Below, in pieces: positions 1-64,000 of a DNA stretch of 64,000 nt. The stretch lies in the sequence record MH533020.1, one strand, 5' to 3'. The notes below the pieces were generated by a model. It had not been told where the DNA came from and did no database searches. It saw only the letters and a list, made by a program, of their open reading frames with translations. A program made the translations under genes and the position numbers. Source of the stretch: Acinetobacter phage ABPH49. Each line of letters starts with the position of its first letter. Positions within the stretch are counted from its first letter, which is position 1.

Positions 1-114
1 ACTTCTTTTTTAATCAGCGCTTTGGCCTCAACCGCCGATCCGGCCTTGATCCATTGCCGCCCGTAGTGCTGGCCGACTTGCCAGCGGATCAAATATTCTT
101 TCATTTTGTTGCCC

Positions 115-375
115 TCATCTTAATTGTGAATCTTTAGACCCGCGCCGGTTGTACGTTGACGCGATCGCCCGATCGTGGTCCTGTTGGCACGTGATGCAAT
201 ACCGGCAACCCGGCACGGCCGCCCGGCGGCGCTCTGGTATAGGCTCCCCGCAATCGTCACAGTGAGTTAATGATTCACCCCGGCGGATCTGGGACCGTGC
301 AAAATCGATCGCGTTGTCTATTGTTGCTTGGATCATGTTTAGATGATCGTCAGCACCTGCAAAACCACTAGCCAT
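115..375 (-). CDS. DksA/TraR-family C4 zinc-finger regulator (about 86 aa from the ATG at 375; the ORF track extends to a GTG at 420)
   Basis: C-terminal CDDCGEPIPERRRAAVPGCRYCITC four-Cys zinc finger typical of TraR/DksA. AAGGGA RBS 9 nt upstream of the ATG at 375. Confidence 0.7.
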   Translation of the reverse strand: MASGFAGADDHLNMIQATIDNAIDFARSQIRRGESLTHCDDCGEPIPERRRAAVPGCRYCITCQQDHDRAIASTYNRRGSKDSQLR

Positions 376-391
376 AAAATAGAGTCCCTTG

Positions 392-420
392 TAAAGTTTC
401 GGACAGTCTACGCCAGCCAC
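392..420 (-). promoter_or_regulatory. Candidate sigma-70 promoter for the DksA/TraR-like gene (TTGCTT-N17-TAGACT on the minus strand)
   Basis: Read on the reverse complement; weak match to consensus. Confidence 0.25.
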
Positions 421-456
421 CGGAGCAAAGCAAGCAAAAATATTTTAATTTTGTTG

Positions 457-484
457 TTGACTGCTGCAACACAGGGCCTATAAT
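457..484 (+). promoter_or_regulatory. Near-consensus sigma-70 promoter, TTGACT-N16-TATAAT
   Basis: TTGACT at 457-462 and TATAAT at 479-484. The ORF-track ATG at 483 lies inside the -10 element, so it is unlikely to be a real start. Confidence 0.5.
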
Positions 485-515
485 GGAGGTACAAACAACG
501 CGGAGAATTGAAACA

Positions 516-725
516 ATGTTGAACCTTGACCAGTTGAAAGCAGCAATAAATAACGGGGAGCTTGAAACGGCTTACAAGGATTGCCGCCGGTACGGGGTGA
601 TAACCTCCAAAGAGGATCGCCAGTGGTTTGGCGACATTATCACCACGGTTTGGATAAGTTATCTGGGTAGGCCCTTTAAATTCTCCTTGCGGTTAGGTGT
701 GGTAACGGCGGCAACTCTTTATTAA
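516..725 (+). CDS. Small hypothetical protein (69 aa, MLNLDQLKAAINNGELE...)
   Basis: First ATG downstream of the predicted transcription start; GGAG about 10 nt upstream. Followed by a hairpin terminator. Confidence 0.4.
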   Translation: MLNLDQLKAAINNGELETAYKDCRRYGVITSKEDRQWFGDIITTVWISYLGRPFKFSLRLGVVTAATLY

Positions 726-731
726 ATTGTG

Positions 732-767
732 TTGACAACCCAGCGCAAGCTGGGTTATTCTGTTGTC
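732..767 (+). terminator. TTGACA followed by ACCCAGC-GCAA-GCTGGGT hairpin and U-rich tail; terminator for the 516-725 gene and/or a promoter-hairpin module
   Basis: 7-bp stem with a GNRA loop followed by TATTCTGTTGTC. An outer inverted repeat TTGACAAC/GTTGTCA encloses it. Confidence 0.45.
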
Positions 768-959
768 AGCAGGAAACGCCACCCCACGGCGAAAAGGCGG
801 GGCTAACGCAGCCGGGCACGGCGCGGAAGGTTAATCGCCGGTAGCTCGTCCAAAATTTCTTTTGTAAAGATTGAGAAAAAGCTTGATCGTGGGTGTGAGT
901 GTGCTATTCTTATCACATGGCACCGGATGACGGGGAAGACAAACACCACCCCTGCCTGT

Positions 960-1015
960 CATTCTGCAAACGAGAATGATTATCATTCAACATCCTAAAT
1001 GAGAACCATTCTCAT
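960..1015. promoter_or_regulatory. Palindrome cluster built on AGAATG/CATTCT half-sites (candidate operator or origin element)
   Basis: CATTCTgcaaacgAGAATG at 960-978, GAATGAT-T-ATCATTC at 974-988, ATGAGAAccaTTCTCAT at 999-1015. Confidence 0.5.
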
Positions 1016-1067
1016 CCCGACCGGGAGAGATCTAGACCGAAAAACTGATTTACAAAAACAGGATACC

Positions 1068-1269
1068 CTAGAAAAATTTTTCGCCCTCCCCTCTTCTGAT
1101 ATAATACGATCGGAAATTTAAAAAATCGATCGAGATCCTAAAAATTTTTCGCCCTGCCCTTCTGTAGATTACGAAACCGAAAATGAAAAACCGATCGAGT
1201 ACCAGAAAATTTTTTCGCCCTCCCCTGCCCGGGGTATTTCGATCTCGATTTTGAAAAACCGATCGAGAA
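1068..1269. repeat. Three tandem direct repeats of about 66 bp (AAAATTTTTCGCCCTCCCC ... AAAAACCGATCGAG)
   Basis: Units at about 1068-1137, 1138-1202 and 1203-1269 share both end motifs with a variable ~20-bp core. The region is non-coding; only a spurious antisense ORF covers it. Confidence 0.75.
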
Positions 1270-1284
1270 CTCAAGTTTTTTTTA

Positions 1285-1500
1285 ATCCCACGAGGTTGGT
1301 AGGAGCGGGCCGATGGAGACCCTTCCGGTGGGTCAAGGTGTTGGGATACGTGGCGAAGTTATCCACACTTGGAGGTAAGTGGGTGGTAAGCTGTAGGTGG
1401 ATGGAGGCCCTGAGTGGGTGATTACCGGCAACCGAGTGGCCGCCGGGATCTCAATTTGAATCTCGATTTGGATTTGATTTTGATTCAGGTTTTATAATAT
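1285..1500 (+). other. G-rich non-coding tract (GGTGG/GGAGG-rich) followed by GATTTG and AAATATC micro-repeats
   Basis: Strongly strand-asymmetric G-rich composition with no ORF; the AAATATC repeats run into the 3' end of the 1512-2291 gene. Confidence 0.35.
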
Positions 1501-1511
1501 CCTGAAAAATA

Positions 1512-2291
1512 TCAAATATCTCCAAATATCTTGTCGAGATTGTACTGGTGGGACGGGTAAATCATCTGGAAAAGATCTCCCTCTTCTTTCGTAGGCTTCG
1601 TCCAGTCAACAAATATCTTCTTCACCTCTGCGATAGGGATCGTTAAATATCCGCTATCACCGGGCAGCTGCATCCCGACCTTACCCTCTGTAAGGTTCAA
1701 CACACATCCATTGCGGTAAACGTAGAAGCCGTGGCCGCACCACACGGCACGAATACCCTGCACTGGGTCCATGATCTGATACTCACCACGCTTCAAGTCA
1801 GGGTACATGGTGCAACGCCTCAGGCCGAGCGACGTAATTACCTCAACAAACAACGGGGCGACTTTATGTGCGGCTATGTGGGAATCAACAGTCATGGCGT
1901 ATGGGAGGTTTCTAGTAAGTTCTTCCCTCATGTGGGTCACCATAATCTTCAGCTGTTCCAGAGACAGCTCGTCAAGGTCTGGTTCCTCATGTAAGCCGCC
2001 TGACGCCTCTAGGGCACATACCACGTCATGGCGGAAGTCATCCATCTTCTCGTAGACTTTGTCGTGGTACTCCATGAAGTCACTGAAGTCGGGGGCCGAA
2101 AGGCTGTTAAGCTCCTTCACCAATGGGTGCACGTCATCAAGATCATCAGCATTATCGAGATTGTTGGCAATCGTGGCAATCTCCGACATCAGGTCATCCG
2201 CACTCGGAGAGGCTGGAGTCTTGCAATTGTAATTGGCATAGTATTCGGTAACACCCAATACGTGATCCATAGTGATATGGTTTAGTGGCAC
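1512..2291 (-). CDS. Hypothetical protein (about 260 aa; GTG start at 2291 after GGAGG, alternative ATG at 2270)
   Basis: Long ORF. The upstream part of the 303-aa track ORF is occupied by the terminator hairpin of the preceding gene. No confident family assignment. Confidence 0.55.
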   Translation of the reverse strand: MPLNHITMDHVLGVTEYYANYNCKTPASPSADDLMSEIATIANNLDNADDLDDVHPLVKELNSLSAPDFSDFMEYHDKVYEKMDDFRHDVVCALEASGGLHEEPDLDELSLEQLKIMVTHMREELTRNLPYAMTVDSHIAAHKVAPLFVEVITSLGLRRCTMYPDLKRGEYQIMDPVQGIRAVWCGHGFYVYRNGCVLNLTEGKVGMQLPGDSGYLTIPIAEVKKIFVDWTKPTKEEGDLFQMIYPSHQYNLDKIFGDI

Positions 2292-2370
2292 AAAACCTCC
2301 TGTACGCCATTCTAAAGACGTTGATTGTTTACTGGTGTGGTTGGATGGGTTGGGGGTTGAAAGTTGAATA

Positions 2371-2394
2371 GCGGCCCGCAGGGGCCGCACAGAA
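2371..2394 (-). terminator. Hairpin GCGGCCCCTGCGGGCCGC downstream of the 2396-2698 gene
   Basis: Perfect 7-bp GC stem immediately after the stop; weak U tract. Confidence 0.45.
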
Positions 2395-2395
2395 G

Positions 2396-2698
2396 CTACA
2401 GCAGGTACGCCACCAACCAGCACCGGGTCTTCATGAACTCAAGGGTCCAATCAACCGCTTCGTTGAACTCCGCGACGTGCTCGGCGCTGGCGCTGATCCG
2501 AAGGATATTGAAGGTATTATCGTCAACATCCAGAGTCACGTGACTGTTGAAGTCCTGACTCTCAAATTCGGCAACCACCAAATCTTCCATCTCAGCGTTG
2601 TCCGACCAAACGTTTTCAGGGTCGGTGCTCTCGAATGCCAGCCGGGCGGTAGAGATTATCGACTTGATCCCGAGATCTTTTCTTTCGTGATGTTTCAT
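2396..2698 (-). CDS. Acidic hypothetical protein (100 aa)
   Basis: ORF with a GGGAGA RBS; Asp/Glu-rich. Confidence 0.55.
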   Translation of the reverse strand: MKHHERKDLGIKSIISTARLAFESTDPENVWSDNAEMEDLVVAEFESQDFNSHVTLDVDDNTFNILRISASAEHVAEFNEAVDWTLEFMKTRCWLVAYLL

Positions 2699-2706
2699 GT
2701 TCTCCC

Positions 2707-2856
2707 CTATCGATGCAGGATGTATGCGAAGTACGCGCTGTTGCGGTTGGCCTTCACGCCATAATACGCCTCATGCCCGTAGCCAAACAGCCAGCCGGTG
2801 ACGATCAGGATGTACTCCCACATCTTCCAGCGTGCTTTGAGTGCCAGCTTTTTCAT
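2707..2856 (-). CDS. Small hydrophobic protein (49 aa, MKKLALKARWKMWEYILIVTGWLFGY...)
   Basis: Not in the ORF track (under 60 aa). Strong GGAGGGG RBS, ATGA overlap with the upstream gene, one predicted TM segment. Confidence 0.45.
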   Translation of the reverse strand: MKKLALKARWKMWEYILIVTGWLFGYGHEAYYGVKANRNSAYFAYILHR

Positions 2857-3017
2857 TTCCCCTCCGGGTGGTTGATTGTCGTCAATGTCTCACCCAGAGT
2901 CCGGGCCAGCTGCTCACGGAGTTGTTGGGTGCCTTGGTATTTCACGGCCGTGTCACGGAGCCTGTTTACAAGCTCCCGAAACACGTGCGGCTTTACGTGG
3001 GTCTTAGTCTCGTTCAT
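2853..3017 (-). CDS. Small hypothetical protein (54 aa, MNETKTHVKPHVFRELVNRL...)
   Basis: Not in the ORF track. Fills the gap between the two neighbouring genes; its stop overlaps the next ATG (ATGA). Weak RBS. Confidence 0.35.
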   Translation of the reverse strand: MNETKTHVKPHVFRELVNRLRDTAVKYQGTQQLREQLARTLGETLTTINHPEGK

Positions 3018-3456
3018 CTTTCTTTGCCGGTGCGATGAAGTAGTTCTGACCCTGTTTCACTTGCACAAAGAAGCCACGGAACCACACGCTACCGTCCAGC
3101 ATGTCTGTATTCATAGCCACATCGTACAGATCGAGGGTTTCACGGGATGGGCGCATGGTGGCCGTCAGAAGAGTGTCGAATGCACTCATTGAAAGCTCGT
3201 ACATGTGGCCGTCTTTGTCTTCCAGATGGATGTTGGCTGCGCTACGCCCACGGCTGTAAGTGTTGTAACGGAGTTCCAGCTTCCGACTGATGTGCTGATC
3301 CACAATCTTGTGCGTCTGCGAAGGCATCCAGTGATATTTGTCCCGATCCTCCTCGATCCGGATGTCGCCTTCCCAGCCAGTATACCACTTGCCGTCTTTT
3401 TCCCCGCCATCGTAAACTACCGCAGGATACTTTCGTTTGTTCAGCTTTTTGTTCAT
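3004..3456 (-). CDS. Hypothetical protein (150 aa)
   Basis: ORF with a GGAGG RBS (ggaggtaaaATG). Confidence 0.65.
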   Translation of the reverse strand: MNKKLNKRKYPAVVYDGGEKDGKWYTGWEGDIRIEEDRDKYHWMPSQTHKIVDQHISRKLELRYNTYSRGRSAANIHLEDKDGHMYELSMSAFDTLLTATMRPSRETLDLYDVAMNTDMLDGSVWFRGFFVQVKQGQNYFIAPAKKDERD

Positions 3457-3545
3457 TTTACCTCCACAGCGTTATCAGTAGGTGGAGTGTACCACACACA
3501 ACCACCAATGCAAGCCCTAATCTGATCATCCAAAATGAGATCAGG

Positions 3546-3767
3546 TCACCCATGCGATCCTTTTCGATTTTTGGCCTCCTTTTGGTTTATTGCAATAAAC
3601 CATGCCACTGTAAATGCTATGCACGTTATGGATCTGGCGATCTTGTCATTCTCGACACCGAACAGGTGGTTCAACAACATGTGGGTGCCGACACCAAATG
3701 CAGCCAGTAAGGCTCCACACAGGGCCATCCAAAACATCACGACCAGAAACTGTAAGAAAATCTTCAT
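3546..3767 (-). CDS. Small membrane protein (73 aa from the ATG at 3767; the ORF track uses an upstream TTG)
   Basis: Two hydrophobic helices; ATGA overlap with the upstream gene. Confidence 0.5.
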   Translation of the reverse strand: MKIFLQFLVVMFWMALCGALLAAFGVGTHMLLNHLFGVENDKIARSITCIAFTVAWFIAINQKEAKNRKGSHG

Positions 3768-3964
3768 TTCTTTATGAACTCCTTCTCTATCATATTCCCC
3801 AACAAGTAGCAAGTGACAAATACAGCAGCTATTCCAACGAACTTAATGAACATCCACAAGTTATTGTTTATTAGCCATGCGGCACTGATCATCAAAGCTG
3901 CAACGATCATGATCACAATGATAGCACACAACCCATAAAACATACGCTTTAGAAAATTAGACAT
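3764..3964 (-). CDS. Small membrane protein (66 aa, MSNFLKRMFYGLCAIIVIMIVAALMI...)
   Basis: GGAGG RBS 5 nt upstream of the ATG at 3964; two TM helices. The ORF-track N-terminal extension lacks an RBS. Confidence 0.6.
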   Translation of the reverse strand: MSNFLKRMFYGLCAIIVIMIVAALMISAAWLINNNLWMFIKFVGIAAVFVTCYLLGNMIEKEFIKK

Positions 3965-4005
3965 GAAAACCTCCAACATTTAGTAAAGATCCGTTATAAT
4001 TAGGA

Positions 4006-4044
4006 GATCAATAATGACGACCGGTTAGGGAGTTATTATTGATC
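4006..4044. promoter_or_regulatory. 10/11-bp inverted repeat GATCAATAATG ... TATTATTGATC separated by about 17 bp (candidate operator in the leader of the leftward operon)
   Basis: Seen directly in the sequence between the 4153-4533 gene and the small membrane-protein genes. Confidence 0.3.
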
Positions 4045-4152
4045 GAATAATTATCATGAGCGACCAGCGGGAGCGAGTGTTCTTATGTTAATACTTGTGT
4101 TCCTTTTTAAGAACACCACTCCACGCCGATCTTGTAGCTGTTGACTACAACA

Positions 4153-4533
4153 TCATCTCTCGAGACGCTTGGTGAACTTCCTCACCGCGTTGTCAACCTC
4201 CTCATCATCGGTACCGGCCTGCCAGTGGATAACGAGAAGTGATCCCAACTCTATCATCTCTCGGTCCACGTCGTCAAACCTTTCCGTCAACATTTGGATC
4301 AGATCCTTCTCACTGTCCTGAACGTCGTCTGGATAGGTGAAACTGTTGAACTTGACATACGTGTCTTCGAATCCATCACTGAACTTCCGCTCAATTTGGA
4401 AACCTTTCCCGTTGGCCGTGATGTTGTACACGATGCTTGACTCTTCCCCTGAGTCTGGGATATCCGTTACTGTGAAGATCCCGTACATCCCTGTACGAAC
4501 GGCGATTGCTTCGCCAGATACGTTTCTTGCCAT
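4153..4533 (-). CDS. Hypothetical protein (126 aa)
   Basis: ORF with a GGAGA RBS. Confidence 0.6.
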   Translation of the reverse strand: MARNVSGEAIAVRTGMYGIFTVTDIPDSGEESSIVYNITANGKGFQIERKFSDGFEDTYVKFNSFTYPDDVQDSEKDLIQMLTERFDDVDREMIELGSLLVIHWQAGTDDEEVDNAVRKFTKRLER

Positions 4534-4542
4534 GAACTCTCC

Positions 4543-6309
4543 TTACATGAACTCATCGAAGTAGATCACCTCGCCAAATGGCGCTATCCACGGTGCCCGT
4601 CGCCCACCCAGCTTGACCCACAAGGTTTGGTTGTACTTGTGGTACCAATCTTTCTCGTTGGCTGGAGAGTGGAACTCGCAGTCAGTGAAGATTATCAGCT
4701 GATCAACCCGCTCGTCAAGCGTGTCGAGGTAATTAAACACGCAGAACACGTCAGTCCCCCACGAAGTCTCGATCTTGTAATCGTTGATCTCGAAGGCATT
4801 CTCTTTCGTGTACCGGCATACCTTGCCCACGTGCGTTGACCAGCAGAACAATACCACCTCGAACTCGTCGAACTGGTTCATCAGTCCACCGATCTCATTT
4901 CGAACATGGCGGAGAAGGCCGTCGTTAAATGACCCTGACACGTCGAAACCAATGAATACCTTGATGATCTTCTTGGTATCCTTGCCCGGCAACACGACCG
5001 ACTGGTTCGGCTTAATGTACCCACCTGACCGCAGTGAGCGAGTCAATGACCACGACCGACGATGTGGACGGCGATACGACACGTTTTCCTTACGCAGAGA
5101 CATCAGGGTCTTACGGATCATCTCCATGTAGTTGATACAGGCTTGTTGGCCGTCTTCCAACCACTCGCGGGCCTCTTTTGGTGCAGCTGCCCCAGCGTTA
5201 ATGATCGCAACCTCGCATGTGCGACGCATAACCGCCTGATTTTCTTTCATCTCCTCTTCGGAAATCTCAGGCTGCTTTGATGTGTCTACGCCCAGTGCAC
5301 TTTGGATATCCCCGAGGGAAGTCTTTCCGTCATCATCCTCTTCACCTTCCTGATCGGAGGATCCCTTTCCGCCGACGCCGGATCCTTCTCCCTCTTCTTC
5401 ACCCTCGCCCTCTTCAGGTTCGCCTTCCCCGTCGCCAGAATCTGCTTCGCCTGAGCCTTCCAAATCCCCCTCGTCGTCCTCTTCTTCCTCGGTATCATCG
5501 TCTTCATCCGGGGAAGACCCGCCACCTTCTTCTTCTTCGGGTTCCTCAGGTGGTGGAGTGCCAGAATCATCCTCTTCTCCCTCCGGCTTGTTGCCGGATC
5601 CGTCTTCATTGAGGTGGACGTCGTGGGACTTGTCTGGAACATCCTCGCCAGACTCTACACGCTTGTAGATGTCTCGGTAAATGTCTTCAGTCGCCCAGTT
5701 CAGGTACTTGAAGTCTACGCAGCACAGGGACAACCATCCGAACTCTTCACCACGGACAAAGACAGTTTTCTCTGCATCAGGGAACCACGCCTTGCCGAGG
5801 GCATCAGTTTTACTGTGCTCGATTACCAGACTTGTGTTGATGCCGTGATCCGCAGCGATGTTGAACTCATCATTGTTGAACTCTTTACCACGGAAGATGT
5901 GTTCGTTCAGTACGTGGCGCACCTCATGCTCCATGACAAAGACAACCTCGCGAGGGGTCTTCTCTTTGAACCAAACATCCAGCTCCTCCTTCAGCCGCTG
6001 CCGCTTAGCGAAGGACATACCCAGACTGTCGATGCGCTTGTGGACCATCTCACGGCGCTTCTCTGACATCCCGGCGATGAACTCGACGGAGTAGTAGAAG
6101 TTGCGACCATCAGTGGCGCAGGTACTTAACCACTCTGTGGCCTCAACAACCGGCATGGATGCGAGCATGGTGCCGTAGAACGGGCGAACACGCTGAAGCT
6201 GTATGGATGCCATCTCCAACAGGCGGGTCGCCTTCTCGGAGTTTATACGCGCCTCTGCAAGCTCTTCTTGGGTCATGTGTTTTGGTGCAGTTAACAACTC
6301 GATAGACAT
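4543..6309 (-). CDS. VWA-domain protein: N-terminal HExxH putative metallopeptidase-like domain, Asp/Glu/Gly-rich linker of about 110 aa, C-terminal vWA domain with DxSGS MIDAS (DUF2201/CobT-like architecture)
   Basis: MEHEVRH (HExxH) motif. Acidic low-complexity tract EEDDSGTPPPEEPEEEEGGG...EGEGEEEGEG. C-terminal FIGFDVSGSF (MIDAS) with vWA-like beta/alpha pattern. Start chosen at the ATG at 6309 (GGAGG RBS) rather than the track start at 6336. Confidence 0.8.
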   Translation of the reverse strand: MSIELLTAPKHMTQEELAEARINSEKATRLLEMASIQLQRVRPFYGTMLASMPVVEATEWLSTCATDGRNFYYSVEFIAGMSEKRREMVHKRIDSLGMSFAKRQRLKEELDVWFKEKTPREVVFVMEHEVRHVLNEHIFRGKEFNNDEFNIAADHGINTSLVIEHSKTDALGKAWFPDAEKTVFVRGEEFGWLSLCCVDFKYLNWATEDIYRDIYKRVESGEDVPDKSHDVHLNEDGSGNKPEGEEDDSGTPPPEEPEEEEGGGSSPDEDDDTEEEEDDEGDLEGSGEADSGDGEGEPEEGEGEEEGEGSGVGGKGSSDQEGEEDDDGKTSLGDIQSALGVDTSKQPEISEEEMKENQAVMRRTCEVAIINAGAAAPKEAREWLEDGQQACINYMEMIRKTLMSLRKENVSYRRPHRRSWSLTRSLRSGGYIKPNQSVVLPGKDTKKIIKVFIGFDVSGSFNDGLLRHVRNEIGGLMNQFDEFEVVLFCWSTHVGKVCRYTKENAFEINDYKIETSWGTDVFCVFNYLDTLDERVDQLIIFTDCEFHSPANEKDWYHKYNQTLWVKLGGRRAPWIAPFGEVIYFDEFM

Positions 6310-6383
6310 TCTTTCCTCCAAAAGAAAATGGGCCATCTGTTAAGATGACCCATTGTTTCATGTGTTGATTACGAAGTCAACAC

Positions 6384-7661
6384 CTATTTGAATGCACTCG
6401 CCATCGATGCATATCGCGCCATGTACATCGAGACGATATTCGACAGGTCTTTCACTTTTCGCAGCAAGCTGGTGATCAGGTTATCGCCACGCAGTGGGTT
6501 CATGTCCAGAATCGCCTCTTCCTCTTTGGCAACCTGACGCATCAGCTTCATGGAGACAGCAATGATCGAGTCCTTGGCTTCATGGATGTGGTTTTTCATC
6601 ATGAATTTCAGGAAGTTAGCTACACGACTCAGGAACTCGTCGTTGCTGTACTTGTCGATATTCATCACATCTTTCTTCAGCTGGCGCAGGCAGTAATACA
6701 CCAACACGGACACCAGATCGATCTCGTTAGGTGCCAGTTTGTTTTTGTGCTCTGTTACCTTCCCGCTGAGTACGTCCTCGGCGTCTGGAAGCTTCTTAGA
6801 CCGCACGTGGTGGTCCATCAGGGCAGTTACCATGTCTGAACCAACCAGACCTTGAATAGCCACTTCTGCCAACTCACGGTCCAGCTCTCCGGCATCATAA
6901 TCATCGAGAACATTGCCGCAGTCTACCAGTTGGCGAGGTGACGAGAAGCATGGCCCTTCGAAGCCTTGTGTACCAACCAGATGGCCGGTATAGATTTTGT
7001 CCGGGTTTTTCTTGATGAAGGTTACGACGCTCTGGTGCACGTTCTGAGGAACAGCGAAGTCCTCGATCCACACAGTTGCGTTATAATCAACCTCAACAAT
7101 CATCATTCGGTTAACCAACGGACCCAACAGCTCGGTTGTTGCACCGTTGTCGCCCGGGCGGTTACCAGCACCGATAAAGACGGACTTCGGGAAGGTGAAC
7201 TCGCCGATACGGTGATCCAGCATGATCTGGTATGCCGCCTGTTGACACGCCGGGCTGGCGTTTGTCAGCTCGTCAAGGAAGACGAATCCGCGCCAGTTTG
7301 GGTCGGTAGGCCAGAAGCTTGGCGTTGCGTACACGGTTCTGACGATAGTCTTTCCGTTCTCGACAACCTCAACTGGGATCTGCACACCGGCCAAGTCGGC
7401 AGGTTCTTTATCCGACAGGCGGATATCACAGACTGACCCCCACGACGTACCGATGTAATCTGGGAACATCTCCGCCGCGAGTTGGGCAATCTTTTGGGAT
7501 TTACCAAGACCGGCACCGCCGAAGAAGAAGATCGCCTTGCCAGTTTTGGCACAGTGTTTGATCAGGGGTTCCATCTGGCGCATGGTTATGCGACGAGTGA
7601 AGATGTTTTGCTTTTTGTACTGAGCCACAATATTTCCTCTTTCATGTGAATGAGGCCCCAT
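6384..7661 (-). CDS. MoxR/CobS-like AAA+ ATPase
   Basis: Walker A GGAGLGKS, Walker B VFLDELTN, sensor/Arg-finger region AGNRPGDNG. Lies directly upstream of the VWA protein. The start is uncertain: ATG at 7661 with an AAGG RBS, while the track uses a TTG at 7688. Confidence 0.8.
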   Translation of the reverse strand: MGPHSHERGNIVAQYKKQNIFTRRITMRQMEPLIKHCAKTGKAIFFFGGAGLGKSQKIAQLAAEMFPDYIGTSWGSVCDIRLSDKEPADLAGVQIPVEVVENGKTIVRTVYATPSFWPTDPNWRGFVFLDELTNASPACQQAAYQIMLDHRIGEFTFPKSVFIGAGNRPGDNGATTELLGPLVNRMMIVEVDYNATVWIEDFAVPQNVHQSVVTFIKKNPDKIYTGHLVGTQGFEGPCFSSPRQLVDCGNVLDDYDAGELDRELAEVAIQGLVGSDMVTALMDHHVRSKKLPDAEDVLSGKVTEHKNKLAPNEIDLVSVLVYYCLRQLKKDVMNIDKYSNDEFLSRVANFLKFMMKNHIHEAKDSIIAVSMKLMRQVAKEEEAILDMNPLRGDNLITSLLRKVKDLSNIVSMYMARYASMASAFK

Positions 7662-7684
7662 GATAAGGACCTTTTGACAGGATG

Positions 7685-7906
7685 TCAAATTACTTTTTCG
7701 TACCCTTCTGCATAGAGGTCAGTGACAAACCATGCAACCAACTTGACTCCACCTTCAGAGAATGGATCCAGTGCCGACGGGTATGGGGTAGCCATAGTTC
7801 CATCTCGCCTTTCAAACCAATTTGTCAGGGTTTTGTTTGCGAAGTCGAATCGGTAAGTATGTCCCGAGATTGGTTCGCGAAAAGTCAAGGTATCATCTTG
7901 ATTCAT
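7685..7906 (-). CDS. Hypothetical protein (73 aa)
   Basis: ORF with a GGAGA RBS. Confidence 0.5.
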   Translation of the reverse strand: MNQDDTLTFREPISGHTYRFDFANKTLTNWFERRDGTMATPYPSALDPFSEGGVKLVAWFVTDLYAEGYEKVI

Positions 7907-8102
7907 AGATGCTCTCCAAGTCTAACCACTGATCAAGACCAACAGCCTTTCCATCGGTCTTCCGGTATTTAGTAATCTTGCCAGTTGAGCACTGGACCGC
8001 ACTGACCCAGTATTTCTGACCCCCGTCCCGCAGTTGCTCTGACCAACCCCACCCGAGGGTGTTGCTGATCTTGCCTCTGTGAGTGAATTCTTTCTTAGCC
8101 AT
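7893..8102 (-). CDS. Hypothetical protein (69 aa, Trp/Gly-rich)
   Basis: ORF with a GGAGG RBS. Confidence 0.55.
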   Translation of the reverse strand: MAKKEFTHRGKISNTLGWGWSEQLRDGGQKYWVSAVQCSTGKITKYRKTDGKAVGLDQWLDLESIYESR

Positions 8103-8156
8103 TATTTACCTCCAGAACAACCCCAACTCCGCCGCAAGTTTGGCATGGGCCAACCT

Positions 8157-8447
8157 TCATGTCCGATTCATCATAGAAGAATCCTTGGTGGCACCCATTT
8201 CCCCGGCAAACATGGGCTTTAGCTTTTTTCGTTGCCGGATGATCCAGAATCCACTGTGACCACCTTTCCCAACCTCCTCGAGGTAACCTTTGGAGATCAG
8301 GCCTTCCGCCACCTTTCCGATTTTAACAGGTAACAGGCAGTCCCCGTCCCAATACTGGGTTTTTCGACGAGGACTGGCCTCTATCTCCCAGCCAAATACA
8401 ACAGCAGCTTGGAGGAAACTTGCCTCGCGTTTGTTAATCTTGCTCAT
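8157..8447 (-). CDS. Hypothetical protein, possible winged-helix fold (96 aa from the ATG at 8447)
   Basis: MSKINKREASFLQAAVVFGW...; 1-nt TGATG overlap with the HD gene stop. Confidence 0.45.
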   Translation of the reverse strand: MSKINKREASFLQAAVVFGWEIEASPRRKTQYWDGDCLLPVKIGKVAEGLISKGYLEEVGKGGHSGFWIIRQRKKLKPMFAGEMGATKDSSMMNRT

Positions 8448-8926
8448 CACTGACCCCCGTGAAGGATTTCGTGCAGCTGGCGGGCAGAGTCCAGACGAAC
8501 CCACATCGCGTGGTATTTACGCATACGCAGCAGATCCTTGTCGGTAATGCCCTTCAGGCGGCGAATGTCGGTATTGTGGCGCAGGTCGGCCAGCTTAACC
8601 AGTGTTGCATTCGGGCTTTGCATCAGGCCATTGAGGTATTCCTCAGGCGTCTGACCTTCCTTCTTGGTCATGCGGTCGACAATGTCCACGACGGACTTGT
8701 CAAATCCGGCCTCGAGGAGGTATTCCAAAGTGACGTTGGTATCTTCCACCAGATCGTGCATTACCGCAGCCGCTTTCACCAACGGGTCCTGCGACTTGAC
8801 GTAGTGCATCACTTTCAAGCAGTGCAGGATGTATGGTTGACCACCCTTGTCAAACTGGCCGTGGTGATGGGTAGCTGCCAGATAGATTGCTTTAGCCAGT
8901 TGTTCTTCTTTGCTCATCAGTTCCAT
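8447..8926 (-). CDS. HD-domain phosphohydrolase (MESH1/SpoT-hydrolase-like, 159 aa)
   Basis: AATHHHGQFDKGGQPYILHCLKV ... MHDLVEDT, an H..HD metal-binding pattern. AGGAG RBS. Confidence 0.8.
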   Translation of the reverse strand: MELMSKEEQLAKAIYLAATHHHGQFDKGGQPYILHCLKVMHYVKSQDPLVKAAAVMHDLVEDTNVTLEYLLEAGFDKSVVDIVDRMTKKEGQTPEEYLNGLMQSPNATLVKLADLRHNTDIRRLKGITDKDLLRMRKYHAMWVRLDSARQLHEILHGGQ

Positions 8927-8938
8927 TATCTTCTCCTA

Positions 8939-9895
8939 TTAAAACATCTGTGGTGGCGGGAAGTATCTAATTTCTTCGTACTTAGGATATGAAGGATATC
9001 CTAACTTCTCCCCCTCGTCAACAAAAAACTGACCATCAGGCCAAACCATCCGAACCAGTGGTGGGATCTCTGGAAGGTTTTTAATCTCCTCGTCGAGCAT
9101 CTTTGCAACATCCTGCGTCCGGCAGAAGGAAGCACATACCCTGTCATTTGGGAAAATAACAGATTCATGCTCTGTGCCGATCTCCATCCACATGTGGGTG
9201 TCACGATTGGACCAGCTGGAATAGTCCCTGACATTGGACCCATAATCCGGCCGCGCCGGTGCATTGCCGAAGTTTATCCGCAAGCCACCCAGCTGCGTCC
9301 TAACCCTATTGACGCCATACCCGAATTCCTTCGTCACCAGAGAGATCTCTGTCCCGAGCGTCAGCTCTTTGTGTTCTTCGGTGAGAAGACTACTCACCGC
9401 ACTTAAACCCTCTATGCAGTACCAGAGGGACCCAACTTTTGGGCCACTACCCTGTTGGGAATCGAGCTTATAGAAATGCTCGAAAAGCTCCTCCAGAACG
9501 GTTTTTATGGAGGTGTTGTAGAATTTAACCATCCCAGTCCCGCTGACTGTCGGCATCAGATTAGGGCTTGCATTGGTGGTGGTGTGGTATCGGATAGATG
9601 GAGCCTCACGATAGAGAACAAAGGAAACGTCATCCCTTTCCTGATGCTTTACTGAATAGGCAGCGGCGCTGCCCATATTGATCATCGCATCAAGAATGCG
9701 CTCATGGAACTGAACAGACCGGTAATTTGGTATTTTACGCAAGGCTGAGTAAAACAGTGACTCATTTTTGTCGTTGGTCTGAGTGTCCCAATTGCCATTC
9801 AACATCGCCTTCATCTCCCTTTCTGAGAAGTTTGGTGTGCGTATGGATCGTTGTCCGACCCACCACGGATTTTTGTCAATTTTCATATTCCCTCC
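8939..9895 (-). CDS. Hypothetical protein (318 aa)
   Basis: Long ORF; GGAGGG RBS 3 nt before the ATG at 9895. No recognisable motif. Confidence 0.65.
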   Translation of the reverse strand, partial: GGNMKIDKNPWWVGQRSIRTPNFSEREMKAMLNGNWDTQTNDKNESLFYSALRKIPNYRSVQFHERILDAMINMGSAAAYSVKHQERDDVSFVLYREAPSIRYHTTTNASPNLMPTVSGTGMVKFYNTSIKTVLEELFEHFYKLDSQQGSGPKVGSLWYCIEGLSAVSSLLTEEHKELTLGTEISLVTKEFGYGVNRVRTQLGGLRINFGNAPARPDYGSNVRDYSSWSNRDTHMWMEIGTEHESVIFPNDRVCASFCRTQDVAKMLDEEIKNLPEIPPLVRMVWPDGQFFVDEGEKLGYPSYPKYEEIRYFPPPQMF

Positions 9896-9944
9896 TTCAT
9901 TAGATTCACATAAAGGTACCATGATATTTTTATGATTTCAAGTG

Positions 9945-9973
9945 TTGACTTCGGATAATTCGACATGTAATAT
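9945..9973 (+). promoter_or_regulatory. Sigma-70 promoter TTGACT-N17-TAATAT with TG at -14, heading the rightward block
   Basis: Sits at the divergent junction. Shares TTGACTTCGG...TAATAT with the promoter at 42165. Confidence 0.55.
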
Positions 9974-10005
9974 TGGCACATCTTAAACGAACTGAGGGTA
10001 TGAAT

Positions 10006-10704
10006 ATGTCTCGAGTTATGACCAAGAAAGAAAAGATGGCCTACATCCAAGAAACCAAGAAGATCTTGGCCGGAGCACCGACAGACTTTATCGCGGGGTT
10101 TGATCATCAGAAAGGTACGGACTTCATGGCTTACCGCGACAACCCATACACCCGTGAAGATGGGGACAAGGGCCGCCACTGGGCCGCTGGTTTTGAACGG
10201 GCAACCATTACCAATCGGGTACGGGAGGAACTGAAGAACACCGTTCCTGTGACCTTCGGCGAGATCCTTGCTCTGCCACGTAAAGATATGGAGTCTTGGG
10301 ACACATCTCGTATTTGCAGCCTGATCGAGCACCACATGATCCAAGGTGTCTATAACGCAACAAGCGTCTGGGTGGAAGATAAGGCCTTTGAGCGCATCGA
10401 CGTCGAGACGATCTTCTACGACAATGGTGATGGAGAACGTACCCGCACTATCGGCCTGTTGAGCTTCGACAGTATCCCTGTGATGCTTTACAACCACTCT
10501 GGTCGTGGTAGTTTTGAATACTCCAACGAATTTGTTTTGAATTCGCTTGTGTTCAAGAACATGGCGTTGTATATTCAAAGTGTTCTTTTGGAACACGACG
10601 ATGATGCGGATATTGTTGAGTATTCGCCAGATGATGACGCGGAGCACCTGATCAACTTCTATGGGTCCCGTCTGGAAATTGTAAAAGGAGAGGAAAATGT
10701 CTAA
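10006..10704 (+). CDS. Hypothetical protein (232 aa), first gene of the rightward block
   Basis: GAGGG RBS 7 nt before the ATG at 10006. The ORF-track TTG start at 9973 lies inside the promoter -10. Confidence 0.6.
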   Translation: MSRVMTKKEKMAYIQETKKILAGAPTDFIAGFDHQKGTDFMAYRDNPYTREDGDKGRHWAAGFERATITNRVREELKNTVPVTFGEILALPRKDMESWDTSRICSLIEHHMIQGVYNATSVWVEDKAFERIDVETIFYDNGDGERTRTIGLLSFDSIPVMLYNHSGRGSFEYSNEFVLNSLVFKNMALYIQSVLLEHDDDADIVEYSPDDDAEHLINFYGSRLEIVKGEENV

Positions 10705-10954
10705 GACAATCAAGCGCCACCCTGCTGTTTACGAGTGTGATCCGGGTGAATCTCTCGGAGGAGAGGCCAAGTACGATGTCCTGCTCAAATCGGGTTGGCA
10801 CTTCTCTGACCTTGACGAGATGCCTGATGACACCCCGGTAGGTCACCCTAACCTCCGCCGGGAGGCTCGTTTCGAGACGGTGAAGGAGTTCTTTGATGCC
10901 AAACCTCGCCGTCTTAAAGACAAGAATGGAAATCCAGTTGCGGAGGGCGTGTGA
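10697..10954 (+). CDS. Hypothetical protein (85 aa)
   Basis: AAGGAGAGG RBS; overlaps the previous stop. Confidence 0.6.
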   Translation: MSKTIKRHPAVYECDPGESLGGEAKYDVLLKSGWHFSDLDEMPDDTPVGHPNLRREARFETVKEFFDAKPRRLKDKNGNPVAEGV

Positions 10955-11301
10955 TGAAAACCTCTAAAATCGATGAGGCGTTGATACTTTTCCTGTTGTG
11001 CTGGGCTATCATCGCCACGTGGTTTGCTATTCCAAGCGGCCCGCGATCGGATCTTCTTCAATCCAAAGAGGAGATCGCTGCCATCATGAAGGCCAGTGGC
11101 TACCGGGACGTAACTTTTGGACCGGAAGTTAAGCAGATGGGCAAGGAGTGGGGTCCTTGCCTGATCTTTGATGCCCGATATGAGAAGTCTCATGTCAGTG
11201 GTGGATACTGCACACCGAAATTTATGGACTGGGGTGTTGTCATTACTGACTACAAAGTTTCCGATATGGAACATAAAATCGAGGAGAGTTATCAAAAATG
11301 A
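10951..11301 (+). CDS. N-terminally membrane-anchored protein (116 aa)
   Basis: GGAGGG RBS, ATGA overlap, one N-terminal TM helix. Confidence 0.6.
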   Translation: MMKTSKIDEALILFLLCWAIIATWFAIPSGPRSDLLQSKEEIAAIMKASGYRDVTFGPEVKQMGKEWGPCLIFDARYEKSHVSGGYCTPKFMDWGVVITDYKVSDMEHKIEESYQK

Positions 11302-11555
11302 AAAAGTTACTGATTCTGGTCACCGCCGTTCTGCTGTCTGGCTGCGATCCAACAACAAGGGACGTCAGTGGGACATTTGCAATCCCACAGGAGCTGAAGG
11401 ACAAAGGCTGTACAATGTACCGCATGAAGAATGAGTACGCAGAGGCTATTTATGTCCTGTACTGTCCGAATGCGAACACAACAACGCAGCTGCAAGCCAA
11501 GCATCCCGCAAACGGATCAGTCATCAATGGTGTGTATTATGAAGAAAACCATTAA
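11298..11555 (+). CDS. Predicted lipoprotein (85 aa; signal peptide with LLSGC lipobox)
   Basis: MKKLLILVTAVLLSGC...; GAGGAG RBS; ATGA overlap. Confidence 0.65.
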   Translation: MKKLLILVTAVLLSGCDPTTRDVSGTFAIPQELKDKGCTMYRMKNEYAEAIYVLYCPNANTTTQLQAKHPANGSVINGVYYEENH

Positions 11556-11760
11556 GTATGAGTACCGGATTGCCCGGTTTACGGTGTCTCTATATCCGAC
11601 CCCGAGAATGTCTTTCCGTATAGAGCGTCGCCGAACCGATAAGTACCTGTTTGTTTTCCCATACGCATGGGTGCCGGTGCGGCACAACGCATGGGTAACA
11701 ATCTCTGGTGTTGGGTGCTGCTTAGTCCCTCCCGAGGGGGGATTACTTTGCGGAGTATGA
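11539..11760 (+). CDS. Possible small basic protein (73 aa)
   Basis: In-frame part of the track ORF 11431-11760 beginning at an ATG that overlaps the previous gene's end. Weak RBS. Confidence 0.3.
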   Translation: MKKTIKYEYRIARFTVSLYPTPRMSFRIERRRTDKYLFVFPYAWVPVRHNAWVTISGVGCCLVPPEGGLLCGV

Positions 11761-11897
11761 AACTTTGGAGGAGGCCGTGGATTCTATTAAAAAGGCTCTT
11801 GACAAGCAGACGGATCCCGAGGTAACATTAACCTACTTTGACGCAGCCGGTAATAAAATCGGCTCTGAAAAAGAAGGAACTGACCTATATTAAGGCC

Positions 11898-11933
11898 TTG
11901 ACAACTGAAGTGGGAAGATGAGATACTCTTCCC
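11898..11933 (+). promoter_or_regulatory. TTGACA + GGGAAGA-loop-TCTTCCC hairpin module (candidate promoter with a stem-loop) upstream of the 11962 gene
   Basis: TTGACA at 11898; possible TGaGATACT extended -10 lies inside the hairpin loop. Confidence 0.35.
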
Positions 11934-11961
11934 AACGCAAACAACAAAGAAGGATAAAATT

Positions 11962-12969
11962 ATGACTCTGCAAACTCAAATCTCTACTATCAAAGATGTA
12001 AACCGCGCTTATGGCTACACCGATTGTGGCTCTCTGGTCCGCAAACTGGGTAACAAGAAGCTGAATGCAGCTGACCGAAACATCGCGTATGACCTGAACT
12101 TTGACGACCTCCTGATGATGGGTTATAAACTCTCTGGCAACGGCACCTGTGACTATACCGGCTTACCTTTCTTCGGTACCGATAACGAAGCCTTCGCCCC
12201 GACCATCGAGCGTATCGACGACTGCAAGGGCTATGTCCGTGGCAATATCGCCATTGTTGGTGCCCGGGCAAACTATCTCAAAGATAAGTTTATCGACAAG
12301 AACCATCAGGACCCTTCCGATCTGGAGCTGAGCAAAGACGACATCAAGATCATCAACGCCATGCTGCCGCGTGTACACGCCAAGGGTTATCTGGAAGCCC
12401 TGAAGGGGAAATACATCCCTAACTTCGCAACCGAAGAAGAACTGGTAAAAATGCTGGACGAGAAGTGGTTCTTACCATCACTCCACCGCATCAACGACCA
12501 GCTGGAAGAGATCGCCAAAGGATCTGCTCCAGAGGATGGTAACATTTCCCTTCAGGGCGTGGGTGCGAAACTGGAAGTTCCTGAGGTGGATACCTCAGAA
12601 GAGGTTGATGCAGCACCTCTGGAGATCGACACCTCAACCCCGGCAGAAGATGAAGCAGAGAAGCCTTCTTTGCCAGATGATGTGGAGATTGCCGCGAGTT
12701 ACGCAAAACTCTGCCGGGCACTGGGTAAAGTGATGACTGTGAATATCACCTTCAGCCAGTACAAGAGTATCTACACCAACAAGCGTTGCCCGTTCACCGG
12801 TGAAGAGTTGACAGAGCGTTACCCTCTGATCCTCGACCGATCGTTGCCTCTGGAGTCTGGCAACGTGAAGATGACCAGCAACCGAGTTGGGCAGGCAATG
12901 AACGAATTTATCGACGCCACAGGCCTGTCTGTTTTCGAACTGGCTAAAAACCTGAAGAAGTTGGCGTAA
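11962..12969 (+). CDS. Hypothetical protein with two degenerate Endonuclease-VII/HNH-like repeats separated by an acidic linker (335 aa)
   Basis: Repeat 1: CDYTGLPFFG...PTIERIDDCKGYVRGNIAIVGARAN. Repeat 2: KRCPFTGEEL...LILDRSLPLESGNVKMTSNRVG. Pattern C..TG...(D/E)R.D...G.VRGN...V.AN, but the catalytic His pair is missing. Confidence 0.6.
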   Translation: MTLQTQISTIKDVNRAYGYTDCGSLVRKLGNKKLNAADRNIAYDLNFDDLLMMGYKLSGNGTCDYTGLPFFGTDNEAFAPTIERIDDCKGYVRGNIAIVGARANYLKDKFIDKNHQDPSDLELSKDDIKIINAMLPRVHAKGYLEALKGKYIPNFATEEELVKMLDEKWFLPSLHRINDQLEEIAKGSAPEDGNISLQGVGAKLEVPEVDTSEEVDAAPLEIDTSTPAEDEAEKPSLPDDVEIAASYAKLCRALGKVMTVNITFSQYKSIYTNKRCPFTGEELTERYPLILDRSLPLESGNVKMTSNRVGQAMNEFIDATGLSVFELAKNLKKLA

Positions 12970-13000
12970 CACCACAGGGCAAACAACAAAGAGGATAGCA

Positions 13001-13207
13001 ATGAACGAAGAACTGATAGTTGATAGCGGGGAATATCCCGGCGTAGCCACCCCAAAGTTTAAGGTTGGTGACCGGGTACGCGACCTCGTAACTCAAAATG
13101 TGTTTTACATTGCGAGTGCGGTGTGGCAACCAGCCTTCGAAAACTGGTGCTACTCTTCCGGCGAAGATACGATGTTTATCTCGGAAGTCGATCTCGAAGG
13201 GGTGTAA
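13001..13207 (+). CDS. Hypothetical protein (68 aa)
   Basis: AAAGAGGA RBS. Confidence 0.6.
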   Translation: MNEELIVDSGEYPGVATPKFKVGDRVRDLVTQNVFYIASAVWQPAFENWCYSSGEDTMFISEVDLEGV

Positions 13208-13213
13208 AAACCC

Positions 13214-13251
13214 TTGACACTGAAACAGGAGCATGTAACAATGCTCCTGTT
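13214..13251 (+). promoter_or_regulatory. Promoter-hairpin module: TTGACA-N17-(TGt)AACAAT with the -10 inside the loop of an 11-bp perfect stem (AACAGGAGCAT/ATGCTCCTGTT)
   Basis: Seen directly; shares the ATGTAAYAATGC core with the module at 34371. Confidence 0.45.
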
Positions 13252-13276
13252 CTCACATAAACCCAAGGAGTTATAA

Positions 13277-13873
13277 ATGGTCACTTTTGAAGAAATGAAC
13301 AATATTATCAGTATCGAGCGTGTTAAAATCGAGGATTGTTCGAAGCCTCTCCGAGTTTTCCGCCTGAAAGTCCGCGAAGATGGTTCTATGGAGCATGAAG
13401 AGCAGGGCTACGCACTGACAGAAGAGTCCCTGAATACCATCCGCCAGTCAGGCTATGATATTGTTCAGGTGGAAGATATCATCGCTGCGGACATGCCTGC
13501 TCGGATATTTTACGATCTGGACCAATTGGCTGCGACAACCGGTGCGGTTGCTTTCCTTGAGGAAGAAGCGCGCCGCCTGCGCCTTGCTTGGGATATTGCG
13601 TCGGCAAAGCGCGTCATGGAAGAGGAAGAGAAAAAAGAGTCCCTTAAAAAGTCGGTGGCTGTTCTCGGCCTTTGTGGGGTAAGTGGCAAACTGATAAGGG
13701 ACATCCTTGCCGAGCGCCACGGGGTCAGCTGCCTGATGGCTCGCCCAAACGATGTTTGGGATTTCCCGCAAGAGATGTTGGCGGACACCCCGCAGGAAAG
13801 CTGGAAACAGACAAAGCTTCGCCGGGGGCCGGGCCACAATAAATTCAGCAAGCGTAAGGGGAAGAAAAAATAA
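13277..13873 (+). CDS. Hypothetical protein with a basic C-terminal tail (198 aa)
   Basis: AAGGAG RBS; C-terminal ...RRGPGHNKFSKRKGKKK. Confidence 0.65.
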   Translation: MVTFEEMNNIISIERVKIEDCSKPLRVFRLKVREDGSMEHEEQGYALTEESLNTIRQSGYDIVQVEDIIAADMPARIFYDLDQLAATTGAVAFLEEEARRLRLAWDIASAKRVMEEEEKKESLKKSVAVLGLCGVSGKLIRDILAERHGVSCLMARPNDVWDFPQEMLADTPQESWKQTKLRRGPGHNKFSKRKGKKK

Positions 13874-14232
13874 TGAAAGACGTAGACTATTACCGGTCTA
13901 TTTACAACCGGGATGAACTCAATCTTGAGAAAATCCTGATGCTTCTTGACGAGACCTGTAAGGACCGTGACAACGATTCACTCATCGACCGTCCACTTGG
14001 ATACCTTCGTGACATTCTCGCCCTTGGCGAGGCGTACAGGAAGGAATTGTACGCAGTTCGTGTGGTTGGTCTGTCGAAGTTTGTTTCTGGCGACTTGGTT
14101 GTCGATAAGGTTCTCGGATTTAAGTTCGAGGTAACAGACGCGCAGGTCGAACTTAACGACGGCGCTTACAAATGGATGTACCGCCGTGGTGCATACTGGA
14201 TCCCAGAGGAAGACTTGGAGGAAGTGCAATGA
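13873..14232 (+). CDS. Hypothetical protein (119 aa)
   Basis: TAATG overlap; ORF. Confidence 0.6.
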   Translation: MKDVDYYRSIYNRDELNLEKILMLLDETCKDRDNDSLIDRPLGYLRDILALGEAYRKELYAVRVVGLSKFVSGDLVVDKVLGFKFEVTDAQVELNDGAYKWMYRRGAYWIPEEDLEEVQ

Positions 14233-14504
14233 AAAGTGCAGATGCAGCAATCCGCGAAGCCATTTCAGCTTTGCGTTATCTGGCAAAACACGAACGCCCT
14301 GTCGGTGGTGAAAGCCTGTTCAACTCGGCTCACCTCGAACAGCTGGCTCAGCAACTGGTACCAGTCCAATACGAGGTTGGGTTTGTTGTTCAGTTGCCGA
14401 AAGGTCTGGCGAAGAATATCAAAGATGACGGGTATTACCGTGGGGTCTGCGATATGATGGACTGTGTTCGCGCCGCAGGTAGTAAGATGGTAGGGGACGA
14501 ATGA
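14229..14504 (+). CDS. Hypothetical protein (91 aa)
   Basis: GGAGG RBS; ATGA overlap. The track ORF starts upstream with no RBS. Confidence 0.55.
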   Translation: MKSADAAIREAISALRYLAKHERPVGGESLFNSAHLEQLAQQLVPVQYEVGFVVQLPKGLAKNIKDDGYYRGVCDMMDCVRAAGSKMVGDE

Positions 14505-14686
14505 TGACAAAATCTCATGAAGAGCGTATCCTGTTTGCACAGGTTAACGATATGCCGATGGACTTTGTTGATTGGTTCTTCGATAACAAAGCCCCGGCAA
14601 TCAGCAGCTCGATGGTTCTGTGTGCAGCGGCCTTCATGTATGAAGGTTGGAAAGGTCGTGACGATCAAGATGGCCGGGGGTGTTAA
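14501..14686 (+). CDS. Hypothetical protein (61 aa)
   Basis: ATGA overlap. Confidence 0.45.
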   Translation: MMTKSHEERILFAQVNDMPMDFVDWFFDNKAPAISSSMVLCAAAFMYEGWKGRDDQDGRGC

Positions 14687-15133
14687 ATGAGTATGACTCC
14701 AGAGCAAAAGAAGATCCTGATTGACACCTGCAACGTGTTAATAAAAAGGGAGAATACCTCCGAGTATTCTGATAACCTGCGTGAAGTGGCGAAGGTCGCA
14801 CTGTCCGTTCTGACTGACAGCAAAGACCCGATCGCATACCTGACTTGGCATCAGGGTTGCCGGGCACCGGATGATTGTGAGTATTATCTGGAAGCTTGGA
14901 TGCACAAAACTGAAGAGCGCAGCATTGACGGGAGTCCTGCAATTCCCGTGTACGCCAATCCGTGGGAAGTTCGTAATCCTGATTATTGGATCACTTATTA
15001 CCCGGAAGTGGTCGGCTTCGATGACAAAGCCCACTCCCAAAGTGGCGCGGAGTCCTGTGCGAAACGTATTGCCAAAGAGATCGGCGGTTTTGTCCGCCCT
15101 GTCTATATTGGCGACATCCAAAAAGTGGTCTGA
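14687..15133 (+). CDS. Hypothetical protein (148 aa)
   Basis: ORF with a GGGGGTG RBS. Confidence 0.6.
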   Translation: MSMTPEQKKILIDTCNVLIKRENTSEYSDNLREVAKVALSVLTDSKDPIAYLTWHQGCRAPDDCEYYLEAWMHKTEERSIDGSPAIPVYANPWEVRNPDYWITYYPEVVGFDDKAHSQSGAESCAKRIAKEIGGFVRPVYIGDIQKVV

Positions 15134-15149
15134 CCGAGGAGATAAAATC

Positions 15150-15512
15150 ATGGGTTTTGAAAAGGATAAGCAGTACAAGTTCCTGAGTGCAACCACCCGT
15201 CAGCGCTTCGTTGACCGAGGTGTCGCAGATGCTGACGATTATGTGGCTAACGAGATAATTGGCGATAAATCCTTCACCGTTCTGCATATCGATTCAGCGG
15301 GTTGTGTGACGGAGATTAAAGTTGGAGAGAAAGTGTTCACCAGCGATGATATCGACCAGTCTTTCCTCTTTGATGAGGAAGAGATCGAGTTCTTCTACGA
15401 GTACGTTCCCGTAGATGACCCGGCGTACCGGTCGTATCTGGTGGGTAAGCTGGCCGCACTCCGTGAAGAGTGCGATGCAATCGAGCAAGAAATCAACAAC
15501 CTTAAAAAGTGA
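15150..15512 (+). CDS. Hypothetical acidic protein (120 aa)
   Basis: GAGGAGA RBS 7 nt before the ATG at 15150. The track ORF 14871-15512 is an overlapping N-terminal extension. Confidence 0.55.
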   Translation: MGFEKDKQYKFLSATTRQRFVDRGVADADDYVANEIIGDKSFTVLHIDSAGCVTEIKVGEKVFTSDDIDQSFLFDEEEIEFFYEYVPVDDPAYRSYLVGKLAALREECDAIEQEINNLKK

Positions 15513-15520
15513 GGTGACAA

Positions 15521-15706
15521 ATGGTAATGCATGAAGTTATGAATCCGATTATGGACCTGATCGACGACATCTGCGATGGTAATACAGAGCTGGCAATGAA
15601 GGCATTGGTTCTGTGCACAGCAACCTTGCTGGCGCAAAACGACATGGATGGTGTTGAGATCGGCGTTGCCGGTCAAAAGATCACAGTAACGATCGAGGAA
15701 GAGTAA
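15521..15706 (+). CDS. Hypothetical protein (61 aa)
   Basis: GAGGTG RBS. Confidence 0.5.
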   Translation: MVMHEVMNPIMDLIDDICDGNTELAMKALVLCTATLLAQNDMDGVEIGVAGQKITVTIEEE

Positions 15707-15707
15707 T

Positions 15708-16025
15708 ATGTGGTACGTCACACTGACGTCACTTCTCTTCCATGCATTGGTTCTGGTATTCATAGTCTGGCCGGTGATTCGTGAGACGTCGAGGGCGATC
15801 GCCCGCTGCGCCTCCATCTACCGCTGGACAATGGCTGGCCGCGAAGCAAACGGCCTGCCGAAATACCGGTGGAAGGTGTTCAAGTACAGCTGCGGCTGGT
15901 TCTGGAACTTCTTCGGGAGTGAAATAACCCGGGTGTCATCTAACCACGGAGAGTGGTTCGGCATTGGCGATTGGAAGGTCTACACAGGGGATAAAGATGA
16001 GAGCGCTGCTGAAGATCGAATGTAA
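15708..16025 (+). CDS. Membrane-anchored Trp-rich protein (105 aa)
   Basis: One N-terminal TM helix; GAGGAAGAG RBS. Confidence 0.55.
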   Translation: MWYVTLTSLLFHALVLVFIVWPVIRETSRAIARCASIYRWTMAGREANGLPKYRWKVFKYSCGWFWNFFGSEITRVSSNHGEWFGIGDWKVYTGDKDESAAEDRM

Positions 16026-16185
16026 AGGGAAGGTCTTGTTCAACAGCGGGGTCCAGCACGATGTCCCCGAGGTTGGAGAGAAGATCTGGGTGAACTTCAA
16101 AGAGGTGGAGGTTACTGAGATAAAGAAACTGTACAGCCGCGACGAAGTCGTTGCACTGGTGGAGGTAAAGAAAAATGAACAATAA
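15997..16185 (+). CDS. Possible small protein (62 aa, MRALLKIECKGKVLF...)
   Basis: GGGGA RBS; overlaps the previous gene by 29 nt. Confidence 0.4.
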   Translation: MRALLKIECKGKVLFNSGVQHDVPEVGEKIWVNFKEVEVTEIKKLYSRDEVVALVEVKKNEQ

Positions 16186-16402
16186 TGAGCGTCCAACAGT
16201 CATGTACGCAGTATATGACACCGTACTCAACGAGATCCCGCAGATGGGTCACGTACTGACACCAACTCAAAAGGCGGTGTTTGGTATTGAACGAGATGCA
16301 GCATACATTGTTGCGAACTGCAACTTTAAGCATCCCAATCGGTTCCGAGTAGTTCCTGTTGAGATTTTCCATGTTGACAACGTGGAACAACCCATGCAAT
16401 AA
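16175..16402 (+). CDS. Hypothetical protein (75 aa)
   Basis: GGAGG RBS. Confidence 0.55.
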   Translation: MNNNERPTVMYAVYDTVLNEIPQMGHVLTPTQKAVFGIERDAAYIVANCNFKHPNRFRVVPVEIFHVDNVEQPMQ

Positions 16403-16451
16403 TGCTCCACATGAAGACGGCCCACACCGGGCCGTTATTTAGGAGTTTGAA

Positions 16452-16886
16452 ATGCAATTCGATATTGATGATTACCGTGTGACAATCAAAGACAGCAAGT
16501 CTGACACGATTATCGATGCCCTCTTTGGACACCACCCGGGCAATAAGTTTGCGGTGATCTCCCTCCCAGATGAGTTGATGCACCCCGCCATAATCCCTTT
16601 TGTGAAGTTTAAGATAAAAATGATGATTGACTTCACGGAGAGAAAGAGTAAGATGAATTCCACTTCTCGATACATTCCCAACCGGGATCGTCCAACGAAG
16701 TGGGTGGTGCGGAAGTTCAAGTCCGAGTTTGAAAAGGTTCATGGTCACGACATTGAGGTCGCGAAGACAAACTGGGATTACAACAAGGCACCAAAGCATA
16801 ACAACACAGGCCGGTTTGGGGACCTGAAAGCATTCTGCGGGATGCGAAAAGGACAGGAACTTGACCTCGTAGCGAAAGGAGAGTGA
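16452..16886 (+). CDS. Hypothetical protein (144 aa)
   Basis: AGGAG RBS. Confidence 0.6.
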   Translation: MQFDIDDYRVTIKDSKSDTIIDALFGHHPGNKFAVISLPDELMHPAIIPFVKFKIKMMIDFTERKSKMNSTSRYIPNRDRPTKWVVRKFKSEFEKVHGHDIEVAKTNWDYNKAPKHNNTGRFGDLKAFCGMRKGQELDLVAKGE

Positions 16887-16887
16887 G

Positions 16888-17403
16888 ATGACTACGCCAT
16901 ACTCAGAGTACATGGCCCGTCAGTTGGAGGGGTGTGTAAACGACCCAGAGGGTCCTCGATACTACGGTAATATTGAGGTGGATCTCGAAGATATAACTGA
17001 TCAGCAAGAAAAAGCGTTGATGGAACAGTTCAAATCTATCGGCGTGTCCTGTCAGATGATAAACAATCTGGACAGGCCGGTATTGATAGGTTTTGAGAGT
17101 GAAGAATACATAGGTTGGTCAATTTTATCCTGCGTAACTCTCGGCCTGTTTAACAAGACTCATTACGATGTTGGTCGAGATCTTGTCCGGGTGAGTATGT
17201 ATGCCATGAAGTATGGACTGCAAAAATACACCGTGGAGGAGAATGCGGTGTATCTCGAGTTCATGATTTATTTGGCAAACAACCAGTTCTGTAATTGGGA
17301 AGATGCGGTAACACGGGTAAACTCTGTGTACCCAGATCTCCCCCGGTCAGAGATCAACAAGGCTGGGGATCGTATTCGTCGTGAAGTTGCGGGGTTGGAA
17401 TAA
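16888..17403 (+). CDS. Hypothetical protein (171 aa)
   Basis: AAGGAGAG RBS. Confidence 0.6.
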   Translation: MTTPYSEYMARQLEGCVNDPEGPRYYGNIEVDLEDITDQQEKALMEQFKSIGVSCQMINNLDRPVLIGFESEEYIGWSILSCVTLGLFNKTHYDVGRDLVRVSMYAMKYGLQKYTVEENAVYLEFMIYLANNQFCNWEDAVTRVNSVYPDLPRSEINKAGDRIRREVAGLE

Positions 17404-17900
17404 TGATTGATTACCAAATTGGGGATTTGTTCCCACACGCTTACGCCTCGGTACTGGAAGGCCACCCAACGGTTGTTGCACACTGTTGCAACTGCTTCAA
17501 CACGATGAAGTCTGGGATTGCACCGCTGGTTGCGAAGAACTTCCCAGAGGCAGAGTCCGTTGATAAGCTGACCACCAAAGGTGATCGTGGCAAACTGGGA
17601 ACCACAACAGAGGCCTTCAGTCAGGGCATTCTGGTGTTCAACCTGTACGGCCAGTTTGGCTACTGGAAACGTCGTGAAGGTAAGATGGACCTCGAGTACC
17701 CAGCCCTTGACTCTGCCCTCGGTCAAATGGCCGCAAGCATTCACGCAAAGTGCCGGGTCAATGATATCCGTCCCAACGAGGTGAAGGTACTCTTGCCGAT
17801 GATCGGTGCCGGTCTGGCAGGTGGTGATTGGAACGTAATTTCCCAGCTGATCGAGAAAAATCTCGGTAAATTCAGCGTTACTGTTTTCAAATTGAAATAG
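17403..17900 (+). CDS. Macro-domain protein (ADP-ribose-binding / ADP-ribosyl hydrolase fold, 165 aa)
   Basis: VVAHCCNCFNTMKSGIA (N-terminal macro motif) and LLPMIGAGLAGGDW (G-rich diphosphate-binding loop). TAATG overlap. Confidence 0.75.
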   Translation: MIDYQIGDLFPHAYASVLEGHPTVVAHCCNCFNTMKSGIAPLVAKNFPEAESVDKLTTKGDRGKLGTTTEAFSQGILVFNLYGQFGYWKRREGKMDLEYPALDSALGQMAASIHAKCRVNDIRPNEVKVLLPMIGAGLAGGDWNVISQLIEKNLGKFSVTVFKLK

Positions 17901-17908
17901 GAGAGAAG

Positions 17909-19276
17909 ATGAGCGAGTACAAAGATCAGTACGAAGGTAAAGTGTTTGGTGGTGAGTTGGCCCTGATGGCCTGCTATGCTTGCAACCTGTACGGTAATCT
18001 GCGTAAAGACATGCGGGGCCGATTCAAAGACAACACTTCTGTGGAGACGTCTTCCGTGGAGAAGCTGGTTGTTGACAACGACACCATGATCGCGATCACC
18101 CGCAACACCGCGTATGCGTTGGTCGGCCCGTTGGTTGAGAGAGCGGTTAGTAAATCCTACGGCATGATGGCTCTATGGGACGCTGCTGTAGCAGAGCACA
18201 AAGTGGCTGTCGTTGCAGGGTTCAAAGGCCGCAAGTACCCAAGTACCGGCCAATTCCGCAATGCGATCCGCCATGCAAAACAAGTGCTGTCGTTCGAAGG
18301 CCTTGACGCCGAGGGTAATCCGATGTACGCTCCCGGCCCATACCCGAAAATTGCCTACGGCGGTACTGTTAAGATCCACGGCACCAACGGGAGTTTCTTC
18401 AAGCTTCACCCGGAAGCCGAGATCGTTTACCAGTCCAAAGAGCGCGTTCTGTCTCTGGAGAGCGACAACTATGGCTTCTATGCCAAGTACAAGCCGAAAG
18501 AGGACGTAATTAACGGCATCTTCGGTGAGGTCGTCGAATACCTGAAAGGATCCGGCCTTGATGATGGTGAGATTTATCCGATCCGCATCAGTGGTGAGTA
18601 CGCCGGTGAAGGTATCCAGCGCGGGGTTGCAGTTGGTGAAGTGCCACGCTTCTTTGCCATCTTCGGTATTGCCTTTGGCCCAGAGCAGAACTGGTTGCCG
18701 GAAGTTGATGGTTTCGGTCATGATCTTGAAGATCATCGCATCTTCAACATCGTCGACCTCGGCGGCGTAGACATTCTGTATCTGGACGTGGAAAACCCTC
18801 AGGCAATCCAGAATGAGCTGATTGAGCGGACGCTCGCGGTAGAGAAAGAGTGCCCGGTTGGTAAGTTCTTCGGCGTGACTGGTGTCGGAGAAGGTAAGGT
18901 ATGGAAGCCTCTGGCTGCGGAATACGCAGGGGACACTGGCCTGTGGTTCAAGGTGAAGGGTGAGAAGCACTCCACCACCAAGGTCAAGACACTGGCGGAG
19001 ATCGACCCGGTTAAGCTGGCTAACATCGCGGAGTTTGTTGAGTACGCACTGACCGATGCTCGTCTGGATCAGGGGTTGGCAGAACTCTTCCCAGATGGTA
19101 AGCTGGATATCCGTCGCACTGGTGACCTGCTGCGTTGGGTTAACCGCGACATCCACAAAGAAGAGTCTGACGTTCTGGAGAAGTCCGGCCTGACGATGAA
19201 GGATATCTCCAACGCCGTCGGTCTGAAGACCCGCACTTGGTTCTTCGAGCAGATTAACAATCAGGAGGTGGTGTAA
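17909..19276 (+). CDS. Rnl2-family RNA ligase with an N-terminal extension of about 150 aa (455 aa)
   Basis: Nucleotidyltransferase motifs KIHGTN (I), GEYAGEGIQ (III), EGKVWKP (IV) and FKVKGEKH (V) match T4 Rnl2 (KIHGTN / GEFAGPGIQ / EGYVLKP / KCK). Confidence 0.8.
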   Translation: MSEYKDQYEGKVFGGELALMACYACNLYGNLRKDMRGRFKDNTSVETSSVEKLVVDNDTMIAITRNTAYALVGPLVERAVSKSYGMMALWDAAVAEHKVAVVAGFKGRKYPSTGQFRNAIRHAKQVLSFEGLDAEGNPMYAPGPYPKIAYGGTVKIHGTNGSFFKLHPEAEIVYQSKERVLSLESDNYGFYAKYKPKEDVINGIFGEVVEYLKGSGLDDGEIYPIRISGEYAGEGIQRGVAVGEVPRFFAIFGIAFGPEQNWLPEVDGFGHDLEDHRIFNIVDLGGVDILYLDVENPQAIQNELIERTLAVEKECPVGKFFGVTGVGEGKVWKPLAAEYAGDTGLWFKVKGEKHSTTKVKTLAEIDPVKLANIAEFVEYALTDARLDQGLAELFPDGKLDIRRTGDLLRWVNRDIHKEESDVLEKSGLTMKDISNAVGLKTRTWFFEQINNQEVV

Positions 19277-19632
19277 TGGACATCATTCAAAGCCGTGATG
19301 GTAAGGTGGTGATCGCTGGAAACAGCCAGAGCTTGGTTATCTCCAACTCCAACGGGGTTGTGACAGTGAATGGTGTGGAGATCTCACAGGTTTCCAACTG
19401 CTCGCTGGTCATCAAAATCGATGGCAACGCCGGACCAGTAACCCTGAATGGCAGCGGCAATGTCGAAGTTTGGGGCAGTGTTGACGGCAACGTGCAGTCA
19501 ATGTCTGGTGACATCGATATTCGCGGTTCGGTAGGTAGCGGTGTAACAAGTGCATCCGGCAATATCGAGGTCGGTGAAGAAGTCTGGGGCAACGTAACAA
19601 CAATGTCCGGGGATATCCTCACCAAGCGATAA
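19276..19632 (+). CDS. Bactofilin-like beta-helical repeat protein (118 aa)
   Basis: Repeated G-x-V-x-G-x-(I/V) hexapeptide-like pattern (VNGVEISQ/VTLNGSGNVEVWGSVDGNVQSMSGDIDIRGSVGSGV...) resembling the bactofilin DUF583 domain. AGGAGG RBS. Confidence 0.5.
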   Translation: MDIIQSRDGKVVIAGNSQSLVISNSNGVVTVNGVEISQVSNCSLVIKIDGNAGPVTLNGSGNVEVWGSVDGNVQSMSGDIDIRGSVGSGVTSASGNIEVGEEVWGNVTTMSGDILTKR

Positions 19633-19639
19633 GAACCTT

Positions 19640-19667
19640 TTGCCGCCCTTAGGTGGGCGGCTTTTCC
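19640..19667 (+). terminator. Intrinsic terminator GCCGCCC-ttaggt-GGGCGGC + TTTTCC
   Basis: Seen directly after the 19276-19632 gene. Confidence 0.6.
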
Positions 19668-19680
19668 CATTGGAGGTAAA

Positions 19681-20118
19681 ATGCGATTATGTGCCACTCT
19701 GTTGGCCTTTACACTGTCTTTGGCACCAGCTTTATCGTATGCCCAAGAGAGTGCAAAGAAACCCCATCAGCGCGTCATACACACGTGCAGCACTAAAGAC
19801 AACTCGACGTATGCCCTTGCCTGCAACATCTACAAGGAGGCCGAAGGAGAGGGTCTGGAGGGGCAAATGGCGATCGGTTTTGTGACGATCAACCGGGCGC
19901 AGCATGATAAGTTCCCGACGTCGGTCCGAAAAGTAGTTTACCAGCACAAACAATTCAGCTGGACAATCTACAAAAACGGGTATAAGATTCGTAATCAAGA
20001 GGTGTGGGAACAGAGCATTAAAATCTCTAAGTTCCTGATAAAGATAAGGAATATGCCGGTGCTGTATAATTACCTTGACAACACACATGGTTCCCTGTAC
20101 TTTCACACCACGCAATAA
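19681..20118 (+). CDS. Secreted SleB-like cell-wall hydrolase (signal peptide + Hydrolase_2 domain); endolysin candidate
   Basis: N-terminal signal peptide MRLCATLLAFTLSLAPALSYA. LACNIYKEAEGEGLEGQMAIGFVTINRAQ matches the SleB/CwlJ catalytic region. GGAGG RBS. Confidence 0.7.
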   Translation: MRLCATLLAFTLSLAPALSYAQESAKKPHQRVIHTCSTKDNSTYALACNIYKEAEGEGLEGQMAIGFVTINRAQHDKFPTSVRKVVYQHKQFSWTIYKNGYKIRNQEVWEQSIKISKFLIKIRNMPVLYNYLDNTHGSLYFHTTQ

Positions 20119-20194
20119 AGCCTTACTGGTCAAAGTCTTTTAAGAAGACAGTGGTGATCGGTAACCACCAGTTTTATAAACTAAAGGAGCCATC

Positions 20195-20437
20195 ATGAAA
20201 GGTCGTCTGTTCAAGTCCCTCAAGTCACTGCAAATCGTTGCAATCTTCCTTGCACCAATGGCGATTTGGATCTTCGTGGGACAGTTCGTCGCAGGGATGT
20301 TTTTCTCCGGCGTGTACGCTGAACACCCAAGCATCGTGCCGTTTATGTTCATGGCTGGGTTTGCAGTTGGACGCATCGCAGAGTTGGTAATGTGCGGCAT
20401 GGTGGAAGTATTCAAAAGAAAAGAGGGGATCGAGTGA
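20195..20437 (+). CDS. Small membrane protein (80 aa, 2 TM)
   Basis: AAGGAG RBS; hydrophobic helices. Confidence 0.55.
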   Translation: MKGRLFKSLKSLQIVAIFLAPMAIWIFVGQFVAGMFFSGVYAEHPSIVPFMFMAGFAVGRIAELVMCGMVEVFKRKEGIE

Positions 20438-21765
20438 GCTACGAAATCGGCAGTGAGTCCGCCATCAAGAGCATCATGAGCGGAAAAAATACATTCATTA
20501 CAGGCCCGGGTGGCTCTGGTAAGTCACAGATCATCCACACGGTACAGGACATGTTGGGAGAATCTTCCCTGTCTCTGGCACCAACGGGTATCGCGGCATT
20601 GAACATCAACGGCATGACAGCACACCGTGCGATGGGACTGTCGATGGGTGTGACAATGGACGAAGACATTACAAAGGTCCGTTCCAACAAACAGGCCAAG
20701 CTGTTGTCTTCTCCGGCAATCAAGCGTATCATTCTGGACGAGGTCAGTATGATCCGTGCAGACAAGCTGTACGAAATGGACCACAAGTTCCGCCACTTCC
20801 GCAAAAACAGTAAGCCGTTTGGTGGTTTGCAGGTTGTAGCGTTTGGCGACGGATTCCAGATCAGCCCGGTCCTGACGCAGCGTGAAGCGATGGATTTCAG
20901 AAACCTGTATGGTTCAGAGATCCCGTTCGACTCGCAGACGTGGTCAGAAGCAGGGTTCCATAACATCCTGCTGGACAAGGTTTGGCGTCAGGAGGACAAG
21001 GAGTTTAGTGGTGCCCTGAACAATCTTCGTGTTGGCCGGGACATTGATGCGGCGATCGCCTTCATCAACAACCGCTGCGCTAACAAGGGGATTCATTCGG
21101 ACGCGGTAACCCTGACTTCGACCAACAAATTGGCCGACGAGATCAACTTGCGGGAGTTTAATGCTCTCCCGGGCAAGAAGTCTACCCACAGGGCGAGTAT
21201 CTTGGGCGACTTCAAGGATCGACCAGTTGCTGAGGTTCTGGAATTGAAGGAGGGTTTGAAGGTGATGATCACCGCCAATGACCAAGCCGTTCCTTCCCGG
21301 TACGTCAATGGTACGGTCGGAATCGTCCGGCGCATGGCCTCGAGCTACATTCTTGTTGATATCGACGGGGATCTGGTTGAAATCATGCCGAAAGAGTGGA
21401 AGAATATCGGTTATGAGATCCAACGTCATCAGGAAGAGGTGTTTGACAAGGAAGGTAATCCGAAGTTCGTGATGGTGGATAAGAAGGTTGAGGTAAATCT
21501 CGGCCAGTACACTCAGTTCCCTTTGAAGTTGGGTTACGCCATCACCACCCACAAGTCCCAAGGCCTGACTCTGGGTCGTGTGAACATTGACCTCGGTCAC
21601 GCTGGTGCATTCACCGCCGGTCAGGCTTACGTGGCGCTGTCACGTGCTCGCTCCACCGAAGGCCTGCGGATGGTTAAACCTCTGCGAAGAAAAGATATCA
21701 TCGTAGATAAGCGTGTGGTAGACTTCTACCTGAAGACATTCCCAACGCTGAGAGGAGAAGGTTGA
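20434..21765 (+). CDS. SF1B DNA helicase (Dda/RecD/Pif1-like)
   Basis: Walker A GPGGSGKS, Walker B ILDEVSM, GDGFQISPV, TTHKSQG and VALSRAR motifs. A GTG start at 20434 (GAGGGG RBS, GTGA overlap) places Walker A at about residue 27. The track ATG at 20392 lacks an RBS. Confidence 0.85.
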   Translation: MSYEIGSESAIKSIMSGKNTFITGPGGSGKSQIIHTVQDMLGESSLSLAPTGIAALNINGMTAHRAMGLSMGVTMDEDITKVRSNKQAKLLSSPAIKRIILDEVSMIRADKLYEMDHKFRHFRKNSKPFGGLQVVAFGDGFQISPVLTQREAMDFRNLYGSEIPFDSQTWSEAGFHNILLDKVWRQEDKEFSGALNNLRVGRDIDAAIAFINNRCANKGIHSDAVTLTSTNKLADEINLREFNALPGKKSTHRASILGDFKDRPVAEVLELKEGLKVMITANDQAVPSRYVNGTVGIVRRMASSYILVDIDGDLVEIMPKEWKNIGYEIQRHQEEVFDKEGNPKFVMVDKKVEVNLGQYTQFPLKLGYAITTHKSQGLTLGRVNIDLGHAGAFTAGQAYVALSRARSTEGLRMVKPLRRKDIIVDKRVVDFYLKTFPTLRGEG

Positions 21766-21956
21766 TGGAAGACGAATACGTTAACCACACTATCGTGTTG
21801 CCGGGTCCGTGCCCGGTAATCATTGCAGTTTCCAAAACTATCGCCGTAGATGCTGCAAAAAGCATGTATGGTGAGAAATGGGAAAGTAAAGGGGTAACTG
21901 TGCGTAAGACCACGGTGAATGATTTCCGACTGCTGAATCCAAGGGGTACAAAATGA
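21765..21956 (+). CDS. Hypothetical protein (63 aa)
   Basis: GAGGAGAAGG RBS; TGATG overlap. Confidence 0.5.
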   Translation: MEDEYVNHTIVLPGPCPVIIAVSKTIAVDAAKSMYGEKWESKGVTVRKTTVNDFRLLNPRGTK

Positions 21957-22159
21957 GCATACCGTTTTATGATGACGGGGTGTCAGCTTTCTACTTCCCC
22001 CCGGAAGATAAAGATCAGGGTGGTAACATCCAGATTATCGATGAAGAGGGTGGGGAGATTTGGCTGACAACTGATCAGGCAGCTGCACTGCGTGAGGTCC
22101 TTAACAAGGCACTCAAGATCGCAGACGAGAAAGAGGGGACCTTCGATGTCAACAATTAA
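21953..22159 (+). CDS. Hypothetical acidic protein (68 aa)
   Basis: AAGGGG RBS. Confidence 0.55.
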   Translation: MSIPFYDDGVSAFYFPPEDKDQGGNIQIIDEEGGEIWLTTDQAAALREVLNKALKIADEKEGTFDVNN

Positions 22160-22379
22160 AGATTGCTTCGGCAACGAGGTGCGTCTGGGAGACACGATTT
22201 ACTTCTCCCGGGGTAATGCTGGTGCCAAGCCGTGGGAAAAGTCGGTGGTTACCAAGATCACTGCAAAAACCATCACCTTCCACGGTAAGACGGGAAGTAT
22301 GTACCGGTCAGAGTCAGAGGAGCTTCGGCGGGGTGAAGGTTGTTTCGTAATTGACATGGGAGCACGTGCAGATGGCTAA
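22149..22379 (+). CDS. Hypothetical protein (76 aa)
   Basis: AGAGGGGA RBS 6 nt before the ATG at 22149. Confidence 0.5.
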   Translation, partial: STIKDCFGNEVRLGDTIYFSRGNAGAKPWEKSVVTKITAKTITFHGKTGSMYRSESEELRRGEGCFVIDMGARADG

Positions 22380-22557
22380 GAAATTCAAGGGTGGCGATGT
22401 TGTAATCCTGAACAGCGGTGGTCCCCACATGACCATCAGTCGCTACGAAGACGATGAAATTTGCAGCGCTACATGGTGGAACGGCTCAGAGTTCACTGCC
22501 GCCCGGTTCCATCAGGAATCTCTGACCAAGGTGGAGAAGAAGGAGGCCAAGCAATGA
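22372..22557 (+). CDS. Small DUF2158/YodC-like protein (61 aa)
   Basis: GGDVVILNSGGPHMTIS motif; paralog of the 33181-33525 gene. Confidence 0.5.
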   Translation: MAKKFKGGDVVILNSGGPHMTISRYEDDEICSATWWNGSEFTAARFHQESLTKVEKKEAKQ

Positions 22558-22742
22558 TGGTTAAGGACCTGTCAAAGGATCTGACTGCACTGAGCAATGA
22601 TAAATTGCTGAAGATGCGAGACGTCGCCAACGATAACTACTTGGAAGCCAAGATCGAGATGGCGAAGGCAGAACAGTACCTGTACCAGATTTTCGGTGAA
22701 ATTGATCGTCGCCGGATGTTGGAAGGGCAGAGGCAAGCATAA
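22554..22742 (+). CDS. Hypothetical coiled-coil protein (62 aa)
   Basis: GGAGG RBS; ATGA overlap. Confidence 0.5.
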   Translation: MMVKDLSKDLTALSNDKLLKMRDVANDNYLEAKIEMAKAEQYLYQIFGEIDRRRMLEGQRQA

Positions 22743-22936
22743 TGGCACCGGCAGACTTCACATACCAGATTAACGAACGGCTGAAGTTCGATCAGGGCGA
22801 CAAGTCTTATCATTTCCGTGGAGAAGGCAAGGTCCTTCTCCAACAGAACTACCCGCAGTGCAACTGCTATCTGGTGGAAATGGACGACGGTCGCAAGGTG
22901 CAGGTCGTCGAGGAGCACATCCTCGGCAAGATTTGA
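22742..22936 (+). CDS. Hypothetical protein (64 aa)
   Basis: TAATG overlap. Confidence 0.5.
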   Translation: MAPADFTYQINERLKFDQGDKSYHFRGEGKVLLQQNYPQCNCYLVEMDDGRKVQVVEEHILGKI

Positions 22937-22945
22937 GGAGTTCCA

Positions 22946-23182
22946 ATGGAAAGCAAAGAGTTAGGGCTGTACTGTATTGAGGTCCGGGGTGCAGCCCCGG
23001 AGAGTGGTAAATTAGAGACTGCCCGCCAAGTTTACGTGGTGGCAGACTCTCCAGAGCACGCAAAATTGCAAGTTAGCGGCTTGTCTGGTGTGGTTTGCAC
23101 CTTCGATAACGACAAGCATGAAAGTAAACTGGTTGGTTTTGGCAGCACGACTGATCCGAAGAAGTCAAAAATTTATCACTAA
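22946..23182 (+). CDS. Hypothetical protein (78 aa)
   Basis: GAGGAG RBS. Confidence 0.55.
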   Translation: MESKELGLYCIEVRGAAPESGKLETARQVYVVADSPEHAKLQVSGLSGVVCTFDNDKHESKLVGFGSTTDPKKSKIYH

Positions 23183-23194
23183 GGAGTAGCACAA

Positions 23195-23464
23195 ATGACT
23201 CAAAGTATCGAGATTGCAACATTCGTAGAAGGTATTGGCGCAGTGGTTCTGGACGTTCAATACAACTACCTCCCCGCCGTGATCGGTGCCAATTCCGACT
23301 GGGATTCCCGCAACCACATCGAAATTGTCGAAGCATCTTTGTGGCAAAAAGGTGAAAAGCTGGACGTTGACATTGATCTGAATCAGGTGTACCCTGTAGT
23401 TTCGGCTCGACTTCAGGAAGTTGAGATGGAACAGGCATTCGAAGAAGAGGAAGGGGGCTTTTGA
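23195..23464 (+). CDS. Hypothetical acidic protein (89 aa)
   Basis: AAGGAG RBS. Confidence 0.55.
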   Translation: MTQSIEIATFVEGIGAVVLDVQYNYLPAVIGANSDWDSRNHIEIVEASLWQKGEKLDVDIDLNQVYPVVSARLQEVEMEQAFEEEEGGF

Positions 23465-23634
23465 TGGATGATGTTTACATCATCACTCATGCAGACTCCA
23501 CCGTTCTTTCCAAGGAAATCGTGCGGGTAAGTGACCTGTTTGGTTACCGATTCGTAGGTCCAGTCAGTACAGCAACCTGTATGAAGACTGGCAAGATCAT
23601 GTACACGGCAACACTGGTGCGAGGGAAAGAATGA
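23464..23634 (+). CDS. Small protein (56 aa, MDDVYIITHADSTVLSKEIVRV...)
   Basis: Not in the ORF track. TGATG overlap upstream and ATGA overlap with the primase-helicase start. Confidence 0.4.
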   Translation: MDDVYIITHADSTVLSKEIVRVSDLFGYRFVGPVSTATCMKTGKIMYTATLVRGKE

Positions 23635-25829
23635 GCGGTGGAATCTTTGGTGATGGCCTGCTAGGCGGGTACAAGTTGGGGTACAAAAACCCTAAAGCAT
23701 CGGCGACACGAAGCTCAGGGGGCGGTAGAATGGAAAAGTATCAGGAAACGTTGGAGGATATCCTGACATATCCTTCGAAGGCAATCCCAGAACGAGGAAT
23801 CTCCGAGGAGACAGCACGTCACTTCGGTATCCGGGTAAAGCTTTCAGCTAAGGATGGCCTGACGCACGAAGCACACTATTTCCCTTACTACATCGAGGGC
23901 AAGGTGTGTGGCTACAAAAAGCGTGATCTGACGATCCCTAAACTCCAGAACGGTCACTTCTCGACCATCGGGTATCAGGGCGTACAGTGCGAGCTGTTTG
24001 GTATGCACGCTGCCAACAAAACATCCAAACGGATGATCGTTATCACCGAAGGTGAGTATGACGCGGCGATTGCATGGCAGACGATCCGCGAGAACTACAA
24101 GAAAGACGGTAAGCCGGTAAAAATCAACCCGACGGTGGTTTCAATCACCAACGGTACCAGCAACGCAGTGCAGTGTTTGTCCCAAAAGGTCAACTACAAG
24201 CTGGTGAATAAGTTCGAGCAGGTGATCGTTGCATTCGATGGTGACAAAGCCACCGAGGCAGAGAAAGCCAAGGGCATCATGAAGGGTAAAGACGCCACGG
24301 CGGCGGTGTACTCGGTAATCCCGCAGATGAAAGTCTCGGACATCCCTGAGGACATGGACCCTTGTGACATGTACAACAAAGGCATGGCCGTCCAGCTGTT
24401 CTGGTCGTTCTTCAAGCCAAAAGAGTACGTCCCTGAGGGCTTCAGCCTGTACGAGCAGTTCCGCGACAAAGCGCATGAACTTCCAACGCTGGGCCGTCCG
24501 TGGCCTTGGCCGACGATGACCAAGAAGACTCTGGGCCGAAGACTCGGCGAGGGCTACTTCATTGGTGCAGGCGTCAAGATGGGTAAGTCGGAGTGGCTTA
24601 ACCAGTTGGTAGAGCACATCATTGTCACGGAGAGGACAAAGGTTGCGGTGTTCAAGTTCGAGGAAGAGAACAAGATCACCTGTCAGAAGGTTGCCGGGAA
24701 GCGGTACCACAAGGACTTTACAAACGCTGAGAAGGTGTTGTACCCTCAAGAAGATGGGTCTTACAAGGACATCTGGGGTAATGAGGTCCACCCGGGGATG
24801 CGTGGATACTTCACGCAGGAAGAGCTGGTTGAAGCAACGGATAGTGTTGGAGACAACATCATCTATTACAACAACTACGGTCGAGCAGTTTGGGACGAAG
24901 TTAAGGGCGCGATCCGACACGCCGTGTTGGTAGAGGGCTGTCTTGACATCTTCATCGACCCAATCACTCGTCTGGTGCAGGGTATGAGCGCCAGTGACGC
25001 GAACATCGAGCTTGAACGCTTCTCTGATGAAATCAGTAAGATGGCGAAAGAGTTGGGCTTCACGTACTACTGCTTCTGCCACCTGAACAAGCCAGAGAAC
25101 GGCAAGCCGCACGAATTCGGCGGTCAGGTTCAGTCTGCACAGTTCGCCGGTTCTCGTTCGATGATGCGTAACACGTACTACATGATTGGTATTGAGCGAT
25201 CGAAAGATCCTGAGTTGTCACTGAAGCAACGCAACACCTCTCATTTCGTTATCCTTGATGACCGTAAGCATGGTCGTTCTGGTAAATTCCCGGTCTTCTA
25301 CGACATTGATACCGGTGATTACCTCGAACCACCTGAAGGTTTCTTGGATTCTCAGTACGAGACGCTGAGGGAGTGGTATCTGGCCTATCCAGACTCCGAT
25401 CCTACCAAGCTGGCACCGCGTGATGCATCCGTGCCTCTGTCGCCGGAGCAAGAGGTGGTGACCGAGTCGGACCTGACGCAGGACGACATTCCGGCCATGC
25501 GTGATCAGGACAAAGAGCCTGTTTACCCGGAAGAGGAAGAGGACGAGCCAGAGTTCAATCAGGATGATGAACCAGTAGCTGAGGAAAAGACTGACACTCC
25601 GACGGAGGAACCAAAAACTCCAGAGGTTGTGAGTGAAGAACCAAAACCGGAACCACAGCAGGAAGCCCCTGTAGAGCCTGTGGCTGAACCGGTAGTCGAA
25701 CCAGTGCAACCGGAAGGTCGTGAAGAGATCTCTTCTCCTGCCGCCCCTGCGGAGCCGCCTGAACCACCTGTGGCGAGTTTCGGAGAGTGGCAAGAGGATG
25801 ACGACGACGATGACTCCTGCCCGTTCTAA
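23631..25829 (+). CDS. Bifunctional primase-helicase (TOPRIM primase + DnaB/gp4-like helicase) with an acidic Pro/Glu-rich C-terminal tail ending ...DDDDDDSCPF
   Basis: TOPRIM motifs MIVITEGEYDA and VAFDGDKATE. Walker A FIGAGVKMGKSEW and Walker B LVEGCLDIFIDP. C-terminal about 120 aa is a low-complexity acidic tail. GAGGG RBS. Confidence 0.9.
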   Translation: MSGGIFGDGLLGGYKLGYKNPKASATRSSGGGRMEKYQETLEDILTYPSKAIPERGISEETARHFGIRVKLSAKDGLTHEAHYFPYYIEGKVCGYKKRDLTIPKLQNGHFSTIGYQGVQCELFGMHAANKTSKRMIVITEGEYDAAIAWQTIRENYKKDGKPVKINPTVVSITNGTSNAVQCLSQKVNYKLVNKFEQVIVAFDGDKATEAEKAKGIMKGKDATAAVYSVIPQMKVSDIPEDMDPCDMYNKGMAVQLFWSFFKPKEYVPEGFSLYEQFRDKAHELPTLGRPWPWPTMTKKTLGRRLGEGYFIGAGVKMGKSEWLNQLVEHIIVTERTKVAVFKFEEENKITCQKVAGKRYHKDFTNAEKVLYPQEDGSYKDIWGNEVHPGMRGYFTQEELVEATDSVGDNIIYYNNYGRAVWDEVKGAIRHAVLVEGCLDIFIDPITRLVQGMSASDANIELERFSDEISKMAKELGFTYYCFCHLNKPENGKPHEFGGQVQSAQFAGSRSMMRNTYYMIGIERSKDPELSLKQRNTSHFVILDDRKHGRSGKFPVFYDIDTGDYLEPPEGFLDSQYETLREWYLAYPDSDPTKLAPRDASVPLSPEQEVVTESDLTQDDIPAMRDQDKEPVYPEEEEDEPEFNQDDEPVAEEKTDTPTEEPKTPEVVSEEPKPEPQQEAPVEPVAEPVVEPVQPEGREEISSPAAPAEPPEPPVASFGEWQEDDDDDDSCPF

Positions 25830-26277
25830 GGTGTGTAAGAAGTGCGGGGCTGAAAAGCCCCTCACTGACTTTTACCGCCACAGTGGAATGCTTGATGGGT
25901 TCTTAAACCACTGCAAGTCGTGCGTCAAGTCTCGGGTTAAGAATCACCGGGATGAGAACATAATGGAAGTTCGACAAAAAGATCAGGAAAGGGCTGCGAG
26001 AAGGGATATGGTTGCAGCTACCAAATCAGGAAAGAAGTATCGTCAGCGAAACCCAGAGAAATACAGGGCACACACGGCGGTAGGTAATGCAGTTAGGGAT
26101 GGAACCCTTATTAAACCTACCAATTGTGAGAGGTGTGGGTCTGGAGGCAGGATTACCGGACACCACCACTCTTACGCTGAAGAATTCCATCTTGACGTAC
26201 TGTGGTTATGCTATCCTTGCCACTCGGCAGAGCATAAAAGGTTAAACCTTCTGGGGATTGACCCAGACAATGGTTGA
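25798..26277 (+). CDS. HNH homing endonuclease (zinc-ribbon N-terminus + HNH), overlapping the primase-helicase 3' end
   Basis: CKKCGAEKPLTDFY...CKSC zinc ribbon. ERCGSGGRITGHHHSYAEEFHLDVLWLCYPCHSAEH, an HNH motif with CxxC...CxxCH. AGA/AGG-rich codon usage unlike its neighbours. Paralog of the 47840-48283 gene. Confidence 0.75.
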   Translation: MTTTMTPARSKVCKKCGAEKPLTDFYRHSGMLDGFLNHCKSCVKSRVKNHRDENIMEVRQKDQERAARRDMVAATKSGKKYRQRNPEKYRAHTAVGNAVRDGTLIKPTNCERCGSGGRITGHHHSYAEEFHLDVLWLCYPCHSAEHKRLNLLGIDPDNG

Positions 26278-26283
26278 CTTTTC

Positions 26284-26317
26284 CAAAGGGGTGGCGTAAG
26301 CTGCCCCTTAGTTTTAT
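26284..26317 (+). terminator. Hairpin AAGGGG-tggcgtaagctg-CCCCTT + AGTTTTA
   Basis: Seen directly after the HNH gene. Confidence 0.45.
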
Positions 26318-26331
26318 CCACGGAGGACAAG

Positions 26332-26496
26332 ATGAAGAAGAAATATATCATTTTTGGAAGGATGGGTGTTGACTATGACTGGCATCAGGTCGGCACCGTG
26401 TATGCTGAGTTCTTGGACCAGCGCATGAAGCACTATTACAAAACATGGCGACAGCTGAAAACTGAGGAGATTACGTATGACCGTGATGAAGGGTAA
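26332..26496 (+). CDS. Small protein (54 aa, MKKKYIIFGRMGVDYDWHQVG...)
   Basis: Not in the ORF track. GGAGG RBS 5 nt upstream of the ATG at 26332; overlaps the start of the next gene. Confidence 0.4.
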   Translation: MKKKYIIFGRMGVDYDWHQVGTVYAEFLDQRMKHYYKTWRQLKTEEITYDRDEG

Positions 26497-26863
26497 AGAA
26501 GAACTGGGCGTTCTGTTGGAAGACGGAAAGAAGTACGCGCGAATTGTCGGAGCGATCGGTCAGGCTGCTGACCTCCACATTGGGTCCGGTAAGGCAGAAG
26601 ACGCTGAGTCAATCATCACCTTCGCCCAGCTGATAAATGACACCTCTGGGTTGCTGGAAACCCTCGTCTCCGAGTTGGATAAAACCCGACAGGCAGCGGA
26701 TGCACGTCTGGAGTGTGTCCAGATTTATCACCGCCGCCAGCAATACATCACCAATATTGCTGCAAAATACCCTGATCTGCCTGTAAGCGAGGTCATGGAG
26801 ATGACGCGTCAGTACATGATCCGAACAAATAAAGAGGTTGCCGATGGCGCAGAGTCGGCATGA
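26477..26863 (+). CDS. Hypothetical protein (128 aa)
   Basis: GAGGAG RBS. Confidence 0.55.
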   Translation: MTVMKGKEELGVLLEDGKKYARIVGAIGQAADLHIGSGKAEDAESIITFAQLINDTSGLLETLVSELDKTRQAADARLECVQIYHRRQQYITNIAAKYPDLPVSEVMEMTRQYMIRTNKEVADGAESA

Positions 26864-27044
26864 ATTGATTGCGATGGGTATTCGCATGGCTATGGATGTT
26901 GTCCAGCAGGCTCGGGATAACATCTGCGCCGGTGGCGATGCAACATCTCGCCAGTACGAAGAGTCCATCGTAGGGCCGTATCTCGATGGGGTACACGACG
27001 AGTTGAACGACATAGCAAGTGACCTGCATAAAAAGGGAGAGTAG
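26844..27044 (+). CDS. Hypothetical protein (66 aa)
   Basis: AGAGG RBS; overlaps the previous gene's 3' end. Confidence 0.45.
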   Translation: MAQSRHELIAMGIRMAMDVVQQARDNICAGGDATSRQYEESIVGPYLDGVHDELNDIASDLHKKGE

Positions 27045-27046
27045 TG

Positions 27047-27331
27047 ATGGCAAGAATAACAAGACCAAAAGACCGTATCGCACACCTCACCGATGAGGCG
27101 ATAAAAGAGGCTTTCGAGGGGACAAACTTTGGCCGCGAGGATTACGATGTGATCTTGGCCGAGGTTGTTGTCAAGCGTGCCGCCGGGTATTGGTGCGGAC
27201 ACACCGCAACCTACCTCGCCGAGAAACTGGGCCTGATCTCACCTAAGACCCACAACCCGACAAAAGCTGGTTATGAGTGGGCCTGCGAAGTGTTCTATTC
27301 CCGCCGGGAGAGAAAGGGGGCGACTTCATGA
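27047..27331 (+). CDS. Hypothetical protein (94 aa)
   Basis: GGGAGAG RBS. Confidence 0.55.
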   Translation: MARITRPKDRIAHLTDEAIKEAFEGTNFGREDYDVILAEVVVKRAAGYWCGHTATYLAEKLGLISPKTHNPTKAGYEWACEVFYSRRERKGATS

Positions 27332-27633
27332 CAAAATTCAAAGGAACCAAAGGGCCTTGGGAGGCATTCGTCGGGCATGGTGGGTTGACACTCGCAATCC
27401 ACACTCCCGGGGACAGAGGCTGCGATAATGTTGTGGGGTGGATGGGTTTCGACAGTATTGACGAAACAGCCAAGGTCAAGGTTGCGAATGCAAGACTGAT
27501 AGCTGCCGCCCCAGAGCTGCTTGAGGTACTGGAATCAATAATCTCTTGCCAAGAAAACAATGGTGCCATTTCGGCAGCGCACCTAATCGCTGCGAAGGCT
27601 GTTGTACGTAAAGCTCTTACTCAAAGAGGTTGA
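27328..27633 (+). CDS. Hypothetical protein (101 aa)
   Basis: AAGGGGG RBS; ATGA overlap. Confidence 0.55.
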   Translation: MTKFKGTKGPWEAFVGHGGLTLAIHTPGDRGCDNVVGWMGFDSIDETAKVKVANARLIAAAPELLEVLESIISCQENNGAISAAHLIAAKAVVRKALTQRG

Positions 27634-27634
27634 C

Positions 27635-27901
27635 ATGTACAGAAATGAAGACGAATGCCTTGCTGCGGGGCTTGACCCCAAAGAGGTAGAGAAAATTGCC
27701 AGAGGTCTGAGCCGCTATGGAAAGATGGCGAAGGATCTGGGAATCTCTGTTTTCGGTGGGTCTGGGTCGGGATCTTTGCGATTCAACCAGATGAACGGAA
27801 AGCCAGAGCTTATTGTTGCCGACCTCGTCGGTGGCATTTTTGACGGCGGAGACGGGGCAACGGATTACGATTCTGATGGCCTGCGACGCGGAGAGATGTA
27901 A
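27635..27901 (+). CDS. Hypothetical Gly-rich protein (88 aa)
   Basis: AAGAGG RBS. Confidence 0.55.
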   Translation: MYRNEDECLAAGLDPKEVEKIARGLSRYGKMAKDLGISVFGGSGSGSLRFNQMNGKPELIVADLVGGIFDGGDGATDYDSDGLRRGEM

Positions 27902-27910
27902 GGAGAGTGA

Positions 27911-30583
27911 ATGAAGGGGTTGTTCATTGGAGATCTGGAGGCCAACGGCCTGCTGGATGAATTGACTCACTTCCACTGTGTCCTGTTCAAAGAGTACGAG
28001 AAGGAGAACTACCACCTTTTCCTGAACAAGGCGCATGAGGAATTTGAGTCTGCATTGGCTTATGCCGAGGACAGGGCAAATGTGCCCGGCACCAACCTGA
28101 CCGTGTATGATTTCACGGAATTGAACACATGGTTTGTTACTTGTCCAAGATCAATCGCGATCCACAACCTGTTTGGTTACGACCTGCGGGCGATGAAGAT
28201 GTTGTACAACACAGAGTACGATATGTTCAAGGATCCGAAGTGCATGGGCACCATCAACGGGAAGCAGGTGAACCTGTTCGACACGCTGTCTATGTCGAGA
28301 ACCCTGTTCCCTGACCGACCGCTACCACGTGGTTGCCCTGACCAGATGAAAAACCCGGTCACCGGCAAGATGAAAAAGATGGGTCCTCACGGTCTGGAAG
28401 CTTGGGGTCTGCGAGTAGCCAACCTGAAGCCGTCGATCGAGGACTGGCGTGACCTCCCGCTGTGGAAATACGTTGACCGTGTTTGGGAAGACGTAACCAT
28501 CAACGAATTGGTGTGGACTGCACTGATCGCTGAGACACGGAGCGATAACACCCCGGAAGACAAGCGCTTCTATTACGACGAGGTCCCAGACCCGAAACGT
28601 ATGAAGCTGATCAACTGGAAAAACGCCCTGCGTCGTGGTATGTTGACCGACTACCTGATGGTTGAGCAGGAAATCCAAGGGGTCGTGTTCGATATCGAGA
28701 AGGCCTTGAAGCTTCGCGATGTGATCGACGCCCTGATGCGGGACATTGAGGAGGACGTTGAGCCGAAACTTCCGATGAAGGAAATGACGGCATCCGCCCG
28801 GCCAAACTTCCCGGCCAGCCCGTTCAAGGCTGATGGCACTATCTCGGGCAATGGTTGGAAATGGTTGGAACGTCTCGGGTATAAAGTCGATTGGGACGCA
28901 CTGAACTTCAAAGGCCCACCGGCCAAGGCATTCAAGGCTGATGGATCGCTGAGTGCATCAGGCATCAAGTATTGTAATGAGCACGGGATTGAAGATGAGG
29001 ATGTGATGCCTAACTTCATCCGTAATCAGAACAAGCGTGGTGAAAACCTGTCGCCGCTCCCGGCAGACCAGTTGGAAAAAGCACATCAGGATCTTCGTGA
29101 CAAGAAAGAACCTGACTTCCTGATCCCGATGCGAATTGGTAACCAAGACGACATCAAGAAATACCTGATCAGGGACGCTGGGTGGAAGCCTACGCTGTGG
29201 CGAACCAACGACGTAACCAAGGACCAGTTCAAGAAACAGCGTCCAGACAGTGACGTTGACGCGCTGGTTAAGCTGTACATCCAGAAACTGGACGAGTCGG
29301 AGTACCGAGATCTGATCCTGAACAACATTGGTTTCCCGTTGTCTAAGTTCAAGAACCCGGATCAGGCTTACAAGTTCTTCCGCAAGAAAGCGCGGCAGTT
29401 GCCTTCCTCGCCGAAGCTGAAGGATGAGCGTGGGGAGTTGTGTCCAAACCTCGAGAAGATCGATGGTGAGCTGGCAAAACAGATCGTTAAGTGGCTGTCT
29501 TCACGTAACCGCCGTTCTGTTCTTGACCCGCTGAAAGAGGACAAGGTTGATACCGGCTGGCTGAACCACCCACGACTGAAGATCGATGGTAAACTCCCGG
29601 CCAGATTCTCGGGGATTACCAACACCGGACGTCGTAAGCACACGATCGTAGCCAACGTTCCGAAGCCGGATCCGAAGGTTCTCTTCGGTTACGAGATGCG
29701 TGAGTTGTTTACGGTACCAAAAGGCCATTATCAGGTTGGTATCGACGGTTCTAACCTCGAGGGGATGATCGCCGCATGGGGCGCTTATGAGTTCGATGGT
29801 GGTGAATACCTGCGGATCATGGAGTCCGGTGACGCCCACGCCCGAAATGCCGAGGCATACTCGAAGGCAGCTGGGGTTACGGTAACACGTAACGGCGGTA
29901 AGAGCATCACCTACGGCATCATGTATGGTGCACAGGCCGCGAAGATTGCAGCGATGTTGGGCATATCCTTGGAGAAAGCACAGGCTGTAATCGACGCATT
30001 CTGGGACAGCAACATCGGGTTGAAAGGTCGTAAAGAGGCCCTCGAGAAGTTCTGGGAGTCGAATGGTAAGCGCTTCATCTACGGTCTGGACGGTCGTAAA
30101 ATCTACACCCGCTCCAAGCACAGCCTGTTGAACGCCTACCAGCAGAACGGCGGCGCAAGCCTGTTCGACCTTGTTGGTATCCTGCTGCACAACCAGCTGG
30201 TCAAGAAGGGTTGGTACGATCAGGGTGTTCGTCGGACGATTTACTATCACGATGAATACCAGCTTCAGGTTCCAAACAGCTTCAAAAAGGTGTGGGAGTT
30301 CGACACGCTGGAACAAGCAGATGCGTTCGTTGCAGACATGACGAGCAAGAAGCGTGTTCTGGATGGTCACGACTACAAGAAGCAGTGCAAGGATGAGAAC
30401 GGCGACAAGATCAAGGGTAAGTTCGACCCAATCTTGAACGCCAGAGGGAAGATCGAGATCGGGTACTGCCCGGTCGGCGAGATGGTTGTGAAGTGTGTTG
30501 AGCAAGCGGCACGCCTCATGAAGTCTCCAGTACACATCACCGGTGCATACCTGACGGGTATGAACTGGGGAGACTGCCACTGA
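27911..30583 (+). CDS. Family-A DNA polymerase with N-terminal 3'-5' exonuclease domain (890 aa)
   Basis: Exo I IGDLEANGL. Pol motif A GIDGSNLEGMIAA, motif B RNGGKSITYGIMYGAQAAK, motif C YYHDEYQLQV. AAGGAGAG RBS. Confidence 0.92.
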   Translation: MKGLFIGDLEANGLLDELTHFHCVLFKEYEKENYHLFLNKAHEEFESALAYAEDRANVPGTNLTVYDFTELNTWFVTCPRSIAIHNLFGYDLRAMKMLYNTEYDMFKDPKCMGTINGKQVNLFDTLSMSRTLFPDRPLPRGCPDQMKNPVTGKMKKMGPHGLEAWGLRVANLKPSIEDWRDLPLWKYVDRVWEDVTINELVWTALIAETRSDNTPEDKRFYYDEVPDPKRMKLINWKNALRRGMLTDYLMVEQEIQGVVFDIEKALKLRDVIDALMRDIEEDVEPKLPMKEMTASARPNFPASPFKADGTISGNGWKWLERLGYKVDWDALNFKGPPAKAFKADGSLSASGIKYCNEHGIEDEDVMPNFIRNQNKRGENLSPLPADQLEKAHQDLRDKKEPDFLIPMRIGNQDDIKKYLIRDAGWKPTLWRTNDVTKDQFKKQRPDSDVDALVKLYIQKLDESEYRDLILNNIGFPLSKFKNPDQAYKFFRKKARQLPSSPKLKDERGELCPNLEKIDGELAKQIVKWLSSRNRRSVLDPLKEDKVDTGWLNHPRLKIDGKLPARFSGITNTGRRKHTIVANVPKPDPKVLFGYEMRELFTVPKGHYQVGIDGSNLEGMIAAWGAYEFDGGEYLRIMESGDAHARNAEAYSKAAGVTVTRNGGKSITYGIMYGAQAAKIAAMLGISLEKAQAVIDAFWDSNIGLKGRKEALEKFWESNGKRFIYGLDGRKIYTRSKHSLLNAYQQNGGASLFDLVGILLHNQLVKKGWYDQGVRRTIYYHDEYQLQVPNSFKKVWEFDTLEQADAFVADMTSKKRVLDGHDYKKQCKDENGDKIKGKFDPILNARGKIEIGYCPVGEMVVKCVEQAARLMKSPVHITGAYLTGMNWGDCH

Positions 30584-30585
30584 CC

Positions 30586-30617
30586 ACAAGGCCACCTTCG
30601 GGTGGCCTTTTCTATTT
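30586..30617 (+). terminator. Strong intrinsic terminator AAGGCCACC-TTCG-GGTGGCCTT + TTCTATTT
   Basis: UUCG-tetraloop hairpin. The GCCACCTTCGGGTGGC core is identical to the terminator at 32655. Confidence 0.7.
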
Positions 30618-30644
30618 GCATCGTAAAACAGATGGTGATATACT
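30616..30644 (+). promoter_or_regulatory. Sigma-70-like promoter TTGCAT-N17-TATACT
   Basis: Seen directly, immediately after the terminator and ahead of the AT-rich island. Confidence 0.5.
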
Positions 30645-30668
30645 GCACGAAACTTTAAAGGGGCTATT

Positions 30669-31226
30669 GTGAACTATTCAGATTTTCCAGATATTCAGCA
30701 AGATGAGTGGAGCTTGACAAGACCTACGTTCCCAACGCCAAAGGGTGGGGATTTAACGGTTGTTGGGTGGTCGGGCAGGGTAGGTAGGATAGGTGCACAT
30801 AAAGCCTATATCGTGGAGTGCAGTGAATGTAAAAAGGATCCATGCTTGCATGGGGGTGGCGTTTTTAAAATCTCTAAACAAGGCCTCAGCAAAGGGGGAA
30901 TACCCTGCGGCTGTGCAAGAAGGGTGTATTGGACACCAGAGCAATATAAGGTGTTGATCGAAAGAATCCTGAATGGGAGCGAATTAAAATTTTTAGGCTT
31001 CGTAGATAACAATGTGGAAAATGGGAACAAGACAAAGGTGAGGGTATTTTGTCAAAAACATGGTGAGTGTAACAAAACTTCGATAAGACAAGCTCTGAGA
31101 TCAGGAATAAGTTGCCCTTCGTGCACTGCCGATAGGCTGGTGAAAATAATTAATCTCAAAAAGTCATCTCGCCACGCCGGATTGCGAAAGATATTTTGGA
31201 AGCCTCCCCAAAAAGCTATACTTTGA
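30669..31226 (+). CDS. Zinc-finger endonuclease-like protein (185 aa; GTG start)
   Basis: ECSECKKD...PCGCARR...FCQKHGEC...ISCPSCTA Cys clusters. Paralogous to the N-terminal half of the 31259-31924 product. AAAGGGG RBS. Confidence 0.5.
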   Translation: MNYSDFPDIQQDEWSLTRPTFPTPKGGDLTVVGWSGRVGRIGAHKAYIVECSECKKDPCLHGGGVFKISKQGLSKGGIPCGCARRVYWTPEQYKVLIERILNGSELKFLGFVDNNVENGNKTKVRVFCQKHGECNKTSIRQALRSGISCPSCTADRLVKIINLKKSSRHAGLRKIFWKPPQKAIL

Positions 31227-31258
31227 GAACCTCAGACAAAAAGTCGGGTGGGAAGAAT

Positions 31259-31924
31259 ATGGTACAAATTGAGTGTTCGATCTGTGCAAAAGACATGTAT
31301 GCAGAGGCAGGACTTTGTGATGGGGTATTTTATACTCTTCCGAGACACTTGCTGAGAGAACCTCCGCAGCTCCCTTGTCGTTGTTCTAGAAGACCCAGTT
31401 ACACTAAAGAGCAATTGGACTACAGGGCAAAAAAGGTCTGTGAGGGGTTAGGTTATGAATTTGTTGAGTGGGTTAAAGAAATAAGGACATCAGGGAAGAT
31501 ACGTTACAGATGCAAAATCCACGGAATTCACTCAATAAGGATGAAAAATATGGTTAATGGAACAGGGTGCCCAGAGTGTGCAGGAAAAAACCAAAAACAA
31601 TGCTACATAAATACGGTATACGACAACCGTACAGCTGTAGCTATTAAGTTTGGTATCACCAAAGACAGCGACAAGAGGGTTAAACATCAGAATTACAGAA
31701 ACCTCTTCCAGATGGAACAATCTGCGGTGTACGAGTTCAAAACCGTTAAGGCGTGCAAGGATGCAGAGAAGGCCTGCAAGGGCGAGCTGAAGTGCGGGGT
31801 TCTGTCAAAGAGAGAGCTGAAGGATGGGCACTCAGAGACTGTTTCTCTGTTGGATCTGGAGAAGGTAATTGCCATTTACGAGAGATTTGGTGGTGTGAGG
31901 GTGTTGACACCAGCCAAGGAGTAG
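31259..31924 (+). CDS. Zinc-finger + T5orf172/GIY-YIG-like domain protein (putative homing endonuclease, 221 aa)
   Basis: N-terminus ECSICAKD...PCRCSRR...GCPECAG. C-terminus YINTVYDNRTAVAIKFGITKDSDKRVKHQN resembles the T5orf172/GIY-YIG-like core. Confidence 0.5.
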   Translation: MVQIECSICAKDMYAEAGLCDGVFYTLPRHLLREPPQLPCRCSRRPSYTKEQLDYRAKKVCEGLGYEFVEWVKEIRTSGKIRYRCKIHGIHSIRMKNMVNGTGCPECAGKNQKQCYINTVYDNRTAVAIKFGITKDSDKRVKHQNYRNLFQMEQSAVYEFKTVKACKDAEKACKGELKCGVLSKRELKDGHSETVSLLDLEKVIAIYERFGGVRVLTPAKE

Positions 31925-31964
31925 TCCACAATGCAGAAAATCAACCACAAGATAGGAGATTGAA

Positions 31965-32648
31965 ATGTTTAAACAGCTGATCGAACTGAAAGACAAATAC
32001 TTCCCAAGCAAAAAGTCACTGGAGCGGGAGGCCCGCAAAGAACGGACCAAAAAGGCCATCGACTACTACGAGGAGCTGTGTACCCTGACCAATAGTCTGG
32101 GGATTCCCTGTGATAGTGGGTATTATATCGAAATTGAAGATCGGTGTACTCAGCTACTCAGGAACATAATCGTCTCGGATTGCTCTGTATCGAAGCCCGG
32201 GAGCACCAAGATCTACATCGCTACCTTTGAAGAGGCATACCGGTTCAGGAACAGCTTAGAACTTCTCCTGCCGGAGCTTGACGAACCGGCGACATCGATG
32301 ATTGCAGAGATCACTGCTGCTACTGAGCGGGTGAAGCAGGGTTTGTGGTCTGAATCCGATCGCATATCCCCGATCATCAAGCGGGATGAAAATGGTTGGG
32401 TTATCTGCAAGGGGGTTGAAGATAGCGAAGTAAGTCTCGTACTTCATATTGATGACGCCCATCCACCGAAGCTGTGTAAGATCGAGGATCGTGACATGGA
32501 TAAGGATGTCACAGACCTCTCTTGGCTATCTTCTTACGAGAGACACCAGATCGGAAAAGCGATCGATGAATTCCTCTCCGAATACGACAAGGCTGATGCC
32601 CGTGAGATGCGTAAGTTCTACACCGGCGTGTACAACGGGTCAGTCTGA
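31965..32648 (+). CDS. Hypothetical protein (227 aa)
   Basis: GGAGA RBS; ORF. Confidence 0.6.
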   Translation: MFKQLIELKDKYFPSKKSLEREARKERTKKAIDYYEELCTLTNSLGIPCDSGYYIEIEDRCTQLLRNIIVSDCSVSKPGSTKIYIATFEEAYRFRNSLELLLPELDEPATSMIAEITAATERVKQGLWSESDRISPIIKRDENGWVICKGVEDSEVSLVLHIDDAHPPKLCKIEDRDMDKDVTDLSWLSSYERHQIGKAIDEFLSEYDKADAREMRKFYTGVYNGSV

Positions 32649-32654
32649 ATAAGA

Positions 32655-32684
32655 AAGCCACCTTCGGGTGGCTTTATTTTTATC
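32655..32684 (+). terminator. Strong intrinsic terminator AAGCCACC-TTCG-GGTGGCTT + TATTTTTAT
   Basis: Same hairpin core as the terminator at 30586. Confidence 0.7.
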
Positions 32685-32690
32685 TGGGGG

Positions 32691-32719
32691 TTGACTCCCG
32701 GCTTTGGGGGTGCCATAAT
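32691..32719 (+). promoter_or_regulatory. Sigma-70 promoter TTGACT-N17-CATAAT
   Basis: Seen directly; similar to the promoters at 42165 and 9945. Confidence 0.55.
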
Positions 32720-32745
32720 CTCTCCATCGAAACACAGGAGGCTAT

Positions 32746-32934
32746 ATGGTAATTTACAACAAAGAGGGTATACGGGTCCTTCAACATGACCATTTGCAAC
32801 TCTTCCACGTCCAACAATGGATGGAGGGGGATTGCCCACGGTCATACGGCCGCAGCTACGACTACCACACGGTTCTGGAAACGAGAAGTATCGAAGAGGT
32901 CAACAAGAAGGTGAAGGAGCTTTCTGATGCTTAA
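32746..32934 (+). CDS. Hypothetical protein (62 aa)
   Basis: AGGAGG RBS. Confidence 0.5.
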   Translation: MVIYNKEGIRVLQHDHLQLFHVQQWMEGDCPRSYGRSYDYHTVLETRSIEEVNKKVKELSDA

Positions 32935-33181
32935 AGAAGATTTCTTTTACCACCTTGGGCAAACGTCTCAAAAGTTTGAACCGAAGGGAATAAGAATCTC
33001 GTCGAAGTGGGAAGAGCACAAACTCTTTATTTGCGGACCTTCCAGCATCGACCCGACACTGGTGCTCGGGATTGACATCTGGCCCGCTGAGCGTACTGTG
33101 TATAAAAGTGAGAGCCGGGCATTGTTGCAGTTGAACAAGCTCCAGCGCTGGTTTAAAGAATGGGAAAAGGAGTATAAATAA
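32927..33181 (+). CDS. Hypothetical protein (84 aa)
   Basis: AAGGAG RBS. Confidence 0.55.
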   Translation: MLKEDFFYHLGQTSQKFEPKGIRISSKWEEHKLFICGPSSIDPTLVLGIDIWPAERTVYKSESRALLQLNKLQRWFKEWEKEYK

Positions 33182-33525
33182 TGAAAGTTGGCGATATTGT
33201 TGTTCTGAAGAGTGGCGGACCTAACATGGTGATCAGTGCCCTCAACAACCGAGGGTCTGCTGAAGGTAAGCAAGGTACTGCGATCTGTAACTGGATGCAT
33301 GAGGGTAATTACCACTGCTCTGAGATACCGAAGAATGCTTTGCAGTTGTACCATGAGCCAAAGCATAACGAGACGGGGATCTTCGTCACGGCAAGCAGCC
33401 CTCACTATCGGTATGGTAGAAAGGTTGAGATGAGTGGAGACATCTCCATGTCCCAGTTTAAAGAAGCATTCTCGGATATCCTGTCTCTGGGCGCAACTTT
33501 CAGATTCTCCTCGGAGGAAGATTAA
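33181..33525 (+). CDS. DUF2158/YodC-like protein (114 aa), paralog of the 22372-22557 gene
   Basis: VGDIVVLKSGGPNMVIS motif; AAGGAG RBS. Confidence 0.55.
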   Translation: MKVGDIVVLKSGGPNMVISALNNRGSAEGKQGTAICNWMHEGNYHCSEIPKNALQLYHEPKHNETGIFVTASSPHYRYGRKVEMSGDISMSQFKEAFSDILSLGATFRFSSEED

Positions 33526-33927
33526 ATGTTAGAACTTAAAAATTGGGTGGAGTTCACGAAGAAATACCCACCGGCGGAGATCTTCTTCCAGCAGAACAAA
33601 GAAAAGCAGGAGAAGCGCTGCAAGCAGCTGTGCGAGATCCTTTTCACACTGGAGCCTACCAACAGTGATCACCCGGCGGCAAAGCTGCGCCTGATGTGGC
33701 AATGGTGGCGTGAGTTTGAGGTCCTTCTCAAGCTGGGCATCGACGACATGAAGCGCGAAGAGGTCGTCACCACGGCAGCTTGCTTCAAGCAGACGGCAAA
33801 AGATGCCATCCGGCTGATGGAAATGTATTACAAGGCTGATCAGTACCTGTGGGCGCATTATCAAACCGGCGGCATCTCTATCAAGAAGATGACCGAACTT
33901 GTCGAAAAAGAGATTGGGAGGGGTTGA
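33526..33927 (+). CDS. Hypothetical protein (133 aa)
   Basis: GGAGGAAGA RBS. Confidence 0.55.
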   Translation: MLELKNWVEFTKKYPPAEIFFQQNKEKQEKRCKQLCEILFTLEPTNSDHPAAKLRLMWQWWREFEVLLKLGIDDMKREEVVTTAACFKQTAKDAIRLMEMYYKADQYLWAHYQTGGISIKKMTELVEKEIGRG

Positions 33928-33928
33928 G

Positions 33929-34366
33929 ATGGAACATTATTTAGTTTCTCACAAAGACGGGTTCAAGGGTATTCAGGACATCATTACGATCTGCAACAAT
34001 GGCGACCTCCTTACCTATTCCAAAGAAACCCGGTGGGTGAAGTGTCACCTGTGGTCTGAAGATTACATTCGTGAGCACGGAGAGCGGATCTCCCGCTATT
34101 CGTTGAAAAGTTCAGGCATCACTCCGCCAGTCCGAGATTTTAAGGATCTGGCTTGGGAGTGGAATGAAGAGCGTCAAGAATACCATGCAGTTGCCCACAT
34201 TCAGGGCTATGTAGACCTGATTATCTTCCACGATGGGTCTGACTGGTGCCTGCATTACGAAGACCGGGACCCTAGTGAGCTAATCTTCAAAGGTGAGTTT
34301 TATCAGCTTCAAGATAAGGCCCAATCTCTTCACGAAGAGTCTTTGATGGCTGAATTCTTCGAATAA
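33929..34366 (+). CDS. Hypothetical protein (145 aa)
   Basis: GGGAGGGG RBS 5 nt before the ATG at 33929. Confidence 0.55.
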   Translation: MEHYLVSHKDGFKGIQDIITICNNGDLLTYSKETRWVKCHLWSEDYIREHGERISRYSLKSSGITPPVRDFKDLAWEWNEERQEYHAVAHIQGYVDLIIFHDGSDWCLHYEDRDPSELIFKGEFYQLQDKAQSLHEESLMAEFFE

Positions 34367-34370
34367 TCGG

Positions 34371-34408
34371 TTGACGGAAGGAAAGGGGTATGTAATAATG
34401 CCCCTATC
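34371..34408 (+). promoter_or_regulatory. Promoter-hairpin module: TTGACG-N17-(TGt)AATAAT with the -10 in the loop of stem AGGGGTAT/ATGCCCCT
   Basis: Shares the ATGTAAYAATGC loop core with the module at 13214. Confidence 0.45.
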
Positions 34409-34428
34409 TTGAAACGAGGAGTCATATT

Positions 34429-34680
34429 ATGGACATGAAGAAGCAAAAAGAAGAGCTGTCTGCAAAAAGAGTTGCCGAGATTGATCGTACCAAGCGTCAA
34501 CGTCTAAGTTTGGAGATGGTAAGGGCGCTCGTCAAGAAGGAATCCAGAAAGGGGGTTCTCTCGATGATTGAGGCAAAAAGGGCGCTCGAAGCGATCGACA
34601 AGTTGGACCACCACACGATGGTTGTTCTGTCACAACAGCAGGAAAATCACCGTATTCGGGAGAAGCGTAATGGAAAATAA
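34429..34680 (+). CDS. Hypothetical basic coiled-coil protein (83 aa)
   Basis: GAGGAG RBS. Confidence 0.55.
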   Translation: MDMKKQKEELSAKRVAEIDRTKRQRLSLEMVRALVKKESRKGVLSMIEAKRALEAIDKLDHHTMVVLSQQQENHRIREKRNGK

Positions 34681-34891
34681 AGAAATCAGTTTAGAAGACC
34701 TTCAGGAAAATCTGCGCCAAGACCTGAAGAAGCTGACCAAGTCGCAGCTGATCGAGGTGGTTATCCAATCGCAGATGCAGGTGATGGATCTGGTTTGGTC
34801 TTTGGATAACGAGAGAAAAGACCACCGCCGGTTGAAGCAGGTAGCCAGCTCCCGCCCTCTGCGCTCCGTCGGCGGGGTAACTCTCCCATGA
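34670..34891 (+). CDS. Hypothetical protein (73 aa)
   Basis: GGGAGAAG RBS. Confidence 0.5.
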   Translation: MENKEISLEDLQENLRQDLKKLTKSQLIEVVIQSQMQVMDLVWSLDNERKDHRRLKQVASSRPLRSVGGVTLP

Positions 34892-35067
34892 ATAAGCCAG
34901 ACACTGATTACTGTGCTCATGCTATCATCATCGGTCGCTGCCTTATGGGGATCTGGTCTACCAAGCACGGGGCTATCTCTGTTGCGGAGGCAATGTACCC
35001 ACACCGGGGCTGGGAGGTTACGATTGCAACGCGGGAACATTACAGACTTTTGGGGGTACGTCCATGA
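34888..35067 (+). CDS. Small protein (59 aa, MNKPDTDYCAHAIIIGRCLMG...)
   Basis: Not in the ORF track. ATGA overlaps at both ends; weak RBS. Confidence 0.35.
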   Translation: MNKPDTDYCAHAIIIGRCLMGIWSTKHGAISVAEAMYPHRGWEVTIATREHYRLLGVRP

Positions 35068-35429
35068 AAAACTACAATGAACTTTCCGACGTCCAGATCA
35101 ACCGGATGGTTGCCGGAACCTTAGGTTTCGACGAATTCGGCTTTGGATGGGTAGACGGGTATGACGGCATGTACCAGTACATGTCGAAGAAGGGATCTGA
35201 GTGGCGTTCCATGCTGCCGGATTACTGCAACAATATCGCCTACGGGGCAGAGCTGGCCTTCAACGAGAAGATCACGATCATGTTTGATGGTGGTATCAAC
35301 CCGATCGCCGGTACGGTTGATAGCGTTGGGCAGTGCTTCGAGGTATCCTTTGAGCACCTGATCGAGGACAAAAATCCTCTGCGGGCAGCGATGATCGTTT
35401 ACTTACTGAAGAAGAGGGTTTTGCTATGA
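35064..35429 (+). CDS. Hypothetical protein (121 aa)
   Basis: GGGGG RBS. Confidence 0.55.
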   Translation: MKNYNELSDVQINRMVAGTLGFDEFGFGWVDGYDGMYQYMSKKGSEWRSMLPDYCNNIAYGAELAFNEKITIMFDGGINPIAGTVDSVGQCFEVSFEHLIEDKNPLRAAMIVYLLKKRVLL

Positions 35430-35728
35430 ACACACCTGTGGTCACTGCGTTGGTAAAATACGACCTGTTCCCACATTATGTGGTATGTACCGGGACCCTC
35501 CGTAATGACGGCGGTATTCAAATGTCCGGGGCTTCTTACTATCCGGCGGGGAGCGTTCTTCGTATCCTCCCTGAATCCTGTTATCAGGAGGAACGGCGCA
35601 AGCGAGGGGAACTCGAGCGCCGCCACTCGGCAGGGGTTGAGCGTCTTCGCTATGAACTCTTGTCGGAGGCTGGGGTTTTGGAACTCGTAGGACGAGGAGA
35701 GGGGAATGGCGCGGATACGGGTTACTGA
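35426..35728 (+). CDS. Hypothetical protein (100 aa)
   Basis: ATGA overlap; GAAGAGGG RBS. Confidence 0.5.
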   Translation: MNTPVVTALVKYDLFPHYVVCTGTLRNDGGIQMSGASYYPAGSVLRILPESCYQEERRKRGELERRHSAGVERLRYELLSEAGVLELVGRGEGNGADTGY

Positions 35729-35897
35729 CCGGGGAGGCTGCTACATCCCGTCCTCTGAGATAAGAGAACTTCCAGAGGTCAAGGAAATGCAGCGCCTTGC
35801 CAAAATAATTGTTGAAAAGTCTCGGGAAATGTCTTACCGTATGTTGGAAGGATTGCCGGAGAAGATGGAAGAAGAGAACTTCAACAATCCCGAATAA
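35706..35897 (+). CDS. Hypothetical protein (63 aa)
   Basis: GGAGAGGGGA RBS. Confidence 0.5.
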   Translation: MARIRVTDRGGCYIPSSEIRELPEVKEMQRLAKIIVEKSREMSYRMLEGLPEKMEEENFNNPE

Positions 35898-35903
35898 AAG
35901 TTG

Positions 35904-35932
35904 TTGACAGCAGAAATTCACCGGGTTAATAT
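35904..35932 (+). promoter_or_regulatory. Sigma-70 promoter TTGACA-N17-TAATAT
   Basis: Seen directly upstream of the 667-aa gene. Confidence 0.55.
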
Positions 35933-35964
35933 ACTCGCACATTCACTGAAGAGGAGTTTTAAAG

Positions 35965-37968
35965 ATGGCAAATTTCGCCAAGTTCGCAGAAGCAGTTAAA
36001 GCACGTTTCGTTCAACTGGAAGCACGCGGTCTGTTCAAGGTCGAGCTGTCGAAAGACGAGATCTGGGACGCATATATGGCAGCGTTCCCGGCGGGCACCA
36101 ACGAAATGTTCCGTGAGCGCCGTGAGTACGACTGTAACACCTGTAAGCAATTCCTGCGTACCGCCGGTGGGTCTGTGGCAATCGGCGACAACGGTGAGCT
36201 GCTGTCAATCTGGGAAGTCGACGCTGAAGGTTACTACCAAGAAGTGGCCGACAAGATGGCGGCGCTGGTCAAGTCTGCTCAGATCCGTGGCAAGTTCTAC
36301 CACTACGAAAACCGTGTGGGCATGAAAGAAACCCGCAACCTGTCCAATGTGGGTGACAAAGTTGAAGTGTACAACCACTTCTACGCTCCGCTGGCAAACA
36401 GCAGTGTCAAGCGTAAAGACGACATCGCAACTCAGCTGGGCCGCGAGCGTGCCAACAAAGACGTGCTGCTGCGGACGATGGAAGAGATCAGTCTCGATTC
36501 GGCAGAAACCGTACTGGAGCTGATTGCCCAGAACAGCCTGTACCGTGGAGAAGAGCACAAGCGCACCATCGAGCTGTTTGTACGACTGAAGCGTGCGTTC
36601 GATAAAGCCGACAACAAAGACACGTTCGCGTGGGTTGAGAGCCAGAAACTGGGTGAAGCTTCCAAGATCCGTAACACCGTGATCGGCACCCTGCTGTCCG
36701 ACCTGTCAGAAGGTCAGGATCTGGAGAAGGCGGTTAAGTCGTTCGAAAGCAAAGTGGCACCGACCAACTACAAGCGCCCTACCGCGCTGGTAACTCCGGC
36801 CATGATCAAAAAGGCACAGGAGAAGGTTGAAGAGTTGGGCCTGATCGATGCACTGCCGCGCCGCTTCGCAGTGGCTACTGACCTGAACATCACGAACGTA
36901 CTGTTCGCTGACCGTTCCGTCAAGCCTGCGATGAACGTGTTCGAAGAGCTGGCGCAGGGTACCGGCGTCAAAGCCAAGGACTTCGGCAAGGTTGAAGAGA
37001 TCGGCATCGAAGACTTCCTGACCAAGGTACTGCCGTCGGCAGAATCTCTGGAAGTTCTGGTGGAGAACGGCCACACTGGCAACCTGATGAGCCTGATCGC
37101 TCCTCAGCACGCAGACGCTCCGAACCTGATGAAGTGGGGCAATAAGTTCAGCTGGTCGTACAACGGCGATGTTACCGACTCCATTAAGGAGCGTGTGAAG
37201 TCTGCCGGTGGTTGTGTCGAAGGTGCACTGCGTGTGTCTCTGGCATGGAGCAACCCGGACGATCTGGACCTGCACATGCGTACCCCGGACGGCCACCACA
37301 TCTACTACGGTAACAAGCGTGGGGGCGGTGCGGAGCTGGATCTGGACATGAACGGCATGGACAAACATGATGCCAACAACCCGGTAGAGAACATCATCTT
37401 CGTCAGCGAAGGTAAGATCAAAGAGGGTGTCTACACCGTGTGGGTAAATCAGTTCCGCCGTCGTTCTGGTGACCGTGTTGGTTTCACCGTGCAGCTGGAT
37501 CACAAAGGTACGCAGTTTGACTTCAGCCACCCGAAAGAGCACCGCTCCGGCGATGTGAATGTGGTTAAGTTCAACTACAGCCGTAAGGATGGCATCAAGA
37601 TCATCGAATCGATGCCTCATACCAAGCAGTCGAAGGAAGTGTGGGGCGTAACCACCGAGAAGTTCCAGAAGGTCAGTATGGTGATGAACTCGCCAAACCA
37701 CTGGGACGGTGAGCAGACCGGCAACAAGCACGTGTTCTTCATCCTGCAAGGTTGTAAGAACCCTGACGCGGCACGCGGCTTCTACAATGAGTACCTGCGT
37801 GGCGATCTGGAAGAGCACCGTAAAGTGTTCGAGCTGCTGGGTGGCAAGATGAAGGTTGAGCCGTCCGACGATCAACTGAGTGGTGTTGGCTTCTCCAGCA
37901 CGAACCGCAATAAAGTTGTCGTAAAAGTGACTGGAAAGGTTGCACGAACCCTGAAAGTTGTGTTCTAA
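35965..37968 (+). CDS. Large hypothetical protein (667 aa) in its own promoter-to-terminator unit
   Basis: Long ORF with a GAGGAG RBS. No recognisable catalytic motif; it is probably not structural given its place in the replication/early block. Confidence 0.8.
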   Translation: MANFAKFAEAVKARFVQLEARGLFKVELSKDEIWDAYMAAFPAGTNEMFRERREYDCNTCKQFLRTAGGSVAIGDNGELLSIWEVDAEGYYQEVADKMAALVKSAQIRGKFYHYENRVGMKETRNLSNVGDKVEVYNHFYAPLANSSVKRKDDIATQLGRERANKDVLLRTMEEISLDSAETVLELIAQNSLYRGEEHKRTIELFVRLKRAFDKADNKDTFAWVESQKLGEASKIRNTVIGTLLSDLSEGQDLEKAVKSFESKVAPTNYKRPTALVTPAMIKKAQEKVEELGLIDALPRRFAVATDLNITNVLFADRSVKPAMNVFEELAQGTGVKAKDFGKVEEIGIEDFLTKVLPSAESLEVLVENGHTGNLMSLIAPQHADAPNLMKWGNKFSWSYNGDVTDSIKERVKSAGGCVEGALRVSLAWSNPDDLDLHMRTPDGHHIYYGNKRGGGAELDLDMNGMDKHDANNPVENIIFVSEGKIKEGVYTVWVNQFRRRSGDRVGFTVQLDHKGTQFDFSHPKEHRSGDVNVVKFNYSRKDGIKIIESMPHTKQSKEVWGVTTEKFQKVSMVMNSPNHWDGEQTGNKHVFFILQGCKNPDAARGFYNEYLRGDLEEHRKVFELLGGKMKVEPSDDQLSGVGFSSTNRNKVVVKVTGKVARTLKVVF

Positions 37969-37973
37969 TACAC

Positions 37974-37998
37974 ACATGGCCCCGGTGCTCGGGGCCTA
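37974..37998 (+). terminator. Hairpin GGCCCCG-gtgct-CGGGGCC + TAAACAA
   Basis: Seen directly after the 667-aa gene. Confidence 0.5.
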
Positions 37999-38029
37999 AA
38001 CAACAAATTCCATTGAGAGGAGAATAAAG

Positions 38030-38428
38030 ATGACTACTACCGCAAACCTGTTCGAACTGGCTGCACGTCGTAAGTTCCGTTTCGAGTCCCCACGTGGCCT
38101 GCTGACCGTAGAAGACCTGTTCGAGCTGCCGCTGACCGGCAAGCTGTCCCTGAACACCGTGGCGCAGCTGGTTAACCGCGACGTTAAGGCGCTGACCGAG
38201 GAAAGCTTCGTCGATACCCCGACCATTCAGGCATCTCTGGCGACTGACAAGCTGGAACTGGTTAAGCGTGTAATCGCTATCCGTAAAGAAGAAGGCGAAC
38301 AGCAAGATCGTGCCCGCAACGCTGCGGCTCAGAAACAAATCCTGCTGGCGGCGCTGGAGCGTAAAGACCAGCAAGATATCAACGAGCTGACCCGCGAAGA
38401 GCTGCTCGCTAAGCTGAAAGACCTGTAA
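38030..38428 (+). CDS. Hypothetical protein (132 aa), monocistronic between two terminators
   Basis: GAGAGGAG RBS; Lys/Glu/Gln-rich alpha-helical composition. Confidence 0.65.
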   Translation: MTTTANLFELAARRKFRFESPRGLLTVEDLFELPLTGKLSLNTVAQLVNRDVKALTEESFVDTPTIQASLATDKLELVKRVIAIRKEEGEQQDRARNAAAQKQILLAALERKDQQDINELTREELLAKLKDL

Positions 38429-38441
38429 GGTAAAATCCCAG

Positions 38442-38470
38442 AGGCCCCTTCCGGGGCCTTTCTTACATTA
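38442..38470 (+). terminator. Intrinsic terminator GAGGCCCC-TTCC-GGGGCCTT + TCTT
   Basis: Seen directly. Confidence 0.6.
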
Positions 38471-38481
38471 GGAGAGAAGAG

Positions 38482-39021
38482 ATGATTACTATTCGTATCC
38501 CTGCTCAGATTCGTGGTGAAGAGCGAACCAACGTGAAAGACCTGAACCTTGGCTTTGTTCGCCTTTCCTCTGTGTTCCAGCACCAGTTCGACCAGAAACT
38601 GGCCCGTGCCGTTCGTGGCATCACTCTGGAAAAGCGCCCAACTGTTGGCAATACCCGATTCTTCCCGATCGACCTTGACCTGTCGCAGGAAGATATCGAA
38701 GAGTTCCGCATTGCCTCCGCCACCCAAGACCTGAGCCGATACACTACCAAGGTCCACAAGAAAGCCCAGAGTCTGGTAGACCTGATGGTTAGCCAGTGGG
38801 TAGCCATGATCCGTGATGAGCTGGCAGTATTCTCTGAGCAGAACCCGGGCAAGGCCGCCGCCGTAACTGCCGTAATCGAAGGCGCAGATACCGTGCTGAA
38901 TGAAGAAATCCTGCCGGTCAACGTGTTCCTCCGTGACTACGCCGACCGCACACCTCAGCTTCAGGTGGAAACATCTGTTAACTTCGTGGTCACCGAGGCT
39001 GAAGTAAAACAGGAAGGCTAA
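38482..39021 (+). CDS. Hypothetical protein (179 aa)
   Basis: AGGAGAG RBS. Confidence 0.6.
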   Translation: MITIRIPAQIRGEERTNVKDLNLGFVRLSSVFQHQFDQKLARAVRGITLEKRPTVGNTRFFPIDLDLSQEDIEEFRIASATQDLSRYTTKVHKKAQSLVDLMVSQWVAMIRDELAVFSEQNPGKAAAVTAVIEGADTVLNEEILPVNVFLRDYADRTPQLQVETSVNFVVTEAEVKQEG

Positions 39022-39368
39022 TGGCAAAGGTCCTCAACTTCTACAAAGAGGGCCTAAAGATCCCAGACGGTGCTGTGTACATTGGCAGGCGCATGGTTAA
39101 ACACGGGCTTTCTGCCAGCAAGTTTGCCAACCCCTTCCGTTTATCTGACGATGAACCAAGGGGTGCTACCATTGAGCGGTACCGGCACTGGCTCTGGGAA
39201 AATATCAGGTCCGGCAAGATAACAGAGAAAGATCTGCTTGCATTGGAAGGTAAAGATGTAGTATGCTTCTGTCATCCGGCACCATGTCATGGTGATGTGG
39301 TGGTAAAGGCTGTTGAATGGGCAATTAGGAGAAGAGATGAAAGATTATCGTCGTACAAAAAGAAGTGA
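39021..39368 (+). CDS. Hypothetical protein with a C-x-C-H-P-x-P-C-H-G-D motif (115 aa)
   Basis: VVCFCHPAPCHGDVVVKAV motif. I have a loose recollection that this resembles a DUF4326-type domain, but I have not verified that. Confidence 0.55.
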   Translation: MAKVLNFYKEGLKIPDGAVYIGRRMVKHGLSASKFANPFRLSDDEPRGATIERYRHWLWENIRSGKITEKDLLALEGKDVVCFCHPAPCHGDVVVKAVEWAIRRRDERLSSYKKK

Positions 39369-39753
39369 TAACTCCCCTGTCGAGTACATGATGGGCACCG
39401 GTGAGATCTGCATGGTGATTCACGCAGACGGTAATACCAACATCATGACCGATGCTGACCGTGTCGTCATTTCCACCAAGTATGCCGCAGTGGCCCTGCG
39501 TAATATGCTGAATGATGCGTATTCTCGCGGTGAGCTGGGTGTCGAACCAGAGAAGAAGGTTAGTGTATTCTGTGAGTGGGATATCGGCCAAGAGAACCTT
39601 GTGTTTAACAGCAAGGAAGAGGCTAAACAGTGGCTGATCGACAACACCAATCTGGAAGAGTGCTACGAAGAAGGCCTCGAGGGCGTTGAAGCCGTTGATG
39701 ACCTGATCGGCGCGGGTCTGGTTGGATTCACAGAACTGACTGGCGGCCACTAA
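39337..39753 (+). CDS. Hypothetical acidic protein (138 aa)
   Basis: AGGAGAAGAG RBS directly before the ATG at 39337; overlaps the previous gene by 32 nt. Confidence 0.5.
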   Translation: MKDYRRTKRSDNSPVEYMMGTGEICMVIHADGNTNIMTDADRVVISTKYAAVALRNMLNDAYSRGELGVEPEKKVSVFCEWDIGQENLVFNSKEEAKQWLIDNTNLEECYEEGLEGVEAVDDLIGAGLVGFTELTGGH

Positions 39754-40043
39754 TGCGTCGCTCAGCCCGGTTTGACACCGGCACTCCAAAATTGTTCAAA
39801 GGTTGGTTTGCGTTTGTTGGGATCATGATTGTCGCTATGGTTTCATTGACCGCAACGCATATGTATCTTGACGTGCAGGACGACATCAAGTATAACTGTC
39901 AACCTACCGGACAGCAGCGCATGGTGAACTCCATGCTGCACGCATCAGATTCGGCTATGTCCACACTGGTAGTTCAAGACCAGTTTGAATGCGACGGTGG
40001 CCGCATCAAGTGGAAAACTCAGTACAACCAGTTTGGAGGTTAA
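39753..40043 (+). CDS. Membrane-anchored protein (96 aa)
   Basis: One TM helix (WFAFVGIMIVAMVSLTA); TAATG overlap. Confidence 0.5.
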   Translation: MRRSARFDTGTPKLFKGWFAFVGIMIVAMVSLTATHMYLDVQDDIKYNCQPTGQQRMVNSMLHASDSAMSTLVVQDQFECDGGRIKWKTQYNQFGG

Positions 40044-40044
40044 A

Positions 40045-40278
40045 ATGGCACAGAACTTGCACATCAACAACTATCAAGAGCGTGTAACCATGCTGGCGCG
40101 GGAGATCTTTATTGCCGCCGGGGGTAAAATGGTACCATCGGATGCCTTCATCCACGCTAAGCGGTTCATCGAAGAACAGCAGTGGCAAGAAGATAAGGCT
40201 CGTAAGGAGTCAGAAGAGGAGTTGGCACGCACGCTGGCCCGAGCAAACAAACCACACGGGGGTACGTTACGTGGCTAA
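40045..40278 (+). CDS. Hypothetical protein (77 aa)
   Basis: GGAGG RBS 5 nt before the ATG at 40045. Confidence 0.5.
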   Translation: MAQNLHINNYQERVTMLAREIFIAAGGKMVPSDAFIHAKRFIEEQQWQEDKARKESEEELARTLARANKPHGGTLRG

Positions 40279-40285
40279 GAATCAC

Positions 40286-40885
40286 ATGATGTTGGATATT
40301 GAGACTCTCGATCTCAAACCAACGGCTGCGGTATTGAGCATCGCGGCGACATTCTTCGATCCGCTTACCGGCGAGCTGGGTGAAAGCTTTGATAAGCAGA
40401 TCAACCTGAAGTCGTGCACGGACCTCGGCCTGACTGTTGATCCTTCCACAATTATGTGGTGGATGGAGCAGTCGAAGGAGGCTCAGGACGCCTTCAAAGG
40501 TAACAACAAGGCGCAGGCCTTGTCAGAGGTACTCATCAACTTCCACAACTGGGTAACTCTGCATAGAGGCTATCTGTTTTCAGATGGTGAGTCAGACCTC
40601 TGTGTATGGGGAAACGGCAAAGACTTCGATTGCGTAATCATCGAAAATGCCTACCTCGCTGCGGGGATTAAACGCCTGTGCCCTTGGAAATTCTGGGAAA
40701 CAATGGATGTTAGAACCCTTGTCCAGCTCGGGTCAATGGCTGGTGTTCCTGACTTCAAGAAAATGGCACTTGACAACTTCAAAGGTGTCAAGCACAATGC
40801 TCTCGATGACGTGCAGAACCAGATTAAGTACGTTGTCCAGTACACACAGGCGCTGGTAGGCAAAGGTGGTGTTGATGCTCAGTAA
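40286..40885 (+). CDS. DEDDh (DnaQ-like) 3'-5' exonuclease (199 aa)
   Basis: Exo I MMLDIETLD; DGESD (Exo II region); HNALDDV (Exo III with His). Start at the first ATG after the upstream stop. Confidence 0.75.
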   Translation: MMLDIETLDLKPTAAVLSIAATFFDPLTGELGESFDKQINLKSCTDLGLTVDPSTIMWWMEQSKEAQDAFKGNNKAQALSEVLINFHNWVTLHRGYLFSDGESDLCVWGNGKDFDCVIIENAYLAAGIKRLCPWKFWETMDVRTLVQLGSMAGVPDFKKMALDNFKGVKHNALDDVQNQIKYVVQYTQALVGKGGVDAQ

Positions 40886-41396
40886 ATTGAAAGCGTGGTT
40901 CGCCAAGTGGCTGCATGGTAAAGTTGAAAAGGTTTCGGTTCAGGATCCTTATCTTCGACAATTCGTAACTTTGGAAAAGGAACGAAAAGAAGATGTTTCC
41001 CCGACCGGACGTCGAAATCTTGAAGCCCTTCGGCACCAAAAAGAGATCGACAAAGCCATCTCGCAGATGGCGAGTCTTCGCAAACGAAACATCGTGAAGC
41101 CGAAGCCGGGTAACCACCCGGGTTGGCGTAGCCAAGGATCTCCATACGACGCTACGTTTGGTATTCGTTCGAATGAAAGACCGCGCCAGAGTGATGGTGG
41201 AACTATTGACCCGGCAACCGCCGTGACAATGGGATACATGCTGGGTTCTATGCCTGATGTGTCTACCTCACACTCAACGCGGTCCAGCAGCAGTAGTGAT
41301 AGCTGTGATTACCACAGCAGTCATAGCAGCTCATCATCGAGCAGTTATGACAGCAGCTCTTACGACAGTGGGTCTTCCTACTCAAGTTCAAGCTGA
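40875..41396 (+). CDS. Hypothetical protein with an extreme Ser-rich C-terminal tail (173 aa)
   Basis: C-terminal STSHSTRSSSSSDSCDYHSSHSSSSSSSYDSSSYDSGSSYSSSS; GGTGG RBS. Confidence 0.55.
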   Translation: MLSKLKAWFAKWLHGKVEKVSVQDPYLRQFVTLEKERKEDVSPTGRRNLEALRHQKEIDKAISQMASLRKRNIVKPKPGNHPGWRSQGSPYDATFGIRSNERPRQSDGGTIDPATAVTMGYMLGSMPDVSTSHSTRSSSSSDSCDYHSSHSSSSSSSYDSSSYDSGSSYSSSS

Positions 41397-41445
41397 GATT
41401 AAACCGAGCAAACGCTCATCATAAACTGGGAATAGGAGAAGTATC

Positions 41446-41838
41446 ATGGGAACACAAACAAACAAAGCGCCACAACGACTGACCGACGAAGAGTTTCAGG
41501 GTTGCCTGAAGCACTGGCCTACCGCTTATGCCACCGGGCAGAGCGAAGACCCACATCAGTTGTTTGCGTCATTGATGGGCGTAACTCGTAACGAGGCCAA
41601 GCGCATTTCGTGGACTTACATCTACACGAACAAAAAGCCGTGGGTTATGGACCACATGGCTTACGAACGGCACCGTATCAGCGTCCTGTCTCGAGAACTG
41701 ATCAAGATGCACCGTGCCAACGGGGTGGACATGTCAGTTTATCAACTGCTCAATTGGGCGGATGACGAGGTTCAAAAAGAGAAAGCGGCCCGGGCAGAAC
41801 GTATTGCCAAGCAAAAGGAGGAGGCTAAAAATGTTTGA
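41446..41838 (+). CDS. Hypothetical protein (130 aa)
   Basis: AGGAGAAG RBS. Confidence 0.6.
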   Translation: MGTQTNKAPQRLTDEEFQGCLKHWPTAYATGQSEDPHQLFASLMGVTRNEAKRISWTYIYTNKKPWVMDHMAYERHRISVLSRELIKMHRANGVDMSVYQLLNWADDEVQKEKAARAERIAKQKEEAKNV

Positions 41839-42124
41839 TCTTCTTATCACGATCTCTACTCCGCCGACAGGTAGCGTCCTCCTGTCCGCGATCCTGAAGG
41901 TATTCTTCACGGCGGCACTGATCAGCCTGTTCATCCTCCCGATGATAATTGCTGGTGCCCGCCGGGTTAAGAACTGGTTCTGGACCAGCATGTTCGTCTG
42001 GATCAGTGTCCTTCCGTTGGTGATCCCTTCGAAAGACCCCGGGATGGCGGTCTTGTGGCTGGTATGCTGGCTGATTGCGATGGTGACCAGCGTGCTGATG
42101 CCTACGGAAAAAGAGCATCAATGA
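41831..42124 (+). CDS. Membrane protein (97 aa, 3 TM)
   Basis: AAGGAGGAGG RBS before the ATG at 41831. The track ORF 41714-42124 has an unsupported N-terminal extension. Confidence 0.55.
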   Translation: MFDLLITISTPPTGSVLLSAILKVFFTAALISLFILPMIIAGARRVKNWFWTSMFVWISVLPLVIPSKDPGMAVLWLVCWLIAMVTSVLMPTEKEHQ

Positions 42125-42128
42125 AAAT

Positions 42129-42154
42129 AAACCGCCTTCGGGCGGTTTTTTCGT
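42129..42154 (+). terminator. Intrinsic terminator AACCGCC-TTCG-GGCGGTT + TTTTCG
   Basis: Seen directly. Confidence 0.7.
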
Positions 42155-42164
42155 ATCTGGGGTA

Positions 42165-42193
42165 TTGACTTCGGGTTTTGGAACACTTAATAT
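42165..42193 (+). promoter_or_regulatory. Sigma-70 promoter TTGACT-N17-TAATAT
   Basis: Near-identical to the promoter at 9945 (TTGACTTCGG...TAATAT). Confidence 0.55.
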
Positions 42194-42223
42194 GGGTTCT
42201 CAAACAACAGAGGAGGATAGTAA

Positions 42224-42550
42224 ATGAGCGAGATTACTTTGGAAAACGTAAGCTTGGTAACTGCACCACCTGCAAAGATTCAGGATGCAATCGAACTTCG
42301 TCGCCAGCTGGGTGAGGCGATCAAGAGCTACGGCAAGCCGGTCGCCACAGAACTGACTGACGACGTCCTGTTGCACTTCTCCCGCTGCAACCACAGCGTG
42401 ATCATGGACGACATCGTAAAACGTATGCGTGTCCTGAGCGACCTGAAGAAGGCCCGATCTAACGATACAGACGTCCTCAGCGAAATGCACCAAGGCACTT
42501 TGCTGGCGGTAAAGATCCGCATCGACGAGGAAAAACTCCTAGAGAAATAA
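42224..42550 (+). CDS. Hypothetical protein (108 aa)
   Basis: GAGGAGGA RBS. Confidence 0.6.
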   Translation: MSEITLENVSLVTAPPAKIQDAIELRRQLGEAIKSYGKPVATELTDDVLLHFSRCNHSVIMDDIVKRMRVLSDLKKARSNDTDVLSEMHQGTLLAVKIRIDEEKLLEK

Positions 42551-42553
42551 AGC

Positions 42554-42585
42554 TTGACACCGTCGCCCAGTGCGGTAAACTGGGC
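42554..42585 (+). promoter_or_regulatory. TTGACA + GCCCAGT-gcggtaa-ACTGGGC hairpin module (same family as the 732-767 module)
   Basis: Seen directly; no clear -10 at canonical spacing. Confidence 0.3.
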
Positions 42586-42614
42586 ACTCAATAACTTATA
42601 TGGGAGTAAACAAC

Positions 42615-43295
42615 ATGTTATTTAATCGCAACGAAGTCGTATTTGGTCGCACCATCGAGAAGCCATCTCAGGATGACATCAAGAACACAATGGGCCTGTG
42701 GAACGCATCAGTCGAAGACGCCATCAAGTTTGGTGGGGACGTTACCAGAGCTGCCATTCAGGCCATGAACCTGCGTGGAGACTACAAGCACATTGTTGTC
42801 GATGTCAAAACCCACATGCTGATGCCCAACATGATCCCTGCGATCCCGGGCTGGCACACTGATGGCGTACCGCGCGGTGCAGACCTGAACCCGGCCAGTA
42901 AAGGTGACCCGAACATCTATGCACAGGAAACCATGCGTAGCCCTCGGTATCACCTTCTGGTCACCGGGGGCAACTGCCCAACTCGCTTCATCCGTGACCG
43001 CGATATCGAGATCGGTATCGAGAATGGTCATAACCCTAAGCTCTACTCTGACATCAGCGCTTATGTCAAGCTTCGCGAGGGCCGGGGTTGGTTTGATACC
43101 TACGACGCGCCGGACTCTCAGGTGGTCGAGTGGGATTGGTGGGAATTGCACACCGCACAGCGTGCCCGGGGTCATGGTTGGCGCTATCTGATCCGCGTAA
43201 CAGAGACGGACCACATTGCACCGCAAACGGATCTTCGTCAGGTACTTCGCACACAACAACAAGTCTACATGCCTACGGAGGTGTTCGGGTGGTAA
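42615..43295 (+). CDS. Putative 2OG-Fe(II) oxygenase / cupin-like protein (226 aa)
   Basis: PGWHTDG (HxD) with a distal His in HGWRY, consistent with the HxD...H iron-binding facial triad. Weak, motif-only call. GGGAG RBS before the ATG at 42615. Confidence 0.45.
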   Translation: MLFNRNEVVFGRTIEKPSQDDIKNTMGLWNASVEDAIKFGGDVTRAAIQAMNLRGDYKHIVVDVKTHMLMPNMIPAIPGWHTDGVPRGADLNPASKGDPNIYAQETMRSPRYHLLVTGGNCPTRFIRDRDIEIGIENGHNPKLYSDISAYVKLREGRGWFDTYDAPDSQVVEWDWWELHTAQRARGHGWRYLIRVTETDHIAPQTDLRQVLRTQQQVYMPTEVFGW

Positions 43296-43555
43296 AGGAA
43301 AAGTATGAAATACAAATGTTCGACATAGTCAGGATTATCTGTGTCGACGAACACGGGTTTATGCGGGACGTTGTTAAAACAGGTGTCCCGCTAGATGAAG
43401 ACCTCGTTGTCGTTGAGATTTACCACGACATCCGCTTCGGCTGGCGATATGTGGTAGGTGAAGGGTCTTATCCTTTTGACGTCTACGATGTTGGGGAGCG
43501 GGAGATTTACGAAGTTAATCATCCCCCGGAGGTATTCCATGTCGCAAAATACTAA
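43289..43555 (+). CDS. Hypothetical protein (88 aa; GTG start)
   Basis: GGAGG RBS 7 nt before the GTG at 43289. In-frame part of the track ORF 43130-43555. Confidence 0.4.
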   Translation: MVKEKYEIQMFDIVRIICVDEHGFMRDVVKTGVPLDEDLVVVEIYHDIRFGWRYVVGEGSYPFDVYDVGEREIYEVNHPPEVFHVAKY

Positions 43556-43868
43556 ACTGGAATCTCGGATCTTCATGATCCTTGCTGTTGCCGGAATGGC
43601 TGTGGCGGGAATGCTTTGGGCAGCTAAGGATGAACCGGAGAAGGTTTTTGAACCGCCGATCTTACCGGCTGAGATTTCAAGACTCTCTGAGATCTGTACC
43701 AAAAACGGCGCTTACTCAAGCTACCTGATTATCGAGAAGTCACAACCTCGAAAAGTCATGTGTAAGTTTGAGCGGCGCGTTAAATCGACCGACTCTTTGG
43801 GCGGTCAACACTGGAGTCGTGAGGTCTACACTTACGATGCTAAACAACTTGAGAAGGAGAAAGTATAA
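43539..43868 (+). CDS. N-terminally membrane-anchored protein (109 aa)
   Basis: GGAGG RBS 6 nt before the ATG at 43539; TM helix IFMILAVAGMAVAGMLWAA. Confidence 0.55.
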   Translation: MSQNTKLESRIFMILAVAGMAVAGMLWAAKDEPEKVFEPPILPAEISRLSEICTKNGAYSSYLIIEKSQPRKVMCKFERRVKSTDSLGGQHWSREVYTYDAKQLEKEKV

Positions 43869-44242
43869 TGCTGGAGATCACTGCACTCGTCGTGGTGTTC
43901 CTCGTAATCCTGTTCGCAGCGATTGCGGGTACACCGGCGGTTATCGCCAAGAAGCGTAAGCACCGCCAGTTCCCGGCCATTGTGGCTGTCTGCGTGGTGG
44001 CTTACATCTTCGTAATCTTCAACCTTCAGATCGCGGGCATCTTGTGGCTCGCCGCGCTGATTTGGTCACTGACAACACCGTCCACTGTGATTCAGGGTCC
44101 TAAGGGTGAGCAAGGCCCTCAGGGGTTCATGGGCCAGAAAGGTGATAAGGGTGACCCGGGAAAAGATGCAATCCCGATGTCAAAAGCCGGGAACCTGTAC
44201 ACCAGTCTTCACAACGGGGGCAATGTCAACGTCAATGGCTGA
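43868..44242 (+). CDS. Membrane protein with a collagen-like Gly-X-Y tract (124 aa)
   Basis: Two or three TM helices followed by GPKGEQGPQGFMGQKGDKGDPGKD (seven GXY triplets). AAGGAGAAAG RBS. Confidence 0.6.
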   Translation: MLEITALVVVFLVILFAAIAGTPAVIAKKRKHRQFPAIVAVCVVAYIFVIFNLQIAGILWLAALIWSLTTPSTVIQGPKGEQGPQGFMGQKGDKGDPGKDAIPMSKAGNLYTSLHNGGNVNVNG

Positions 44243-44318
44243 ATTAAAAGAGAAAGGGTCCGTACTGACGTATTACGAACGTGAAGGTTTTTCGAAGCAA
44301 CCGGAGGTAAAGAAATAA

Positions 44319-44498
44319 ATGAGAAAACTGCGTGATTTTAAGTGCCCACAAGGACACGAATTCGAAGCATTGGTTAACGATGACGTGCTGAGCATGTTGT
44401 GTCGTCAGTGTTCGGATCTGGCACACCGTCAGGTATCTGCACCGGCGGGATCTGGTAACGCAGCTCACGGTTTCATGGCTAAAGCGAGGGAGCGTTGA
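44319..44498 (+). CDS. Small zinc-ribbon protein (59 aa, MRKLRDFKCPQGHEF...CRQC)
   Basis: Not in the ORF track. GGAGG upstream; CPxG...CRQC Cys pairs. Confidence 0.45.
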   Translation: MRKLRDFKCPQGHEFEALVNDDVLSMLCRQCSDLAHRQVSAPAGSGNAAHGFMAKARER

Positions 44499-44712
44499 TG
44501 AATGAAGGGCTGAGAGATTTGTTCGAGGAAGCGGTCATGGAGAAAATCAATATCTCCAAAAAGACCCTCGTCGGGATGCGTACCAACTCGGGTACAGAAA
44601 CTCCACCATCTCGGGGATTGACTACAACCTGATGTGGGAGATGTGGCTGAGCGGCCACATGGCTGCTTGGCGAGAGGTTGATGCACTGGTAAAACGTGGG
44701 AAAGGACAATGA
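44498..44712 (+). CDS. Gene split by an apparent -1 frameshift at the CCAAAAAG run at about 44557-44563 (frame-A 44 aa + frame -1 continuation of about 50 aa)
   Basis: The start is coupled to the upstream stop (TGATG). The -1 frame stays open to a TGA that overlaps the next gene's ATG (ATGA). One extra A in the A5 run would give a single 71-aa ORF. Confidence 0.45.
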
Positions 44713-44978
44713 AGAACAGTAAGGTTGCATCATGCCTCCTGTTTGCTCTCTGGGTCCCCGTGGCGCTGTTAATTTGCCTTGCCCGTCTGGTTGTGTGGGT
44801 TTTGGCTAAAGCAGCCTACAGGCTCAACAGAGGAGCTTGGTGGGCGCATGGCAAAGTAGGTAAGCTCGGCAATTCTGTCGGAGAGTGGTTCTACGAATCG
44901 GCATGTTTCGAATGGCTGAGGATTAAGCACGCGGCCAGTCGGAAAAAGGCCCTTGATGAGTGGATGGCTAATGACTGA
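44709..44978 (+). CDS. Membrane protein (89 aa)
   Basis: Hydrophobic N-terminus; ATGA overlap. Confidence 0.55.
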   Translation: MKNSKVASCLLFALWVPVALLICLARLVVWVLAKAAYRLNRGAWWAHGKVGKLGNSVGEWFYESACFEWLRIKHAASRKKALDEWMAND

Positions 44979-45183
44979 ACTGACAAAAAAGCAGGCCTTT
45001 TGGCTGGAGGAGATGAGGGGAAGCTTCATGCAGACTGTCTCCATTTACCACCATAAGCCACGGCCACCGGCGGCACTCATGCGTAAGCTTGAGGCAGCAG
45101 GATACTGCGTTAACGTCATGGACACTTTCTGGAGGTTGACTCCAGAAGGTCTTGAGAAAATAAATCAGGTGTCGCCAAAATAA
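44956..45183 (+). CDS. Hypothetical protein (75 aa)
   Basis: ORF; the start is ambiguous between 44956 and 44971. Confidence 0.5.
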   Translation: MSGWLMTELTKKQAFWLEEMRGSFMQTVSIYHHKPRPPAALMRKLEAAGYCVNVMDTFWRLTPEGLEKINQVSPK

Positions 45184-45186
45184 GTG

Positions 45187-45220
45187 TTGACAGCACCGGC
45201 CAGTCTGGTAAGATGGCCGG
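45187..45220 (+). promoter_or_regulatory. Promoter-hairpin module TTGACA-N16-TAAGAT overlapping hairpin CCGGCCA...TGGCCGG
   Basis: Seen directly. Confidence 0.4.
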
Positions 45221-45248
45221 ACTTTCAACGAAACAGGAGGATATTATA

Positions 45249-45614
45249 ATGGCTAAGTCAGATTTCATCGAAGGCATGATGTTGGATTGCGGTTTTGACT
45301 GCGTTTCTGCGGAAAAGCATATCTCGGTTAGCGAAGAGTACAAGTACGTCATGGTGAATCTCGAGTTCATCGACTCTTCGAAACGGGCATTCAAGGTCAG
45401 CTCTTCGTATGTCGTTAACCGTGGTGGCAAGATCTCCATGCAGGAGTCAGCCAAGGTTGCCGCACAATACCTCAACGACGGCAAGGTGATCAACCGTGAG
45501 CGGATCGTGGCGTACAACGAAGCAGAGTTCACTGAAGAGCTGCTCAATGCAATCAACGACATCAACGAGCTGTTCGAGCAGGCAGACGTTGAAGGGAAAA
45601 AGGTGTACATGTGA
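45249..45614 (+). CDS. Hypothetical protein (121 aa)
   Basis: AGGAGG RBS 8 nt before the ATG at 45249. Confidence 0.6.
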   Translation: MAKSDFIEGMMLDCGFDCVSAEKHISVSEEYKYVMVNLEFIDSSKRAFKVSSSYVVNRGGKISMQESAKVAAQYLNDGKVINRERIVAYNEAEFTEELLNAINDINELFEQADVEGKKVYM

Positions 45615-46095
45615 AGCAGTACGACATCAAGGGTTGGATAAAAAACGCCGGGGGCCTAAGAATCCCTCACGGATTCATCAAGGGTGAGTTGGTTGATGTA
45701 ATTCACCGAGATGGTGAGGTGTTTTATAGTCTACCGGTCGGAAATAGCTCTGCTACAGACTTCAAACATTGGTCGCGACATAGCGGTGCAGATGTTATTT
45801 ATTTCAGGAAGTCATGTGGAGAGTCAGCAGGAAAAGAGAAAGTCTTTTTCGGGAAGCCGTTGCTGGAAGCATCGAAGGAGTTATCGCAGAGGGTATTGAA
45901 CCGGCGGATAAGGAGAGTAAAGAGGTGGATCACACAGAACTGCATGTGGATAGTCGTACATTCCACGGCCTTATTGAGGCTATCTCTCGAGATAAACCAA
46001 ACACGTGGTCGTTCAATGCGGGCGGAAAATCACGCCCATATCGGACACTGACCATCGGGAACACCATCTTCATCGAATTAACGGAGGAAAAATAA
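45611..46095 (+). CDS. Gene split by an apparent -1 frameshift at the CTTTTTC run at about 45844-45850 (track ORFs 45611-46051 and 45814-46095)
   Basis: The upstream frame reads protein-like up to ...KEKVFF, then the -1 frame reads protein-like (...REAVAGSIEGVIAEGIEPADKE...) to a TAA overlapping the next ATG. One extra T merges them into about 161 aa. GTG start with GTGA overlap. Confidence 0.45.
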
Positions 46096-46304
46096 TGGCT
46101 AAGAAGACTTACTCAGTGACCGGTAAAGCAGCAGGCGGTGGTTGTCTGGCACTGACCCTGTTCATGATCACCATGTTCGCGGCGTGGGTTACCCACATCG
46201 TAACCTGCTTCAAGACCGATGCGTGGGGCTTCCTGATCGCCGGTGCCATTGCTGCACCAATTGGTGTGATTCACGGTATTGGCATTTGGTTCGGCGTGTG
46301 GTAA
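46095..46304 (+). CDS. Small membrane protein (69 aa, 2 TM)
   Basis: GGAGG RBS; TAATG overlap. Confidence 0.55.
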   Translation: MAKKTYSVTGKAAGGGCLALTLFMITMFAAWVTHIVTCFKTDAWGFLIAGAIAAPIGVIHGIGIWFGVW

Positions 46305-46349
46305 AATACCCATCCGGTCAATAAGGGCCGGATAACAAAGGAGAAAGAC

Positions 46350-46571
46350 ATGGTGCAGTTGTACGTGGCAGTGGACACCCTGAAAGAACCACCTGAGGTG
46401 ATGACCCCGCCAATGACGCTGATCGAAACGGAAGTCGCAATCCAGAAGATGATCGCGGACCCTATGAACGGGATCACGATCTTCCCTGACGATGAAGGCG
46501 TGTACCACGGGGATTACATGGGGAACACGGTGGCGCTGAAGCCTGTCCCTTATGAACCCGAAGAGCAGTAA
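46350..46571 (+). CDS. Hypothetical acidic protein (73 aa)
   Basis: AAGGAGAAAG RBS. Confidence 0.55.
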   Translation: MVQLYVAVDTLKEPPEVMTPPMTLIETEVAIQKMIADPMNGITIFPDDEGVYHGDYMGNTVALKPVPYEPEEQ

Positions 46572-46577
46572 GTAATT

Positions 46578-46605
46578 CCGGGTGGCTTAGGCCACCCATT
46601 CAATG
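46578..46605 (+). terminator. Hairpin GGGTGGC-TTAG-GCCACCC with a weak U tract
   Basis: Seen directly. Confidence 0.4.
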
Positions 46606-46626
46606 AAGTAACGAAGGAGATAGTGA

Positions 46627-47868
46627 ATGTCAGTAATTACAATGGTAACCGACCCCGCAACCGACAAACAGATCCCTAAAGCAAAAGGCATCATCAAGCG
46701 TATCAACATCAAACAGATCAACGCGGATGGTTCCCCACGCATCACCAACATCAACAAAGGTCCTAACGCCGGTAAGACCATCAAGGCTACCCACCGTTAT
46801 TCGATCCTGTTGGAAGTTGGCGAAGACGCGGTCTGGCTCTCGTTCGGCGAAGGTGAGGTTAAAAACCCGAAATACGCTGACCAGTTCCAAATCAAAGTCG
46901 GCGACCAGTACAAAAACCTTCTGGCGGGCATGGAAATATCGGTGTACCCGGTTCAAGAGAACAAGTGGATGAAGGACGGCGTTGAGCAGACTTCATGGCA
47001 GGCGAAGAAGAAGAACATCAATCTTCTGGATGAGTCCGGTGCTCAGCAACCGACTCAGCAACAGTCCTCCGGTGGCGCAGCTATCCCAGCTGGCGGAACC
47101 AAGATCTTCGGCGAAGTTATCTCGATCGATAACGGCGTTGCTCAGGTCAAGACCGAGAACGGTCTGGTTGGTCCGGTAGTTCTGGGCAGCAATACCGTAA
47201 CCGTTGGTGGCCGTCTGGCAGCGATCGTTGATGCAAGTGGTAACATCCTGTCCGGCTTCAAGGCTTATGGCCCAGCTGGTCAAGGTGGTGGCGCATCGGG
47301 TGGTAAGTCTGCGGGTTCCTTCAAGAAGGATAACTCAGGCGTTGAAACCGGCCATGCGATCAATGGCGCTCTGAACCTGAAGCGTAATGGTCACAAGCTT
47401 GAAGTTCTGGATCTGGCGAAGATCGTTCATGATACCACTGTTGCACTGAAGGCATCTGAACGTGCACGTGACGAGAACAAGGGTGTGTCTGATTACGATA
47501 TCGGCGCAGCTGTTGGTCACGCGGTGTTGAACGCAACCCGCGACGTGAAGCCACAAGATGGTCTGGCTGAAGCTCTGACTACCTACGCACAGGGTCTGTT
47601 GTCTCGAGTAGTACCAGAGATCACAGCCTACGTGAAGGCTGGTGGTGCAGAAGGTATCAAAGCTGCCGAAGCAGAAGCCGCAGCTAAGGCTAAAGCAGAG
47701 CAGGAGGCCGCAGCAGCTGCCGCTCAGCAAGCTTCACAGCCGGTGCAGCAACCTGTTCAGCAGCAACAGTCGATCGATATGTCACCACCACCAATGGATT
47801 TCGACGATGACATTCCGTTTGCTCCGATCGGGTTGCAGTATGCACGACATGCAATCCACGCCATCTAA
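46627..47868 (+). CDS. SSB-like protein: N-terminal OB-fold-like domain, Gly/Gln-rich linkers, Ala/Gln-rich tail carrying an internal E. coli-type SSB-Ct motif ...PPPMDFDDDIPF followed by 15 extra residues
   Basis: MDFDDDIPF is identical to the last nine residues of E. coli SSB. G/Q-rich low-complexity linkers are typical of SSBs. AAGGAGA RBS. Confidence 0.7.
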   Translation: MSVITMVTDPATDKQIPKAKGIIKRINIKQINADGSPRITNINKGPNAGKTIKATHRYSILLEVGEDAVWLSFGEGEVKNPKYADQFQIKVGDQYKNLLAGMEISVYPVQENKWMKDGVEQTSWQAKKKNINLLDESGAQQPTQQQSSGGAAIPAGGTKIFGEVISIDNGVAQVKTENGLVGPVVLGSNTVTVGGRLAAIVDASGNILSGFKAYGPAGQGGGASGGKSAGSFKKDNSGVETGHAINGALNLKRNGHKLEVLDLAKIVHDTTVALKASERARDENKGVSDYDIGAAVGHAVLNATRDVKPQDGLAEALTTYAQGLLSRVVPEITAYVKAGGAEGIKAAEAEAAAKAKAEQEAAAAAAQQASQPVQQPVQQQQSIDMSPPPMDFDDDIPFAPIGLQYARHAIHAI

Positions 47869-48283
47869 GGTGTGTTTCAAGTGTGGGGTGTTAAAGCCCC
47901 TCACTGATTTCTACAAACACCCTAAAATGTCCGACGGAAGAGTCAATAAGTGTAAGTGCTGCAACAAAAAGGATGTTTCTGATAACCGAAGTGATAAGCT
48001 TGAAAAGTATAGGGCTTATGACCGAGATCGTGGGAACAGACAAAGTGATACCTACATCGGGAAGTACAGGAAAGAGTTCCCCAAGAAATACAAGGCACAC
48101 AATGCGGTTAACAATGCGTTACGTGATGGCAGAATAACCAAAGGCCCGTGTGAAATATGCGGCGCTGAGAAGTCGGTAGGTCACCATGACGATTACGACA
48201 AACCGTTGGAGGTAAGGTGGTTGTGTCAAGGTCATCACAAACAGTGGCACGCAGAACATGGCGAAGCACTTAACGCCAGATAA
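47840..48283 (+). CDS. HNH homing endonuclease (paralog of the 25798-26277 gene), overlapping the SSB-like gene 3' end
   Basis: CFKCGVLKPLTDFY...CKCC zinc ribbon. EICGAEKSVGHHDDYDKPLEVRWLCQGHHKQWHAEH HNH motif. The 5' end is about 75% nucleotide-identical to the first HNH gene. Start codon uncertain. Confidence 0.7.
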   Translation: MHDMQSTPSKVCFKCGVLKPLTDFYKHPKMSDGRVNKCKCCNKKDVSDNRSDKLEKYRAYDRDRGNRQSDTYIGKYRKEFPKKYKAHNAVNNALRDGRITKGPCEICGAEKSVGHHDDYDKPLEVRWLCQGHHKQWHAEHGEALNAR

Positions 48284-48318
48284 TAAAAAAGGGAGCCGGA
48301 TGGCTCCCTTTTCTTTTA
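48284..48318. terminator. Bidirectional intrinsic terminator at the convergent junction (AAGGGAGCC-GGAT-GGCTCCCTT flanked by A6 and T-rich tracts)
   Basis: Perfect 9-bp stem with A-rich 5' and T-rich 3' flanks, so it works as a terminator on both strands. Lies between the HNH stop at 48283 and the tail-fiber stop at 48316. Confidence 0.75.
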
Positions 48319-50169
48319 CTTAGGTGTTGCTGGTGTTGCTGGTGCGTCTTTGAAGAGGCGAGTAACCCGAATCTGGAAGGATCCGGTGTTCTTGATGGCC
48401 TCGTTCACGTTGCTGTTTCCACCACCAACCAGTTCAGGTTTGTGAGCTGCACCGCCCTCCGCGACCTGAATGACAATCCAGTCACCTTGATCGGAACCAG
48501 AAGCAATCTTCTGACGCATCCCACGGACACCGAACATTTCCATCTTGCTCCCGTCTTTATCATCAGGTGCATAACCCCAACCAGACTCGTAAGAGTCAGT
48601 GGAGCTACCCAGTGGGTTGATGAAGACCTTCACGTCAATCGCGTATCCCGGGAACGGGTTCTGATACAACTTCCTGACTCCTGCATCCAACCCTACAGTT
48701 ACAGACAGATACTTACCAACCCCATCAGATCCTCCGGCCAATGCCGCCAGATCGATTGTTGCCTCTGTGGTCGGGGTGTCATTGTAGATCACCTTCCCGT
48801 CGTTGACCTTCAACTTCCCGGTAGTCGTTTGACCAACAACAGTTGCGTTTGTTCCGACGTTGACATATTCTGTGGCGGAAACAGACTTAGGACGAATGTC
48901 TTTATCATTGACATCTGCGGAGATACCTGTTGTGGTCCCAGTGACCTTCAGGTTTTGAACAGTCAAGGTGCCGCTGAATTGGCTGTCATTGGAGGCTACA
49001 ACCGACCTTGGCTTGATGTCCTTCCCGTCCACGTTGGCCGCTGGGAATGTGATTCCCTCAACTGTCCCGGTGAACTTGACGTTCCCGATCGTAGAGGTAC
49101 CAGTCACAGTCATTGTGTCGGTAACAGTCAGCTTTTTGGTAGCGATCTGATCAGTATCAACAGACGTCGGCTTCACGTCTTTACCATCGATGGATGCAGA
49201 AATACCCGAGGCAGTACCTGTCACCTGAATGTCCTTGAACACCGCCCGGCCATCGACTACCAGCTGTGGATCACTTGGTGGACGAGCGCCGTTACCAGTG
49301 ATGTGAACATAGTCCATATCCGCGTTCCCGTGGACCGTCAGGGCGTCTTTATCTGCAACCGGTGAAACTGCATTGCCTACAACTGCCGTGGCCGTGGTGG
49401 TGGCATCGGCTTTGATTCCTGACGTCTCGATGGTATGTGGACGAATGACTGTTCTCAGCTTGTCAGCGTATGCTGGGTCGAGGTAATCAAAATCTACCTT
49501 CCCGTCATCACCCATGATGTGCAGGGTGTTAAGCAACATACGGACAGTTGTTGCATCGATAGGGCCTCTGACGAACTTGGCATCTTCCGTAACCTCGAGG
49601 GTTCTGGTTGTTGTCTTGTTCCTAACAGTCAGGTTGTTGAATGTCCCAACGTTCTGATTCGGGTCACCCATTGCGGCTGTGATCGCCGCAACAACGAATG
49701 CCGTTGTAGCCAACGATGTGCTGTCGTCACCCTCCGCCGGTGTAGGGCCGCGCGGGTTTCCTTTGAACAGCGGGCTGATCAGAGGGGCATAAATGTCCGC
49801 GATGGAGGCCGTGTCAATAATCAGTCTCCAGTTCGGGTCATCATGCGGCTTCTCTTTCATCATTACCGGGGATACGGTAGTGGCACCCGGGGCGTACCAC
49901 CAAGAAGCACCCATGTTTGGCTCTGAGAAGGTGTACAACTGGTTGAAGACAGTGGTTGTCCTTCCCGGTGTCCATGCGAAAGGTGGCGTCTTGAAGTACA
50001 GGTTGTCCATCATCGCTTTGCGGATGGAAGGGATCACGCTCCCATCTTCAACTGTTACACCTTGGGTAGCCAGTCCGTTAACGATCCCGTGGACCCTTTC
50101 ACAATCGAGGATCAGTTGGTCTACCGCTGCGTAGAATTCAGGGTTGACGTTGACTCTTGGATCTGCCAC
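48316..50169 (-). CDS. Tail fiber / receptor-binding protein (617 aa; GTG start)
   Basis: Large Thr/Gly/Val-rich beta-repeat protein (repeated ...VTGT...KDI(K/R)P... units). GGAGGAG RBS; last gene of the leftward structural block. Confidence 0.7.
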   Translation of the reverse strand: MADPRVNVNPEFYAAVDQLILDCERVHGIVNGLATQGVTVEDGSVIPSIRKAMMDNLYFKTPPFAWTPGRTTTVFNQLYTFSEPNMGASWWYAPGATTVSPVMMKEKPHDDPNWRLIIDTASIADIYAPLISPLFKGNPRGPTPAEGDDSTSLATTAFVVAAITAAMGDPNQNVGTFNNLTVRNKTTTRTLEVTEDAKFVRGPIDATTVRMLLNTLHIMGDDGKVDFDYLDPAYADKLRTVIRPHTIETSGIKADATTTATAVVGNAVSPVADKDALTVHGNADMDYVHITGNGARPPSDPQLVVDGRAVFKDIQVTGTASGISASIDGKDVKPTSVDTDQIATKKLTVTDTMTVTGTSTIGNVKFTGTVEGITFPAANVDGKDIKPRSVVASNDSQFSGTLTVQNLKVTGTTTGISADVNDKDIRPKSVSATEYVNVGTNATVVGQTTTGKLKVNDGKVIYNDTPTTEATIDLAALAGGSDGVGKYLSVTVGLDAGVRKLYQNPFPGYAIDVKVFINPLGSSTDSYESGWGYAPDDKDGSKMEMFGVRGMRQKIASGSDQGDWIVIQVAEGGAAHKPELVGGGNSNVNEAIKNTGSFQIRVTRLFKDAPATPATPK

Positions 50170-50184
50170 AATAATCTCCTCCGA

Positions 50185-50439
50185 TTAATCTTGTGCCTTT
50201 GTTTTGTCTTCCGTTGGAGCGATACCCCAGCGAAGGGAAATCAGCTTACTCAGCAATTGAGGCGCTGCCACAGCGGATGCATACACCCACATGTACCACT
50301 CGGGAAGGGATTCTTTGAACCCATAATGAAGGAAGATGATTGTCATCGACAACATGCCGACGTTCGACCAAAACTTCGTATGGGATGCTTTGTCTGGTTG
50401 GACCGAAGATCTGACGAGGTCCTTCAAGAATTTTAGCAT
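50185..50439 (-). CDS. Small membrane protein (84 aa, 2 TM); possible holin or lysis-associated protein
   Basis: Hydrophobic helices; GAGAGGG RBS. Confidence 0.45.
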   Translation of the reverse strand: MLKFLKDLVRSSVQPDKASHTKFWSNVGMLSMTIIFLHYGFKESLPEWYMWVYASAVAAPQLLSKLISLRWGIAPTEDKTKAQD

Positions 50440-50467
50440 AAACCCTCTCGTTTATCAACTTGGTGGA

Positions 50468-50932
50468 TTAGGAGAGTATGTGTGCCGCAATGACGAAGAA
50501 CAGAATGGAACTTGTACGGATCCACTCGCTCACCGTGTTGTCCTTTAAGGCACTACAGAAGATGAACGCTTCGATAAAGTACATGTGTCCGCTATGAACT
50601 GCGAAATTGAATACATACTCTGGGAACAACATTGGGTATTGGATTGCAAACACTTGGACAAGCATCATTGGCACGGCCAGCCCAGCCATGAGCTTTTGCC
50701 TAAGCCCCGACAGAACACAACCCACACCAAACAGAAGTGCTGAATCCAATGCCCAACAGATCGTCATGTAGAGATTGAAGTCAAAGAGATAATTGTGCGT
50801 CAGGAAGTACCAGTACACAAGGTTTTCAGAAACGAGATAGGCGAGACATAGTCCCGCCATCACTCGAATATTCTTGTTCACGCCGAAGAGTAGTACGATA
50901 AAGCAGAGGCCGTAAACAATTGAAACTATCAA
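50468..50932 (-). CDS. Polytopic membrane protein (154 aa, about 4-5 TM; TTG start with TTGA overlap)
   Basis: ORF with several hydrophobic helices; the start is uncertain. Confidence 0.45.
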   Translation of the reverse strand: MIVSIVYGLCFIVLLFGVNKNIRVMAGLCLAYLVSENLVYWYFLTHNYLFDFNLYMTICWALDSALLFGVGCVLSGLRQKLMAGLAVPMMLVQVFAIQYPMLFPEYVFNFAVHSGHMYFIEAFIFCSALKDNTVSEWIRTSSILFFVIAAHILS

Positions 50933-51243
50933 CGTCTTTGGTTCTCCATCATGATATTGATCAGTCGCTGCATGTCGGAGCGGAGGGCGCTGATTTCAGA
51001 GCGACTCTCACTTCTCATCTCGGTCAGTGACTCCTGAAGGTGTTTCATCTTACGATCAAAGATCTCATCAAGGCTGTCTTTGGTAACCATGTCAGATTTG
51101 ATACGGATGATTTCCTTTTCGAGGTTGTCCTGCCGCTCTTGCATCTTTTTGTAGTCTGAGTAGGTGATCTTGAGAACACCAAGCAGAACGAACGTAGCGA
51201 AGCCCCAGAGAGCTTTTACGATGGCAATCAAGTCAACAGCCAT
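50929..51243 (-). CDS. N-terminal TM + C-terminal coiled-coil protein (104 aa; i-spanin- or holin-like topology)
   Basis: MAVDLIAIVKALWGFATFVLLGVL TM helix followed by heptad-rich EKEIIRIKSDM...LQESLTEMRSES. GGGGA RBS. Confidence 0.5.
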   Translation of the reverse strand: MAVDLIAIVKALWGFATFVLLGVLKITYSDYKKMQERQDNLEKEIIRIKSDMVTKDSLDEIFDRKMKHLQESLTEMRSESRSEISALRSDMQRLINIMMENQRR

Positions 51244-51253
51244 TTATGTCCCC

Positions 51254-51679
51254 TTATGGATATTCAGGCCAGATGATCTTGGCGGGATAGGCAGGTTGCC
51301 TATTGAGTTTACGGAGGGTGTTGATGTAGCGCTTCAGCTCGAGGATCCTCTGATCATCACCTTGTTCCGGCTCTCCAAGCTCAACGCTGATTTGGATAAC
51401 CTGAAGTTCTTTCAAGGCTCTGTCAGTCTCTTTGCCTACACGTTTTATTGCGAGGTATTCCAGCTCTTCGCTGTCTTTTTCTTCCTTGTCGACCCAAGCA
51501 GGCATTCCATCATCCCCCGCTCCAAGCTTCTTGTCTGGTGGAGGGGTAATAGAGTATGCTTGATAAATGTCGTCAGAGATGAGGAAAGAATCAAGGGGCC
51601 AACTACCGGCCCCTTCGTACATATCCCTCAACTCCCCCGGCAGGAAGGTGCCGGTTTCGGGGCTGAAGAAGTAACTCAT
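51254..51679 (-). CDS. Tail fiber assembly chaperone (Tfa/gpG-like, 141 aa)
   Basis: Lies immediately downstream of the fiber gene. C-terminal ...LELKRYINTLRKLNRQPAYPAKIIWPEYP matches the conserved Tfa C-terminus (...W.xYR..L......P..I.WPe.P). Confidence 0.75.
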   Translation of the reverse strand: MSYFFSPETGTFLPGELRDMYEGAGSWPLDSFLISDDIYQAYSITPPPDKKLGAGDDGMPAWVDKEEKDSEELEYLAIKRVGKETDRALKELQVIQISVELGEPEQGDDQRILELKRYINTLRKLNRQPAYPAKIIWPEYP

Positions 51680-51682
51680 TGG

Positions 51683-52858
51683 TTATCTCCCAACGGCCCA
51701 GACGATGGTTCTCTGTCCGACTTCCCAAGAAGCACCGGTGCCCGGCCATTGAACACAGGCGCGGCATCCGTTACGGTCCCACGCTGCAACTTGACCAAAC
51801 CCGTCCGCTCGGTTAGACTCTCTCTCGAGCTGGATCCCTACCATTACTGTCAGACATTCAGCTGGGAATGGGATCGGCCATGAGATGCTGTCAAACGATT
51901 CATCGTTATAGCCTTTCCACTGACCAACCGCCCACTGGTGGATGTATCCGGTCTTTTCGTCTTTGAACCATCCACGCTCTTGACCAAGACTGGCAGAGGT
52001 TGTAACACGGCTGTCAATGTAGTTCTTCAGGCTTCCGTTGTTTGTTCCGTCACCCCAGATCACCCCAGAAACGTCACCGTTCTCTTGGTAATATGCAGTC
52101 CTGCCGCTGTGTTGCACAGTGATGTTTGAGCGGGCATTCAGCTGGGCAAAGTCTGCCTGACCGTTAGTCCACATAGTGGCAGAGGCTACAGAGCCGTTCC
52201 CTGCGACGATGTCTCCATTAGAGATGAGCTTACGTGCCCAGACTGTCCCGGTGACTTCCATAAAGGCGGAAGTGGCGGAGTCGGCGTGAAGTTCAACCAT
52301 CGAGAATGGTACACCAGACCCCGGGCCGTCAGTCCCCGCAGGGATAAACCGGAAGCGCATCACGTCAACGCCGGTGGCATTCTTGTCACCAACGTTATCC
52401 CCGAGGGTGAAGTCGAAGAAAGTCTTATCTACCGCTGGACTTGAAGCCTCGATGTAGGCATAATCAGACGACGCTGCATTGAAGTTGACCCGTGGGGTTG
52501 TCAACGCACCGGTCATGGTGTCGCCCTTGATGTCAACGAACGCTGCATCAGACTCTGTCTTGCTGTACACCCCGAGGTTGTTTCTGGCGGTAACCTTGTT
52601 TGGAACGTCAGAGAAGTTCAGATCCTTTTTAAGGTACTTGTCGTCAAGACCCGGCATTGCTTCGTCTGCAAGGTAGCGGATCCAATCTGTCTGCATGTTC
52701 CACATATAGTTCCATGCCTGAACAGATGGCCGCTGGCCTTTGTCATAACCCTTGTCCCACAGGTCATTGATCGGGCGGCGCTTGTTTGGTGTGTGAGCTA
52801 CAGGAAGTTCGATATCTTGTTGTGCCCAAACTTCAATTGGGACCGATGGACGTGCCAT
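51683..52858 (-). CDS. Tail fiber protein (391 aa)
   Basis: Conserved fiber N-terminus MARPSVPIEVWAQQDIELP...; the tail-fiber GDTMTG motif (DIKGDTMTGALTTP). GAGGAGAG RBS. Confidence 0.8.
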   Translation of the reverse strand: MARPSVPIEVWAQQDIELPVAHTPNKRRPINDLWDKGYDKGQRPSVQAWNYMWNMQTDWIRYLADEAMPGLDDKYLKKDLNFSDVPNKVTARNNLGVYSKTESDAAFVDIKGDTMTGALTTPRVNFNAASSDYAYIEASSPAVDKTFFDFTLGDNVGDKNATGVDVMRFRFIPAGTDGPGSGVPFSMVELHADSATSAFMEVTGTVWARKLISNGDIVAGNGSVASATMWTNGQADFAQLNARSNITVQHSGRTAYYQENGDVSGVIWGDGTNNGSLKNYIDSRVTTSASLGQERGWFKDEKTGYIHQWAVGQWKGYNDESFDSISWPIPFPAECLTVMVGIQLERESNRADGFGQVAAWDRNGCRACVQWPGTGASWEVGQRTIVWAVGR

Positions 52859-52870
52859 TTAGTTCTCTCC

Positions 52871-53497
52871 TCAATAAACGCTTTCGTCATCTGAAACGTA
52901 GATCTCAGAGGCGATCCCGCCACTAAATCCTTCTACGTCCTCATCAGATCCGAAACCTGAAACTTTGTTTCCGTCTTCCTCAAAACCGAAGGCGGTACCG
53001 TTGGACTCGACAACCCGAAGGTGTGTCGGCATAGGAAGCATGTCCACAATCTCTTGGATGACGTTTCGTACATCAAAGCAAGAGTTCGTAATGTTGATAT
53101 CGAACCGGTAATTCCACCCCTTCCACGTGGAGAAGTTACCCTCTCCGAACAACTGAGTGAGGCTTGCGATCAGTTCTGATCTCGTTCCCGATGTTCTGCT
53201 CGATGCAGACAGGATCATCAGTACCGCTCGGTAATCGTTATCTTCCAGACCGTTTCTTTCGATCCCCAACTGACGGCCAATCTCATCGAGGTTGGCACCT
53301 TTGGCAGAAAGGACGCGGCGGTCTTCCGCCATAGTCACCATAGCCACGTCGATAGTCTTCAACCTTTCGAGGAAGATCTCCAAGAGAGCGATGAAGTTTT
53401 TCTTGTCGTCGAGGAATCCAGAGGGAAGGTAATCCTTCCCCCCTTCAACGAAGTCTGGCAGGGGGTGGATGTGGTTGACATCTTTCAACTCTGCCAT
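52871..53497 (-). CDS. Baseplate protein, P2 gpI / Mu gp48-like (208 aa)
   Basis: Position between the J-like and fiber genes; size and loose sequence pattern. AAGGAGA RBS. Confidence 0.55.
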   Translation of the reverse strand: MAELKDVNHIHPLPDFVEGGKDYLPSGFLDDKKNFIALLEIFLERLKTIDVAMVTMAEDRRVLSAKGANLDEIGRQLGIERNGLEDNDYRAVLMILSASSRTSGTRSELIASLTQLFGEGNFSTWKGWNYRFDINITNSCFDVRNVIQEIVDMLPMPTHLRVVESNGTAFGFEEDGNKVSGFGSDEDVEGFSGGIASEIYVSDDESVY

Positions 53498-53507
53498 TAT
53501 GATCTCC

Positions 53508-55007
53508 TTAGATGATCTGGCTGAACGTCACATCTTCCAGCGACAGAGAGAACAGCTGGTTGAATTCAGCGGTAAAGTCAGCGGAAGTGTACTCGTCATC
53601 TGGTGCGTCACGGTCCTTGACCTCAACGATGATCTTTGTGAATCGCCCGGCGTTGACCGAGATACCCACAGCGGAAACCAGCTGAATGTTGTACAGGGTG
53701 TCGGAGATGTTGAGCGAGTCAACGATCTGTTTAAGACCTGCGGCAATATCCTGCTCTTCCGTCATCGCAACAGGACGACCTTGATATCTGACACGAATAG
53801 CCAGTGGGCGGCTTGCAGCCTTGGAGTGGTAAATCCTCTCCTCTTCCCCGTCCTCAGTAGCCACATCAAGGAACACATCCCCGTAGGTGTTGTTCGACAG
53901 CGCGATGGTGTCGTACAGAACCCGGCTAATCTGCTCGGTAGTTCCACCGTAGCAAACAGTCATGAAGCGGTATGGAGGGATTCCGAGGGCGTTAGTCGAT
54001 CCGGTGTTGTTGTTGAAGATCCTTACCTTCTCCAACCCCTCTACCTTTTCTCTCAGGGCAGAAAGAACCGCTGATCGGGTTGCCTTACCTTGAGTGACGA
54101 TAGTGAGTGCTCGAATCTTGTACTCGTTGTCTGTTTCGACATCAGATCCATCTGTGAATGCACGGAGGTTCGTGATTGAAACAAAACCAGCTGGAGTTGG
54201 AGAGATGCTGCGAACAGAATTGCTTTCACGTGAGATTTCTCCTGCCTCTACGGCGATACAGTCGAGGGTGATCGTCTTGTTGCCCACCAGAGGGGTGAAG
54301 CGAAGGTCGACACGGCTCGACAGGCCAATCATGTTCCCAGTCGCATCGTACCCGATCAGCATACCACCGGCAGCGGTGTTGATGAGGATTCTGTTATCGT
54401 TCTCGAGGATGGTGTTCTCCACGATGAAACGCTTGATGTTCGACATGAACGTGTTCAGCACCGGGTTGTTCGGTGTTTTGTTCGTCAGGTTGTAGGTGAA
54501 GGTCTTGGTCGTCTGGTCGTTCATGTTCTGAATCGTCAGGCGGTAAGTACCAACAGACCACATCTGGTTCGTGATCTCCATAGCAATGATGTTGCCAGCC
54601 ACCTGAGTGTCATTGGAGAATTCGAAGTTACCATCGTCAATGGTGTACGCGGCTTGCGTGTAGACCATGTTATATGGTACGGTATTATCAACAGTCATTT
54701 CCACCTGACCGGTACCTTTTGTCTTACCTTTGCGGAAAACACCGCGCTTGGCAAGCAGGTCGTCAAGGTAGATTCCCTCAGCACCATGAATGGTTTGAGC
54801 CGAGTAAACGTCGGCCATCAAGGCCCAGAGTTGATATTCCCTTTCGTTGAAGATAGAGCTGAATTTGTCAGCAATCGAGTTGTTTTGGGTGTTGAAGTTT
54901 TCACCAAAAACGGACTTCATCGCCGCTTTAGTTTCTGCGGAAAGATCCGCGAATGCTGGCAGCTCAAAGCCTGCATCGGTAAGACCGTATTTGACGTCAT
55001 TAGCCAC
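53508..55007 (-). CDS. Baseplate wedge protein, J-like (499 aa; GTG start)
   Basis: Position and size; loose similarity to the P2 gpJ N-terminal pattern. GGAGA RBS. Confidence 0.6.
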   Translation of the reverse strand: MANDVKYGLTDAGFELPAFADLSAETKAAMKSVFGENFNTQNNSIADKFSSIFNEREYQLWALMADVYSAQTIHGAEGIYLDDLLAKRGVFRKGKTKGTGQVEMTVDNTVPYNMVYTQAAYTIDDGNFEFSNDTQVAGNIIAMEITNQMWSVGTYRLTIQNMNDQTTKTFTYNLTNKTPNNPVLNTFMSNIKRFIVENTILENDNRILINTAAGGMLIGYDATGNMIGLSSRVDLRFTPLVGNKTITLDCIAVEAGEISRESNSVRSISPTPAGFVSITNLRAFTDGSDVETDNEYKIRALTIVTQGKATRSAVLSALREKVEGLEKVRIFNNNTGSTNALGIPPYRFMTVCYGGTTEQISRVLYDTIALSNNTYGDVFLDVATEDGEEERIYHSKAASRPLAIRVRYQGRPVAMTEEQDIAAGLKQIVDSLNISDTLYNIQLVSAVGISVNAGRFTKIIVEVKDRDAPDDEYTSADFTAEFNQLFSLSLEDVTFSQII

Positions 55008-55079
55008 GGCTGATCTCCAGTTGTTAATTTAGGCAATAGTCGTATTTTACCATGTTTGTCAGTAAATTGAAAGAAACGC

Positions 55080-55112
55080 CCATAGAAAAAGGGACCCGAA
55101 GGTCCCTTTGAA
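55080..55112 (-). terminator. Intrinsic terminator AAAGGGACC-TTCG-GGTCCCTTT + T5 (minus strand) after the tailspike gene
   Basis: Seen directly. A possible TGgTAAAAT extended -10 promoter follows at about 55035-55065 on the minus strand. Confidence 0.65.
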
Positions 55113-55113
55113 T

Positions 55114-56511
55114 TTAGGCTGGTGTGCCATCCATCTTTATCCAAGACATTGGACTGTTAGATTTTAGGCAGATTGGGATGCCAAGCACTTTGTCGAAGAA
55201 AATCATTCCCTCGGGTCCCGTTGTCGGTCTAGTTTGTCCAGACATCGGGATAGACCTTGCAACTTGGTCTATAAAGGCCTTCACCTCAAACCAGTCCACA
55301 TTTACCGCATGGTTTGTCCCATCTGCATTGGAGTTTGTCGCTCTAGACCAACCGATCACCGCGTAGTTGGCCGGGGTTGTTAGCCCCAAGGCTGTAGGTT
55401 TTGAGCTGAACACGAAATCCCCAGCCTTATAAAACGATCCGACAGTTGGCATTTGTTCAGAGAACAAGACTGAATTAGCTGTCGTATGCCAAGAGCCGGA
55501 GCTTCTTGACCGAATGTCGACACGGCAGGTGCTGTCTATTGTTACTTTGCCACCACCTGCCCATCTGTACCCCTCAAATCCAACACCTGTTATCGTTGTT
55601 CCGCCAGACATCGTCAGTGTACCTGTTGAGTCGTCTGACCACACCCCTCTTGAGTTGTCAAGGCTGAGCTGTATCTCAACGCCCTGTAGGTGTACATCGG
55701 AGTTAGCACCAGATCTGGCCCTAAATACCGCACGCTGTGTACCTGCCTTACCGACGTTGTAAAACTTGCAGTTGCTTACCCGGATATGACTGCCGAAACT
55801 GATGGCATCTCCCGATAGGTTATTGAACGTTGCATTGTTCAATACCACCTGAGATGCTGGAGAGGTCTGATAAAACAGACATCCACTCAAGTCCGTCTCC
55901 ACAAGGCCTAATGTTCCTGCCGAAGCACCTGTGAATTTACCCCCATCAACTACAAAAACCCCACCGTAGTTCTGGGCAAATATCGGGCGACTACAGATAT
56001 CTGCATCACACTCTACCAAACGGAAAGAATCGGACGACCCATTGTATCTCTCCGACCGGAAGTAGTAGGCAATCTTGTATCCGAAACAAAATAACCTGAA
56101 CGCCGCCGCGAAGTCTACCCTGCCGAAATGAAATCCTGTGGCGTTATCAAAAATCCACTGCTTCAAGTCCTGAGCGTATTCATTTTCCTTCCCGAGGTAG
56201 ATGTTGTAATTCCAGTGTATGTCTGAAATCCTTGGGATATCTAGACACCTGTCAAGAGACAACCCTCGACCTATTGGAGCGCCAACAATGTTACGTATAA
56301 CTATCTTACTGGAACTACCGATATTTGTAGGTGTCTGACCACCAAACATCATGGCGTAGTATGAATTTCCTACGTTCAGGTCCTCGAAGAGTGATTCAAA
56401 TCCAGACCCAGAGAGCAGAGGTTTGTACGCAACCACTCCCTTTTTAGATAGGTCATAAGTCTGCTTCGAATACCAGAAGCTCACCCCAGAAACTACGTTT
56501 CTGGACGTCAT
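55114..56511 (-). CDS. Tailspike, right-handed beta-helix (pectate-lyase-like) body (465 aa as annotated; probably the C-terminal part of a split gene)
   Basis: Beta-helix-like repeats (NATFNNLSGDAISFGSHIRVSNCKFYNVG...). The ATG at 56511 has no RBS, and the same frame is open with no stop for a further 85 nt upstream, merging into the 56597-56848 ORF after a 1-nt shift. Confidence 0.7.
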   Translation of the reverse strand: MTSRNVVSGVSFWYSKQTYDLSKKGVVAYKPLLSGSGFESLFEDLNVGNSYYAMMFGGQTPTNIGSSSKIVIRNIVGAPIGRGLSLDRCLDIPRISDIHWNYNIYLGKENEYAQDLKQWIFDNATGFHFGRVDFAAAFRLFCFGYKIAYYFRSERYNGSSDSFRLVECDADICSRPIFAQNYGGVFVVDGGKFTGASAGTLGLVETDLSGCLFYQTSPASQVVLNNATFNNLSGDAISFGSHIRVSNCKFYNVGKAGTQRAVFRARSGANSDVHLQGVEIQLSLDNSRGVWSDDSTGTLTMSGGTTITGVGFEGYRWAGGGKVTIDSTCRVDIRSRSSGSWHTTANSVLFSEQMPTVGSFYKAGDFVFSSKPTALGLTTPANYAVIGWSRATNSNADGTNHAVNVDWFEVKAFIDQVARSIPMSGQTRPTTGPEGMIFFDKVLGIPICLKSNSPMSWIKMDGTPA

Positions 56512-56596
56512 GAAGAATTGCGAGGTACTGACATCCTCATGGTCAATAATGAACGTGAAGCTCCCTCGCCCGCCAGCGCAAATAATCCCAGTCCCG

Positions 56597-56848
56597 TCAG
56601 AAGATGAAATTACTTGTTCTCAGGGTTACCTTGCCGCCAGAGGGGGCTGAGATTGTCCTCCCTGTATCACTCGAAGCCTTGATTGCTTGACGAAGGCCGT
56701 CATCGCCGGGTATCACGCCGGAAACATCGCAGTAATCCTCCAAGTGAATTACACCGGTCAGGAGGTGAAGCTTATCCAGATCTTGCTGCAATTCCCCGGT
56801 TGAGGACGCTGTCTTGATCATCCATGCTGGAACTTTGGTTGTTGACAT
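56597..56848 (-). CDS. Tailspike N-terminal fragment (83 aa) terminated by TGA; separated from the beta-helix body by an apparent +1 frameshift
   Basis: Strong GGAGAG RBS. ...VIPGDDGLRQAIKASSDTGRTISAPSGGKVTL resembles the pectate-lyase-fold N-terminal cap (GDGxTDDT.A.Q.A.....GG.V). Deleting one T near 56597 fuses it to the downstream frame (...NFIFDGTGIICAGG...). Confidence 0.55.
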   Translation of the reverse strand: MSTTKVPAWMIKTASSTGELQQDLDKLHLLTGVIHLEDYCDVSGVIPGDDGLRQAIKASSDTGRTISAPSGGKVTLRTSNFIF

Positions 56849-56893
56849 ATCTTTCTCTCCTTTACCGCCCCGAAGGGCGGCAATGTTGTCTCG

Positions 56894-59230
56894 TTATGCG
56901 GCTACCACGGTATTATCGTAGAATGTTCTCCACGCTGCCCCGTCGTAGAATACTGGGACTCCAGTCCCTGCACCCACTGCTTCTCCTGCACGCCGTCCGT
57001 TGGTTGCGTACATCATTCCGCCGACAGATGCTGAGGTCGGGAGTTCTGCAACTTTTACAGAGGCTGGGGCCACCTCACGTTTAGATACCAAGCTCCCGTT
57101 GTTGGTGATCCTCAAAGCCTGAGAGGTGTTTGGTGTTGAGAAAGCCAAACCTCCGTGAGAACCTCCACCAGAAACAATACACTTATTACCCGAACTGTCC
57201 TCAAGTTCGAGGTTGATTGATGCACCCCCGGGACCGGTTCTGACAAAACCAACACCTTGGGCGCTGTACGTCACGACCCTGATCGGTGCCCCGCTCTCGC
57301 CACTGGTACCAAACTCAAGGGTGTTTGATGCAGAGTTATGATAAATCAGACTCTGCCCTACGGTACTAGTGTCCCCGCCGATACGTACCCTGAACCCTTT
57401 GCCGAGGTGCAGCACCGAATTCGGCTTCAAGATTCTTACGTTTCTGTTCAGGTCTACATGCCCGCTCTCACCCCCATAGCTCTGGTCGTAAGGACGGATG
57501 TACAAAGCAGGTGTTTGAGCACCGGTTCCGTCGTAGTTATACAGCGCAAACCCCCGGTTACCAATCCCAGACCCATATGTTCCAAGGGCGAGATTGTCCG
57601 CCGACATGTTAAACACGCTCTGACCGTTGAACCTGATCCTTGGGTCATACAGCGTATTTCCGTCCAACCTAATCTCTGCCGAAGATGCAGCAGCGGTACC
57701 CTTCAAACTTGCAAGGGGCTGCGTCATCGCCTGTTTGTTGCCGGTATTGAACTCAATAACCATGCAGTAGACATCGGAACGGGAGTCAGAGTCATCAACC
57801 TTTGAGGGGTATGCAACAAGGATCCTATCCCCGAACAATACTGCGTGTTGTACACCACCAACCCCAGCTGCTGCCTGATACCCCGCACTTGTGCTGGTTA
57901 GCCTTTTCACTTCAGATCCTGTATCGAAATCTCGGGAGAATGCAGAATCCAATGGGCATTTCCTGACATAAAGGCCAGATTGCACCCCTTTAGGGTTTGC
58001 ATTATCGTATCTGTTCGAGTAAAAGAACCAGACAGATTTGAAGTCTGGGGTGAAGACCGGGGTAATTGGGTTTACACTGAACGGCATCGGGAATTCCGCC
58101 GCGTCAGAAATAGACTCAAAACCTTCTGTGGCTACCCATGCTTTGCACTTCGAGATGCCAACGTTCTGAGAACGGGACACAACAAGGATCTGGCCCGTGT
58201 CAACCCTACGGAGGAAGTTAAGTTCGCATTGAAGAACCGCCCCGTTGTTATTGTTGTTCGCCGCAGACAGCAACACCTTAGTAGTGTAAGACCAGTCCGT
58301 AGGATCCACGATCAGGATCCCGAGGCTCCCAACCGCGTCGTGGTAACCGCAAGCAAATTTCCCATCCCCCAAAAGGACAAAGCCGTGGTAAGCGACGATG
58401 TCCCTTCCCGTGTCTGGAAGGAAATCAATGGCTTTTACTTCTTGCCACTGCACTCCGTTATTTGACGAAGTGTAGATTGAATGACGGATTGGAGCTTGGT
58501 CATTTGTGCCTTTTCTGAATCTCACAATTGAAACCAAGGTCCCATCAAGCAAGGCCCCGAGTGACCAAGCACTTGCAGCCTCTGTGCTTGTTCTTGGTGC
58601 AATGGTTCTTACCTTTCCGAAGTCAATCCCGTTTCGTGTGCCGACAATCATCGCATCACTAGCAATGGTTCCGTGACCGGAGGCCAAGTTGAAGCCGAAA
58701 TAAGCCCGATCCCCGACAACAACACCCTTCCCCTGCGGCCAGTTTGAGAATCCAACACCAAAGTCGGTAACCCGTGTGGAGAAGTTACCGAGAGCCTCGA
58801 CAGGGTCTTGGATCATCTTCTGGACTTCGTCGTAAGTTGGGCTGGGGTCAGACGAAGAAAGTCCAACAGCCACCAGAACTTCCTCGCCAACTTTCAGCGC
58901 ATCCTCAGGTTTAAGGACAATCTTGTTGTTTTGTACAGAGTACGCCCCAAGCTCTTCAAGTTGGAGAACACCCCCTCTGAACAGTAGGGCCTCCTTGAAA
59001 ATCAAGGAGGGTGACAACTCTACTTCACCGCCCGTGGCTACGTATGTCCAAGTTTCCAGTTTCCCGCCTGAACCTGAACCTCCAGAGATTTTAGACGCCT
59101 TGACCTTCTTTGTCACCCCTTTCTGGTCAACCACGAAGACATCATCAGCTCCGATGGTGCTCGCCTCTGGAAGGTCTGTGATCTTAATCAGAGTCAGGTC
59201 TTCTGCACCTACATCAACCAAAGTTCCCAT
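56894..59230 (-). CDS. Large tail spike / fiber protein with a sialidase-like beta-propeller module (778 aa)
   Basis: Asp-box/BNR-like YTSSNNGVQWQEV and further S-x-D-x-G-like repeats in the central region. N-terminus typical of baseplate-attached spikes. GAGAGAGG RBS. Confidence 0.65.
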   Translation of the reverse strand: MGTLVDVGAEDLTLIKITDLPEASTIGADDVFVVDQKGVTKKVKASKISGGSGSGGKLETWTYVATGGEVELSPSLIFKEALLFRGGVLQLEELGAYSVQNNKIVLKPEDALKVGEEVLVAVGLSSSDPSPTYDEVQKMIQDPVEALGNFSTRVTDFGVGFSNWPQGKGVVVGDRAYFGFNLASGHGTIASDAMIVGTRNGIDFGKVRTIAPRTSTEAASAWSLGALLDGTLVSIVRFRKGTNDQAPIRHSIYTSSNNGVQWQEVKAIDFLPDTGRDIVAYHGFVLLGDGKFACGYHDAVGSLGILIVDPTDWSYTTKVLLSAANNNNNGAVLQCELNFLRRVDTGQILVVSRSQNVGISKCKAWVATEGFESISDAAEFPMPFSVNPITPVFTPDFKSVWFFYSNRYDNANPKGVQSGLYVRKCPLDSAFSRDFDTGSEVKRLTSTSAGYQAAAGVGGVQHAVLFGDRILVAYPSKVDDSDSRSDVYCMVIEFNTGNKQAMTQPLASLKGTAAASSAEIRLDGNTLYDPRIRFNGQSVFNMSADNLALGTYGSGIGNRGFALYNYDGTGAQTPALYIRPYDQSYGGESGHVDLNRNVRILKPNSVLHLGKGFRVRIGGDTSTVGQSLIYHNSASNTLEFGTSGESGAPIRVVTYSAQGVGFVRTGPGGASINLELEDSSGNKCIVSGGGSHGGLAFSTPNTSQALRITNNGSLVSKREVAPASVKVAELPTSASVGGMMYATNGRRAGEAVGAGTGVPVFYDGAAWRTFYDNTVVAA

Positions 59231-59847
59231 CAGTTTCCTCTCTCAATTAGTTTGCCGTCTTGGGTAGAGATCCCTCTACCGTCTTGTGTGCCAATACCAG
59301 ACCTTGTTGCCGTGATTGGGTCTTGGACTGACCATTTGTTATACCATGTTGCATCACCGTAGATCGGGAGTCGGAAGTTGATCAAGTAGTACAACTTATT
59401 CTGCCATTTAATCCACTGGTTATCCCCGCACAGGGTTACGCCATCTTCTGGGGGCGTTGGATAAGCAAATTGGCTACTTCCTGTGAAGGCGATGTTGATG
59501 TCTTCACCTTCGTTTGTGGTTACCGTCATGTAGCATTCGTAGCTACGACTAGAGGCTTCCATTGCAGAGTTAAAGCTGGTAATATCAATTACGTCCGGCT
59601 CTTCTCTGACCGTTTGTTTGATTCTTCCATCCAGCACCGACTTCATGACCTTTTTGGAAATGAAAGTCCGGTATGGGAACCCAAAGGATTCGTCGAAGAA
59701 CCAGTCACCTGCCCAAACGCTGAATTTGATCCACAGTCGCTGGCGCAGGGAGATTTGGTTGGAGGTGATGAGGTTCAAACCATCACCCGAGATATCCAGA
59801 TCCCCGGTTACCGGGTCCATCTGGAGATCAGAAAACAGAGTTGGCAT
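59230..59847 (-). CDS. Baseplate protein with a gpW/gp25-like N-terminal domain (205 aa)
   Basis: N-terminus ...DPVTGDLDISGDGLNLITSNQISLRQRLWIKFSVWAGDWFFDESFGFPY follows the gp25/W pattern. AAGGAGA RBS; TGATG overlap. Confidence 0.55.
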   Translation of the reverse strand: MPTLFSDLQMDPVTGDLDISGDGLNLITSNQISLRQRLWIKFSVWAGDWFFDESFGFPYRTFISKKVMKSVLDGRIKQTVREEPDVIDITSFNSAMEASSRSYECYMTVTTNEGEDINIAFTGSSQFAYPTPPEDGVTLCGDNQWIKWQNKLYYLINFRLPIYGDATWYNKWSVQDPITATRSGIGTQDGRGISTQDGKLIERGN

Positions 59848-59856
59848 TTATTCTCC

Positions 59857-60600
59857 TTAAACCTTCGGTCCGGTGTTGCCAGACCCGGTCTGAACACCAC
59901 TGTGTCGGTGGTTGACGTAATCTTGCCAGAAGGCATTGAGGTCAACACCTTGAGCCGTGATGAAGTTTCCATCTTTGGTGATGGTACCACCATTGAACTT
60001 CGATTCACCGTCGGCATAGATTGTCAGGCCGCCATTGGCGTTCCCTGCGGTGATCTGCCCTTCCGGGGTGATGGTCAACGATCCTGCTCCGTTACCTCCA
60101 GACAGGGTCCCATCCTTCAGCAACTTGAAAGATCCTTTTGGCGTCTCAAGGGTGTAATCCCCGTCCGGGGTCATGGAGAACTTGACTTTATCGTTCTCAA
60201 GCTCTACGTTGTCCGGGTGGATTGGTTTGGAGTTGCCCTCGGTGAAGATCTCTGTCACTGCCCAGCCTGCAAACAGCTGGTGGGTGTTCTTATCGTTGAC
60301 GTCGTTCTCGTTTCGTTCGCTGAAACTCAGGCCGACGATGTCTCCCGGCTTAACCGGCATCGAAAGTCTGGCCTTGCCACCATTACCGGAGGGGAGTTGA
60401 AGTGGTACGTCGAAAATTACTGGATAACGATCCTCGGCCCCGCTCTCGAACACTGTAAAGGCCATTGGCTGAACATCAACCCTTGGCCCGTTAACGTTGA
60501 CTGAGACAACCCGTGCACGGATGTTCGTGTGCACGTTGTTCCTCATGTACCGGTCAGTGTAAATGCCGAGAGCAGCGTCAAGTCTATCTGTCGCCGCCAT
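59857..60600 (-). CDS. Baseplate central spike, gpV/Mu gp45-like (247 aa)
   Basis: N-terminal OB-like region. C-terminal VNHRHSGVQTGSGNTGP matches the gpV HxH....G..T..P apex motif. AAGGAG RBS. Confidence 0.7.
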   Translation of the reverse strand: MAATDRLDAALGIYTDRYMRNNVHTNIRARVVSVNVNGPRVDVQPMAFTVFESGAEDRYPVIFDVPLQLPSGNGGKARLSMPVKPGDIVGLSFSERNENDVNDKNTHQLFAGWAVTEIFTEGNSKPIHPDNVELENDKVKFSMTPDGDYTLETPKGSFKLLKDGTLSGGNGAGSLTITPEGQITAGNANGGLTIYADGESKFNGGTITKDGNFITAQGVDLNAFWQDYVNHRHSGVQTGSGNTGPKV

Positions 60601-60610
60601 TGAAAACTCC

Positions 60611-61600
60611 TTACTTGATCAGCTGACCACGGGTTTCTGCCAGTGCCAGTTCTGTGATCCAATCACCACCTTCCAGCTGCCCTTTATGCTTAATCTGGAC
60701 AACCTTGTAAAAGCCGGTATACTGACGGCTCTTTAGGTAGACTGTCGATTCGGGGAGGATAGCGCCGTTGAGAAGCGTCTCCACAACAAGACCGGCATCT
60801 TCTCGGACCTGAGAGTGGGTTGGAAGCTTCGGCTTACCATCCTTCGTGGTTGTCTTTGTCTTTTTCTCAGCCTGCTTGGCAAGACGTCTCTTTTTCGGCT
60901 CAGGGTTCTGCGGGGTTGGTGAGCCACGCATCCCGGTTTCCTCGCTGATCTCGAACATGACCTGACTGAATCGTGAACCCTCTTTGGTCCAGTAAACAGC
61001 CCCGTCTTGCACGGAGAAAGAAGCACCCGTGTTTTTCGCCAAGTTGGCAAGGTTCTGGGAGGCATTGCCGGAGAAGGCCATAGAATGTTGCAGGGTTGCA
61101 CCCTCGGATCCTACAACGCGGCCCTTGGGTAGCTTCAGATCCGTAATCAAGTCGTTGATCACCTGATCCACTGGGGTTCCTGCCCGGTATGACCGGGACG
61201 TGGTGGCAGTTGTCAGGTTGAGAACGCCATCCCCGAGGATCAGTTTTGTCTTTCTTGTTGGACCATCCCAAGAGTCCTGCATGAACTCGACGGTACCAGA
61301 GAAGATCAGCTTATCGTCATCGTCATAACCGGCATGGAAAAGCACTGCAAGCGATTCTCGCTGGTTTTGGTCAAGGTATGCCACAGTCTCATCGGATAGG
61401 TTGTAAATCGTCACGTAGCCCTTGTTAGGCTCCTTAGATTTGTCCTTCATGATGTCGAACTCGATGTTCAAGTCCTTGATCAGATAAGCTTCACCACCTT
61501 GCGCCTTGGAAGACGCATACTTCTCGATGTTTGTCGGCTTCTCCCCGATATAAACAGGTCGGCCAACAGTCAGGCTGTATGTGCGACGAGTAGCTCTCAT
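60611..61600 (-). CDS. Baseplate hub-like protein (gpD / Mu gp44-like, 329 aa)
   Basis: Position immediately upstream of the spike gene; size. GGAGG RBS. Confidence 0.5.
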   Translation of the reverse strand: MRATRRTYSLTVGRPVYIGEKPTNIEKYASSKAQGGEAYLIKDLNIEFDIMKDKSKEPNKGYVTIYNLSDETVAYLDQNQRESLAVLFHAGYDDDDKLIFSGTVEFMQDSWDGPTRKTKLILGDGVLNLTTATTSRSYRAGTPVDQVINDLITDLKLPKGRVVGSEGATLQHSMAFSGNASQNLANLAKNTGASFSVQDGAVYWTKEGSRFSQVMFEISEETGMRGSPTPQNPEPKKRRLAKQAEKKTKTTTKDGKPKLPTHSQVREDAGLVVETLLNGAILPESTVYLKSRQYTGFYKVVQIKHKGQLEGGDWITELALAETRGQLIK

Positions 61601-61612
61601 TCTCTCCTCCGA

Positions 61613-61981
61613 TTACTCAATAGCCTCAACGTCTTGAACTCGGGAGGCATAAACCATTTGAATTGGTGTCTGGATCCCGATACTATATCTGCCAACACGT
61701 TCACCGATATTTCTCAGTGGGAGAAGGATCAAGTTCCCTGCTGGGATATTATCCTTGTAGCGATAAGGATCGAGGATGTTTACGAAGCAAGTGAGTTTGC
61801 ATGTGAATGTCGGGGCTGTCCCAACGTTCCCAAAACTGAATTGCCAATATTCTCCGCGTTCATTCCAAACAAAGGTGACCTCGTAGGTCACCGAATCGAG
61901 AACAACGCGAAACGTCTGCCAAGGATAACCGTCCAACTCGAAGTCGAACGTCCTTACGTATTCTTGAGTCGTCTCTGCCAT
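61613..61981 (-). CDS. Tail/baseplate assembly protein (122 aa)
   Basis: ORF within the tail module; AGAGG RBS. Confidence 0.5.
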   Translation of the reverse strand: MAETTQEYVRTFDFELDGYPWQTFRVVLDSVTYEVTFVWNERGEYWQFSFGNVGTAPTFTCKLTCFVNILDPYRYKDNIPAGNLILLPLRNIGERVGRYSIGIQTPIQMVYASRVQDVEAIE

Positions 61982-61983
61982 TA

Positions 61984-62823
61984 TTACCTCTTCAGGCTGG
62001 TAGGATCGAATTTACCGTCTGGACGAATGGTCTTGGCCGGTTCATCGACGATATCGTATTTCTTCCCAGTGAATTTAGTGTCCACTTCAGCGAAGGTTGT
62101 TTTGCTCTTGGAGATGTACGGAGAGTTATTTCTTTTGCCTTGGGCATCGTTATCTGCATCACCGCCTTTGGCAGTCTGCTTAGCGCCCCCACTCTTCTTC
62201 CCGGCCTTTTTAGGCGGGGTAGTGGCAAGAACTGTTCTCCCGATCGCTACTCTCCTGAACTCTTCCATTTCAATCTGGAAAGCCAAAGAGCTGCCGTCCT
62301 GAGCATTCCTGTTGACAGACAGCGAAGTAATGACGTAGCCGGTCAGGATATTATCTTCCGTCACCAGAGTCAACATGTTTCTTTCTTTTGCGATCTTCTC
62401 AAGGATCTCGAGGCCCTTGGTTGACCTCTTCGACTGCATCGGGTTGTCTGGATCAGTATCTCTATCGAGGTAGTTCTTCGGATTGATAAAGGTGATTACG
62501 TCAGAGATCCGTGCAGTGAATGAAAACTTACCATCCTGTTCCTGAACGTGGTCAGATGCGTTTGACTTTGATTCAAGGGGGAAGGTTGACTTCTGGAAGG
62601 TTTTGGTGTAGGTTGTGTCTTGAACAACGTCGAACAGAATCGCTACGTCGTCTTTGTTATTCTTTTCGTCGAGAAGGTTGGCGCGGCCACCGTTAATCAG
62701 GCCGGACGCAAACAGCGTGTATTGGACCTGACTTTCTTGCTCTGCAAGTTGTGACGCCTTGTCATTCTCTCTGGTTCTTTTTGCTGCATCCGCATCAGCT
62801 TGAGCTTGGTTTGTTGTAGCCAT
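61984..62823 (-). CDS. Tail protein (279 aa) immediately downstream of the tape measure gene
   Basis: Position; GGAGGG RBS. Confidence 0.55.
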   Translation of the reverse strand: MATTNQAQADADAAKRTRENDKASQLAEQESQVQYTLFASGLINGGRANLLDEKNNKDDVAILFDVVQDTTYTKTFQKSTFPLESKSNASDHVQEQDGKFSFTARISDVITFINPKNYLDRDTDPDNPMQSKRSTKGLEILEKIAKERNMLTLVTEDNILTGYVITSLSVNRNAQDGSSLAFQIEMEEFRRVAIGRTVLATTPPKKAGKKSGGAKQTAKGGDADNDAQGKRNNSPYISKSKTTFAEVDTKFTGKKYDIVDEPAKTIRPDGKFDPTSLKR

Positions 62824-62859
62824 TTGTGCCCTCCTGAGGTAGTGTCCATTTTATCATTT

Positions 62860-62891
62860 ATTTAGCAAAAGAAAAAGGGGCCGAAGCCCCT
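62860..62891 (-). terminator. Intrinsic terminator GGGGC-TTCG-GCCCC + TTTTTCTTTT (minus strand) after the tape measure gene
   Basis: Seen directly. Confidence 0.65.
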
Positions 62892-63983
62892 TTATTCGTT
62901 ACCTCCACCAGTCAACAGGTTGAAGTTGAAGCCATTCTGCTCGTCGACCACAGCCTTCACGTATTTCTGAAGTTCACCTGCGTCGATCTTGATGGTAACA
63001 TCGCCCTCTACTTGCTGGGTTGGCAATTTGCCCGGGAATGGGTTGGCAGACTGATAAGCCACCTGATCCAGCCCTGCGGCTCTCAGGTACTCAGCACGAC
63101 GATCCTCTTTCTCGTTCTGCAAACCATCCCACCACTCTGTGATATCTGTCCACATGGTTGGGCGGTTGTTATTGTCCTGAACCTCTTTGAGGAAGCCCGG
63201 CATGTCAGACTGGATTTCGTTAAGCCTTCCGAACATATCGGCTGCAACGATCCACGCAGGGAGGCCAACAGAGAAACCTCTTCCGCCACCTTTCCCTCCT
63301 TTTCCCCCACCAGTTCCAGCAGCACCTCCACCTTTACCCATTGTGGTAACTGCGTCCTTGACAGCTCCAAGGGCACCTGCCAGTCCAGCAATCTTGGTCA
63401 GCCAACCGAACAGCTTGGCAACGAAGCTAGTGAAGATGACGATCCCGAGGATGTAAGCACCCCAGTCAAAGATCTTGTCGAATGCTTCACCCTTGACTCC
63501 CCACTCTTCGAGGTAATGATCGAGGATTCTCGAGAAGAGTACAAAAGCATCGTGGACGTATGTTACCATGTCCCACGCACCTTCGATCATCTTGCTGAAG
63601 AATTTACCCAAGTTCTTAGCCAGCTCACCGTTTTCAGAGAGGACCTTAGCCAAGTCGTTGAAGATCTTGGTCATCTGCTCACCAAAACCACCTTGGAAGA
63701 TGTCGTTCTGGAAGTTGATCCAAGTCTGGGCCATGCGCTGGGCTGCTACTCGGTTACCCTCGAGTGCTTTGTTCAGAGCGCCACCCTTACGGGCCGCTTC
63801 AGCGTAGTATTTGGCAACGAATGGCAGAACCTTGGCAGCTTTCAGCTCGCCCTTCTGCATCTTGTCCATGAGTTTCTCAACGTCGATGGAGGTGTCGTTA
63901 AAGGCCTCCTGAGAGGCTTTCACGAACACTTGCAGAGAACCGGGGATACCTTCAGCCAGCTGCTGCTTCAGCTCTTCCGCCAT
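62892..63983 (-). CDS. Tail tape measure protein (363 aa)
   Basis: Alpha-helical. Hydrophobic central segment ILGIVIFTSFVAKLFGWLTKIAGLAGALGAV. Gly-rich tract GKGGGAAGTGGGKGGKGGGRG. Position upstream of the baseplate genes. Confidence 0.65.
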   Translation of the reverse strand: MAEELKQQLAEGIPGSLQVFVKASQEAFNDTSIDVEKLMDKMQKGELKAAKVLPFVAKYYAEAARKGGALNKALEGNRVAAQRMAQTWINFQNDIFQGGFGEQMTKIFNDLAKVLSENGELAKNLGKFFSKMIEGAWDMVTYVHDAFVLFSRILDHYLEEWGVKGEAFDKIFDWGAYILGIVIFTSFVAKLFGWLTKIAGLAGALGAVKDAVTTMGKGGGAAGTGGGKGGKGGGRGFSVGLPAWIVAADMFGRLNEIQSDMPGFLKEVQDNNNRPTMWTDITEWWDGLQNEKEDRRAEYLRAAGLDQVAYQSANPFPGKLPTQQVEGDVTIKIDAGELQKYVKAVVDEQNGFNFNLLTGGGNE

Positions 63984-64000
63984 GATCTGACCTTTACCCA

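What the first reader, a model, noticed from the sequence alone, without database searches (positions are those of the whole stretch)
46627..47868. SSB-like protein whose E. coli-identical SSB-Ct motif (MDFDDDIPF) is internal, extended by 15 residues from sequence shared with an overlapping HNH gene
The last nine residues of E. coli SSB, MDFDDDIPF, occur verbatim at residues about 390-398. They follow G/Q-rich and A/Q-rich linkers typical of SSBs. That points to a phage SSB, or an SSB-interactome hijacker, tuned to an enterobacterial host.

The canonical SSB-Ct needs the free C-terminal Phe. Here the ORF runs on for 15 more codons (APIGLQYARHAIHAI), exactly where the second HNH endonuclease gene overlaps. 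Two readings fit:
- the HNH insertion remodelled the 3' end, masking or regulating the tail;
- the true stop lies earlier and there is a sequence error.
Either way it should change which host proteins the tail can recruit.
Basis: partly seen in the sequence, partly recalled or inferred. Interest (0 to 1): 0.8.

Follow-up and report, generated by a model that had tools for sequence, protein, structure and literature searches.

The report
Conserved cap on phage SSB tails
The 15 extra residues after the E. coli-type SSB tail are real and were not made by the neighbouring HNH gene: they are one copy of a conserved, optional peptide "cap" that follows this tail in about a quarter of phage SSB-type proteins, and I found no description of it.

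Summary
ORF 46627-47868 (413 aa) carries MDFDDDIPF at residues 390-398, then APIGLQYARHAIHAI. An HNH ORF overlaps its last 20-29 nt.

- Serratia phage Kashira (98% nt identity) has the same extension and no HNH gene.
- Phage ChuuTotoro has an HNH but its protein ends at DDDIPF.

The extension is a widespread module. Its consensus is A-P-[IV]-[GT]-L-[QPM]-[YF]-x-x-[HL]-x-[IL]-x-[ACV]-[ILM]-COOH. It occurs:
- in 26 of 120 homologues;
- in about 23% of viral contigs chosen only for an in-frame DFDDDIPF;
- on at least nine scaffolds, including classic phages HK75 and epsilon34;
- in prophage ssb genes of 297 of 5426 complete E. coli genomes;
- on the primase-helicases of related phages.

Codon analysis shows purifying selection on the peptide. 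Presence and absence switch between close relatives.

The protein is OB-fold and SSB-like. It is a homologue of Bas52_0087, the reported trigger of the DRT10 defence system.

The HNH belongs to a homing-endonuclease family that repeatedly lands at the 3' ends of genes encoding such tails. The window holds two copies.

How the cap works is inferred only. It removes the free Phe carboxylate that standard SSB-tail pockets use, so it probably re-targets or gates the tail.

The parts
46627..47868 (+). SSB-like replisome protein, 413 aa (PHROG 4477; family of Bas52_0087)
46627..47031 (+). N-terminal OB-like beta domain (residues 1-135)
47098..47274 (+). Second small beta domain (residues 158-216), flanked by Q-rich and G-rich linkers
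   Evidence: It is absent from the 311-aa Phapecoctavirus homologue.
47335..47637 (+). Helical domain (residues 237-337)
   Evidence: Four helices with pLDDT about 90. D235, which aligns with Bas52_0087 residue D252 in the BLASTP alignment, lies just upstream; Y334 aligns with Y351. D252V and Y351C are the DRT10 escape substitutions (bioRxiv 10.64898/2026.04.29.721553).
47794..47820 (+). Acidic tip MDFDDDIPF (residues 390-398), identical to the last nine residues of E. coli SSB
   Evidence: Invariant D391, D393, P397, F398. The E. coli sequence is quoted in PMC10238739.
47821..47865 (+). 15-residue cap APIGLQYARHAIHAI (residues 399-413)
   Evidence: 117 distinct related caps. Purifying selection in this frame. 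Predicted disordered, pLDDT 39-44.
47840..48283 (+). HNH homing endonuclease, copy 2 (PHROG 2340). Start is ATG 47840 or 47849. It overlaps the end of the cap.
   Evidence: Absent from Kashira at the same site. The same junction occurs in nieznany, PsgM04F and the GAP31 primase-helicase.
48287..48312 (+). Terminator hairpin ending the SSB-like/HNH unit, shared with the convergent tail-fibre gene 48316-50169 (-)
   Evidence: The same hairpin follows the gene directly in Kashira.
23631..25829 (+). DNA primase/helicase whose tail ends ...EDDDDDDSCPF (tip only, no cap)
   Evidence: PHROG 239, E 7e-153. Tail sequence. Relatives KpS8 and GAP31 end ...D[DN]DTPFAPIGLQYA[KN]HAIY[VA][IL].
25798..26277 (+). 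HNH homing endonuclease, copy 1 (PHROG 2340). It overlaps the primase/helicase tail. Start is ATG 25798 or 25810.

Best explanation
What it is
- The gene encodes the phage's SSB-like replication/recombination protein.
- Its disordered tail has two modules: a host-type acidic tip (MDFDDDIPF) and a 15-residue cap (APIGLQYARHAIHAI).
- The cap is an ancient, portable and optional peptide module. It follows ...[DE]x[IVT]PF tails on many unrelated phage ssDNA-binding scaffolds and on Vequintavirinae primase-helicases.
- It predates the HNH gene and does not depend on it.

The HNH
- The HNH is a free-standing homing endonuclease.
- Its family repeatedly inserts at the 3' end of tail-encoding genes. 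It lands either right after the cap's stop codon (as here) or after the ...PF codon. In phage Sf6 it lands exactly between tip and cap.
- Gain and loss of such endonucleases, plus recombination, is probably why the cap is present in some close relatives and absent in others.

How it works (inferred)
- The tail is a docking peptide, like the E. coli SSB C-terminal tail (SSB-Ct) and like the acidic ...DF tails of T7 gp2.5 and gp4.
- The cap takes away the free alpha-carboxylate of the Phe, which standard SSB-Ct pockets contact.
- It supplies its own conserved hydrophobic C-terminus. The last 7-8 residues sort by host order: ...RHAI[HY][AV][IL] in phages of Enterobacterales and ...P-x-[LI]-L-x-C-[MI] in Vibrio phages.
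- So the cap most likely re-targets or gates the tail towards a different partner, probably a host one, instead of the standard SSB interactome.

Shown versus inferred
- Shown: reality of the cap, its distribution, selection on it, its independence from the HNH, and the family assignment.
- Inferred: the docking function, the loss of standard binding, and the partner.
For: Independence from the HNH
- Kashira has the cap and no HNH; ChuuTotoro has an HNH and no cap.
- Only 2 of the 32 pattern-found viral contigs (L026, L033) have an adjacent HNH.

Distribution
- 26 of 120 homologues are capped.
- 27 of 120 viral contigs chosen only for an in-frame DFDDDIPF are capped.
- Capped proteins occur in HK75, mEp235, mEpX2, epsilon34, g341c, PVP-SE1, nieznany and many Vibrio phages.
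- 297 of 5426 complete E. coli genomes carry the capped lambdoid ssb allele.
- Only 8 hits were found in about 185,000 species genomes.
- At least nine scaffolds carry it.
- It sits on primase-helicase tails in KpS8 and GAP31.

Selection
- In the SSB frame pS is 0.75-0.80 against pN 0.25-0.40. In the other two frames pS is below pN.
- RHAIHAI is identical between the window and lambdoid phages, yet 6 of 7 third codon positions differ.
- Cap length is held at 14-16 residues.
- The tip is as conserved with the cap as without it: 73% against 64% exact DFDDDIPF.

Toggling
- At least 21 state changes on the tree of 118 family members.
- Primase-helicases that are 100% identical over the aligned C-terminal part up to the ...PF occur with and without the cap.

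HNH homing
- Two paralogous copies in the window, each abutting a tail.
- 6 of 9 relatives in IMG/VR lie 43-47 nt after a DFDDDIPF stop.
- An endonuclease directly follows the gene in 6 of 16 family loci.
- Sf6 gp26 ends ...PVTLPFPRHAIHAI, while its SSB gp27 ends ...DIPF.

Requirement for the Phe alpha-carboxylate: PMC10238739.

T7 parallel, where the tails of the SSB and the helicase-primase use one polymerase site: PMC12339929, PMC13402713, PMC5686142.

Host sorting: full-length matches to ...PALLMCM are all Vibrio phages; those to ...PRHAIHAI are all from phages of Enterobacterales.
Against: - No partner is identified and no binding was tested.
- AlphaFold2 leaves the cap disordered (pLDDT about 40), so there is no structural hint.
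- Host sorting of the cap's second half could come from gene flow among phages that share hosts.
- Some cap classes (...GRNF[IL]HC[IF], ...NNNLMHCI) occur in phages of both Enterobacterales and Vibrio.
- All four combinations of capped and uncapped SSB-like protein and primase-helicase exist. The cap is therefore dispensable, and any function is conditional.
- The equal conservation of the tip under the cap would also fit a cap that is removed after translation.
- HNH-less capped alleles in this family keep short remnants of the HNH 5' end (Kashira TAAGGT; BIS47 TAAGATGTGATTTTAA). The cap may sometimes travel with the endonuclease.
Confidence: 0.55

Rival explanations
1. One reading: insertion of the HNH gene replaced the original stop codon and created a read-through extension out of HNH-cassette sequence.
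For: The HNH ORF overlaps the last 20-29 nt of the gene. A 133-nt island of 81% nt identity spans tip, cap and the HNH 5' end in otherwise diverged phages.
Against: Kashira has the cap without an HNH. The cap occurs in hundreds of genes with unrelated downstream genes. The same HNH family follows uncapped tails. The peptide is under selection in the SSB frame, not the HNH frame.
Confidence: 0.03
2. One reading: a sequencing or assembly error hides a stop codon right after ...IPF.
For: Most orthologues end at IPF.
Against: An independent genome gives the same reading frame and the same length. The cap is a conserved motif, with 117 distinct versions found.
Confidence: 0.01
3. Selfish hitchhiker. 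The cap has no function for the protein. It spreads as part of the co-conversion tract of the homing endonuclease, or protects the allele from cleavage, and persists after the endonuclease is lost.
For: - Endonucleases are very frequent at this junction.
- Remnants of the HNH 5' end follow capped HNH-less alleles in Kashira and BIS47.
- There are at least 21 gains or losses in one family.
- All four cap combinations on the two replisome proteins exist.
Against: - Strong excess of synonymous over non-synonymous change in the SSB frame only.
- Identical 7-mer with 6 of 7 different codons.
- Fixed length and a conserved hydrophobic C-terminus.
- Deep diversity in lineages with no endonuclease nearby.
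Confidence: 0.13
4. Pro-peptide or degron. The cap is cut off to expose ...IPF-COOH at the right time, or it is a C-terminal degradation signal that limits the protein's lifetime.
For: The tip is as conserved with the cap as without it. Caps end in hydrophobic residues, for example ...YAL...HAI...CM. The cap is disordered.
Against: No shared protease is known across lambdoid, Vibrio and 145-kb phages. Nothing in the data shows cleavage. The strongly conserved first half (APIGLQY) is not explained by known C-terminal degrons.
Confidence: 0.13
5. Phage-internal docking as in T7. Tip plus cap binds the phage's own DNA polymerase or another phage replisome protein, not a host factor.
For: The same tail sits on the SSB-like protein and on the primase-helicase, next to a PolA-type polymerase gene. 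T7 gp2.5 and gp4 tails use one polymerase site (PMC12339929).
Against: Capped SSBs are common in the Erf-SSB-Abc2 recombination modules of lambdoid/P22-like phages, which to my knowledge encode no DNA polymerase; I did not check their gene content. Caps sit on at least nine scaffolds in unrelated phages, so one shared phage partner is unlikely.
Confidence: 0.15

Closest known systems
E. coli SSB C-terminal tip (SSB-Ct, MDFDDDIPF)
   Same: Identical nine residues after a disordered Q/G/P-rich linker. Aspartates and P-F are invariant across the family.
   Different: Here the Phe is internal. The alpha-carboxylate contacted by standard partner pockets (PMC10238739) is replaced by a peptide bond to a conserved 15-residue cap. 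Only 8 of about 185,000 species genomes held a capped tail; their genomic context was not examined.
Bas52_0087 of Escherichia phage RudolfGeigy, the reported trigger of the DRT10 defence system (bioRxiv 10.64898/2026.04.29.721553)
   Same: Same family: 30% identity over the full length, E 1e-39. Same domain order and same tip.
   Different: Bas52_0087 ends at ...SFDDDIPF without a cap. Whether capped members trigger DRT10 is unknown.
Acidic C-terminal tails of T7 gp2.5 (SSB) and gp4 (helicase-primase)
   Same: In this phage group both the SSB-like protein and the primase-helicase carry the same kind of acidic tail with an aromatic end. In T7 both tails dock on the polymerase (PMC12339929, PMC13402713).
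   Different: T7 tails end at the Phe. No conserved cap follows them. The tails here copy the host SSB tip.
Shigella phage Sf6 genes 27 (SSB) and 26 (endonuclease), compared with phage HK75 SSB
   Same: Same cap class (...PVTLPFPRHAIHAI) and the same HNH family, PHROG 2340.
   Different: In Sf6 the HNH sits between tip and cap. The SSB therefore ends at ...DIPF and the endonuclease carries the cap in frame. In the window the HNH sits after the cap.
Free-standing phage homing endonucleases (HNH type)
   Same: Presence/absence polymorphism between near-identical genomes at one precise site. Location beside conserved sequence of essential genes. Two paralogous copies at analogous sites in one genome.
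   Different: The recurrent target is the DNA that encodes a short docking peptide shared by different genes, not one particular gene. Cleavage specificity is untested.

Membership tests
Bacterial/phage SSB (Pfam PF00436-type OB-fold SSB) | Sequence match to the SSB family profile | tested here: not met
   No Pfam family at E<=1. No PDB sequence relative.
Bacterial/phage SSB (Pfam PF00436-type OB-fold SSB) | OB fold of the ssDNA-binding type | tested here: inconclusive
Bacterial/phage SSB (Pfam PF00436-type OB-fold SSB) | Acidic tip ending in a free C-terminal Phe | tested here: not met
   The tip is present and identical to that of E. coli, but it is followed by 15 residues.
Bacterial/phage SSB (Pfam PF00436-type OB-fold SSB) | Binds ssDNA | not testable with these tools
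   Needs a gel-shift or similar binding assay.
PHROG 4477 / Bas52_0087 family | Full-length profile or pairwise match | tested here: met
   PHROG 4477, E 1e-114, residues 1-398 against profile 1-393/393. Bas52_0087, E 1e-39.
Tail-cap module (defined here) | Starts directly after ...[IVT]PF, begins A-P-[IV]-[GT]-L-x-[YF], is 14-16 residues long and has a hydrophobic C-terminus | tested here: met
   APIGLQYARHAIHAI fits every position of the 15-mer consensus built from 56 distinct 15-mers.
HNH endonuclease (PHROG 2340) | Profile match and conserved Cys/His motifs | tested here: met
   E 5e-40. Invariant CxxC, CxxC, HH, and H133 and H137 in the alignment with Sf6 gp26 and others. No Pfam hit.
Homing endonuclease gene (mobile) | Present or absent at the same site in otherwise near-identical genomes | tested here: met
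   The window compared with Kashira: about 400 nt present or absent between TAAGGT and GATAATAAAAAAGGGAGCC.
Homing endonuclease gene (mobile) | Cleaves the endonuclease-free allele near the insertion site | not testable with these tools
   Needs in vitro cleavage or a co-infection homing assay.
Group I intron-encoded endonuclease | Ribozyme core around the endonuclease ORF | tested here: not met
   No intron family in the Sf6 or ChuuTotoro loci at E<=1.
T7-type replisome tail system | The SSB and the helicase-primase both carry acidic tails with an aromatic end | tested here: met
   The SSB-like protein ends ...DFDDDIPF plus cap. The primase/helicase ends ...DDDDDDSCPF.
T7-type replisome tail system | The tails bind the phage DNA polymerase | not testable with these tools
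   Needs a binding assay or complex prediction with the polymerase encoded at 27911-30583.

The most novel reading that the evidence does not exclude
The cap is a host-tuned switch on the SSB tail. It turns a peptide that recruits host genome-maintenance enzymes (ExoI/SbcB, RecQ, PriA, chi) into one that no longer recruits them, blocks them, or engages a different host factor. This would protect phage ssDNA ends or avoid tail-dependent sensing by defence systems such as DRT10. Homing endonucleases that land at the tip/cap junction flip the switch on and off in phage populations.
Probability: 0.2. Interest if true: 0.85.

Novelty: new variant of a known kind. Interest (0 to 1): 0.68.

Why it matters
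- In the SSB partner structures summarised in PMC10238739, the pocket contacts both the side chain and the alpha-carboxylate of the C-terminal Phe.
- Here a large natural class of phage SSB-type proteins, and some primase-helicases, keep that tip perfectly conserved yet bury it under a conserved cap. The class includes textbook lambdoid/P22-like phages and about 5% of complete E. coli genomes.
- The hypothesis is cheap to test: peptide binding with and without the cap, and cap-deletion phages. Such tests could reveal a new docking mode or a new host target.
- It bears on recombineering, because capped SSBs sit between Erf and Abc2 in the lambdoid recombination modules seen here.
- It bears on how defence systems that respond to phage SSBs, such as DRT10, are triggered or evaded.
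- The DNA that encodes a short docking peptide is also a shared landing site for homing endonucleases in different genes.

Tried and rejected
- Pfam scan of both proteins: no family.
- PDB sequence search: nothing meaningful.
- Full-text searches for the motif strings (APIGLQY, RHAIHAI, DDDIPFAP and others): no relevant paper.
- Protein-database search with the cap alone: only 26 candidates, uninformative. The search with tip plus cap returned mostly short fragments.
- Group I intron around the Sf6 and ChuuTotoro HNH genes: none.
- Self-docking of the cap on the protein: AlphaFold2 leaves it disordered.
- Beta-clamp-binding motif: considered and rejected by inspection, because the Gln of GLQY is not conserved (Q, P or M).
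- Cap as the ribosome-binding site and start codon of the HNH: in the window, nieznany and L033 the HNH ATG lies in the TAT-G of Q-Y-[GA]. But most caps use TAC, or belong to the TLPFP class with no ATG, and synonymous sites are free.
- Neighbour-gene enrichment around capped versus uncapped SSB genes: too confounded by relatedness to name a partner. The counts were:
  - DnaQ-like exonuclease, PHROG 255: 10 versus 0;
  - RdgC-like: 15 versus 2;
  - Rad52-like annealing protein: 18 versus 6.
- Escape from Retron-Eco8: unlikely, because T7 SSB activates that system without its C-tail (PMC13402713).

Full report
**1. The observation**

ORF 46627-47868 (+) encodes 413 residues.
- Residues 390-398 read MDFDDDIPF, the last nine residues of E. 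coli SSB as quoted in PMC10238739.
- Fifteen further residues, APIGLQYARHAIHAI, and a TAA stop follow.
- A second ORF in another frame encodes an HNH-type endonuclease (PHROG 2340, E 5e-40). It starts at ATG 47840 or 47849 and overlaps the last 29 or 20 nt.
- The only terminator-like hairpin lies after the HNH, at 48287-48312.

The description is correct.

**2. Whether the HNH made the extension**

The window is 98% identical in DNA to Serratia phage vB_SmaM-Kashira.
- Kashira encodes the same 413-aa protein, ending APVGLQYARHAIFAI. It has no HNH gene: after TAAGGT only 8 nt (AAATGCGG) separate the stop from the GATAATAAAAAAGGGAGCC motif and terminator hairpin that follow the HNH in the window.
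- The next relative, ChuuTotoro, has an HNH of the same family, but its protein stops right after DDDIPF.
- So the extension exists without the HNH, and the HNH exists without the extension.
- A sequencing error is excluded by the independent genome.

**3. The extension is a widespread module**

I call the extension a cap.

*Within the protein family*
- 26 of 120 homologues continue past ...PF with the same motif, even at 30-40% overall identity.

*Across viral contigs*
- A degenerate DNA pattern for DDIPFAPIGLQY found 32 viral contigs. In most of them the host protein is a canonical OB-fold SSB, and the downstream genes are unrelated to one another: a methylase, RdgC-like genes and others.
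- In a sample of 120 viral contigs chosen only for an in-frame DFDDDIPF, 31 read on past the Phe. Of these, 27 have this motif, most often APVTLPFPRHAIHAI.

*In named phages and bacterial genomes*
- Cultured phages with the cap include HK75, mEp235, mEpX2, epsilon34, g341c, CP-1639, PVP-SE1, SSE121, nieznany, ZCKP1, many Vibrio phages and Aeromonas phages.
- 297 of 5426 complete E. coli genomes carry the lambdoid capped ssb allele, annotated simply as ssb.
- Only 8 hits appeared among about 185,000 species genomes; I did not examine their context.

*Scaffolds and consensus*
- A tail profile searched against 1.84 billion representative proteins placed the tip plus cap on at least nine unrelated scaffolds.
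- I collected 117 distinct caps.
- They are 14-16 residues long, with the consensus A-P-[IV]-[GT]-L-[QPM]-[YF]-[PGA]-[RN]-H-A-I-[HY]-[ACV]-[IL] or A-P-I-G-L-Q-Y-[PRK]-x-[LI]-L-x-[CA]-[MI].
- Full-text searches for the motif strings found nothing relevant.

**4. The peptide is under selection**

- For the cap codons, the proportion of synonymous differences is saturated (0.75-0.80). The non-synonymous proportion is 0.25-0.40.
- When the same bases are read in the other two frames, the relation reverses.
- The heptapeptide RHAIHAI is identical in the window and in lambdoid phages, yet 6 of 7 third codon positions differ.
- The tip is no less conserved when capped: 73% exact DFDDDIPF against 64% when uncapped.

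**5. The cap toggles**

- On a tree of 118 family members, the cap state changes at least 21 times.
- The same is seen on a second replisome protein. The primase-helicases of KpS8 and GAP31 end ...DDDTPFAPIGLQYAKHAIYVI and ...DNDTPFAPIGLQYANHAIYAL.
- Relatives that are 100% identical over the aligned C-terminal part up to the Phe stop at ...DDDTPF.
- The window's own primase-helicase (23631-25829) ends ...EDDDDDDSCPF without a cap.
- All four combinations of capped and uncapped SSB-like protein and helicase occur among genomes.

**6. What the protein is**

- PHROG 4477 matches at E 1e-114, and its profile ends at residue 398.
- The AlphaFold2 model (pLDDT 79.5) has these parts:
  - a beta domain, residues 1-135;
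  - a second beta domain, 158-216;
  - a helical domain, 237-337;
  - a long helix, 340-368;
  - a disordered tail.
- The protein aligns over its full length with Bas52_0087 (30% identity, E 1e-39).
- A 2026 preprint describes Bas52_0087 as SSB-like with an FDDDIPF tip, and as required to trigger the DRT10 defence system, with a link to host ExoI (bioRxiv 10.64898/2026.04.29.721553). Bas52_0087 has no cap.

**7. What the HNH is**

- The window has two PHROG 2340 copies: one after the primase-helicase tail and one after the SSB-like cap.
- In both, the upstream stop codon TAA lies inside the HNH codons TCT-AAG. In both, an ATG lies exactly 20 nt before the end of that stop.
- The same junction occurs in nieznany, PsgM04F and the GAP31 primase-helicase.
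- 6 of 9 relatives in viral contigs lie 43-47 nt after a DFDDDIPF stop.
- In a family-based sample, 6 of 16 loci have an endonuclease right after the gene. These belong to at least three types.
- In Sf6 the HNH (gp26) sits exactly between tip and cap. SSB gp27 ends ...DSDIPF, and gp26 ends ...PDEE-PVTLPFPRHAIHAI in frame. HK75 has the intact capped SSB in the same Erf-SSB-Abc2 module.
- No group I intron is present.
- The HNH family therefore homes to the DNA that encodes these tails. It can leave a gene capped (as in the window) or uncapped (as in Sf6).

**8. Mechanism**

- Standard SSB partners hold the side chain and the alpha-carboxylate of the C-terminal Phe (PMC10238739). A peptide bond at that position should weaken that mode of binding.
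- The cap is not a random block. It has its own conserved sequence, a fixed distance to its own hydrophobic C-terminus, and a second half that sorts by host order.
- It sits on many scaffolds in unrelated phages, which argues for a host partner rather than a phage one.
- Its presence on both the SSB-like protein and the primase-helicase recalls T7. There the acidic tails of gp2.5 and gp4 use one site on the polymerase (PMC12339929, PMC13402713, PMC5686142).
- My best reading is that the cap re-targets or gates a docking tail. This is inference. No partner is known, and AlphaFold2 gives no hint.
- Rival readings remain possible: a hitchhiker of the endonuclease, a pro-peptide or degron, or a phage-internal docking peptide. 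They are listed with the tests that would separate them.

**9. Verdict**

The protein family and the tip are known. The conserved, optional cap and its link with endonuclease homing at tail-coding DNA did not turn up in any full-text search I ran.

Noticed in passing
window 23631-25829 and 25798-26277: The primase/helicase ends in an acidic tail, ...EDDDDDDSCPF. A second PHROG 2340 HNH ORF overlaps it. That ORF's ATG codons arise from the GAT-GAC (Asp-Asp) codons of the tail read in the +1 frame.
   Followed up: yes
window 25842-25866 and 47881-47905; also L174 2711-2736 and the L194 HNH 5' end: A stable hairpin (GUG.GGGGC...GCCCC.CAC) lies in the first codons of the PHROG 2340 HNH ORFs (C-G-x-x-K-P-L). 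Free energy is -15 to -18.5 kcal/mol, with z -3.8 to -5.5. Stem pairs change in a compensatory way in GAP31 and L194 (GGGGUU/AACCCC). It may control HNH expression.
   Followed up: partly
L171 (Shigella phage Sf6) 1069-2031: The HNH endonuclease gp26 carries the cap PVTLPFPRHAIHAI in frame at its own C-terminus, because it is inserted between the tip and cap of the ssb gene. The GenBank note already remarks on 14 residues shared with an E. coli SSB.
   Followed up: yes
window 40112-40885: This is a DnaQ-like 3'-5' exonuclease (PHROG 255). The same PHROG lies directly downstream of capped ssb genes in E. coli prophages and in a Glaciecola genome locus (L040). The count was 10 capped loci against 0 uncapped, but the loci are related to one another.
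   Followed up: partly
window 47787-47919 compared with ZCKP1, nieznany and PsgM04F: A 133-nt island of about 81% nt identity spans the tip, the cap and the HNH 5' end in phages whose SSB-like genes are otherwise too diverged for megablast. This could be a co-conversion tract or a recognition site.
   Followed up: partly
L193 (Klebsiella phage BIS47-type contig), after the gene's stop codon; L001 4479-4490: Capped alleles without an HNH keep short remnants of the HNH 5' end (TAAGATGTGATTTTAA in L193; TAAGGT in Kashira). This suggests past deletion of the HNH.
   Followed up: partly
L203 552-1484 (nieznany gp212) and L204 522-1475 (PsgM04F): The Phapecoctavirus-type homologues are 311-318 aa and lack the second beta domain. 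They keep the tip, the cap (APIGLQYGRNFLHCF) and the overlapping HNH.
   Followed up: partly
window 11962-12969: A third HNH endonuclease of a different family (PHROG 3118) lies elsewhere in the window.
   Followed up: no
L178 2326-2796: In primase-helicase alleles that stop at ...DDDTPF, a 156-aa gene of unknown function (PHROG 8569) sits right after the stop, where capped alleles have the cap. In L180 an HNH of PHROG 953 occupies that place.
   Followed up: partly

Follow-up and report, generated by a model that had tools for sequence, protein, structure and literature searches.

The tailspikes CBA120 TSP3 (6NW9), HK620 (2X6W) and Sf6 (2VBK) have in common a beta-helix fold, which is also predicted for the protein described here from Acinetobacter phage ABPH49. 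Unlike these intact beta-helix tailspikes, the ABPH49 gene is broken into two annotated genes, gp238 and gp237. In a 2024 review ABPH49 gp237 (Sf6-like beta-helix) and gp239 (K1F-like sialidase) are treated as two tailspikes and a trimer model of the 465-aa gp237 piece is reported, while nothing is said of gp238 or of a frameshift (PMC11126041). The closest sequences are the "tail fiber" proteins of the gp196 type from the phages Moabite and 2050HW, and a protein from an uncultured Vequintavirinae-like phage (P0002). The difference from these lies in the attachment module, which in ABPH49 is a short MSxxKVPxWMI adaptor, whereas P0002 and Moabite have anchors of ~130-210 aa instead.

In bacteria and phages +1 frameshifting is known to take place at CUU-U in prfB and at CCC-U in Listeria phage PSA, and UGA followed by C is a weak stop in enterobacteria, as in prfB CUU UGA C. 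The ABPH49 site shares with those of E. coli prfB (CUU UGA C) and of the capsid and tail genes of Listeria phage PSA (CCC UGA) the 0-frame UGA, with C after it, and the continuation in the +1 frame, but it lacks the slippery re-pairing codon, the upstream stimulator, the downstream structure and the conservation. Receptor-binding genes do become inactivated during laboratory propagation. Deposited phage genomes also contain homopolymer-type indel errors, which the ABPH49 record MH533020 resembles in having 1-nt indels at short runs, with frames intact. The tailspike site differs from these errors in being a TT doublet or non-repeat that needs an insertion, while the others are mostly deletions in G/C runs.

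Here we analysed a 64,000-nt stretch of record MH533020.1, referred to as the window. The 83-aa and 465-aa open reading frames annotated as gp238 and gp237 are pieces of one right-handed beta-helix tailspike. The split itself is most probably not biological, and the phage would have here, in slot 2 for spikes of a Vequintavirinae baseplate module, an unremarkable beta-helix tailspike of 577 aa.

Organisation of the locus

The tailspike gene lies on the minus strand, in the tail and baseplate region, between the slot-1 spike gene gp239 and a Baseplate_J / baseplate-wedge gene. The features of the locus, in window coordinates, are as follows.

56894..59230, minus strand: slot-1 tailspike, 778 aa, AXN57970.1 (gp239, exact match), with an N-terminal virion anchor and a sialidase-like head
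56864..56881, minus strand: GC-rich hairpin GCCGCCC-TTCG-GGGCGGT without a T run, between the slot-1 gene and the tailspike ribosome-binding site (RBS)
56861-56857, minus strand: Shine-Dalgarno AGGAG of the 83-aa ORF, 8 nt 5' of the ATG, as read from the sequence
56848..56597, minus strand: N-terminal ORF, 83 aa, ATG start, TGA stop at 56599-56597, AXN57969.1 (gp238, exact match)
56605-56597, minus strand: frameshift site ATC TTC TGA, the interval that holds the 1-nt excess (or 2-nt deficit)
56512..56598, minus strand: the gap that separates the two annotated ORFs; its +1 frame is coding (DGTGIICAGGRGSFTFIIDHEDVSTSQFF) and is part of the first beta-helix coils
56511..55114, minus strand: body ORF, 465 aa, AXN57968.1 (gp237), beta-helix body and C-terminal domain
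55114..56848, minus strand: reconstructed single tailspike gene, ~577 codons after removal of 1 nt near 56597-56605
55086..55106, minus strand: intrinsic-terminator-like hairpin GGGACC-TTCG-GGTCCC followed by TTTTT, directly 3' of the tailspike stop, as read from the sequence

The body ORF is read in frame +1 with respect to the 83-aa ORF (56848-56511 = 337 = 3x112+1). This frame is open in the 5' direction as far as 56619, its own stop being at 56622-56620, so that the 85-nt gap is open throughout and the 0 and +1 frames overlap by 23 nt. The only GAGGA 5' of the body ATG at 56511 is ~22 nt away, too distant to serve, which leaves the body ORF with no usable RBS, and no in-frame ATG, GTG or TTG is found for it upstream of 56511. 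The layout given in the initial annotation, with a strong RBS for the 83-aa ORF, none for the 465-aa ORF and an open gap, is thus borne out by the ORF coordinates and frames. Its estimate of ~550 aa for the joined protein was too low: the length is 577 aa, because the 28 codons of the gap are coding.

The deposited junction sequence is ATCTTCTGACGGG, and the 83-aa product as deposited ends in TSNFIF. Removal of one T at the junction gives a continuous protein that reads TSNFIFDGTGIICAGGRGSF, while removal of one T of the TT doublet gives NFISDG. The hairpin at 55086..55106 is visible by eye, though a consensus terminator scan does not list it.

One gene in homologous phages

All homologs are continuous through the junction (15/15, comprising 7 protein homologs and 8 IMG/VR loci). 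The 7 intact protein homologs, taken from a large protein collection, are 575-998 aa long and 40-64% identical; Moabite gp196 is 40% identical and P0002 64%, in both cases over more than 90% of the length. A tblastn search of phage records with the joined protein found Serratia jumbo phages, Moabite and 2050HW among them, each matched in one piece over residues 52-576, and the pairwise alignment with Moabite gp196 shows no interruption at the junction. The matches to the 8 IMG/VR loci are likewise in one piece and span residues 83/84. The comparison with orthologous tailspikes that the initial annotation had proposed therefore gives 15/15 unbroken genes and none with the same split.

The alignment also locates the lesion. 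Frame 0 supplies TSNF and the invariant I82, and the +1 frame fits the homologs from D84-G85 on, which confines the lesion to ATC TTC TGA (56605-56597). The gap-encoded FIIDHEDVSTSQF aligns with the intact homologs, in which I101, H103, Q110 and F111 are invariant. A chance pattern of ORFs was considered and rejected, since residues on both sides of the junction and in the gap align with intact homologs. The initial proposal, made from the reading frames, that changing one base at the TGA would yield a single protein agrees with both this alignment and the model of the joined protein. The 465-aa ORF is 100% identical to a protein of the collection that is itself from ABPH49 (P0001), and a tblastn search with the 83-aa ORF found no match in a phage collection that apparently lacks ABPH49.

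Fold and domains of the joined protein

An AlphaFold2 (AF2) model of the 577-aa fusion, built as a monomer, predicts a continuous beta-helix with pLDDT 83-93 over residues 31-170 and 80-93 for the gap-encoded part. Regular beta strands run from residue 65 to 437. Most 10-residue blocks over residues 31-430 have a mean pLDDT of 73-94, with dips to 48-65 at ~172-177, 211-220 and 261-271. Strands 81-83 and 87-90 flank the junction, which places the break inside the first coil of the helix. The 83-aa ORF comprises the adaptor (residues 1 to ~30, MSTTKVPAWMI...), a cap helix at 49-62 and the first beta strands at 65-83.

The top matches of a Foldseek search of the PDB are CBA120 TSP3, the AlgE epimerases AlgE4/6, HK620 and Sf6 (E 1e-6 to 1e-4), while Pfam and PHROGs profile scans of the fused protein assign no family. 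The joined protein is thus predicted to have a right-handed parallel beta-helix fold. On both points of structure the initial annotation, made from the sequence alone, anticipated the model: the tailspike matches agree with its beta-helix tailspike, and the cap helix agrees with its description of the 83-aa ORF as having an N-terminal cap.

Indels elsewhere in the same record

The window and Serratia phage vB_SmaM-Kashira (Vequintavirinae) were aligned as nucleotide sequences, which are 96% identical over 81% of the 24 kb tested, and the Kashira proteins were compared with the window by tblastn. Many 1-nt indels separate the two sequences, and five other conserved genes are frame-split in the window. 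Two more carry paired shifts that compensate each other. The affected genes are listed below with window positions and the change from Kashira.

KASHIRA_02410, 8235: CCC to CC, frame-split
KASHIRA_02480, 11736: G5 to G6, frame-split
KASHIRA_02660 (endolysin), 20113: GG to G, frame-split
KASHIRA_00310, 44588: CC to C, frame-split
KASHIRA_00350, 45871: CC to C, frame-split
KASHIRA_02380, 6450/6469: paired, compensated shifts, with TT to TTT at 6450
KASHIRA_00270, 43522/43701: paired, compensated shifts, with an extra T at 43522

Protein identity on each side of the five splits is ~98-100%. The endolysin agrees with Kashira at 100% both over residues 1-144 and over residues 145-172, yet these two segments are read in different frames. 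In 394 phage records this 172-aa protein finds a match, joined into one place, at >=80% coverage; ChuuTotoro and phiTE are among the best 12 of the 394, all of which align without a break over 97-100%. Flanks that are perfectly conserved yet out of frame are the hallmark of indels introduced by base calling or assembly. The initial annotation had counted the tailspike as the third such event in the window, which is an underestimate: at least five other genes are split, in addition to the two with compensated double shifts.

The clear errors in the record are mostly 1-nt deletions in G/C runs, with insertions at 6450, 11736 and 43522. The frame breaks are otherwise unrelated and have no motif in common. 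Not all differences from Kashira are ABPH49 errors, since at least one indel, at 34194, favours the window, where ORF 33899..34366 fuses KASHIRA_00080 and KASHIRA_00090. With ~10 in-CDS indels in ~55 kb the expected rate is ~0.3 events per 1.7-kb gene, so one indel in the tailspike gene is unremarkable.

Origin of the frameshift

The reading that we favour, with a probability of about 0.72, is that the split is artefactual and reflects an erroneous indel of one nucleotide in the ABPH49 assembly as deposited (MH533020). It is the best supported because 1-nt indels interrupt no fewer than five further conserved genes, with protein identity of ~98-100% on both sides. There would be one base too many in ATC TTC TGA, most likely a T called as TT, and the true sequence would have one base fewer in ATCTTCTGAC. 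Candidates for the original junction are ISDG, IFDG or, in the case of a 2-nt deletion, a sequence with one extra residue restored that is present in all homologs. An insertion (or 2-nt deletion) at a TT doublet or non-repeat fits only a minority of the indel profile of the record. We infer that the lesion originated in sequencing or assembly and not in the phage. The phage would then encode one ~577-aa tailspike, translated from the strong RBS at 56861-56857, in which residues 1 to ~30 may form a short adaptor for docking to the baseplate or to the adjacent spike, residues ~31-445 the body, a right-handed parallel beta-helix with putative depolymerase activity, and the rest a C-terminal domain. 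Such a protein, of ~62 kDa, would yield the tryptic junction peptide TSNFIFDGTGIICAGGR or TSNFISDGTGIICAGGR.

Sequence collections were searched for a near-identical copy of the junction site, and none was found in the phage collection, IMG/VR, JGI metagenomes or GTDB genomes. By megablast against the phage collection the flanks match and the junction does not; IMG/VR, scanned for the exact pattern with 2-5 nt permitted at the site, returned nothing, and scans seeded with protein gave no close relative in IMG/VR, JGI metagenomes or GTDB genomes.

A real frameshift, arisen recently in the sequenced stock and inactivating the second tailspike, is unlikely, but it is not negligible. The deposited sequence encodes exactly such an inactivated tailspike: an 83-aa adaptor-cap stub would be made, and the body, with neither RBS nor upstream in-frame start, would be translated barely or not at all and could not attach to the virion. 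The phage would then rely on the sialidase-like gp239 spike and other fibres, and with these further genes it could do without one spike on the host used for propagation. The required insertion is, moreover, at a non-G/C site, unlike the commonest type of error in the assembly. Against this, the body frame has 493 open codons with no other lesion and keeps 112/121 homolog-invariant residues (the leave-one-out range of intact homologs is 0.87-1.0), so the inactivation would have to be very recent; a decaying pseudogene was rejected on the same grounds, there being a single lesion and conservation within the intact-homolog range. Further, breaks of this kind affect no fewer than five other conserved genes, the endolysin among them; they would not be expected all together in a viable lytic phage, which makes an artefact the more economical explanation for each. 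A tailspike with an intact frame would give a junction-spanning peptide, TSNFIF/SDGTGIICAGGR.

The remaining explanations take the deposited sequence as correct and the gene, or its pieces, as functional. In programmed +1 frameshifting at UUC UGA C the ribosome would pause at UGA-C, shift by +1 and decode GAC, giving a mixture of 83-aa and 577-aa products. The geometry is right for this, in that the 0-frame stop directly overlaps the +1 codon GAC, UGA with C after it terminates poorly in enterobacteria, and the frames joined exactly at the stop give a sequence that can be aligned with the homologs. The slow stop is, however, only half of what such a site needs: tRNA-Phe on UUC cannot re-pair on the +1 codon UCU, where the middle position is mismatched, no Shine-Dalgarno-like or purine-rich element lies within 15 nt upstream of the shift site, and the 91 nt downstream fold no better than shuffled sequences (z = 0.44). 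A shift at the junction occurs in 0/15 homologous genes, and the other frame breaks of the window are unrelated to this one in sequence. We regard this mechanism as very improbable, and an unconventional +1 shift at UUC UGA C that makes the second tailspike without tRNA re-pairing as just as improbable. If the latter were true, it would set a low, regulated ratio of full-length to 83-aa product, and the fragment could compete for the docking site.

Still harder to credit is a genuine spike of two polypeptides, the 83-aa and 465-aa products associating non-covalently, or a phase switch toggled by a repeat. The split falls near the boundary region between adaptor-cap and body, and GenBank annotates gp238 and gp237 as separate proteins, but the break is within the first beta-helix coil and not between domains, separate translation of a body ORF that has no RBS would leave 28 conserved codons untranslated, and there are no split homologs among the 15. 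Neither the site nor its surroundings contain a simple-sequence repeat: no run in 56597-56619 is longer than TTT, and a TRF scan over 56400-56900 found nothing. Stop-codon readthrough or a suppressor tRNA was also rejected, since the frame would stay broken, and no tRNA gene is present in the window. Among the options that the initial annotation had left side by side, sequencing error is thus the one with the best support, whereas phase variation is disfavoured for want of a repeat tract and +1 recoding for want of re-pairing and of a stimulator.

Consequences for the ABPH49 record

The entries gp238 (AXN57969) and gp237 (AXN57968) should be treated as a single tailspike of 577 aa. What has been published on gp237, the description as well as the model, uses the 465-aa piece, which is missing the adaptor, the cap helix and the first coils (PMC11126041). 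MH533020 as a whole has several frame-breaking indels, including that in the endolysin, so that studies of gene content or depolymerase mining would miscount genes and truncate proteins. If the frameshift were real, the sequenced stock would have lost one of two tailspikes, still by an ordinary inactivating mutation, and this would bear on the disputed host assignment of ABPH49, which resembles Serratia phages. The suggestion that the split directly affects host range holds in that case only.

Baseplate module and related phages

Two contigs from the Logan collection and the Kashira genome help to place the tailspike within its module. In one contig (L005) the gene order is the same as in the window. 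P0002, the closest homolog of the tailspike (64% identity), occupies the first spike slot of this contig, where it is fused to a 145-aa anchor, and the N-terminal 145 aa of gp239 are 39% identical to the P0002 N-terminus (E=3e-25). The slot-2 protein of L005 starts MSVVKVPSWMI... and is homologous to the tailspike over residues 1 to ~40 (E=5e-6), being otherwise unrelated to it. In the 83-aa ORF a slot-specific adaptor is probably followed by the first part of a beta-helix module, one that would have moved between slots, because the slot-2 protein of L005 starts alike while the beta-helix homolog P0002 is in slot 1. A slot swap of a beta-helix module is ordinary receptor-binding protein shuffling.

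The tailspike N-terminus is also conserved in the second contig (L008, Logan SRR29074712), which was found through the gp239 cluster, shares the gene start and encodes a gp239 of 92% amino acid identity. Over 77 codons the 83-aa ORF differs from L008 by 29 synonymous and 5 non-synonymous codon changes, which indicates that the N-terminal piece is under purifying selection. The contig, which represents the one close relative, stops at codon 77, 21 nt short of the TGA, and is uninformative on the junction itself.

Relative to Kashira the stretch from ~55131 to 59313 has been replaced; Kashira has there a 707-aa protein and a 251-aa "glucanase". Identity to Kashira resumes at the post-tailspike hairpin, and 55000-55131 is 96% identical. 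The GC-rich hairpin at 56864..56881 is kept in L008 as well, and L005 has an analogous hairpin 5' of its slot-2 gene.

Single-nucleotide indels across the ABPH49 record

When the window was compared with Serratia phage vB_SmaM-Kashira (Kashira), a 96%-identical relative, short homopolymers were found to contain 1-nt indels that split five conserved genes between two reading frames. Protein identity to Kashira remains approximately 98–100% on either side of each split, and one of the five genes (window 19681-20195) encodes an endolysin/cell wall hydrolase.

Sites of frame-splitting 1-nt indels relative to Kashira (window positions)
8235
11736
20113
44588
45871

Two further genes carry paired, compensating shifts relative to Kashira, at 6450/6469 and 43522/43701. 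Taken together, the split genes and the paired-shift genes suggest that the ABPH49 record suffers from systematic indel errors, as judged from this sequence comparison. At window 33899-34366 (+) there is a single 155-aa ORF in the window where Kashira is annotated with two overlapping genes, KASHIRA_00080 and KASHIRA_00090; the C-run at 34194 is one C longer in one record than in the other. For this difference, either the Kashira record may be in error and the window correct, or the difference between the genes may be a true one.

The receptor-binding cassette and its relatives

The two-gene receptor-binding cassette (window 55131-59313) is wholly replaced relative to Kashira. The beta-helix module occupies slot 2 in the window and slot 1 in the uncultured relative L005 (8001-11735), where it is fused to an anchor of the type found in gp239, the slot-1 spike of the window. 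Each slot has its own conserved N-terminal adaptor, MGxLVDVG... in slot 1 and MSxxKVPxWMI... in slot 2. A second uncultured relative, L008 (Logan SRR29074712 contig, 3289 nt), contains a gp239 counterpart with 92% amino acid and 81% nucleotide identity, together with the start of the slot-2 gene of the window; the contig stops 21 nt short of the frameshift site in the slot-2 tailspike.

The nearest relatives of both window tailspikes are from Serratia phages or uncultured contigs. The record is named as an Acinetobacter phage but is 96% identical to a phage of Serratia marcescens. The assignment of ABPH49 to an Acinetobacter host looks doubtful, a doubt that has also been raised in PMC11126041.

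Possible non-coding elements

Directly 5′ of the slot-2 spike RBS, three divergent phages have a GC-rich hairpin whose loop is of the UUCG type and which lacks a T-run.

Positions of the GC-rich hairpin
Window, 56864-56881 (-)
L005, 10085-10102
L008, ~3025-3045

This hairpin may act in RNA stability or processing, or may serve as a weak terminator separating the two spike genes. In the region of window 1082-1290, the motif (G/A)AAAATTTTT(T)CGCCCTCCCC is repeated at ~1072-1092 and ~1205-1225, and may represent a repeated regulatory element or terminator. Kashira has no gene annotated in this stretch, and the T-run lengths there are unlike those of Kashira.
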